A stretch of 64,000 nt of DNA from Lingula anatina (lineage: Eukaryota; Animalia; Brachiopoda): assembly GCA_051362555.1 (NCBI GenBank), contig CM120641.1, positions 28,712,401 through 28,776,400 on the forward strand, in the 5' to 3' direction. The position numbers were made by a program, and so were the translations under genes. Under the pieces are notes generated by a model that ran no database searches, had not been told where the DNA came from, and saw nothing but the letters and a program-made list of their open reading frames with translations. This document shows positions 1-64,000 of this stretch, piece by piece; position 1 is the stretch's first letter, and each line of letters starts with the position of its first letter.

Positions 1-50
1 GAAAATAGAAAATAGAAAATAGAAAATAGACATTGCATGTGAACGAAGCC
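1..50. mobile_element. Right end of a palindromic MITE, same family as 5363-5619
   Basis: gaaaatagacattgcatgtgaacgaagcc matches the right arm and terminus of 5363-5619 and is followed by TTA. Confidence 0.75.
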
Positions 51-112
51 TTATAGTCTGAGACCTGAATGCTAAGTGAATTAAGAAATGAACCCATTTG
101 TTTTGTATAAAT

Positions 113-451
113 CACTAGTGGGCTTGATTTGGTCTGTAAGTGCAATTTAAGATCACAGATTGTCTTACATGATCTTAAACCATAAGTAAGACCATTCCTG
201 GTCTAACAGCCAATTAATTTGTCTCACCTTACACATTCTCCTAATGTCAGTAGAGGTGTCCTCTATTGTGAGGGGAGGTAACCCCCATTGTGAGGGGAGG
301 AAACTGCTTGACCACTTAAGTAGATGTTAGATCACTTTGAACTTAAAAGCAGATTCAGTCCTTTTTAAGACTACTGCTATAATGATTGAGATCGTGTAAG
401 ATCACTAGTGTTCTTAAATTGCACTTTAAGATCAAATCCAACCCACTAGTG
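113..451. mobile_element. Non-autonomous TIR element with CACTA termini (EnSpm/CACTA-like MITE)
   Basis: Imperfect TIRs cactagtgggcttgatttggtctgtaagtgcaatttaaga / tcttaaattgcactttaagatcaaatccaacccactagtg, flanked by a 3-bp direct repeat AAT (110-112 and 452-454). Confidence 0.7.
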
Positions 452-473
452 AATGTATTTTGCTTACTTCTAG

Positions 474-2071
474 GCTCAGAACGTCAAAGTTTGTGAAGTT
501 GAACCAAAAATCAAAGAAACAATGAGGAAATTTAAATTTAGGAAAGAAAAAAATAATGCTGCAGTTATATGTAAGTAAATGACATACTGAGTAGTTATGC
601 CTGTATTATAAAGTCATTGTGTTATAACTTAAAATCAGTTTAGTTGTAATACAAAATTTAGAAAAAAATATCAGTTGTTGTGCATGCAAAATTTAAAAAA
701 ACAACAAACAAACAGAATACGTGATATGCAAAATTTTGCAGTTATCTATTTCAGAATTGACGTAATGGAAACATTTGTCATGTAACAACTGATTGTTATG
801 TACTTGGTGTAAATAAATAAATAACTGATGATATAATAACCTTTTGAAAGCAGGTAATGATAATGAAAGAAAAGACACATTTAGCTTGGTATTGCTTTTT
901 GAGACATTTCTGTTTATCATTTCACTTGTTCATTGTTGTTAATATTGCTTTTTTCAGTGAAAATTGACATGGAAAACATGACAGTAGTTTTAGATGAAGA
1001 AATAGAAGTGAGTGCCTGTCTCTGCAGGTTTCTACATGTTACCAGTTATTAAGACAATTGTTACAGATTTTTATCTCTAGATTATCAGTTAGTATTTTAT
1101 TAATCTAGCTTAATTTTTAAATAAAATTGTTGGAATTACGACAAGTTTTTTAAAAATCAAATATGTAGTAACATCACAGTTTCTTTTCCACTGTAGCAGA
1201 TATTAATGTTGTGTCATTTCTTTATTTTTATGTTTGCAGGATTGCACTATGGACGATCTACAAAATGAGTTGCCTGATCACCAACCAAGATTTGTAGTCT
1301 ATAGTTACTGTTACAATCATGATGATGGGCGTGTTTCATATCCTCTATGCTTCATCTTTGTTAGTCCTATAGGTACTGGTACTGTTGCAGAGATTATAAA
1401 TTCTATTTGAAATTATTTTTAATACTTGTTGGAACAAATGCCAGAAAATTCACATTTTGTTTATGATGAATAAGCTTTCCTTGTCTTCTTGTCTTTCTTG
1501 AAGTTCATGATTGTATGACTGATCTGAATGTAATTTCATTTACTTGTTTTCTTGAGTTACTGAATCACTATTGCCGCAGTTGAAATAAGTAGTGATATAA
1601 ATACTATGACAGTCTTGTATTCTTTAATTTAAACAGGGTGCAAGCCAGAAATGCAAATGATGTATGCAGGCAGTAAAAATGGATTAGTTCAAGAATTAGA
1701 TGTGACAAAGGTATGGTGACAAGTATGATTATGAATTGTGTTCATAAAGTATTAACTCATTAAAATAAATCAGATAAATAGTGTTAGCAAAACTTTCATG
1801 CCCCTAGGCAATATAGGCATATTAAATTAAATTTTTACTTAGAATTTTAAAATTAAATTTGCAATTATTGTGTTTATGGGTGTTATTATAAATACTATTG
1901 TTATTTTCATAAATATTTGCATATTTAACTTTTTCAGTGATCCTCTAAATACAAATTTAAGATTTAAAAAAAATAATTTTATATCTTTATCACTTGCAGA
2001 TTTTTGAAGTCAGAAACACAGAGGAACTCACAGAAGAATGGTTAAAACAAAAATTATCATTTTTCCGTTAG
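474..2071 (+). CDS. GMF: Glia maturation factor (ADF-H family), 5' partial. Exons 474-570, 958-1007, 1240-1372, 1637-1710, 2000-2071; the ATG exon is probably upstream of the window
   Basis: Manual splicing at GT-AG sites with consistent phase gives [141 protein letters not shown], recognisable as GMF beta/gamma. The ORF track misses it. Confidence 0.95.
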
Positions 2072-4690
2072 TGACTGCATTTTTACTGAAAAACCAAGAC
2101 CGAAAACACAGTGAAATACATATCCAGTGAATAAGTATTCTGGGGCCAGTTTACCTGAGATGAAGATTTACTAAGCTGAGACAAGACATTAGTAGTTAAG
2201 TCTTCTTGAAATCAAAAAAATTGGTTCATGAAGTAAAAAAAAACGCCTTGTGTTGATGAGTTAAGATCTTTCAGTGACTGTGCTAACTAAATAACCATAC
2301 ATACATTAATTTCCTTGTTATTACTTAAAGGGATAACATCTGTTCATTTTGGCCAAAAAATGAATTTTTCTGGGGTAAAGGACAATTTTCCCATACTTCC
2401 CAATAGTTAATGAAAACATTCCCACATTCAAAGTTAGTCCCTGTTTTTTTTTCTGAAAAGTTTGGTTTTTTGTAATATTCTCTTAAGAGATTATTACAGA
2501 AGTGTAGCCATGTATGGAGGTCACATGATGTGATAGGAAGCACAAACTCCAGTTGTTAATTAACAGTTGTTATCCCTTTAAATGCACAACAGGTACTGCA
2601 ACCTAAGAATAATTCTCTGCATTCCCATCTTGACTGAACTGCTATTCCAACCAGCAGTTAAGCAAATTGTAATTTTGAAAAAATATTGTCAAGCATATTT
2701 TAAAGTTATTTAAAGTTGTTTGTAAAATTGACCTTAGATGAATGTCTAGTAATCTTTTGATATTTTTCAAAAGCAAGTGAAGTTTAGCTGAAAGTGGCCT
2801 CAAAAGAAACTGAATTATTGATAATAAAGGTAATTCTTAATATGCTTTGTGAATATGTGTATAGGAGGGAAAAGGGAAGGAGAAGAAAGGACAATTTATT
2901 TGGCCAGGGAAGTGCATATTTATCAGTTTTACCTCTATTGGCCAGAGAAAGCTTGGTCAGTTTTTTTTCCCTGTTGTAATGCTACTCTCTAGAACTTGTC
3001 TACAGTCATTAATATTTAGTAGGACAACAAAGCAGGTCTATGGGTGATAGAATTGATATTGTGTAATCTTCTCACATTGTGTATACCTAGGTCAATGCAG
3101 CCCATGCAGATTCTCCATGTTGATTGACACTTACATTAACATGAACTTTCGTGAACAGACAATAATTTGCTGTCAGTTTATGCAAAGCTGGTCATTGAGT
3201 AATAAAAAACAAAAACAATTTTGTGAATTTTTTCAATCTTATTAATAGCTTTAAAACCTTCTTGAATACGGGACAAAACTTCTTCAAATAGTTCATTTTA
3301 TGATGAGTAACCTAAATTGATTATGTTGGCATAAAAAAACCTGCTAATTAGAAAACTTCAAACAATAAATATATCTATATCAGTTAAGTACAAAGTTTTA
3401 TTTGACAATTTTCTGCATTACCAGAATCAAAGCAATGAATAGCCCCCCCCCCCCCCCCCCCAAAAAAAAGCATTTATTGTAAACTGTCAAAAGATAATTC
3501 GATTGTCCTGTGGAAGCATACACTTTTCAAATAATGAACAAGTGGGGGTTGATGCTCAGCTAAAAAATAAGGTTTGAGTTTTCAAGGCTATGAGAAATTA
3601 CTTTTAAGAAAATAAGAAACAGTTTATCTATTCAACACAAATTTGTCATAGGATTTGATACAAAAAAAAATCAATATTATAAAATTAGAGGTCTGTAACT
3701 TTTTTCAGTGACTTGGCAACCTTCTAACACTAATTGAAAACTAGGACATTATCTTATTTGCCTAGCTTAAATGAATTGTCCATTGAGAACTCAGCTGGAA
3801 AAATTCTGCATACACACACACAAAAAATCATTTGCCACAGATGACTTACTAAACTAAGCAACGGATCACAATGATGTTTATAGATTTAGCAAATAAACTG
3901 GTTGTCAATCTCCAAATATGATAAAATGGACACATATCCACTCACACAGTGAATGGCGGCAAACTATTTTCATTATACTGACAGACAGCAAATGCCCTAC
4001 TTATAGACCAGAAATTCAAATATGCAATGCTTTCGCTTACAAATGTTATAAACAATGATTACATGTACAAGTACAAAAATTGTGCCTGAAGACAAGAAAA
4101 AAAGAACTATTAATCAAGCAAAAGACTAATATAAATTTTTCTATTTTTTTTCCTAGTCACTTTGCTAAAAGAATAACCAACTACATTATCTTTCCAAAAA
4201 TGTCTCAAAAGTGTTACAGAAATAACTCACAAAATTAATGTCTTTAACAAAGAATGTTCAGAAACAACTACTATGATCAACTTTACCAATTTTACATATC
4301 AAATGTCTTACAGTATAAAAGCTAAAAAGACTGGCATTTACATAAATGAGGCTTTACCAGGGACAGCCATCACAATTACTTTGAGCAGCACACAAGGAAT
4401 ATCAACTGCAGGTGCAAGGGAAATAGATGACATTGTCTTCCAAACATGTTTATTTTCATTTGATCTATCAGTAATAAGGATGAGAGATCACTTTCCTAGT
4501 GAATAAGCCACACATTTGTCTCTGAAATGGGATATTTCTGCAGATACGTGAGCAGCTTTGTTCAACATCTCGTTCTTTTGAAAACCAATGTGTACATTCC
4601 ATTTTGTCGTCTTGTACCTGTCACGGCTTGCATGTCGTTGTCTTATAATTGAATTTTCCCCCGGATGAAACCAAATGACATGAACCGCTT

Positions 4691-7600
4691 TTAGGATGTC
4701 ACAAGCACATAAATCATACTGAAATAAATAAAATTTGACATGAAAAATCATAATCCCCATATTTGAAAATGTTAACTTACACTATGTTAATACTTTGTTT
4801 AGACATTTCACTAAACTGGATTTCAAACATCTATATTCAACCACTAAAATCAATGACAGACCTTTATACTGTATGAAATCAGCAAATGTTTTTCTTACTT
4901 GCGCATTGGCTGCTTGCTTGTATAAACAACTTTATAATTATTTAAATGCTTTAAATCATTACCTGTATAAGTAATAGAAAAAAGAGAGAAGATAGAATGC
5001 TAGCTTGACCCATCCTTCTTTCTGAGCTCTGCTTAGTTCATCAGCATTCATTATGCTAGTGGGGTCATACAAGCCAGGGCCACTCATAACGGGCCTATGA
5101 AGATACCTACAAAATTATAATTTTCAGCATTATCAAGTAACTTTATATGTTACTGTTAAAGAAAACTGCACATAAAAATATGAAATTGCAATTCATCCCT
5201 CTCTTGCCTGCATTTAGTATATGTATAGACTTGTTCTGTAAAAATTGTTAAGTGTATGTTAAGCTCCCCCCCACCCCCCACCCATAAATAAGTGTACGTT
5301 TTATGGAAAGCTTAATCCCCTTCCCCTCAGATGACACGTTTCAAAATCCTGGATAAATCCTTGGCTTCATTCACATGTAATGTCTATTTTCTAAATTCTA
5401 TTTTCTATTCGCGGTATGTCTTATGATCACGGTCTGTGCCCTGAATATCCCGCGGCGTAATTACTGGCAGCGCGAGCCAGTTACTATAAGTTACTATAAG
5501 TAACTGGCTTGCGCTGCCAGTAATTACGCGGCGGGATATTCAGGACACAGACCGTGATCATAAGATAGCGCGAATAGAAAATAGAATTTAGAAAATAGAC
5601 ATTCCATGTGAACGAAGCCCTTGTTTCTAGCATGACTTTGATATGTATACAAACCTGTTGACATGGTAAGCAATTAGGGGAACATTCAGCAGTACAGTGC
5701 CCCACTGCCAGGCAAATACAAATAAGATTGTAAAAAGGGCATGGATCCCATACTCTGGCAGCACCAACTGAAACACAACATACACAAACTGAATGTTATA
5801 AGTGCAACTTTCAGGAAGAAAACATTCAATACAATCCGGCACTTTTGACAATGCAATGACAAAATGAATGTCAATAGCGGTGGGGTACTTAAATATAGAA
5901 ATCAAAATGGATATAGAACTACTGGTTTCTGTATCTGAGAGATTATAGGATAATGTAATACCAGACTAAAAATATACAAAACTAGAGGATCAGAGAGGCG
6001 ATACCGCCTCCGGATATTGTACCACCAGCTGGAGTAAGAGCATTCGAATGGAAACCCCCCCAAAAAAGGGACACCACAACCAGTCTTGTCCTTGACAAGC
6101 TCTATGCAATAAACAAGAATTCTCAAAGTATGAAAAAAAAATCGAAAAAAATATAACATAAAAATGGTTCAATCAAGTGGATTTTCCAATTGGCCTGTAT
6201 TTTCCTAACATTGATCACTCCTGTGATTTTCTGGACAATAGGCCTATTGCTTTTCCTTGAAATGAGTTATCAGTGTTGCATATATGCTGAGAAAAGAGAA
6301 AACCTAGGGGCAACACTGGGCATATCTCTGCTTGTTTTGAAGATGTGAGGGGCACGAAAATATGCAAAGTTCAGTTCATGATGAAAAAGTAGGTCAATTT
6401 CAAGGTCACAGTACATGACTTTCTATTCAAGTTCAATAGTAACTATGGGCATTTCCTTGCCAATTTTGGAAATGTAAAGGTCAGAAAACATGCGAAGTAC
6501 AGTTCATCATAAAAAGTAGGTCAAAGGTCAATTTCAAGGTCACAGTTAGATTGCCAGTATAAGACTTCCTATTTAGATTCAATAGTAACTATGGGCTTAT
6601 CTCTGCCAGTTTTTGAGATATAAGGGAGAGAATTTTTTCAAAGTTCAGTTCATGGTGAAAAGTAGGTCAAAGGTCAATTTCAAGGTCACAGTTAGATTAC
6701 CAGTATATGACTTCCCACTCAAGTTCAACAGTAACTATGGATGTACCTCTGCCAGTTTTAGAGATATAAGGGCTGGAAAATTTGAAAGTTCAGTTCATGG
6801 TGAAAATTAGGTCAGATGTCAATTTCAGGATCACAGTTAGATTGCCATTATATGACTTCCTATTCAAGTTCAATAGTAACTATGGGCGTATCTTTGCCAG
6901 TTTTGGAGATATAAAGATCAGAAAACTTGCAAAGTGCATTTCATCATGAAAGTAGGTCAAAGGTCAATTTCAAGGTCACAGTTATATTACCAGTATATGA
7001 CTTCCTATTCAAGTTCAAAAGTAACTATGGGCATATCTCTGCTAATTTTAGAGTATTTCACATTTTATTTTCACCACTGAATTTAGGATGTTGAACTTTT
7101 TGATATAGTGCAATGCCTTAGCCGTATTGAAAACAAAAAAATAGACACCACCCCCCAGTGTTGCCCTTGACAAGTTCTACAAAATGCATAAAACAAGAGG
7201 TCTCTAGCATTAACAGTACCAGAATTAGAGAGAGTTTTCAGTTTCGACATCTAATAGCTGCTGCTACCATGAAAATGCACCGATTGACCCCAAACTCACG
7301 AAAATGAAAGATGAATTTAAGGGTAACACCTGCCCATAATATTATAGGTAAGATCTGTTAAGTTTCTGAAAATTGGCTGAAATAAAAATTTTCTTGCAAA
7401 AATTTCCAATTTTTAGAAAATTTTGGCCCATTTGACTTTGAAATAAAGGTCAAAGGTCAAATCCAAGGGCATACTTGAAATCCTCACATATGACTTTCGG
7501 TCAGCCATCTGTAGAAATTTTTCCCATAATTCCATTGGTTTGGGAGATATTTAGCATTGAATTTTCAAAAATTTTGACAAGGGTGCATTTCAACGAGCGT

Positions 7601-8748
7601 CACGCCCAGGTCAATGCACCAACTGAGACAAAAAAACCTGGGTGTTCAAGTTGAGATTATATGTGACCTAAATCCAAGAGATGGGGACACAGGTCCTTGC
7701 GGTCTAGGAGGAGAAGCGGTAACGGTGACTTGTATCCCACGTCATCCTGCGGAGCTGCAGGAGCCGCAGGAGCCGCAGGAGCCGGCGGAGCCGGCGGAGC
7801 TGTACGAGACGGGTCGGGACTAAAACCATGAGTACCGCCAGCGTACACGCTGGTGGTACTAATGAATGTGCAACTGCATATAAATTCTCAAAATAGCTTG
7901 TATAATCATGTAAATGTAATTTGCTCTCTTGATTTTAAGGTCATGTAGAGAGCAAAGTGGGCTGCTGCCCAAGCATTACTAGTACATAAAATGCTTTTTT
8001 AGCAAATGGCTTGATAATGGTCCTCTAATTGTAAGCTAGAAGTCCTTTTGCCAAGTATCTATATTTTCAACCTTGAACTACAGTATCCATAGCAATACTC
8101 ACTGGATTTAAACTATTACACTGGTCTATTGGGTTCTTGTAGTCAGTTTTTAGTTCATCAAATGCAATAATCTGAAAGATAAATAGCATTTTGGAATATA
8201 ATGCAACAATGTGAAAACCCAAAACAAAGACATCAAGATGATTTTTTTCCTCAAAATAATGTAGATATGGAATGGCCAAGCATTATATGACCTATCAAAA
8301 CCAACTTTAAAACATCTAATCTTCAATAATAGAAGAAAAGATCTGACCAGAAAAGATCACCCTATTATAATCACAGTGATGATGGAATAAGGGTGGATCC
8401 AATTAATCGCCAGAAATCATGTCATGACAATAATTTACTTTATTCAACGGAAGTAGTGTGATTTAAAAATACAAATGTACATGGCCTGCTTGATTATTAT
8501 CTAGGATTGCATAACAATTATTAACATGTAACGTTAGTTGTCGTAATTATGTCACTATTTAAAAGCCGGTGGAGGAGAAGTCATCATGCATGAATTTAAA
8601 GTATGCAATTGTACATAATCCAAATGAAAAACACAAATAGAAACCTTTATACTCTCCATGTACTTACGTGATAAATAGCAAAAAATATCAAAAACGCCGT
8701 TAAAATTAGAGCCAAAATGTAACAAAACGCAGCAAATGTGAATGCCAT
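4691..8748 (-). CDS. CNIH: Protein cornichon homolog (CNIH1-like ER cargo receptor), 144 aa. Exons 8748-8668, 8171-8103, 5767-5655, 5106-4963, 4718-4691
   Basis: Spliced translation [62 protein letters not shown]...[53 protein letters not shown]. All introns are GT-AG and in phase. Confidence 0.97.
5363..5619. mobile_element. Fully palindromic MITE (PIF/Harbinger-like) in a CNIH intron
   Basis: ~120-bp near-perfect inverted arms starting GGCTTC and ending GAAGCC, with a 3-bp direct repeat CTT on both sides. A second partial copy lies at 1-50. Confidence 0.8.
5978..7862 (+). mobile_element. Non-autonomous Helentron-like (HINE/DINE-type) element with an internal satellite array, in a CNIH intron
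   Basis: 5' ACTAG, small hairpin gaggcg-atac-cgcctc and subterminal gtaccaccagc (6019-6029); internal ~146-bp tandem array; GGAGCCGCA micro-repeat near 7750-7800; 3' hairpin agtaccgccagcgt-ac-acgctggtggtact (7831-7860) whose arm matches the 5' subterminal motif. Confidence 0.7.
6300..7050. repeat. Tandem satellite, about 5 units of ~146 bp
   Basis: The motif agtaggtcaaaggtcaatttcaaggtcacagttagatt...gacttcctattcaagttcaatagtaactatggg recurs at ~6390, 6515, 6661, 6806 and 6951. Confidence 0.9.
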
Positions 8749-9450
8749 TTCCTCGCCTTACAAGTCCTGAAATGCACTGAAGATGGCGCTACAAAATGAA
8801 GCTCTTTTACACTGTGTGATGACAGTAGCTTTTGCCGTCACGTTCCCTTAAAAACATTGACTGCAACCAATTAAGTTATAGTCAAATACTGAAATTTATC
8901 AATTTAAATCATGTGTAAAACATTTTCTCCATAAACGCTTAAGCCACCTTAGAGCTCACCTTGACCATGCGTATACCAATGACCAAATAACCAGGTAACA
9001 TTAAGACACTGAGAAATAAAACGTTAAAATGTTCGACATATATCAAAATGTCAAGCTCTAGATTAGCAGATGACAATATTTAAATGCTATTAAATATGAT
9101 ATAAATCACTGAAAACGGAAGGAACAACGTAAAGGGCCCACAGTTAGACTTGAATTTAACACACAGATAGCCACATACGCCGAAGTGTGAATGAACTGTT
9201 TAAAATTTAACCTATCCCGTCAATGGTTATTCAAGTTCACCATGACGGTCTCTTATGTTTTTCAGACATCACTTTCGAAAGTGAGTTAAAAGTTGCCCCA
9301 CTTGAATTTCACACCCTAAATAATGCCATAGAAACCTGAAGTTTCAGAAGTTCTTATAGTATCGGGTAGCATTCGAAAGGTTTACAAGAGTTTTCACTAT
9401 ATAGTATTTCAACATTGAATTCTTATTTTCACAAAATTAATATGTTTCCA
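8749..9450. promoter_or_regulatory. Bidirectional promoter / 5' UTR region shared by CNIH (-) and the DMAC1-like gene (+)
   Basis: Divergent start codons ~710 bp apart; YY1-like AAGATGGCG at 8780-8788; donor-like CAG|gtaac near 8994 and acceptor tttccag just before the ATG at 9459 suggest a non-coding first exon. Confidence 0.55.
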
Positions 9451-9458
9451 GATCTGGC

Positions 9459-10141
9459 ATGGGTCAAGGTGAAAGCTCACAGCAGGTTCAGAATGTACCG
9501 GTACAAGCTGTGACTAGTACTGAAAGTCAGCACACCAGTGAACAGAAATCTCCAAAGCAGCAAGAAGAAGACAAAAAATTAGAATCCTCTCAAAAAGAAT
9601 TAAAAGACAGCTTACACAAACTTGAACCAAAAAATGAAACTGTATCCCCAGGAGGTGAGAGCACAGTGACATTGGACGTGAACCCCACACCTGAAATAAC
9701 CCCAACAGTATTTCAACAAAATCCTCTGGTTGCAGCCACTTTGGGTGTGTCCATTTCAGCTGTGTTATTATATCGCCCAAGATACTGGAAAAAGAACCCT
9801 CATGTGATTAATACCGTTCCCAAACGGTGTTGGGAAGTTTTAATAGGAATGAGTAAGGCAAAGTTATTTTATATTAAATATATTCTAATTTCACTCAAGT
9901 TAGTTCGGTCATCTTTCAGTGCCTGAGAATTTTAAAGTTTTATATTTGAATTTTTGTACAGTCATTGTAATTCATATCTGTGGAGAAAATTTATATTATT
10001 CCTTCTTTTACAGTATATTATGCATTAGCAGTAGAATTGCTGTTAGAGTCAACTGGAAGAAGTTTTAATTCGAACTGGAATCTAAAGATGCATAAGCTGC
10101 CAACTAAAAAAGAAGATCAACCATTATCTGTCAAAGATTGA
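9459..10141 (+). CDS. Candidate alternative isoform A of the same gene. Exons 9459-9852 and 10014-10141
   Basis: The ORF stays open past the 9655 donor to a second phase-1 donor (A|gtaagg at 9853). The strong acceptor ccttcttttacag at 10013 continues in frame as IYYALAVELLLESTGRSFNSNWNLKMHKLPTKKEDQPLSVKD*. Confidence 0.5.
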
Positions 10142-10827
10142 TTTTGTTCTACCAAGTACAGCATTTATGCAGGAAACAATAGATCAAAAGACCTTTTTGA
10201 TAATTGCTTTAAAAACATTTACAAAAAATTATGCAGGAAACAACCATTGTAGTTTTTGACATTTTGTTCATTGCATGAAAACAGTTTGGTATTCCACAAC
10301 ATTGAAAAGGTGTCACAAATTGACAATGGGATTCGAAACTACAGGGAAAAGGACCCCATGCACATCTTGCATTATCACTAGTGTTCTAACAATGGGAGGT
10401 ATGGCTGGCTATGTTATTTGGGTGGCCAAGAAAAATCCCAAAAATTATCAAGGCAACAAGAAGATACTTTGGTTTGTGACAAGTTATTGCCTGGCAGGAA
10501 GTGAGTACATGTCCTTATGAAGAATATGGTTGTCATTATATTTATCTGAACTTTCTAATGACCACATATAAAAACAGTTAAGAACTTTTTTTTTATTATG
10601 ATATATGTAGAGTTGTACATCTTTTATATCATTCACATTTCTCTATGTTAAAAAAATATATATAAATAAAAAACAGGTATTCAAAAATCGCTCATATTGG
10701 TGGTATGGGTGCCATGGTATATTATTTTCTGTATTTTGCAGCATTCCTTGGCCTTGCTTCCACAGTGGTAATGAGGAGCTTGAGTACAATTTCTAACACA
10801 GATGAAGAGATAAAAGAGAACAAGTGA
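9459..10827 (+). CDS. DMAC1: DMAC1/TMEM261-like (DUF4536) small membrane protein. Isoform B exons 9459-9654, 10345-10500, 10742-10827
   Basis: Module PCTSCIITSVLTMGGMAGYVIWVAKK resembles the human DMAC1 segment (CWSCRVLSGLGLMGAGGYVYWVARK, recalled); phase-1 introns are consistent; two hydrophobic segments; MG N-terminus. Confidence 0.65.
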
Positions 10828-11692
10828 TGTCATTTAGAATGAAAGGAACAAGGGTTGAAAGCCTTTCTGTGTAGACCTTTTTAGCTCTATGTTATATTTA
10901 GTAACTGTGTAATCAAAGTTTAAAAAAAAGCTCATTAAAACCTACATTTTTGATGTGTTTCACACTTTCTGCAGTGTTGAAAGAGCTAAGTGAAAGGTCA
11001 ACTTCTGCTTTTTTTCATCCAAGGGGAATATCATTATATGGCAAGTATTTATGAAGAGGTTGGGATTTAAATTATGCAGAAGCTTATATTATGACTAACA
11101 GGGATAAGCATGATTGAAACCCAACTGTGCTTGTGTTCAGAGTTTGTGAGGAATGCTGTAAGAAGTGCCCTGACAGCAGAGTATGTGATAGATAAGAATG
11201 ATCAAGGGTATTTCAGCTCTATGGTGGTGACACAGTAACATTGGCTACATCATTAGATAATATCACTGCAAAGCCATCAGCAAGCATTAATTTGAACTGA
11301 ATTGAATTCACAGAGGCAATTTGTCAATAGGCAACTTTGCCAAGAAATGACGTCATAAGCAATTTCACCTTAGTCAGAATTTGTTTATGTAGACTAGGGT
11401 GTAATTATTTATGAAAAAATACGAAAAAGGTTAAATTCCTCATGGAAACCCTTAAAAGGATTCAGGACTAAGAACCCATTTCAGATGTATTTGCAAATGA
11501 TGTTGTGTTTTTACTTTGTCATGCATTTGAAGCTCAATGTGTTGACATCACATTATTTTCAGGAGCTTAATAAATAACAATGTAAACAACTGAAGTTTTT
11601 ATTTTAACATCATAACACAGCAAGAGAATTTTGTTTTTTCCTGACTGCACACATCCTGTGCAACTTGAAAGATAAATTACTCCACATCTGTA

Positions 11693-14600
11693 CTATACTC
11701 TTAATAACTTTGCTTGTTTTATTGCTTCTAGTTCTTTTTCTTCCTCTTCTATTATTGTTTTTCTTTGATTCAGAAAGCGTTGATATTCTTTAAATTGAAC
11801 TGTTTCGACAATCTGAATTCCCATGGAGTGTGCTACCCCCAAGATGCGTTCGCATACTTTTTTAAGAGGTATTCCTTCAAATGTTGGATCTTCACTCTTT
11901 AATCTAGCAATTTCATAAATGTGCTTCAGAGTTACTTTCCCAGCCACTTCTTGACCTGAAATATAATAATTACAAAACTAAAATTATCAAAACATAAATT
12001 TGTTCTCTTGTACTACCATATTTTGTTAGGGAAAAGGGCCACGTTATAAAAAACATGACTAAAATTAAACTTTTTTCTTTTTTTGGTTCCATTTTAGTAA
12101 GTTGCAAATGAGAAATAGGTATGATCCACCTGACTCGGTAAAAATTTTATTTTGAAATGCCTCTTCGAAACAATACTTGATTGGCTAGCTACAATGGATC
12201 ACATGTAATATTAACCTGGTCTTGTGGCACCTTTCTTTATTCCTGCCGCTTGCTTTAAGAAATAGGTTACCGGAGGATGATGTATCACCAAATTGTATGT
12301 TCTGTCAGCCTGTATAAAAAATTAATAGAGCTAATAAAGGTGAATTTTTTAATACGATGCTGATAAAGGCTCTTTGCCAAAAAGTGCCCAAACATACCTG
12401 TCCCTTTTTTTTAAACCAAATGTTTCCCCTTGTATTTTTTCCTTTCATAAAACAAATTATCATTGCTTTGAAAATATAGGTTGAAGAGATATATCCATAT
12501 CAACATTCCAGGGAAAATGATCTACATACGCCAATGAAAAGTAAAAAGGAAAAATCCTTGTATGACCTGCAATATGTAGAGGAATTAAAAGTCCTTCAAA
12601 GAGTAACAATCAGGCATATTATTATTATTGTTGTCTGAACTTTGCTATGGCACGTTTTAGCAAAGGGTAATATCTACTGTGAGGAAGTACACTTAGAAAA
12701 TTGTTGATATTTAAAATGCTAAATCTAGAATACTTATCTACAAGAAAAACAAAGCTGTCAACATAGCATTTAGAGACAAAAGAAATGTGTGACAGTATAC
12801 TTGGCTGAGCCTTGACAACTTCTTCAATGACATGCAACAAATAGTTACTGTCAACAGCATTTAGAGACAAAAGAAACAGACACAGACATGCTGAAACTGT
12901 CGGCCCGATCGGTCATGACCGGCAAAATTTGTCTGGACCAGTAAAAAATTGGACTTGGTTGGTCCAAAGGACCGACAAGGGTTTTAAGAGTCGCAATTTT
13001 GAATTTACAGTCATCATTCAACACACAACACTAATAAAATTATATAAGAGCCAAAGCGTTTTTCCCTTCAATTTCAAACCTATCGCAATCACAAACAAAG
13101 TAAGCTACCCTGACAATCAATACTGGTAGTATCTGTCTCAAACGAATAGGGCGATTTTCGGTCCGACAAAAATCCATTCAGTCCGGCAAATTTTTCATTG
13201 CTGCTGGTCCAAATGTCCGACCATTCTGAATAGTTTTCAGCATGCCTGGGTGCATTTAATCAGTTTTACATCAAGATACACTATCTGCATTTTAAAATTT
13301 CTCAATCATTATTTTATTATTACAAACAAACTAATTATATATCTCCCATTTTGGACCTTTAAAAAGTTTTTAAAAATCTTCAAACTGGACATCAATATTC
13401 CCTACTGAAATGTACATAAAGACAAGGTGCTGTAAGTGACTGAACAGTCAATAAGAACCATAGCATTCACTAGAAACTGTATATAAAATCATATTCAAGT
13501 GGGGGACTGTTCAAGCAATGGTTCTTGAGTACTAGTAAGTGAAAAATTATTTTTGAAGAAAATTTGATTTGTCAGGAAAACTCAGGAAGCCCACCTTAAA
13601 GCAAAAACATTTACTTACATTGACTGATACTCTACATGGTAAGGGTGTGCCTTCCTTCATCTTAGATGTTCTAAGGTTGAAGTCCTTGCAAAACTGTGCT
13701 ATGTTGATGTTTCTCTATAGAATAAAAAAATCATTAGATTTGTTTATTGTCTACAAGTCATTATAAACCCCAATAAATAATTATAATTCACATACTGCTG
13801 ACTTGTCTGATTAAGAAGTCTGCAGTACTTGTTTCATATTTTTTTTGTTCAATTTTGAGATACACTACTGCCTGGGGGTAGCGCTAACAATTTCTTTGAC
13901 TTAGCCAAATCACCACATTTTTGTCAATTTCTTATCAAAATGGTTATAATTTGGCTAAAACATGTCAAATCAAGCCCTTTTTCTTCAGCCAATTTAAGTC
14001 AGTTTTAGCATTTGGCTAAATTGGCGAGTGTTAGCGCTACCCCAGACTGCCTTACATAAACATGATACAGCGCATACAGAAGCCAAAAACTAAAATACAG
14101 TGGAATCAGACCTCCATTACTTCTTAGTATGTTGCATGTGCCCTGCCAATATATGCATGTTGCCAAATAGATGCAGTTATCTCTGATGTGAATTTTTACA
14201 ATATTAGACAAATAAAATAAAACATTGTACTAATTTATTTTCAAAAGGGATACCAAGTTAACTATTTGTACTTCAAAATACAAAATTGAAAGATATTATG
14301 ACTTGGAAGGTGTAATATTGATGTCATTTTACTTTCTTTTTTCTTTTTCAGTATGAAAATGGCTATTTGCATGTTGATGTACATGTAAACAGAAGGCATA
14401 ACATCTAGATCATTCTCATTTGCCACGTCCCCTCTTTTTAACACATGACGTTTTGAAATAAATCTTTGTTGAACAAACTCAAGATTTGCTGCTTTTCACT
14501 CTTGTTCATCACCAATCATACCTACTTTGACACGACATGAGTATTAAATTAAATGACACATGCAGCTATGTTGTAATAAGTTGTAGCACGTTCCTGAGGC

Positions 14601-14944
14601 GAATTGCAAGTCAAAATATTGAAAACGTATAATTGATCAGAAAAACAACCTGGTTTGTGCTGATAACATTGCACCAATATGATACTACTACTACTAATTT
14701 CACTATTAAAGACGGTGCTTCATCCACAATTGAATTTATTTATTGAAATTGTTTTGTGATTTAGAACATGGTCTTGTCGGCTTTCAGAACTTGTGGATCT
14801 TACCGCCCCAAGCTGTGGACCGAGTGGAGGGGCTGGGGTTGCCATACCGGCAGGGATGGTTGCCTTAAGAAATGTAGATTTTGAACCTGATTCAGCAACC
14901 TTTTTTGCTACTTTCATTACTTTGACCCCTTTCTTCGACGCCAT
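11693..14944 (-). CDS. MRPL11: Mitochondrial large ribosomal subunit protein uL11m. Exons 14944-14804, 13714-13619, 12309-12216, 11955-11693
   Basis: [31 protein letters not shown]...[62 protein letters not shown] carries the uL11 motifs; splice phases are consistent. Confidence 0.97.
12883..13248. mobile_element. MITE with CAG termini in an MRPL11 intron
   Basis: TIR cagacatgctgaaa ... tttcagcatgcctg around a GC-richer interior with ggtcc/ggacc motifs. TSD not clear. Confidence 0.6.
13868..14049. mobile_element. Short MITE in an MRPL11 intron
   Basis: Inverted termini ctgggggtagcgctaaca ... tgttagcgctaccccag with internal ttagccaa/ttggctaa motifs. Confidence 0.6.
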
Positions 14945-15151
14945 GTTGATTTGAAGGATTACAATTTCCCATGGTGCAGTATAAATAAAATATAAGAGTT
15001 TCAGTTTATTTCTTTTTTTCCAAATACAGTATTTAAATTTTAATCAATGAAAGTTCACATTCATAATTTGATAAATGTTGTGCAGACTTTAAAGAAATTT
15101 GCCCAGTCCGTCATTGTCTGGGGACTGGGGTAAGGATACAGGTGCTTCAAG
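14945..15151. promoter_or_regulatory. 207-bp bidirectional promoter between MRPL11 and SF3B2
   Basis: Divergent ATGs at 14944 (-) and 15152 (+). Both start contexts (AACATGGCG, AAGATGGCGG) are YY1-like. Confidence 0.7.
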
Positions 15152-29783
<14,632 letters not shown>

Positions 29784-30595
29784 GGGTTGTCATTTTCCCC
29801 AAGCATTATTCCAAAAAATATAGACTGTGGATGTGTGCAAAGGGAAATTTATGGGACTACTTGATTTAGAAGAAGGGTCATGACATTTTATTGCATTTTA
29901 TATTTTAAGCTACAATTAGAAGATAGACAAAATGTTAAACTTCCAAGTGTATTGGAGTTGATCTGTATATTATATATTACATACGTGATCTGTAAATGTT
30001 CAGTTTTAAAGGCTCTGTGTAGAATGATACAGCAGACTACAGTACAAGCATCTGATTAATATCTGAAAAGATAATGTTTTGGATATATACCCAGTGTTGT
30101 TACTTCTGCATCCACAAAAGCTGGACAAATACCTCCCTACTCAATAGTGACCTTTTGAAACCAAAATTGTTGGCAAAATATGTGCCAGTTATGTTAATTC
30201 CTAAAAATATCAACAACATTGTTCAATAATTCACCTTTGATTCAGGAGTCTTAAATTCTTTTCCGTACTTAAAATCGGTATAACACTTGCAATCACAATT
30301 TACACTTAAACTTAATTATTTGGAAATAGATAAAGATAATTCATTTCTTGTCGTGTCTAATTGACTGTATCTTGCAAATATTAAATTTACACACATTCAA
30401 TAAAAAAACTGACAATAAGACAGAAACATTAAGAACTGAGATAGCATTTTTGCTCATATTAAAACGTTATTTTAGATTTTGGATGTTAAGATATAGATTC
30501 ATAATACGTTTATTTAACACATTGCATAACATGAAATTTGGACTAGTATTCATTGACCGTTATCAAAAAGCATATAAGTTGTAGGAATTTCATTC

Positions 30596-33500
30596 TCATT
30601 GCTGCTGAAGGTAGGTCTCAAGGAGCCTCTTGAGAGAATCCCCAATGATGCGGTCCGACTTGCCATTCGGACTCGGTGTGGTCACTTGCCCCGCCAAGAC
30701 CTCGTTTTCATTTCTATTCACATTGCTGTCGTTCTCATCCTCCTCGACCTCGTTTTCACTGATACCGGTGATATGATTACCATCCGCGCTTTCCCCATCA
30801 GTGACAGCAGCTGGAGTTTCCGTGGAAGGCGACGCAGCTTCAGGACTATCGGGAGGAGCGACAGAGGGGGGCTGCACCGATTCCTCTACTGAATCCACCT
30901 CTTTGGGGGCCAGATCGCTCAGACAGAGCGTGACATTATCCTTCAGGGTTTGGGCTGGAAGGAAATTAGAAGTTCTTTTATTCAAGTTAAATAAAGTTTA
31001 CAAAATGTGGCTTAGTAATATGGACCGATTCCATATTATCATAGTGACACGGACAAATAAAATATTGGAATTTCGGTTGTGGCAAAAATAACGGACAAAA
31101 CCTTCTATAATCTGAATACATTAAAATCCTACTTAAAGAACTTAAAAATGAAGTTTTCGTTCTCAAATTACTGAAATAACACATCATGATAGTTACTTTT
31201 TAAAACAGATAAAAGACAGTATAGTACTTTTCCCGATTGTAAGCAAAATGAATTTTAGTAAACTGCACAGTTATTTGATTTTAAAACGTTCGTTAATTTA
31301 TTTTCTATCACCTTCATTAATCAACTGCTTTTGAAAATCCCTAGATGAGATGCTGTCGTCATCTGTCTTCTCCAACAAGATCTGCAAGGTTTTCAGTTGG
31401 TCAAGGATGAACCTCTGGGAATGAAAATGCGCAGGTTGTTTTAATGTAAAAATAATTAAATGCAGGCTTTTACTAAGTTTAGGGAAGGTTTCAAGATGGA
31501 CATGCATAATATGATTGAGATTTACTGATAAAATTTATTCATTGCTATGCGATTTTTCTTTTCAAGAAAAAGGTTTTACTGGAATAAAGTTGTAACCCAT
31601 AATGATTACATCTAATAGGCTATGTGTAAGAGTTCATCGAAACGGATTTTTTTATACTAACCTCCACTAAACCTGCACTTTCCTTTTTGGCCAACAACTC
31701 AGCAACCTCTTTGTGGTTGTTATCCCGAGCAACGTCGGAAGGACTTTTCCTATCTTCGTCAAAGACTTGAAAGTTGGCATTGGCCTTCAAGAGTTCCTTT
31801 ACAATAGGCACATTTCCTCTCATGCATGCAAGATGAAGGGGTGTTAGCTTGTAAGCATCACGGGCATCCACATCCGCTCCGAGTTCGACGAGTTTTTGGA
31901 CCGCTGTTAGCTGCTCTTCCATTATTGCGCAGTGTAAGGGCGACATGTCCTTCTGGGCGTCTTCCCATATCGTCGAGTGTTCCTCATTAATTTTGATCTT
32001 GATATCTTCAGGTGGGCCTTCGCCCCTACCGGACACCAGTACACGCCCATAGTCGGCCACATCAAGGGAACCTCCCTGTGTCTTTAGGAGGAAGGTTGAC
32101 TGTAGTCGCCTTTTAACGAGAACGTAGCGCCATACGGGTTTGTTTTTATCTTTATCTCGGACAAGATGAACTCTGTCACCTTCATTTAATAGGGTGCATG
32201 TCTCAAGCAAACCCGGATCTATCTGAAAGAGCTTCTCCAAGATGTCGATTTTCCCGTTACCTGCTGCAGAATGGAAACAGTTTTTGCCCTTGCTGTTTTC
32301 ACCTTTGGGGTCTGCTCCCCATTTAGAAATCATGTTATCTAGCAAGCTAAGGTGACCCCTAGAAGCCGCACAGCACAAAGCATTTGGGGTGACCTGAGCT
32401 CCATTTTCTGCAAGAGCTCTAACGACACCACCGAAGTTGTGGAGAGACGCCATCTCTAGACTTGTATAGCAATCTTTTGCGGCTTTGTTGAGATCACAGT
32501 TGTCCCTTGTCACGAGGTACTTCACCACATCTTCGTAGCCCAATCGCGAAGCTCTTCTTAGAGCAGTTTCACCTAATGCAGTCACGGCATTTATGTCAGC
32601 GCCGAGTTTTAGCAGAAGAACAACACCTTCTAAAAACCCAATCCCCGCAGCCATGTGCAGAGGTGTAAGTTGCAAGTCTCTAGCATCATCAATTGACGTC
32701 CTGTCCAGGCTGCATATTTCTTCAATGTTATGAATTTCTCTCGCCCGAACCATTTTATGTATAGATTTAAGGTTGGATTCAAGCTTGTCATGATGTTTGA
32801 TCCTTTTTGCCAATTGTTCACACTTTTTCTTCACGGCGATTTCGAGAGCTGTGCAGCCGGTGAAGTCATTGTGACCACTCACTTTTTGCCCCGAGAGGTG
32901 TTCCCAGTCAAAATGCCTCCAAATGGTGAATATGGCCTCCTGGTTATTGTGGTAGGCTGCATGTTGAAGGATATTGAAGCCTTGTTGATTTCTGTATCCC
33001 AAAATCTTTTCATAACTGACACTGCGCGCTGCTATGTCCATCTGATAGTACGGGAAGTTTGGGTCAGCTATTTTGTCGAACATGATTTCTACTTCCCGAG
33101 ATGATGAATCTGAAAATGGCAAACAACTATTCAATAACAGTATATCTTTAATACACTCTTAATTGATTAAAATATTCATTGAGGCATTGTAGGCTACGTA
33201 AGATAGGTGAAGATAGCTTGGGGGGGGGGGGGAGGGGGGAGTAGAATGTGAAACAGGACAGGGATATCTTTTTTTTACTGCTCAGGGTGTAATTAACCTT
33301 TGGAAGGTAGCTGGCATTTTCAAAAGAAGAAACCTGTTAAAAATACCTACGACCGATGTAGGCCTACATGTGCATGATGTTAACAAGCTCACGTTTTTGA
33401 TAAAAAGGTTAGAATATTTATCGCTTGAATAAAAAAGCACAAAACAATAGAGGTCAAGACTTCTATTCAAAAATAAAAAGTGACAGGAAGTAGCATAAAA

Positions 33501-33636
33501 ATCAGAAGAGAATTATCTTGCTATTGGTAAAGACAACAAAATAACCGAACAGCTAACAGAAAGACATATATAGGTAAGAAAATGTACCTTTCTCAACCAT
33601 GGAGGCTGTATCAACTGTACTGTTCTCTTCCATCAT
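30596..33636 (-). CDS. Ankyrin-repeat protein with inserted non-ANK domain, copy 1 (~650 aa). Coding exons 33636-33588, 33109-31662, 31414-31312, 30954-30596; non-coding first exon ends near 34008
   Basis: About 11 ANK repeats (TPLHMAAGIGFLEGVVLLLKLGADINA, TPLHLACMRGNVPIVKELLKANA and others); splice phases 1/0/1 are consistent; acidic low-complexity tail ending LLETYLQQQ*. Confidence 0.9.
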
Positions 33637-34039
33637 TGCACACTTGGTGAATGCCACTGAAAGCGAAATCGAGCTAGTTTAAATTTAAGAATAAATTTAC
33701 GAATAACGTTTTATATTTTCAATCACCACCAGCATTATCAGCACTAATTTTATGTCCGATGTAAAGTTTCGGAGTAAAAGGAGACCCGATCATTCAAAAA
33801 GCGTCATAGACTTTGCTAATGCTATTCCATTTAAAATGTATTGGTCTTAAGGTCGGTGGAATCGTGAAACTTCATATATAAGGTTGAGACATTGTGCCTA
33901 TTAACTGTGTCATCTCACTGCCATATACCAGCCAACTTCAGTGTCACTGATTAACTGCCACACGTATTGATTCTGATCAATAAATTGATGTTCATCGCCA
34001 TACTTACCTCCTATAAAGAGTTTAAGCTGTTCCAGTTAC

Positions 34040-34112
34040 GGCCTTAGTTTCACTTCCAGGAACGCAGTAGAAAAAAATCCAGGATCTATTTTTGTCAATG
34101 ATGACGTAATTG
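34040..34112 (-). promoter_or_regulatory. IRF/ETS-IRF + STAT + CRE-like motif cluster at the 5' end of ankyrin copy 1
   Basis: Minus-strand GGAAGTGAAACT (34046-34057) overlapping TTCCTGGAA (34054-34062), and TGACGTAA (34102-34109). Confidence 0.5.
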
Positions 34113-35365
34113 TTTTGCGTTGATTCCGGTTGTCCTTCATTTGTTTATAACCTAGTTTACTGATAACCCAAGATTTGTTTACATGTCCTTCCTACTGTAT
34201 TGAAAACTCACATAGGTTATCAGTAAACCACAAAAAGTATAAAGTGAAATACAGGTTACAGCAGGCCTACAGTGTACTTACACTGCGTGAGGTCGACATT
34301 CGTCGTAATTTGATCTAAGTATATTTTCCATAAGATAAGTGTCATTAATTGCTCAATAATTCCCCTAATGATACGGGAATCGGTTAAAATTTTCCATACT
34401 TGTATTACCACTGTTTTGTTCTTATTCACGATGGTAATATATGATTGATCAACACGAGTCCAGAGTCAGCTTAAATATGGTGCTTTATTCTTTCCTATAA
34501 AATGATTTCTTTTCACATATATTATGAAAGGATGTAGAACACGGTGGTAAGGCCAAACTGTGTTTTTCTCTGATTTAGCCTTTCTTCTGTGCTTCTTGAA
34601 TAGCTGTGAGAAATAGGATGTACCTCTTAGTACTGATGTTACTGCTATATGTATTACTGTTAAGTGGCGGGTGTGGACTTCAGATAGATTTCCTCTAATA
34701 TTTACTTATAGATTCAGCTTTCATAGTAACTTATACAGAATATATCATAGTTTGATACTTGATACTGCAGTGTACTGAGTTAGAGAGAAGGTTTGCCTGT
34801 TATTTACTTTATTATAGAACGTTTATCTTTGGGATGCTTGGAGAGGGCGCGGTCTGGCTATATTCAGTTTTTCAGGTGTACATGCTACATGAGGTGTAGG
34901 CCTACATGCTAGCTCTAAACCATAACATTAAAGGTATAAATATTACAGAACATAGAGAAGTAAAGTGCATAAATAAAATCGTTATAACACTTGCATACTG
35001 ATAACAATTTACACTTACTTATTCGGAAATAGATAAGATGCATAATTCATTTCTTGTCATGTCTAATTGACCATTTCCTGCAAATATTAAATTGACACAC
35101 ATTCAAAAAAAAAAAAAAAAAAAAAAAAATGACAATAAGACAGAAGCATTAAAAACTGAGAAACTGAGATGTGCATTTTTTTTTTTTGCTTATATTAAAA
35201 CATTGTCATTTTAGATTTTGGATGTTAAATTGTAGGCCTATACCAGTATAGATTTATAGGCCCCCTAATAGGCCTACATGTAAATAACGCATTGCACAAA
35301 ATGAAATCTGGACTGTTCCTGTATTAATTGACCGTTATCAAAAGGCATACGTTGGAATTTCCTTC

Positions 35366-38300
35366 TCATTGCTGCTTAAGGTAGGTCTCAAGTAGCCGCT
35401 GTAGAGAATCCCCAATGATGCGGTCCGACCTGTCATTCGGACGCGGTGTCATTTCTTCCCGCGCCAAGACCTCGTTTTCATTCCCATTACTGTCGTTCTC
35501 ATTCTCCTCAACTTCGTTTTCACTGATACTGGTGATATTATTATTATCCGCGCTTTCTCCATCAGGGACAGCAGCTGGAGTTTCCGTGGAAGGCGTGGCA
35601 GCCTCAGGACTATCGGGAGGAGCGACAGAGGGGGGCTGCGCCGATTCCTCTACTGAATCTACCTCTTTGGGTGCCAGATCGCTCAGATACAGCGTGGTAT
35701 TATCCTTCAGGGTTTGGACTGGAAAGGAATTACAAGTTTTTCATTCAAGTTAGGTAAAGTCTTTACAAAATGTGGCCTGTTTATTATCACAGCGACGCGT
35801 CAAGTAGAATATCGGTTGTGGCCAAAATAAAGGATAAAACCTTCTATAATCTGAATACATTAAAATTCTACGTTGAGAACTGCAAAATAAAGTTTTCGAT
35901 TTCAATCATTTAAATAACACATCACGAAATTTACTTTTTTAAAAAAGATTAAAGACAGCAGAATACTTTTCCAATTGCAAACGAAAGGGGACTTTTTTTT
36001 TTAGCATACTGCATTTGATTTTAAAACGTTTATTAATTTATTTTCTATCACCTTCATTAATCAACTGCTTTTGAAAATCCCTGGATGAGATGCTGTCGTC
36101 ATCTGTCTTCTCCAACAACATCTGCAGAGTTTGCAGTTGGTCCAGAATGAACCTCTGGGAATTAAAAATGCACAGGTTGTTAAGTTACGGGAACGTTTCA
36201 AGATGGGCCGTATAATTGAGATTCACCTATAAAATTTATTCATTGCTATGGGATTTTTATTTTCAAGAAGAACGTTTTACTGGAATAAAGAAGTAATATA
36301 CAGAGATTGCATCTGCACGTACGAGCTCACCGAAATGGATTTTTTTTATACTAACCTCCACTAAACCTGCACTTTCCTTCTTGGCCAACAACTCGACGAC
36401 CTCTTTGTGGTTGTTATCCCGAGCAACGTCGGAAGGACTTTTCCTGTCTTCGTCAAAGACTTGAAAGTTGGCATTGGCCTTCAAGAGTTCTTTTACGATA
36501 GGCACATTTCCTCTCATGCATGCAAGATGAAGGGGTGTTAGCTTATAAGCATCACGGGCATCCACATCCGCTCCAAGTTCGACGAGCTTTTGGACTGCTG
36601 TTAGCTGCTCTTCCATTACTGCGCAGTGTAAGGGCGACATGTCCTGCTGGGCGTCTTCCCATATCGTCGAGTGTTCCTCATTTATTTTGGTCTTGATATC
36701 TTGAGGCGGGTCTTGGCCCCAGCCGGATTTCAGTACACGCCCATAGTCGGCCACATCAAGGGAACCTCCCTGTGTCTTTAGCATGAAAGTTGAGTGAAGT
36801 CGCCTTTTAACGAGAACGTAATGCCATGCGGGTTTGTTATTATCCTTACCTCGGACAAGATAAACCCTGACACCTTCATTTACTAGGGTGCGTGTCTCAA
36901 GCAAACCTGGATCTATCTGAAAGAGCTTCTCCAAGACGTCGATTTTCCCATCACTTGCTGCACAATGGAAACAGTTTTTGCCCTCGCTGTTCAAACCTTT
37001 AGGGTCCGCGCCACATTCGGAAATCATGTTTTCTAGCAAGCTGAGGTGACCCTTGGAAGCAGCACACCACAAAGCATGTGGGGTAAGCTTTGCTCCATTT
37101 TCTGCAAGAATTCTAACGATACCCCCAAAGTTGTGGAGAGAAGCTGCCTCCAGACTTGTACAGTAATTTTTTTCAGCTTTGTTGGGATCGCAGTTGTTCC
37201 TTGTCACGAGGTACCTCACCACATCTTCGTAGCCCATTCGAGATGCTCTTCCGAGAGCAGTTTCACCGAAACCAGTCACGGCGTTGATGTTGGCACCGAG
37301 TTTTAGCAGGAGAACAACACCTTCTAAAAACCCAATCCCCGCAGCTATATGCAGAGGTTGAAGTTGAATATCGTCATCTGTAGCATCCCCAATGGCCGTC
37401 CTGTCCTGGTTGCAAATTTCTTCTATCTTATGAATTTCCTTCGCCCGCACCATTTTGTGTATATATTTAAGATTGGATTCAACTTTGTTACTATCCTTGA
37501 TACTTTTTTCTGATTCTCCAAATTTTTTCTTCTCGACGATTTCGAGGGCTGTACAGCCGGTGAAGTCATTGTGGCCACTCACCTTTTGCCCCGAGAGGTG
37601 TCCCCAGTCGAAATGCCTCCAAAGGGTGTATATGGCCTCGTGGTTATTGTAGTAGGCTGCATGTTGAAGCACATTGAACCCTTGTTGATTTCTGTATTCC
37701 AGAGCCTTTTCTTGACTGACACTGCGCGCTACTATGTCCATCTGATAGCATGGGAAGTTCGGGTCAGCTATTTTGCCGAACAGCATTTCTACTTCCCGAG
37801 ATGATGAATCTGAAAACGGCAAACAACTATTCATTAATGAACCCCAACAGAACTAAAGTGAAGCTTTGAGGTAGGGATGGTGAGGCCATGGTTGAGGACT
37901 GGAGGTTGGATGTAAAGGGAACAGTGGTCATACAGGTTTTTTACAACCCGGGAAGCAACTTTAGGAAGGTAGGGGACAGATTTTCAAAAGAAGAAACCCG
38001 TTGAAAATAGTTAAGATACGTGGTGTAAACATGCTCTTTTTTTTTTTATAAAAAGGTTGCAATATACATATACGGTATCAGGGCAATCCCCCCCCCCCGG
38101 ACAATCCCCCCTCAGGACAATTCCCCTCCCCGACAACCCCCTGTAATGAATTTAATAATGAAAATGAACAATATGATACTGAGAAAAATTATAAATGCCT
38201 GGCTTTAATCAAAATGTATCTCCAGGTAGGGGTGGGTAATCTCTCTCAGATAATCTCATTTATCAAAGTATTCCTTTGATCAACTAACTGAGACTTTGAA

Positions 38301-38699
38301 TTGTTTTACCCCCCCCCCCCCCCCCCCCTCTTCCTAGCCTTCATCACGTTGCCTGCCTTTAATCAAGGTGCACCTCCAGGTAAAGTTGGGGTAAACAGAT
38401 CATCTCTACGTGCACATCAAGGTATCCCTTTGATGAACTAGGCGGGCCGGGGGATATTCCGGGGGGGGGGGGGGATTGTCAGGGAAGGAATGGCTAGAAT
38501 CATATCGCTTGTGTATCAAGCTAGAGGTTAAAACTTGTATTCCAATAGAAAAAAGTGACAAAAAGCAGTGTGAAAATGACTAAATGGTCATCTTTTCTGA
38601 GATAATATTCTTGCTTTTTTTTGTAACAGTTACCAATAGGTATATCGTACCTTTCTCAGCCTTGGTGGCTGAACCAACTGCGCTGTTCTCTTCCATCAT
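35366..38699 (-). CDS. Ankyrin-repeat protein with inserted domain, copy 2. Coding exons 38699-38651, 37809-36356, 36154-36052, 35718-35366
   Basis: Same exon structure and phases as copy 1 with intact reading frames; C-terminus LLETYLKQQ*. Confidence 0.9.
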
Positions 38700-39094
38700 T
38701 GCACGCTTGGTGGTGGTCACTGAAAGCGAAGTCTCGTTAGTTTTAAATTATCCTACCAATAAATCGTTTTATTGGTTCAAGATAAAGATGACCATCTTTA
38801 TCATGATCAACATTAATACTACTTCTGATTGTGCAGAGTTTCGGAGTAAAAGGAGTCTCTATATATTGTTCAAAATGCGTCACATACTTTGCTCACAGGC
38901 GTATCTCATGTAGGCCTAAATGTGGGTGGAACTTTAAAACTTCAAGGTCAAGATAGTACTTATTAACTGTGTCATATACAAGACAACTTCAGTGCCACTA
39001 AAGCACTGCCACACTAAATGATTCTGATCACTAAATTGATATTCATAGCCAAACTTACCTCCTTTAAAGGAATTAAAACTGCTTCATTTACGCT

Positions 39095-39165
39095 CTTAGT
39101 TTCATTTCCAGTAGGCTAACATAAGGAAAATCCCCGATCTATTTTTAGCGATGATGACGTAGTTG
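39095..39165 (-). promoter_or_regulatory. IRF + NF-kB + CRE-like motif cluster at the 5' end of ankyrin copy 2
   Basis: Minus-strand GGAAATGAAACT (39098-39109) and GGGGATTTTCC (39125-39135); TGACGTAG (39155-39162). Confidence 0.5.
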
Positions 39166-39644
39166 TTTTGCATTGATTCTGGCCACCCTTTGTGTTCCTA
39201 TAACCTAGATTGTTGATAACCCGGATTGATTTGTTTACACCTGTATTGAAAATTCACGAGTCACCACAAAAAAAGTCTGAAATGAAATGCATATAAGTAC
39301 ACTGCTAAAAGCTGTAACTGCGTGAGGTTCACATTGCAATATTGGTCTCAGTACAGGTATTTTGCGAACGATAGATCCAAACTAATAAATGCAGCTGACA
39401 TTTCTGACTGGGATTTTATCGACACAGGGAGTACAATCACGCTGAGGCCATTGCCAAGACAATCAAATTGCCCCTGGGGCTTATTTTTTAAGCCAGAGCG
39501 TTTTTCACATTCTTTGTTAAACTTTTTTATAGCAAATTAAAATTATTCGTCGAATCAATGGCCTACATGTCCTACAATAAAATTGAACCACATTGGACAG
39601 ATTTTAACCGATGCCTGGAATGTTATTCCAGGTTGAACTCTAAA

Positions 39645-40005
39645 AACCTATCCCAAGGAATGCCTTGCCGCTTGAGAGCGCTGGTAGCAGCCAGAAGAAG
39701 TTCAGGCGTAACAGCGACCGTTAATGTGACTAGACACTGACATGAGGGTCCTTTGTGGAGCGTGTAACTCTTTTACAGACAATAATTTTGAAAATATGGA
39801 GATCCAAAATATCTCTTTTAATGGTTGTCGGGTGACATAGAACAGGCGATGAACTGATGTCACAATGACATCAAAGAGATAATTAAAAGTTTCAAAAACA
39901 CGATTTTAATCCTTATTTTCATTTATCAGTCAGCAAAATAGGAAAAAACTGATGAAAAATGATTTAGAAAAAAATATTCCATACTAAATGTCAAGTCTGT
40001 ATATA
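39645..40005 (+). repeat. Dispersed repeat (probable TE remnant), second copy at ~60930-61320
   Basis: Co-linear similarity ggaatgcctt(g/a)ccgcttgagagc(g/c)ctggtagcagccaga...actagacactgacatgagggtcct...ggagatccaaaatatc...aaatgtcaagtctgtatat. Confidence 0.8.
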
Positions 40006-40230
40006 ATTTATAAAGTGTTTGTAAAAAGTTGCTTAATTCACACCAGAAAATCGTTGCGGTTATTGCTCATACTACTTACCAGTACATAATTATACGGTTT
40101 TTTTTACATTGTACACGCTTCTATCGAACTTCCTGAAACAGCATTTTTGAAATCTGCTCTAATTATGTAACATGATATTTGAGAAGATCAAAATCTCAAA
40201 CCCTCTTTTTAGCTCTGGCGTTATACCGAT

Positions 40231-40261
<31 letters not shown>

Positions 40262-42117
40262 AGGGGGGGGGAAGGGTCGGTTTCGTATCCACGGACCCCC
40301 CATTCAATTAATCCGGGATCCGCCCCTGATTCAGTCATACGTGCAGGAACCAGGAGGTATGGGGCACTGCCCATTTCATTAATCCAAATGTAAATTGTAA
40401 TATGCTATTAAAATTATACCCTAAAACAGTATGCTATAGAGATAAAAAAAATCCAAATAGCTACATACTCGAGAACATCTTACACCTATCTCAGCTATCA
40501 CGTGATGCAAATAAGTTCCCTGGGGGCCAGGGGTCAAGTTAGGTATATTGTGAGACAATTAAATTTGCCTGAAAAAAGCAGATTCAACCAGACTAGTAAC
40601 ATAAGTATGTCAACACTGAAAACTTGATGCTCAGGACCATTGCTTATCATGACTACATGCATAAAATGAGCAGAAATTCGAGTCCGTCACAATAATTTTC
40701 TCCAAACAACAGCATTTATTGAAAATTTAATTATTATCTTACCTGTAATTGGTTTTTATGTGAGAATTAGGCTGTTTTTTATCTTGACATGATCTTTACC
40801 TTTGTTTTGTTACTTTTATATCTATAGGGCCTACCTCTTGGTTATTGTGTTCTTAAAGTCTAGTTTACATTTGACATGCGACGTCCGTACGATGCAGTGC
40901 TCGTTTGCGTAAATTCTGGATGTACATAAAAACGCTGAGTCAGCCTATTTTAAGAAACCCCCTCATCCGGGTACTAATAAGGAGTTGCCCCCTATCCAAA
41001 ATTGACAATGGTCATTCACTGTGGAAAGTTTCATGCTTTCATCAACTTTTGCACAATTGTTAGGCTTAGCTGCCTGACTAGACGTGTAAATGCTTAGTTT
41101 TAAAAGATTCCGTGTGGAATGTTATAGCAAACTACAGTCAAGCATCTGATTAATATTAGGCCTATATGGAAAGATGATGATGAATATTTTTTAATATAGC
41201 CAGTCTTGTTAGTTCCATATACACAAAAGCTGGACAGATAGCTCCCTACTCAGTGGTGACCATATGAAACCACAATAGTTGGCATTTTTGCTAATTCTTT
41301 AAAATATCAACAACATTGTTAAAAAATTCACCTAATGATACAGGAAACGGTTAATTTTTTCCGTACTTGTGCGCCAACCACAATTTACACTTGAACTTAC
41401 TTATTCGGAAGTAGATTAAGATTAATAATTCTTCATTTCTTAACGTGTCTTATTGACGATTTCATGCTAATGCTAAATGTGCACACACACATTCAATAAA
41501 AAATTCACAATAAGACAGAAACATTTATAATTGACATAAGCATATTTTTCGCTTAGGCCACTCTGTTTTCATTTTATGGATGGCATCCTCTCGGACCCAT
41601 AAACTAATGCATGAGGGTGAATAAAAAACAACCAACATAATGCTGCTACAGTAAAGAAATACACTGCTGGAAACACAAACTGCAGCACACAACACAGTGT
41701 GTCACACAAACACGTCTGGTATTTTGTTCCTTGAGATCAGGCGAAAATCAATGCGCGCACGGATGTCATCCAAATAAATAAATAAATAAACAAATAAATA
41801 AATAAATAAATCACTGTGGCCTGATATAAACATATTGTCAGTGTAGATTTTGTATGGCTTTCAAATTTATGCGCCCGGTTTTAAAATCATATAGCGATTT
41901 TACGACAATCGTTCACTATCCAATCAAAGTGACAGCCGAGCATGCCAGGGCTCATCCTGTCGGTGTTCTGGCTGATACTCCGAAATGCGATCTGACACAC
42001 ACCTTGAAAACGGGTAGTGTGGTCCGATATACCGGTTAATTCAGGATCCTTAGGTGCCGAGTCTGGTAGTTGGGTAGGCCTGAGTATATGATTTTAAACA
42101 TCGATGGAATTTCTTTC

Positions 42118-45100
42118 TCATTGCTGCTGCAAGTAGGTCTCAAGTAGCCTCTGTAGAGAATCCCCAATGATGCGGTCCGACCTGCCATTCGGACGCGCTG
42201 TGGTCACTTCCCCCGCCAAGACCTCGTTTTCATTCCTATTCTCATTACTGTCGTTTTCATCCTCCTCAACCTCGTTTTCACTGCTACTGGTGATATTATT
42301 ATTATCCGCCTTTTTTCCATCAGTAACAGCAGCTGGAGTTTCCGTGGAAGGTGTGGCAGCTTCAGGACTATCGGGAGGAGCGACAGAGGGGGGCTGCACC
42401 GACTCCTCTACTGATTCCACATCTGTGGGGGCCAGATCGCTCAGATACAGGGTGGCATTATCCTTGAGAGTCTGGACTGGAAGGAAATTAGAAGTTTAAT
42501 TTTAATTCATGTTAAATAAAGTTTACAAAATATAACTTGGTTATATAGACTGATTCAGTATTATCACAGCGACGCGTAAAGTAGAATATCGGCTGGGGCC
42601 AAAATAAAGGATAAAACCTTCAATACACATTCAAAGCCTACATTCAGTAGTGCAAAATTAAGTTTTCGTCTTCAAATAACTTATATTTAACATCGCGAAA
42701 TTAACTTTAAAAAAAAAAAAAAAGAGAAAGGTTTTTTTTTTTAGCATACTGCATTGTTGTGCGAATTGTATATGATTTTAAGACGTTCATTGATTTATTT
42801 TGTATCACCTTCATTCGTCAACTGCTTTTGAAAATCCCTGGATGAGATGCTGTCGTCATCTGTCTTCTCCAAGAAAATCTGCATGATTTTCAGTTGGTCC
42901 AGGATGAACCTCTGGTAATGAAAATGCACAGGTTGTTGAAACGTAAAAATGTATATAATATACACACGCTTTTGCTAAGTTAAGGGGAGGTTTCAAGATG
43001 GACCGTATGATTAAGATTTAGGCCTACTTATATAATTTATTCACTGCTATAGAATTTTTATTTCAAGAAAAACGTTTTACTGGAGTAAAGTAGTAATATA
43101 TAGAGATTACATCCGCGCGAACGAGCTCACCGAAATGGATTTTTTTTCTTTTTTATACTAACCTCCACTAAACCTGCACTTTCCTTTTTGGCCAACAACT
43201 CGACGATCTCTTTGTGGTTGTTATCCCGAGCAACGTTGGAAGGACTTTTCCTATCTCCGTCTAAGACTTGAAAGTTGGCATTGGCCTTCAAGAGTTCTTT
43301 CACGATAGGCACGTTTCCTCTCATGCATGCGAGATGAAGGGGTGTTAGCTTGTAAGCATCACGGGCATCCACATCCGCTCCAAGTTCGACGAGCTTTTGG
43401 ACCGCTGTTAGCTGCTCTTTCATTACTGCGCAGTGTAAAGGCGACATGTCCTTTTGGGCGTCCTCCCGTATTTTTGAGTGTTCCTCATCAATTGTGGTCT
43501 TGGTATCTTCAGGTGGGTCTTGGCCCCAGCCGGATTTCAGTACACGCCCATAGTCGGCCACATCAAGGGAACCTCCCTGTGTCTTTAGGAGAAAGGTTGA
43601 CTGAAGTCGCCTTTTAACGAGAACGTAATGCCATGCAGGTCTGTTTTTATCCTTACCTCGGACAAGATAAACCATGTCACCTTCATATAATAGGGTGCGT
43701 GTCTCAAGCAAATCTGGATCTATCTGAAAGAGCTTCTCCAAGACGTCGATTTTCCCATTACTTGCTGCACTGTGGAAACAGTTTTTGCCCTTGCTGTTGA
43801 CACGTTTGGGGTCTGCCCCGCTTTCGGAAATAATGTTTTCTAGCAAGCTAAGGTGACCCTCAAAAGCAGCACACCACAAAGCATGTGGGGTGACCTTAGC
43901 TCCATTTTCTGCAAGAATTCTAACGATACCACCAAAGTTGTGGAGAGAAGCCACCTCAAGACTTGTACATTGATCTTTTACAGCTTTGTTGGGATCACAG
44001 TTGTTCCTTGTCACGAGGTACTTCACCACATCTTCATAGCCCATTCGAGAAGCTCTTCCGAGAGCAGTTTCACCGAAAGCAGTCACGGCGTTGATGTCGG
44101 CACCGAGTTTTAGCAGGAGAACAACACCTTCCAAAAACCCAATCCCCGCAGCCATATGCAGAGGTGTTAGTTGTCCATCGTCATCTGTAACATCCCCTAT
44201 GGCAGTCCTGTCCTGATTGCATATTTCTTCTATTTTATGAATTTCTCTCGCCCGCACCGTTTTGTGTATATGTTTCAGGTTGGATTCAGATTTGTCGAGT
44301 TTTTTTATCCTTTCTTCCGATTGTTTAAACTTTTTCTTCTCGGCGATTTCTAGGGCTGTACAGCCGGCGAATTCATTGTGACCACTCGCTTTTTGCACAG
44401 AGAGGTACTCCCAGTTATAATGCCTCCAAAGGGTGTACATGGCGTCGTGGTTATCCAAATAAGCTGCATGTTGAAGGATATTGAAGCCTTGTTGATTTCT
44501 GTATTCCAAAACCTTTTCGTAACTGGCACTGCGCGCTGCTATGTCCATCTGATAGTATGGGAAGTTCTGGTCAGCTATTTTCTCGAACAGTAATTCTACT
44601 TCTCGAGATGATGAATCTGAAAACGGCAAACAACTAGTCATCAATGAATTCCAACAAAACTAAAAATGACAATGCATTCTTGATAATATATGCTTTGAGG
44701 TGAGGCCATGGTTGAGGGCTGGAGGTTGAATGTAAAGGAGGACAGTGGCAGGGGCGGATCCAGAGTTATTTTCTGACAGTCTTCCAAATTATCTTTGTTG
44801 ATCCATCCTCCTTTTTCTGACCGTCTTCCGACAGAAATAATTAGATACCCGTCAATGTAAACTTGAAAATCTGACCGTCTTCCGGAAGACCCAGAAGACC
44901 CCCTAAATCCGCCCCTGAGTGGACATACATTTTTTACTTCCCGGGAAGCAACTTTAGGAAAGTAGTGGACACATTTTCAAAAGAAGAAACCCGTTGAAAA
45001 TACTTAAGACACATGGTGTAAACATGCTCACGTTTTTGATAAAAAGGTTGCAATATGTATATCGCACGGTATCAGGGCGACCCCCCTCCCCGACAATCCC

Positions 45101-45840
45101 CCTGTAATGGATTTAATAATGGAAATGAGCAATGTGATATTGAGAAAAATTATAAATGCCTGGCTTTAATGAAAATGTATCTCCAGGCAGAGGTGGGTCA
45201 TCTCAGATGGTGGGTCATCTCACTTATCTAGGTATTCCTTTGATTTAGTGGCACTTAACCCCCCCCCCCCCCCCCCCATCCCAGGTTTCATCACGTTGCC
45301 TGCTTTTAATCAAGGTGCACCTCCAGGTTAAGTTGGGGGTTAACAGTGGGGTAAACAGATAATTTCACACATCCAGGTATCTCCTTGATGAACTAACTTT
45401 TAGTTTCAATTATTTCTAAACTACCCCTTGGCATATACATGTATAAACAAATTTCGAAACTTATTTTCTTTTTCAAGTTTCATTATTATTAATTACGTGA
45501 CCTGTTATTTAAAAAAAAATCATATCAAATGAAATGCAAATAAAATTAAATTTGTTTGATTTTAGAAAAATGGTCAAGTGGTCTACAAAATTTGCATCTG
45601 TAGCATCTAATAATTTGCATCAATGGCATTAAATAATTTAAGGTTACGTTTACCCCCTCAGGTCTGTTTAAGCGCGTAAGTGAACTTCCTTAATCGATAG
45701 CTTTGTTCTTATTTCATGTTCAGTTTCCTTTCTGGTATTCAGTAAAATATTCAAGACATGTACATGTGCTTTAAACAGAAAATTATTTTCTGGGAAGGTG
45801 TGGGTTGTCTTTGGGGGGGGGGGGGGGGTCCAGGGGGATA

Positions 45841-45875
<35 letters not shown>

Positions 45876-46116
45876 GGGGGGTGATAAGGAAGGAATGGCC
45901 TAGAATCATATTGCTTGAACATAGGTATATCAAACTAGAGGTCAAGACTTGCATTCTAATAGAAAAATAGTGACAGAAAGCAGTGTGAAAATGACTAAAT
46001 GATCATCTTTTCTGACATAATATTTTGCTTGTTTTTTTTTTGTGACAGTTATCAATACGTATCGTACCTTTCTCAACCTTGGTGGCTGAACCAACTGCGC
46101 TGTTCTCTTCCATCAT
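42118..46116 (-). CDS. Ankyrin-repeat protein with inserted domain, copy 3. Coding exons 46116-46068, 44616-43163, 42911-42809, 42476-42118
   Basis: Same exon structure and intact reading frames; closer to copy 2 in the first intron and upstream DNA. Confidence 0.9.
44749..44917. mobile_element. MITE with CAGGGGCGGAT TIRs and a 5-bp TSD (AGTGG) in intron 1 of ankyrin copy 3
   Basis: TIR caggggcggat...atccgcccctg. The paralogous site in copy 2 (acagtggtcatac, ~37921) is empty. A near-identical copy lies at 63762-63920. Confidence 0.9.
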
Positions 46117-46499
46117 TGTACGCCTGGTGGTGGTCACTGAAAGCGAATTCAGTCTCGTTAGTTTTAAATTATCCTACCAATTAATCTTTTTATTGATTCA
46201 AGATAAAGATGGTCGTTTTTATCATGACCAACATTAATATTATTTCTGATTGTGCAAAGTTTCGGAGTAAAGCGAGTCTCTATATATCGTTCAAAATGCG
46301 TCATAGACTTTGCTCACAGGCGTATTTCATGTAAATGTGGGTGGAACTTTGAAACTTTAAGGTCGAGATTGTGCCTATTTACTGACCTATACCAGACAAC
46401 TTCAATTTCACTAAAGCACTGCCACACTAAATGATTCTGATCACTAAATTGATATTCATAGCCAAACTTACCTCCTTTAAAACTCCTTCTTTTACTGCT

Positions 46500-46562
46500 C
46501 TTAGTTTCATTTCAAGTGACGTACAGAAAAATCCCCGATCTATTTTTAGCAATGATGACGAA
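46500..46562 (-). promoter_or_regulatory. IRF + NF-kB + CRE-like motif cluster at the 5' end of ankyrin copy 3
   Basis: Minus-strand TGAAATGAAACT (46503-46514) and GGGGATTTTTC (46526-46536); TGACGTAC (46517-46524). Confidence 0.45.
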
Positions 46563-47271
46563 GTTGTTTTGCATTGATTCTGGCCAACCTTTGTGTTTCT
46601 ATAACCTAGTTTATTGATAACCCGGATCGATTTGTTTACACCTGTATTGAAAATTCACGAGTAACCACAAAAAAGTCTGAAATGAAATGCATAAAGATAC
46701 ACTGCTTAAAGTTGTGACTGCGTGAGATCGACATTGCAATATGGTTTCAGCTATTACAGGTCTTTTTACGAACGATAGATCCCAAGAAATAAAAGCAGCT
46801 GAGATATCTGACTGGGCTTTTATCAGCACAGGGAGTAATCACACTGAATTCATTGACAATCAACATTTGCCCTGGGCTTATTCTTTTTAAACCAGAGCGT
46901 TTTTCACATTCTTTGTTCAACTGGAATTCTTAGCATTCTAAAATGCTAACGTCATTTTTATTTATTTACATAGTTTCGTGCATTTGGACAGGTCTATGTC
47001 AAATATTTATGATGTTAAGGAGACCTTGAATCATATACTCAAGGTAGGCTACATGTAAAAGTGCTGTATGTTGGAAAAGTTTTTGTCAGTATACAAAAAT
47101 TGTTTTTAAAAATAATTTCAAAGACATGATATTGTATTCTATTTCATTAACTATAGTTTAAAAGGTGTGTTTGCATCAAGACGAATTAATTATGCATGTA
47201 AACAAATTTCGATAGCTTACAGTGGCGTAGCTCTATCCGTACGGATGTACGCAGTGAGCGAACACATGCTT

Positions 47272-47302
<31 letters not shown>

Positions 47303-48073
47303 TATTGAGATAAAATAGTGGAATGTCAATAACGTCGAGGGACTCTTTTTCTAAATCTGCTCAGTAGTGGATTGCTGTACAAATGTAAAATTTGCAATAA
47401 GGCATAAATAACCGAATGTGGTCACACATGTCACACATAGGCAGCCATTTTTTTTAAATTTGAATATAGTGCCTCGCTCGCGACGTAAGATCTAAACTTT
47501 GCAGGACATAAATTTAAACCATGTGAAATTCACCAGGCAGTTGTGCGTCAGTGCAAATGTTATGTTTAAATATGATACTAATCACTTTAAAAATATGAAT
47601 TGCCCATTTAAAAAGAGTATTAGAATTATATTTATATTCATATTACCTAGTCATTCCTCAAGAGAAAGTATCCAAGATTATTGATATTGTGATCTTCTCA
47701 GGTGTGTCTGCTGAAAAAAAAACCATTTCTTATTTCTTTAGATTGAAGACATGAGAGACGCATTTGAAAGCTGATACAGGAGGTAATTATACGAGAATAT
47801 TATACCAATGGCTCACACTAGTTTAAATTCAGCTTGCTTCTTTCCTTATATGTGTATAAATAATAATAATGATCCTGTCTAAAGGGGCAGTACAGTACAT
47901 TAAGCTTTTAGACGTCATTTACAAGTTTAAGTATATATACTGGTTGTGGGAGTAGGGACCGGGGTAGGGGTAGGGGTTACGTCCTAGCCCCACAAGGTTT
48001 ATATCGGGCATAGGTGCAGGAAGCAGGTGGTATGGGGTATTTTCCACTTCAGTAATCCAAATGTAAATTGTAA

Positions 48074-48326
48074 CAGTGGCGGATTTAGAGGGGGGGGGGG
48101 TCCAGAGGGTTCTTACCTCCCCCTTTGATTTCTGGAAAAAATTACATCGATGGTCCCCGCCTGAAATTATAATTTTGATTAGATGAATCATAGTTCTAAA
48201 CCATGCGCCCTCTAAAATACCCTTAAGCGGACCCCGAACCCCACGCCAAGGGGGGGGGGGGGGGGGGAGGGGGATCGGCTTCGCATCCCAGAACCCCCAT
48301 TCAAATAAGCCTGGATCCGCACCCGA
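48074..48326. mobile_element. Degenerate CAG(T/G)GGCGGAT-type MITE with poly-G tracts; related fragment at ~40170-40328
   Basis: cagtggcggattta...ctggatccgcacccg. The right part, ggg(a)tcgg(c/t)ttcg(c/t)atcc...cccccattcaa...ggatccgc, matches 40255-40328. Confidence 0.55.
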
Positions 48327-49667
48327 GTAGGCACCAGTGTTAAATAGTGGTCTTTTTTATTCACTTTTTTGACAGCTAATGCACTCTGTGATTTTAATGT
48401 AATTATTACGGCATGTGCGCTGATCTCATCTTTTGTCGGCCGGCGAAAAATTGTTCTGTGTGCCGCGGGCTTTAGGAAGCCTTCTTCGACGCCGACAGAT
48501 CGAAGACGCCTGGAGTAGGTTAGGTTACGTGTAGGCCAGGCTAGGTGTAGGTCAGATCAGGCTAAGGTGTAGGTAGAAAATACAATAGGCATTGACAAAG
48601 ACCAAACAAAGTTGTGCTATAAACTTTGGTGTTTGTATTAATTAAATGTTAACTAGCAGGATAGAGACAAGTGTGGTGCAGTGTGCATTTATCGATACAC
48701 TGAACAGGATAAATAAATAGATAGATTCATATAAAGATAAATGTGTAAAAGAAAAGAAAAGAAAGAGAGGTAGAATAAAAAGATCGTTGATGTGAAAAAG
48801 GATGTATGAGAAGCAGGATTTATTTAGAAAAGGGGGTAGGAATAAAAGTTAGAAAATGAAACAAGCATCGAAAATTAAGAAAGTAACACGAATATAGTAC
48901 AGTGAAAAAATTATGATTTCTTAAATTTTTTTTCTGACATTTCCAGTGTTGTGTTGCTTGTGTTAATTTCAGTGTAGGTCAGATCAGGCAAAGGTGAAGG
49001 TCAGCCTAGGAGTAGCCTAGGAGTGAGTTAGCAGTAGGGAAAGAGTTAGAAAATCAAATAGTAATTGAAAAATAAGAAAGTAATTCAAATGAAGTGCTGT
49101 GAAAAAAAATAGTGATTTTTTTTCAGTTTTTTCTGACATTTCCAGTATGGTGCTTGGATTAATCTAGTGTCGACTAGCAGATGTTAACTACAGCATTTTT
49201 TTACCAGGACTAGGGACAGGTGTGGTGCAGTGTATGACCTCTGGCGCAGGGAGCTACTGAGGGTGGAGCGGTGTTGCGGTTTGCTTTTTTTTGCGTGGCC
49301 GCAACGCACCTGCTAGTCTGTTATTTTTATAAACCCTCTCTCCTTCAAAGTTTCCGAGACTTCGTAAGTTTTGACGATGATTTGTGAGGCTTTAAATTTG
49401 TCCTTTCTCGGGTGATTGTTATGGATACTGAGGGACCATTCCCAGACCCTATCGTATTAACTGTGGATCGATCCATCTCCGAGGGAATTCTCGCTATTGC
49501 AATCAACGTAAGCGGCTTAGATGTCCGTGGCAAATGTACTCTTATCTAAAGTACTTGTTTTTATGTAAAGTCTACTGAACATTTTGAATAAATTTAAGCT
49601 CAAAATAATTTATCATTATTTTTTCATTATTAGTATTAGGGAAGAACGTTCACTGCCGTCCATTCAA

Positions 49668-50110
49668 CAGGGCCGTAGCCTGAACAAAATGCCAGGGGGG
49701 CAGTAAGCGGACACGAGGGGGCGAAGCACCCGAGGGGGGAGGGGGTGTCCCCCTCCCACGGTGTGGAAAATTTTTAAAAACTGTATGTATAATACTGCAT
49801 TTCGGTGCATTTTAACTGTTATTTATTGCTCAATCAGAAGTCAGAAATTGTGGGTTCATTTTGCCATAAGTACAGTCATTTTTTTGGCATGAACTGAGTT
49901 GGCTAAAAACAGTACACCTTTGTAAACAGATTGTTGAATAATTGTCTAGTGGCCATGAGTGCATTTTCTCACAGAATTGATACCAACTTTGCAATTTTTT
50001 TTCCCTTTGCGATTATTTTTTATTTTTTTGCACCTCAAATCCCAGGGGGGGGCAGCTGCCCCCCCTGCCCCCCCCCCCCCCCCCCCCCCCCCCCGGAGGC
50101 TACGGCCCTG
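49668..50110. mobile_element. MITE with CAGGGCCGTAGCC TIRs and a 5-bp TSD (TTCAA)
   Basis: cagggccgtagcc...ggctacggccctg, with ttcaa on both sides. A 5'-truncated copy lies at 51777-52042. Confidence 0.88.
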
Positions 50111-50598
50111 TTCAAACTACACTATTATTGGCTTTATTTCCAAATTTGGGCCCCCTAATTGCACAAGTCGCTGTCTTGCCCAAATTCCTAATACATTTAC
50201 AAAGGCGGATCTTTAGCCTCTGAGGGTCCCGATTCCCCTTCTCCCTTTCCTCCCCTTTAACGAAAAAAAACAAAAACAAAAAACAATGCACAAAACCGAA
50301 CACCGTATTTATTTGTTTACGAATGCGATTGGCACTGTTAGCCTATTAGCCGAAAAATATTTCTACAGTGAGACATAGCCACAGTTTAATTAACTCCTTA
50401 ACAGACTTATTTTCGATATAGTCAATTTCTTTCTGTCCTTTCTGTCAATTCAAATACATAGTTTCTAATTTGGTCGATACTGTATTGATTTGTTTCCATC
50501 ATTAATGTGTTTTCACAGTTTATGACCTAATAATGTGGATGTTTCAATGTCTGGACAAAACTCAATTAGAATTTATTTTACGTGACAGTAAGCGCCCT

Positions 50599-52377
50599 CT
50601 AATAAACCGCGTTCCTATAATTGTAACCTCCTCGGCGGCGGGCATAATAATGAAGCAAGCGGCTCTGCAGGTTGTTGGAGACAGGTCTAATGGCGTGGTA
50701 TCTTCTGGGGGGTTCTTCCCTCCAAAGATTCAGATCAAGGCCTGGGATCTGGCTGCAGGGGACTCTCTTGTTGTCTATATTTCCGTACAACTGAAGGAGG
50801 TAGTACCCATGTTGGACATTGAAGCTATAAAAGAAGATGGATATGTTGAAATATTAAAATATGAATGACACCATCTTAGTCCTCTAGCAAGGGTGGTCAG
50901 CTTTGTTTCATCTTATCCTTTGATCAAACTATATCTTTATGCTAACCCTTAAAATCATATACCAACTTCCTGCCACTTGGGTTCCCAGATTAAATGTAAA
51001 CATATTCCACGAATTTCTTGCATCGCAAACAATACATAGCATTACTCACTGCTTGATTACCAGCGTCTACATATGAATATTTAAAGTTCTCCAACTGCTA
51101 GTAAAGTGCTTACTTATAACAGTTGCCCATTTAGTAGGTGTCCATCTAGTGGCAGGTAAGATGAGAGGCAAAGCAAATCAAGAGAGCCATGAAACCTTAC
51201 GGTGGAACACATTGCTCTTTCATATGGCAATTCTGACATGAATGTGTCCTAAATGAATGATGGAAAGAAAACACGACCATGACGGCACCTTGACATTCAT
51301 GCCCTACAGATAGTGCGTGCTACTTACTTTGGTGATCTAATGACATCTTCTAAAGCTCGCAACATCGTTTTAGGTTGGATCGTAAGCATACTGTCTAAGC
51401 TGTCGCAGATCATTCTTGCATAGGAAGACCTTCTCACAGAGTTTATCTGTTCAATGGTCAATCCATTTTCCTTATTTTCAAACCAGAAACGGTCGCCAAC
51501 ACGAAGACGTTGAAATTGTTCGGCAATTATACAGCCAAAGGTGGGACCAACACCAGCTGCAGGAAGAGGCTCTTCTAGCAAACCGCCGGTAAATGAATCA
51601 ACATCATCTGGGTGACTGAAAATATCATCAACAACAAATAAAATATCATCATAAAATATCTGTCCATATTCTAAAATATTTAAACTGGCATTGTTGGATA
51701 GAATGCATTAGTGCAGTTACGTATAAAATGGGCAAACGGCACCAGAGACACGTCTGGACAAATCTTATTTCAAAGACTCCCACGGTGTGGAAAATTTTTA
51801 AAAACTGTATGTATAATACTGCATTCTGGTGCATTTTAACTGTTATTTATTGCTCAATCAGAAGTCAGAAATTGTGGGTTCATTTTGCCATAAGTACAGT
51901 CATTTTTTCAACACAACACGCCAACTGGACCTCATTTCGTAAATTTTTTTGCAATTATTTTTTTTTACCTTTGCGATTATTATTATTTTTTTTTTTGCAC
52001 CTCAAATCCCTGGGGGGGGGGGGGGGGGGGGCTACGGCCCTGCTATTATAATTTACGAAACATGTTCCAAATTATTTTCTATGGATTTCAGGCTGGTATT
52101 ACATCAATGTTCTACTCTATAAAAATACTCTACATCAGAGAGAAAAAGAGAGCAATGGTTAGGAATTCACAGAATGTTCTTTTTAGTTACCTGTACAGCT
52201 TAATTAGTTTGAGGACCGTGGAAGGTTTCAGTCGGAATTCTCGGGGTCCGAACAAGAAGTCATTGAAAGTCTTTGCTCTATTTCCACCACAATATTCGCG
52301 CCAGGCATTGTATCCTGAAAATTACAAGACTTAATGTTCAAAGCTACATAAATAAAAAACTTAATTATAATAATATA

Positions 52378-52422
<45 letters not shown>

Positions 52423-55400
52423 GACAATAATAATAACAATAACAAATAACAATTCATTGAGCTCTAAATGATACACATATACATAGATATGACATATTTC
52501 TATAATGTATCAAAAACTTATGTGCTGGAATTTCATTAAGGAGTATGAGTTCTTAATTAGAATTTAATAATAGAGATTATTCTTCTCTTTCACCTGGTAA
52601 ACCGTGATCTCTTCCTCTCTGTAGATTCAGTACGACAAGGTCCATCCCAAGCTGCTTCCTCCTCGGGTTTTCACTGAACAAGTGTAGAGTGACCTCTTCG
52701 GTGACCATACGGTCAATTGTCTCCATCTCAGTGTCCAAGGTACCGGACACCACAGAGTCAACACCTCCATTTTTCCAATCATACACCATCCCTGGGCGGG
52801 TAAAAATCTGTACAAGGACCAAAAAGGCATATTACAGTCATGATCAGTTAGATTAACGACGATATTTAAAGTTGGGAAATATAGGTACATGCAGAAGAAA
52901 CTATAGAGACTTAGACCCCATTTCCATAGATTTTAGATCGATCTATCCCTGTTGGGAGTCTCACTAGATTACTGTCAGCTTGGCCGGCTTAAGCGTCTGT
53001 CCCGCCTACTAAAAGCTGCAAGGGGGTAATTAACTATGGTGCCCGCTCGGCTGACTGCAATTTAGCGTGAACCCCCAGGGAGTTAGGTCGATCTAAAACT
53101 TAATCTTTAGATCGATCTAAATCTCTGGGAAAGCACCCTTATACACAAGATACCCAATGGCAACTTTTGACTCTTGTCAAAAGTTAACAGTTTTAATATT
53201 GTTATTTGCAAGGTAGGCTGTACACTAAAATGATTTTATAAGATGAATTTAAGCATTGTTATCACATAAACGATGTCAAAGTCGCATTTCTTTGAGATTT
53301 TGCCTCATAATTTCTTAATAATTACCTGATTAGGCCTAAAACCCTAACGAAAAAGTCTTATGGGATCCTATAAGATCCAATTTTCGTAAGGGAACTGCTG
53401 TTGAGAAGAAATTCATACTTTGTTTTGAGTTTAATATGTGATGATTTAGAAATAAAGTTATCACTTACGGTAGACGTATCAAAAGTTTCTATAACGTTGT
53501 GATTTATATCCGTTCTTTTCAGCTTTGTGGGGATAGTGCTGTGTCCAAAGCGAAAAACTGAGGTAGTGAAAACATTGCTGATACTTGCGTCCACGCTGTC
53601 GTCATAGCCTGTACAAAACAAGAAGTTTAAAACCGCACCTTTAAAGGGAAGTACTCAACGTCTGCTTTAAGCATAAATTAGATAAATTCAATTAAACAGA
53701 TTCTATACCGAGACTTTTTTTCTTCGTTATAGCCTGGGTTTAACCTTATTTGAAATACATGCCAGCTGATAGTTGATAAAATTCTATATTTGAGATATAT
53801 GTAATATATATTTGTTGAATAGTATATTTTAAAGCACATGAACTGTTTTTATTAAACTAAGTAATATAACTAATAGCCCTGATATAACTAAAGTCTTTGT
53901 AATGGTAAGAAGAGACTCAACTAACTCTGTCATGGTTAACCAGGAAACTAATTTAACTTCCTCATAAAAAAACAAAGTACATTTGTGTACTGAAGTCTAA
54001 ACAGCCTTTATCTTACGTGATATAGGGCCATCAAAATGTTTAATCACCTTTGAAAAACCCGTCCTTCAAAATATTCAATTGATATAATTGCATCAATTTT
54101 GGCCCGACAATGGCCGGCAGGAAATCCTGATACACGCAGTTCTGCCACTGGGCGATGTTGATCCTGCGAGCCTCTTGGAACAATCGCTCACCATCCCAGT
54201 GAGGGTTAATACTGTGCAGTCCATCCACTATCCGGTTGTGTTCACGAACAAGCATATGGTGATAACATGACAGGATGACGTTTTCGTTCACACGATCGTC
54301 ACCTAAAATGAGAGACCGCATATCTGTATCTATTCATTTATCTAAACATACAGAGGAAGACGCACATCAACATAAATGCGTACGTATAATGTGTTTTAAG
54401 GGCTCTTATATAAACTAAAATACCGGACGTAATATCGTTTTACTTTTGTTTACTTTTCTCATACATTTGTAGTACAAATATATATTCAAAAGACCTGTAC
54501 ATTCAGAATTATTGTTAACTTTTGTTTCTAATTGTATAAACTATTTATACTGCAAAAGTTCGAGAGAGAGACAGAAAGAGAGAGAGAGCAAAACAAAACA
54601 CGTGTTATAGACCTAATAACTGTTTGTATGAATTTAGCTTTTACTTTGTTATGGTTAGTTGAAGCGCGAGATATGTCGTCATTCACTCTCAGTGTTAAAG
54701 TGAACGCCTATAAAATCCAATGAGAAACGAGAAATGCATTTATGCTGTACAGTATAATCAAATAAAATGCACGTAACAATAATTTGTTCCAGTTGTATTA
54801 TCAAATGCTTTAAACTTTCCAGTTGCCATCCTTACCGAAAAACTACAATTAAGAGAATTAATTGTATTTATGTAGCAAATGGTTTGTTTTAGTGGTGCTA
54901 TTAACTTTTTGGTAATACATCAACGTTTTGTTTGGGTCTTGTGTCTGCACATTTTGACCTTAAGTAGTTGACCAAGACAAGGTGATAACAGATGTCCAGG
55001 GTTAAGGAATGTCTTAGCTGCTGTGTATCAAGGCACACACAAGTATATTCTATGAAAGATGTTTTGGAGATTATTCCATCGAGCTGCATTCAGTTAGAAG
55101 TCATTCAGCTTTGTAGCTGCGGATATATTTACCCGCAGTTTTAGCAGCTACACTGTATTATTACTTACGTTTCTTTATTGTTATTTGTACACCCTCCACC
55201 CTCCCCTACCACCTGCCTTCATCCTTGTGGTGTTTTTAACACTTAGACTTATTTACTTTCAAGCGGCACCTATTTGGACAGTGCCACTTTGCCTCTGGAA
55301 GGCCTGCTAATCAGAGGCATATGAGTTCAGTTATTCAGGAGACAGTTAATGCTCTCCATCACTTTTCTGGTAAAATTCACAACATTAAGAAGTGCATTAT

Positions 55401-56274
55401 TCAGGAGTAAAAATTTTGAGGTGATGTTTGGTATACTTATTCAAACCCCCCCCCCCCCCAATATTTTTTTTTCTCTTTTCATGACTACTGAAGCAGATTT
55501 GAGCATTGGCTCAATGTAACATGGTTGTATTTATGCTTGTTAGCTATAACTCATTTGGCACATTAATTAGTCATTTCAGTTTATCTGGTTATCATTTGTT
55601 TATTGATATATATCATACATGTGAGATTATTACTTTAAAACTATAGTTAGGTAAATGTACTATGCAGGGCATATGTGGCAGTACGTAGGCCAAGAGAGAC
55701 AACTCTATGATTGGGCTGTCAGAGCAATGAGGAAACCTACGTCCCCGTCCTAAAAAGGTAGGGGTTGCGTAGCTCGCTCTCAGCCTAGGCCGGCTTTAGA
55801 ATGTGCCTTTTGCCTTTTATTTTCATTTGCGCCAACCATTTGCGCCAACTTTTTGCTCCTATAGCTGTTGTGATTTCTCATATTTTTCATAAGCCTTTTA
55901 TTTTCATTTGCGCCAATTTTTTGCTCCTATAGCTGTTGTGATTTCTCATATTTTTCATAATTAATCCTGGTTACATTTCATTAACATACTTTATTATTTT
56001 TATATTTAGCACTTATATAGTTTGGGGGATGTTTATTATCTCCCCAGTTTCGTAACTTTGTATCTTATTAGTTTTCGTCATTAATAAATGACAATTTCAG
56101 TCATATGGACTTATCCTACTTAATTTGGAGCAAAAACAGAGCTTCGTTGTGCTTGTGAACATTTGGCTACATAAAATTAAATTTAAAAATGCTACATAAA
56201 AATGCATGCCTTTCATTTTGGCTGTCGTCTTCACCTTGTAGCTGTAAATACTTCGGTCTTCAATTTCGCCACCG

Positions 56275-56309
<35 letters not shown>

Positions 56310-56531
56310 CCAATATACACATGCAATACTCATAGAAAATAATAATAACTGACACAATTTAAACGGTTCTTACCTGCCAGGAAGCATCTAACACTTCCTG
56401 CTTCTTCTCGGCACGTCTCGTCATTCCTGACCGGCAGGAGCGGTTTAAGGGACGGCACAAACGGATGGGGCCTCATTTCCAATTTCCCAGTACCTGAAAT
56501 CAAACAGGTGCAGGTAGTTGAAATACTTCAA

Positions 56532-56575
<44 letters not shown>

Positions 56576-59500
56576 CCTATAATCAGTCATAGGAGCCTCT
56601 AGTATTTTTTTTTTGCACAGCTGAGGAATTATCGGGATAATCATTTTAATGCACGTTTTAAAAATCTTTTATTTACATTATTAAAATTCAGTCAGAATTA
56701 AGAACTGGAATTCTTTAATCTATCGCGTCATACCTCGGCGTGTCCGTGCCATTCGCATTTTTTTGTTTGCTTGATTCTTATTAACTATGTGCACATTTGG
56801 TGTATCTTACTCAAGCTGTTAATTTCACTTACTCCTGTCCTTAGCCCTTAGTTTTTCCGCCTCCTCTTTGGTGCTACCATACGCCTGGGAGAGGTCAAGG
56901 TATGCTGTGATGGCATTTTTTTGCTCACGAGGACCTGGTTATGTAGACAAATATATACCCAGATGTCATGTGTACATTGTATCACTATGTGTAACGGGGG
57001 TATTGCAAATTGTTATCCCTAAATGTATAGTGGCAGATAACTGGTGCTGTTGTCCCCACATTAAATATTAATTTATTTTCGCATGACAAAGTAACTTAAG
57101 GGTTTACAACATGGCCTATCTTTGCGATTAAAAAATCATAAACCATTTTAACCACCCTATGGGTGGACTTAATCGAAGCGGATTTATGAACAACAAGGTT
57201 GAAATATTTTAATATTGGATAAGAGTTATAAAGGTCAAAATAAAGTCAAAATCAAATCAACCACAACTCACCGAATACGCATCCCTGACGAGGAGCTGAA
57301 GAACTGCGGACGAACTCAAAGCATTCTTTATCGATACTGTGCACGTCGCCGTGCGGTATAGGTACAGGGTGGCACGAACTCAAGGGACCGGGGCCAAACG
57401 TGCAGTTGTCATGGCCGCATCGCACGTCAATGACATCTTTTTTGCCAGATTCTGAAAAAAAAGAGCTACCACGTGAAAAGCAATCCCAATAAGACAAAGA
57501 AAACAAGGATTTGCAATTTTTAAAAAAAAATCTGTGTTAATATTGGGGTATAGATTACAAGGTGATATACTGTATGTAGTTTGACCACCAAGACTCAAGA
57601 TAGTAAAAACATAGATTTTGAAAAGCATTGTATTTGTGATACATGTTGCTTTCTCGTGTTCATGAGGAGACGAAATAAGAAGACCAAGCCAAAATAGTAC
57701 CAGTAAGAGAAAGAATCTGGCACCAGAGGCTAGATCTCTCAGACAATTAATAGTGTTACCAGTGAGTCTTCTAAGACCAAGAGAATCACGTTAATGTTAT
57801 ATTTAGAGGTTGCTACGTACTGTCCCTTTTGAGGATTTTAGTCACTGGAGCTTTGCTTAAGTCGTGGTCCAGAAATTGTCCGAAGAAAGTGGCGGCTACT
57901 GTAATATAGTTCATTGGATTGGAAATGTCCTCATGAAGAATTCTGCTGACAAGACGGGGATTTGGTAGTGAACCTCCGTTTTTTGATCCCTTCAAAGAAC
58001 TGATCCCTAGTTGGTTAAAAAAAGGAAATTATTTTAAAGAGAATAAATGTTTTTTTTTTCTACAAGGCATGGCGTTTCGACCTGTCAATTTAAAAACTAA
58101 CAACCGATTTTCCCCTACGTGACCTCAAGGTTGTGTCGGAGAAATGCACGTAATGTAAACATACTCACCGTATCCCGTAACTACTTTGATGTCAAAAGTA
58201 TCACAAGGACAATTGTACACGATTTCATCGTTTGACGCCTGTGGCAAATGTAATCTAGACTTTACGCTCTTTTTTCTTATGCTTTTTTATGTCTACGTTA
58301 CTAGTGACAATGGGTGTCGATTCTTTGATGATTACAAGAAATATCGAAAGAATTATTACCTAATATCAAATAAATATCAATAGATATCAAATAAAAATCA
58401 TGTTACACGTGATCAGAACTTGTAGAGGTTGTACTCCACACTGAATTTACCTGTACCTCACGCTGACACAAAATCATCGCGTGACCGATCTACAAAACAG
58501 CTCGTGTGAACTCGTGTGAATTCGTGTGAGAACGGTGTTAGGCTTACCATCTTGGTATTGGGCTGGCAACAGACGGAGAAGTGGTGTGAACGATTTCCCC
58601 CAGAGTGAATTGCGCAGATTGTTGCAGGATCCGTCAATTGACCTAAAGCGTTCCGAGGCATCGCACTGCATTGCGTCTTCAGGGCAAAGAGCAAGTTTGT
58701 TTTCGAAGGAAGATGGTATTCGCTCTCTTATAACCGCTGGACTCAGTTTAATTAATTGCGGTGGATGAACGCCATATCTGAATATAAGGCATTTTAAGTT
58801 AAATCAATAGAAAATAAGTTCCGTTGTAGTCCAATTTATATAATTACCTGGTAGTGACAGGGCCAATGTTAACTTACATGTACTACAGACGAAAAGAGGG
58901 ATTCAAGGACGGACAGAATGTCGGTAAAATAGTTATCATTTGAGGTTAAATAAAATGTTTTAATATAGTTATTTGTACAGTACAATACAAATTTCACCAT
59001 TAATAAGTAGATAGAGAAAGTGAAATTGCTAATACTTATCTATACCTGTTGTCGTTGTTTAATATGCAAGAGAATTAGGATGAGGTCTCTTTAAAATGCA
59101 TGGAGTGCACACTGACAAAGAACTGCCATTTATCATCATTATCAATTGATAGTGACAAAAGAAACAATTACAACATACTTGTGTTATTTTCAGTCATCAA
59201 TAACTGCTTTCACAGAAGAGGAGAGAAAATATATTTACATTCGTAGGAGTCTCCTGTAAAACTCTGTTTGGAGTTGTCCATTGAAGTCCATGTATTTCGT
59301 CTTTATGTCTCCGCCTTTGAGCTTCCTAGAAATGACTCGAAACCCGTACACGAGGGAGTTTGTGGAATCTAAGGAATAAAATATTAATGTAAAACATCAG
59401 TACTGCATAGTTTCTGTGATGATAAAACTGGTTATAAAGATGCATATTAGTCGCAGTAGCCATGTAAAGTATGATGTAAAAAGTTTACATGATTTCAATC

Positions 59501-60651
59501 TACCGATGTTCTTAAAAACATTGTCAGACCGCCACTCCAAACCTCTATTTTTATACAGTGGCGTTGTGACAACACTCAGTAGGGCAAAGTCATAAGGGTG
59601 CCACTTTGAATTGCTGATAAAACTTACACCTCCGTCAATCAATCCCATTGGCCACACTTGTTAACTACTCTTGGCAAACGAAATCAATTTTGACTATATA
59701 GCCTTTCGGACGTGTATGTACAGACTTGGCTTTTAATATGGAATATTAAACTTTCAAAGGTATGCCAAGGTAAAAATGTGTTCCTTTAAAAAAACTCAAA
59801 TCTCATATAAGATATTTGAATAGTGAAGTGCGCTGTCAGGTATGTCGCTACCAATTAACTGACTACCATGGCTGTAGCACTGCTGCATTGCATAATATGC
59901 AGTGATTTAATTAGTGCTCCTTTGGACTGGTCAGAGATTGGTTCTGTCCAGAAAGTATCCACAAGGCGGCAAATACTGCATAGAATAATTTGAATTTTTG
60001 CATGCAAACGGTTTGCTTTGAAGTGCGTAAAATGAGCTAAGCAGTGTGTTACAACAGTGATAATCTATCCAGAATGGCGCGAAAAAGACAAGCATTGCAC
60101 GACAGATTATTGTGTCACACGGAATGGTTCTCACAGTTTTATAGTGTTATGCCCAGACTGATGTACCTACTTAGAGGCCACGTCCAGTGTATGGAATACT
60201 TACCACCAGGATACAGTACTCACTGTCCTGAGGGATATATTGCTGCAAATAAACAAAGACCACCCATTCCGTTCAGAATAATGGGCAAATTGCCACCAGA
60301 ACGCGTTCTGAAAGGCCCTTAGCGAACATCAGACTGGTTTTAGCAGGCTAAAATACCAGAAGACCTCTGAGGAAGCCACTGTAAACAGCAAAACATTGTC
60401 ATCTGTCTCTCTAATGAACTGGGGACCATGGCTGTTTCTGGGTAGAACACTGAAACCGCGTGGATTTCTTTATTGAGGTCAGATTTCACCTGCAGTGCTA
60501 AAGTAGTCAAAGTATAGTTTACATACATCCTGAAGAGGCCTTCGACAAAGAGTGTGTCGCGTCTTGACTGAATAGGGCCATTGACAGCATCAATATTTGG
60601 AGTGGATATCACATTGGTGCCAAAACACCAATGGTAGTCATCGATAAAAAC
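50599..60651 (-). CDS. Animal heme peroxidase (peroxidase-cyclooxygenase superfamily; chorion peroxidase/peroxinectin-like), 5' end unresolved. Exons 60651-60357, 59368-59239, 58777-58548, 58006-57821, 57451-57272, 56934-56833, 56493-56374, 54302-54048, 53608-53469, 52807-52594, 52314-52191, 51615-51328, (51248-51201), 50824-50599
   Basis: FRSIDGSCNNL, LPNPRLVS, GQFLDHD (distal His), CFEFVRS, REQKNAITAYLDLSQAYGS, CFLAGDDRVNE (distal Arg), REHNRI, FRFGHS (proximal His), [39 protein letters not shown]. Splice phases join all the listed exons. Confidence 0.92.
51777..52042. mobile_element. Truncated copy of the 49668-50110 MITE in a peroxidase intron
   Basis: ctcccacggtgtggaaaatttttaaaaactgtatg... 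is nearly identical and ends ggctacggccctg. Confidence 0.8.
52914..53138. mobile_element. Palindromic MITE, related to 20322-20542
   Basis: Inverted arms agattttagatcgatcta / tagatcgatctaaatct and internal tctcactagatta / gcaatttagcgtga. Confidence 0.6.
55812..55960. repeat. Local ~70-bp tandem duplication in a peroxidase intron
   Basis: ttttattttcatttgcgccaa...ttttgctcctatagctgttgtgatttctcatatttttcataa occurs twice. Confidence 0.8.
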
Positions 60652-60929
60652 CTGAACAAAATCAAATATAGGAATAATCTGGGAACCACTTTACTACCAT
60701 TTGATATGGGGCACATGAGGAACAATTTTAGATAGCACAATAAAAGTGCCGGTTCACACAGAGCACTTTTCTTTTAATCGCAGATAACTTGCAGAACCAA
60801 GAGCAGCCACCTTGGCTATCAAGATCGTCAGATTTGAACCACATGTACAGCCCGTGAGTAGGTCATTACTTACAAAAATACGGACTACTTATCCTACAAA
60901 TAAACCGAACCAAATTGGACAAGTTTTGA

Positions 60930-61320
60930 CCTACCCCTAGGAATGCCTTACCGCTTGAGAGCCCTGGTAGCAGCCAGATGAGGTCAGTCGCAACAGCGAC
61001 GGTTGCCGTGACTAGACACTGACATGAGGGTCCTTTTTGGGGCGTAAAACTCTTTTACAGACGATAACTTGGAAAATGTGGAGATCCAAAATATCGCTTT
61101 TAATGGTTGTCGTATGACTTAGAATCAGCAATGTATTTCGTTTGCCTCACTGGCGAATTCAATTAAAGAACTGATGTCTCAGTGACATCAAGGAGTTTAT
61201 TTAAAGTAATCAAAACACTATTTTAATCCTTATTTTTATTTATCAATCCGAAAAAATAGGAAAAATTGATGAAAAATGATTCGGAAAAAATTCTCCATAT
61301 TAAATGTCAAGTCTGTATAT
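60930..61320 (+). repeat. Dispersed repeat, copy of 39645-40005
   Basis: Co-linear similarity to 39645-40005. Confidence 0.8.
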
Positions 61321-61856
61321 GTACGAAGAACTTGATTAAATAATGGAAGTATAGTTATACATCCATGACTTAATGTTAACATGTCACTTAATTAAATTGC
61401 CCTCCAAGATCCAGGCAACTTCGATTTCCTTTTACACCAGTCTGGGCTCAGCCATAGCACTTCAAAAGTGAATGGTACTTAACTGCCACTTTATCTAGGA
61501 AAGTGACTTCGGAAAAGCTAGATTTTGCGTGGATAAAAAAAGAAAATAACACATAGGTTGAAGTAATTTTCATTGCGTTTAAGGTTGATTTTTGTATTGA
61601 GCGCGATAAAGATGTTAAAAACGTATTTAGTGAAACATATTTGACAAGTAAAATAGATAAATAAACATTACCTGTTTTAAAGGAACTTTAATTTGCAGAA
61701 ATGGGCTTAAGAGATGGGATTAAACTGACTGGAACTTAAATGGTTTCATATCATGCTTGCCAGAGAAAACGTACCTTTAATTTCATTTAAAAGAATAAAA
61801 GGAAAACAAAGATGTATAATCTTTTACAACAAATATGGCAGGGAAACTAGTGTGTG

Positions 61857-61891
<35 letters not shown>

Positions 61892-61916
61892 GTACCCATG
61901 TGTGCTGAACATGTAC

Positions 61917-62060
61917 CTGAGTAATTGGTGGAAAAGAGAAGTTCTGCGTCGATTTGGTCCTGAAGGGCAGTTCTAACGATGGCATATTCGGCTGACACAT
62001 CAAAGGTTCGTTCCAGCTTGTAAGTCACTTCGTAATTTCTTCCTGCAACTATGGTTAAAT
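61917..62060 (-). CDS. Probable upstream coding exon of the peroxidase gene (join to 60651 not resolved)
   Basis: Strong acceptor ttctttccag and open frame LTIVAGRNYEVTYKLERTFDVSAEYAIVRTALQDQIDAELLFSTNYS with donor G|gtacat. Its phase-1 end does not directly match the phase-0 start at 60651. Confidence 0.45.
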
Positions 62061-63761
62061 CTGGAAAGAAGGAAATTATCTGTTTAATACTAAATGCTGG
62101 ATACAGAGGAATTATTTACACCAAACACAAAAATCACTGTTATTTATTTATTTGTGTGTGTTTCTATTTGACTTTAGTATTGTAAAATTCAAAAGAAATG
62201 CCCCAATAAAACGACACAATTTACAGTGGTCGCCACTTATGAAACAAAACACCAGAAAAGACAGAAAGTACTATATACAGAAATACTATAACAAATGCTC
62301 TTTCAGTCCACTATTACTTCTGACAAGATCATCATCTGTCTCGTATTTGGCACGAAGCCGCCGTTTAATCACGTTTTGCCTATCTATTGCTTGAAGCACG
62401 CGACTGCAACCCACTGTGTCACGAAGCTGAGAAAGGCAAGGGTCCTGCCGGCGGTTTTTACGAGACATAAAATGAAAGACATCTTTATACAGGTACAGCA
62501 GCTTGCTACAGAAAAGTCGGGTGCAAACGAGACTTCAAACTTTAAAGTGAAAGTACATTTGAACCGCGCGTCGACAGAGAGTGGATTCCGAAAAAACGCA
62601 TATAAAACCATTTCTATTACTACACTTCTAATATCGACTTTAAATAATCTTTAAAATAGAGGGTATATACTTATTTATAGGTTATTTACTTTGGAATAAT
62701 ATATTCCATCAGTCTCATACATAGAATCACATATACATATGAAATATTAAAGAAGTTCGATCTGTGGCTAAAGTAACCAGACAAATCCAACATGAACAAT
62801 TTCCAAAATAAGCTGAAGTCAGCCTTCTGACAGATACAATCGACAACAGTTGTCAAACTTGTTCTCAATCTGGCTGTTGCTGGCCATGATCTTAAACAAC
62901 GCGTAGACGATTGCCCAGCCTCCAACTGAATGAATGAACATAAGCACGCACTCCCTCTCTCTTTCACATTCCTAACACACGCGCGCACGGTTCAGCTCGC
63001 AGATGGACACAATATGTCCTTGTAAAGGAATACATACGAAGTGAAGAACAAACTGCCTTGAATTGACCGGAACCCGAGCAGGACATTTAATAAATATGGT
63101 ATCTATTTACACTCTAAAACATTTGGATTTTTCAGTAGACTTAACAAGAGTAAATTACAGAAATAAGGTGAACAAAATAAATAAATAGCTATAATATTAA
63201 GATAATAAAAATATAATAAAGGTTAACTTTAAACCAGTCAAATCAGTGAAAACGTTAATTAGCTTGTTGAATCATACCTGATAATTATATAGCACAAGCT
63301 GAAAATATGCAGTTCAGGGCTAATGAACACAAGAAATCAGTGACTGTAGGCAATATCAGCTCCTTGAATCCGAACCAATCAACATCCCATGGAAGATACG
63401 AAAGGCAATCAACAGCCGTCACCAGCCACCCATGAATAGGGACGGGGGTGGGTTGTCGACCTACCTGACATTTATAAGAGTGTCCTGACCGCTATACCAA
63501 CTAAGGTTATTCTGATGAAGGCCAACGTCCAGGTTGGCCCCAAGCTAACGGTATGAAAATTATTTTCGGCTTGTGCTAAAGTAATTGTCGTGTATACCTG
63601 CAAATCAGCTATAAAACCTTTTGAAAAAAATGTATTTAGTTCTTATTTAAAATTGTCCTCATACTCTAAAGATTTTTAATACATCGGGGGAATGTTTCAT
63701 TCATTTGGTCTTGTAAAGCTACATGTAGGTCGCCATAGGTTTTCAGTCTGGGATTACATGG

Positions 63762-63920
63762 CAGGGGCGGATCCAGAGATATTTTCTGACAGTCTTCCAC
63801 ATTATCTTTGTTGATTCATCCTCCATTTTTTGACCGTCTTCCGACAGAAAAAATTAAATGTAAACTTGAAAATCTGACCGTCTTCCGGAAGACCCAGAAG
63901 ACGGTCTAAATCCGCCCCTG
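63762..63920. mobile_element. MITE, same family as 44749-44917, 5-bp TSD CATGG
   Basis: Identical TIRs and near-identical interior; catgg on both flanks. Confidence 0.9.
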
Positions 63921-64000
63921 CATGGCGTCAGCAATTACTGATAGGGTGGCCTTAAATTACGTTTTGGAGTATAATGAATGACTTAGTCCTGTCTCAATTT

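Follow-up and report, generated by a model that had tools for sequence, protein, structure and literature searches.

Tandem ankyrin genes of Lingula anatina carry a domain shared with Wolbachia and its relatives and have a candidate role in immune signalling

The 64,000-nucleotide stretch of Lingula anatina DNA analysed here (the window) contains a tandem array of three ankyrin genes, g1, g2 and g3, in which a mobile domain akin to a protein of Wolbachia and its relatives is inserted into the repeat stack. Both the domain and the gene family are real and apparently undescribed. An immune adaptor or sensor role is likely for the three proteins; the full reading, namely that they are predicted cytosolic ankyrin proteins with a rickettsial (Anaplasmataceae-like) domain, are induced by infection and serve as adaptors or sensors in immune and cell-death signalling, is one we hold tentatively, with slightly less than even confidence. 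The argument starts from direct observations on g1–g3 (gene structure, family membership, the fusion partners of their relatives, purifying selection) and from a predicted fold and repeat count.

The three genes lie on the minus strand, as follows:

30596..33636, minus strand: g1 coding span; exons 33636-33588, 33109-31662, 31414-31312, 30954-30596; 652 aa
35366..38699, minus strand: g2 coding span; exons 38699-38651, 37809-36356, 36154-36052, 35718-35366; 652 aa
42118..46116, minus strand: g3 coding span; exons 46116-46068, 44616-43163, 42911-42809, 42476-42118; 654 aa

The paralogs are intact (no internal stop), are 82–85% identical to one another at the amino-acid level and share one exon structure, as an earlier note on this DNA had stated; each has four coding exons of 49, 1448–1454, 103 and 353–359 nt separated by GT–AG introns. 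The last intron of g3 is covered by three spliced reads (run X7), and the g1 and g2 introns are predicted from sequence. A 5' UTR exon 1 was inferred from a conserved donor (GAG/GTAAGT, the slash marking the splice site) and acceptor (TTTCAG/), and the fused RefSeq model P0006 traverses the corresponding joint. In the L. anatina RefSeq set, g1 matches the second half of P0006 (97% identity) and g2 the first half of P0005 (97.6%), both models being named 'ankyrin-like'. The array lies where the earlier note had placed it, between a housekeeping block (cornichon, ribosomal L11 and a DUF382 gene, which we take to be SF3B2-like) on the left and a haem peroxidase at about 51.3–58.8 kb. Its lineage-specific expansion is also borne out: 10 Lingula proteins carry the inserted domain, as counted on database proteins.

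Each paralog has 8+3 predicted ankyrin repeats, all within the single ~1.45-kb exon. The AlphaFold model of P0008, a full-length homolog (83% identical), likewise displays eight ankyrin-type helix pairs, the insert and three further pairs, so that the original count of about 11 repeats in one exon stands. Ank_2 matches (E 1e-42 to 1e-46) place g1–g3 in the ankyrin-repeat superfamily, which is defined by 33-aa helix-turn-helix units in tandem, and Foldseek matched ankyrin structures, with an identity to solved ankyrins of just 18–27%. A search with the N-terminal region gave P0008 as the sole match among 489 candidates. Secretion was rejected because the N-terminus has no hydrophobic stretch. 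A domain and motif scan found no death-fold, RHIM, TIR or enzyme domain in g1–g3, and nothing in them points to an antimicrobial enzyme or a toxin, although an antimicrobial or antiviral effector had been suggested.

Known ankyrin proteins resemble g1–g3 in part. Canonical ankyrins (AnkR/B/G) have 24 repeats followed by ZU5, UPA and death domains, whereas g1–g3 have 11 repeats and none of these domains; the RefSeq auto-labels on Lingula and coral homologues ('ankyrin-1/2/3-like', 'PP6 regulatory ankyrin repeat subunit') reflect generic repeat similarity only. The IkB family also combines an ankyrin stack, an acidic PEST-like tail (46–48% P/E/S/T in g1–g3) and a promoter kB site. IkB proteins carry an N-terminal DSGxxS phosphodegron and bind Rel/NF-kB dimers; by contrast, g1–g3 lack the DSGxxS degron (0/3 proteins), have 11 repeats and contain the inserted domain. 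RNase L likewise senses through an ankyrin scaffold, acts in an interferon-type pathway and has in addition a pseudokinase and a KEN RNase domain, whereas g1–g3 match ankyrin families only, with no kinase-like or RNase domain.

Pairwise comparison of g1–g3 gave dS values of 0.21–0.25 and overall dN/dS values of 0.36–0.38, and purifying selection acts throughout. The dN/dS ratio is 0.05–0.18 in repeats 9–11 and 0.51–0.67 in the insert (few sites); variable columns make up 48% of repeats 1–3 versus 21% of repeats 9–11. No region has a ratio above 1, i.e. positive selection was not found in these pairwise counts. The insert values, and the loss of conserved insert residues in g1, would fit redundant recent duplicates drifting toward loss, but the three frames are intact at this dS with dN/dS below 0.4, and reads show the family to be transcribed and spliced; such drift is highly improbable and already largely excluded.

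The inserted domain occupies the following positions:

31977..32195, minus strand: g1 insert domain, degenerate (family comparison)
36671..36889, minus strand: g2 insert domain, consensus, WHY and SGWG motifs intact (family comparison)
43478..43696, minus strand: g3 insert domain, predicted b-b-a-b-a fold, pLDDT 85.6 (structure prediction)

It sits between repeats 8 and 9, as first described, and measures about 72 aa instead of the ~65 aa originally given (about residues 328–396 in the P0008 model); structure prediction makes it an independently folding unit. The g1 insert, to which that of P0006_d2 is 100% identical, carries the substitutions G14D, H23R and W57R at positions that are 90%, 76% and 91% conserved across the family, and the family's SGWG there reads SGRG. 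The suggestion that no named family covers the insert held in every collection searched: there was no significant match in Pfam (best E 0.11), NCBIfam, PADLOC (best E 0.029, in 1/39), PHROGs (best E 0.013) or the PDB sequences (best E 0.64). The best fold comparisons, with Z 3.7 (rmsd 2.9, 47 aligned) and Z 3.8 (rmsd 3.2, 51 aligned), are at noise level; Foldseek searches of PDB and viral structures and both VIA-align runs returned nothing above background, and the ESM Atlas search gave no usable match. Nor was a description of the domain found in the literature searched, which included two small files of the PMC8274917 supplement, most subscription papers lying outside its scope; the supplements of PMC8195603 and PMC3482391 could list the domain.

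Clustering at 50% identity divides the domain family into 2,323 clusters. As a standalone or C-terminal domain it occurs in Wolbachia, Ehrlichia, Anaplasma, Neorickettsia and Xenohaliotis, and bacterial copies are up to 66% identical to the insert, which supports the proposal that the embedded domain is bacterial-like. Wolbachia, Ehrlichia, Anaplasma and Neorickettsia all conserve it as a protein annotated 'hypothetical', and it was present in 5/5 Rickettsiales genomes searched and in 83 genome stretches. Searches of phage and plasmid records did not find it, and viral contigs yielded a single 15-residue match (45 candidates). Bacterial neighbourhoods are of the housekeeping type, with miaA adjoining the domain gene in 5/32 loci, and no defence-island pattern was seen among 119 ORFs.

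Charge raises the question of whether the domain binds nucleic acid or ribosomes, in which case g1–g3 would be RNA- or DNA-binding ankyrin proteins. The N-terminal arm is basic in all six Anaplasmataceae proteins examined (net +6 to +19), the Lingula domains have a net charge of +1 to +7, and the weakest-level fold matches include ribosomal S16 chains (Z <=3.5); in Table S6 of PMC8229282, the Ehrlichia ruminantium domain protein was detected at 120 h only, by one peptide. We regard this possibility as distinctly unlikely: the charge is not conserved, ranging from -7 to +7 across groups, and every fold match is below Z 4.

Relatives of the insert recur in immune-type fusions in animals and bacteria. 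A Pfam scan of 45 family members detected ankyrin repeats in 14, TPR in 6, kinase in 4, TIR_2 in 2, a weak PDZ in 2 and HEAT in 1, while 20 had no Pfam match. A coral member combines MIB_HERC2-ZZ with a weak TRADD-like_N match (E 0.0013, below cut-off). Four other Lingula paralogs, 33–44% identical to the window genes in BLAST segments, add a CIDE-N domain (E 6e-5 to 0.011) and tetrads (IQIG, IQIG, IQVG, FQIG) that we call RHIM-like, since their sequences equal the RHIM core V/I-Q-V/I-G or come close to it: P0020, P0022 and P0024 have the (V/I)Q(V/I)G core and P0021 has FQIG, whereas g1–g3 have none. A RIPK1-like RHIM protein exists in Lingula according to the accessible part of PMC12119088. 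In 16 family members the domain is joined to a region with an invariant D-C-x-x-S-G (G-H-G in 3/16), which we read as caspase-like from its motifs; this region had no significant profile match, and the group profile no PDB match. Conservation in Wolbachia and its relatives, together with fusion to signalling modules in other animals, makes both a bacterial origin and an immune signalling role likely.

The ANK–insert–ANK scaffold is also found in corals and one hemichordate, and the capture of the domain is therefore old. The recent duplication proposed earlier is borne out for the triplication alone (dS about 0.2); the insert is not a recent acquisition. Indeed, it lacks the compositional signal of a recent transfer, its GC3 (0.42–0.46, versus 0.44–0.55 for the repeats) being host-like. 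As judged from sequence comparison, the domain was likely taken from Wolbachia-type bacteria or relatives. In an unrooted tree of only 75 columns, whose key branch is unstarred, the animal domains embedded in ankyrin repeats group together (90/78) beside marine Anaplasmataceae, the kinase–TPR proteins group with an Anaplasmataceae MAG group (100/97), and the Meloidogyne PDZ fusion lies near Wolbachia. Three AU tests gave p values of 0.027, 0.48 and 0.29, the first speaking against the union of all 38 eukaryote-type rows in one clade, with rows picked after the first tree and a simpler model that over-rejects.

This placing of different eukaryote-type groups beside different bacterial groups would fit a sensor in which the domain pairs with its own kind, the host copy acting as bait that detects the homologous protein of invading Anaplasmataceae. 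The AU result and the 66% identity point the same way, as do the proteins with two domain copies (21/291, two of which are fused gene models). Against it, the AU test is weak for the reasons given, and the literature searched held no report of the bacterial protein reaching the host cytosol; we give this reading little credence. The wider proposition, that several animal lineages independently captured an Anaplasmataceae-type domain as such a bait on ankyrin, kinase–TPR, caspase-like, PDZ and CIDE-N–RHIM scaffolds, is equally doubtful.

The 5' ends of the genes carry the following motifs:

34008..34115, minus strand: g1 motif cluster and the end of the inferred UTR exon 1; ISRE-like element at 34056-34046; CRE-like site in full, TTACGTCA, at 34109-34102; kB decayed
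39059..39165, minus strand: g2 motif cluster; ISRE-like 39109-39098; kB GGGGATTTTCC 39135-39125; CRE half-site at 39155
46472..46565, minus strand: g3 motif cluster; ISRE-like 46513-46504; kB-like, one mismatch, ~46536-46526; CRE half-sites 46517, 46556

The conserved IRF/kB/CRE-like cluster claimed for each 5' end stands for the ISRE-like element, GAA(A/G)TGAAACT (3/3 promoters, 10/11 columns identical), and for the CRE half-site (3/3); it does not stand for the kB site, which is perfect in g2 only, has one mismatch in g3 and is lost in g1. The three loose patterns occur together in 0/6,272 other overlapping 110-nt windows, but the patterns were picked after the fact and the three promoters represent one duplicated event. 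Single patterns are not rare (91, 265 and 320 of 6,272); the motifs may be incidental and g1–g3 non-immune cytosolic scaffolds (tissue-specific, stress-related or developmental) with an old generic binding module. Purifying selection throughout, the absence of an effector domain and the housekeeping-like bacterial gene next to miaA are consistent with that view, but the recurrence of TIR, kinase, CIDE-N/RHIM-like and caspase-like fusions in unrelated lineages and the absence of the three-motif combination elsewhere in the window argue against it, and we consider it unlikely.

Exons were covered in RNA runs X7–X9 and had near-zero coverage in X1, X2 and X4; since reads differ from the window by about 4–7% at fixed positions, these differences may reflect divergence and not regulation. 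The CpG o/e is 0.70–0.72 over the ankyrin genes versus 0.27 over the neighbouring housekeeping gene. High CpG o/e is an established pattern of unmethylated, regulated genes in invertebrates, and g1–g3 fit it; the signal is not specific to the array, because CpG o/e is equally high over the peroxidase and throughout the right half of the window.

The comparison with 'integrated domain' receptors made in the earlier note is a loose one. Plant NLRs likewise have a foreign module in a repeat receptor and tandem diversified copies, but g1–g3 lack NB-ARC and NACHT, and plant integrated domains mimic host targets, whereas the insert resembles a bacterial protein. Tox-REase-8 and other endosymbiont domains in animals are likewise ankyrin-associated, Wolbachia-like and patchy in animals, a pattern read as repeated transfer in the available part of Zhang et al. 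2012 (PMC3482391). The REase-8 nuclease carries a D-(E/Q)xK site; the ~72-aa insert, unlike it, has no acidic catalytic signature, is embedded among the ankyrin repeats and also exists as a standalone gene conserved in bacteria. The TRADD-N/Death-like adaptors, in the accessible text of Kaur et al. 2021 (PMC8195603), display the same sharing between bacteria and marine animals, lineage expansion and ankyrin, caspase and kinase combinations; TRADD-N is RRM-like and four-stranded, whereas the insert, which that text does not mention, is predicted to be three-stranded (b-b-a-b-a).

Under the adaptor or sensor reading, an early animal lineage would have acquired the domain from an intracellular bacterium and inserted it into a loop of the ankyrin stack, and IRF- and NF-kB-type sites would switch g1–g3 on. 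Recognition may fall to the variable repeats 1–8 and the conserved W-H-Y and S-G-W-G residues of the insert, and docking on a fixed host partner to the conserved repeats 9–11 and a helical hairpin. Without the CIDE-N/RHIM module of their four sister paralogs, g1–g3 could act as inputs to that signalling arm or restrain it, and g1, with its SGRG, may be an altered or inactive version.

The array thus exposes a large unnamed domain family without a profile or fold match. The insert is directly testable, having about 72 residues, a confident model and near-invariant motifs, and the SGRG variant of g1 provides a natural control. The bait reading, if true, would represent a principle of animal immune sensing built from a pathogen's own part, and a core gene of Wolbachia and its relatives that is still uncharacterised would gain a role.

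The three minus-strand ankyrin paralogs of the window, here g1, g2 and g3, had been described in an earlier note as intact copies with a common exon structure, and so they proved to be: each comprises four coding exons separated by GT-AG introns and maintains an open frame (652, 652 and 654 aa, respectively).

Features of the array (window coordinates)
30,596 to about 46,560, minus strand: the array of three paralogs
30596-30650: helix with LxxLL motif, g1
35366-35420: helix with LxxLL motif, g2
42118-42170: helix with LxxLL motif, g3

The copies extend into the promoters and much of the intron sequence (70-86% DNA identity). The proteins are pairwise 82-85% identical, with a dS of 0.21-0.25 and a dN/dS of 0.36-0.38; that the gene copies are in decay, a reading on which these values and the open frames bear, is very improbable. 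A Pfam scan of the three proteins returned ankyrin families only, and signal peptide, DSGxxS degron and RHIM core are absent.

The AlphaFold model of P0008, a full-length database homolog 83% identical to g3 (mean pLDDT 83), comprises an N-cap, eight ankyrin-type helix pairs, an alpha/beta insert, three further helix pairs, a helical hairpin, a disordered acidic stretch and a terminal helix. It thus bears out the proposal of about 11 repeats with an insert between repeats 8 and 9. The terminal helix, beyond the acidic tail, is amphipathic, carries the LxxLL motif and is near-invariant in g1-g3. Variable columns amount to 21% in repeats 9-11 versus 48% in repeats 1-3, and the dN/dS of repeats 9-11 is 0.05-0.18. 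A tentative reading, to which we give nearly even credence and every functional step of which we infer, is that g1-g3 encode cytosolic, inducible adaptors or sensors: recognition of a partner or ligand would fall to the variable repeats 1-8 and the insert, and binding of a fixed host protein to the conserved repeats 9-11. The same architecture could serve as a non-immune scaffold, which we consider unlikely.

RNA reads demonstrate transcription and splicing of the family; their coverage speaks to transcription, not induction. Runs X7-X9, all from one study, give low coverage over the exons of all three genes, with a maximum of about 30 in g1 exon 3 and exon 1 nearly devoid of reads, and three reads join 42476 to 42809, the very junction that was predicted. 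Runs X1, X2 and X4 gave near-zero reads over g1-g3, in a comparison that lacks a housekeeping control. Because the reads show fixed differences of roughly 4-7% from the window sequence, they stem from diverged alleles or paralogs, or from a related species. Many RNA reads from elsewhere fall on short interspersed repeats, probably MITE-like, at 44746-44917 (in g3 intron 2; also at 63759-63920) and about 41900-42083 (past the g3 3' end).

The IRF/kB/CRE-like cluster claimed for each 5' end was recovered in part: an ISRE-like site and a CRE half-site occur in 3/3 putative promoters, a kB-like site in only 2/3, each no more than 110 nt away from the exon 1 donor. The trio co-occurs in none of 6,272 windows elsewhere, a count to be read knowing that the patterns were post hoc and that the three promoters represent a single duplicated origin. 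CpG o/e steps up sharply at about 30000: the housekeeping block has values of about 0.2-0.5, the sequence from 30 kb on about 0.7. The step likely marks a methylation boundary that separates the housekeeping genes from the ankyrin/peroxidase block. At 6317-7053 and 22002-23676, in intronic or intergenic sequence, lie tandem arrays whose units measure about 140 and 160 bp.

The insert, modelled alone, adopts a b-b-a-b-a fold (pLDDT 85.6). It had no significant match in Pfam, NCBIfam, PADLOC, PHROGs or PDB sequences, and fold searches returned no structural match above Z 3.8. A 39-row profile of it nevertheless retrieved 2,323 clusters with E values of 0.001 or below (765 at 1e-10), of which the best 150 were inspected. 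Among 312 distinct domains, W22, Y24, G50, S55, G56, W57, G58 and P61 are conserved at 91-100%; the g1 insert deviates at G14, H23 and W57. The domain is apparently undescribed, no description having been found in the literature searched, although supplements and subscription papers may hold one.

Relatives were present in 83 of 108 candidate prokaryote genome stretches. The 79 loci retained belong mostly to Wolbachia, Ehrlichia, Anaplasma, other Rickettsiales or alphaproteobacteria, and a minority to a few planctomycete, verrucomicrobial and actinobacterial MAGs. The bacterial forms, all named 'hypothetical' or 'uncharacterized' among those retrieved, are standalone proteins of ~80 aa or the C-terminus of ~150-200-aa proteins with a basic N-terminal arm; nucleic-acid binding by the domain is a rather doubtful alternative. 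At the 32 loci examined, miaA was a divergent neighbour in five, and the other neighbours, mostly housekeeping genes, differ between loci. The E. ruminantium homologue was confirmed as ERGA_CDS_04480 (the tag is inferred; the mass, 17.514 kDa, agrees), which was detected from a single peptide, at 120 h only (PMC8229282, Table S6). That the animal insert acts as bait for a homologous bacterial protein is improbable. Wolbachia-type genomes carry an additional, ankyrin-embedded copy; two such genes (L055:4818-5744 and L058:4677-5150, the latter broken by a stop) hold the domain within the repeats, beside a GGDEF response regulator. The Xenohaliotis genome has a divergent second standalone copy (L085, G001:C31:5350-5550).

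A fusion scan of 45 family members found, in overlapping categories, ankyrin repeats (14), TPR (6), kinase (4), TIR_2 (2), PDZ (2, weak) and HEAT (1), with 20 members unmatched. Possible prokaryotic immune systems are the TIR and HEAT-repeat proteins of bacterial type that terminate in the domain (P0096, P0143, P0099, P0109, L026:4923-5210). Among eukaryotes, the carriers with a name are Lingula, Stylophora, Oculina (MIB_HERC2-ZZ and a weak TRADD-like_N), Glandiceps, Sycon (standalone C-terminal form), Meloidogyne (with PDZ) and one Nephila entry similar to Wolbachia-type ankyrin proteins. Sixteen unnamed proteins join the domain to a region labelled caspase-like on motifs only; this expanded family (P0064, P0128, P0162, P0187 and others) has G-H-G and D-C-x-x-S-G motifs, carries the domain at the C-terminus, and gave no Pfam or PDB match. 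Five TPR proteins (P0068, P0069, P0072, P0073, P0075) contain two domain copies, three of them with ZZ-like and kinase regions; in the tree described below these proteins fall beside Anaplasmataceae MAG sequences (100/97).

In Lingula itself, g1 and g2 match halves of the RefSeq models P0006 and P0005 (1,277 and 1,287 aa), respectively, at 97% identity, and g3 reaches only 83-85% with its best database matches. Each model appears to be two neighbouring paralogs merged by annotation: the junction peptides are translated exon 2 UTR, and that of P0006 also covers the end of exon 1, in support of the exon 1-exon 2 splice. The first half of P0006 is a patchwork of g1-like and g2-like blocks carrying the SGRG of g1, and the g1-like half of P0005 carries SGWG, which suggests gene conversion or copy turnover between haplotypes. 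Ten Lingula database proteins contain the insert, and from the lengths of their contigs we infer that they derive from two loci, both represented by a pair of haplotype scaffolds. Four paralogs outside the window (P0020, P0021, P0022, P0024) place the ANK-insert-ANK scaffold behind an N-terminal CIDE-N-like region and a RHIM-like tetrad, possibly a branch of the family that serves amyloid signalling or cell death; as adaptors or sensors, the effector-less g1-g3 would feed or buffer these paralogs.

For the origin of the domain, a careful, unrooted tree was built from 81 of the 312 domains, selected after a 220-row quick tree; it rests on only 75 columns, and many eukaryote labels were assigned from architecture. 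All 18 animal-type ankyrin-embedded domains grouped with one unnamed protein at 90/78 (branch unstarred), adjoined by Xenohaliotis and similar marine sequences, and kinase-TPR proteins formed a group with a cluster of Anaplasmataceae MAGs, supported at 100/97. Constraining all 38 eukaryote-type rows to one group gave a p-AU of 0.027, on those 75 columns and partly architectural labels; the values were 0.48 for the animal ankyrin forms and 0.29 for animal plus Wolbachia ankyrin forms (75 columns). When the two divergent N-terminal Lingula repeats were used as a profile, Glandiceps and coral proteins came next (E 5e-6 to 0.01) and Wolbachia-type ankyrins scored below them, so the scaffold is probably old in animals or has spread among them. 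Given the standalone diversity in bacteria, a bacterial origin of the domain is the parsimonious, if unproven, reading.

The genes g1-g3 fall outside the canonical ankyrins and outside the IkB, RNase L and NLR families. A recent screen for chimeric genes that arose by transfer covered arthropods and left out ankyrin repeats (10.1101/2025.08.30.672725). In its working the present case resembles the adaptor systems that marine invertebrates share with bacteria (PMC8195603), as well as endosymbiont domains such as Tox-REase-8, repeatedly transferred to animals (PMC3482391); in the accessible parts of both sources, the insert family is not among the members. The ankyrin-insert genes are a real finding and carry an apparently undescribed domain.
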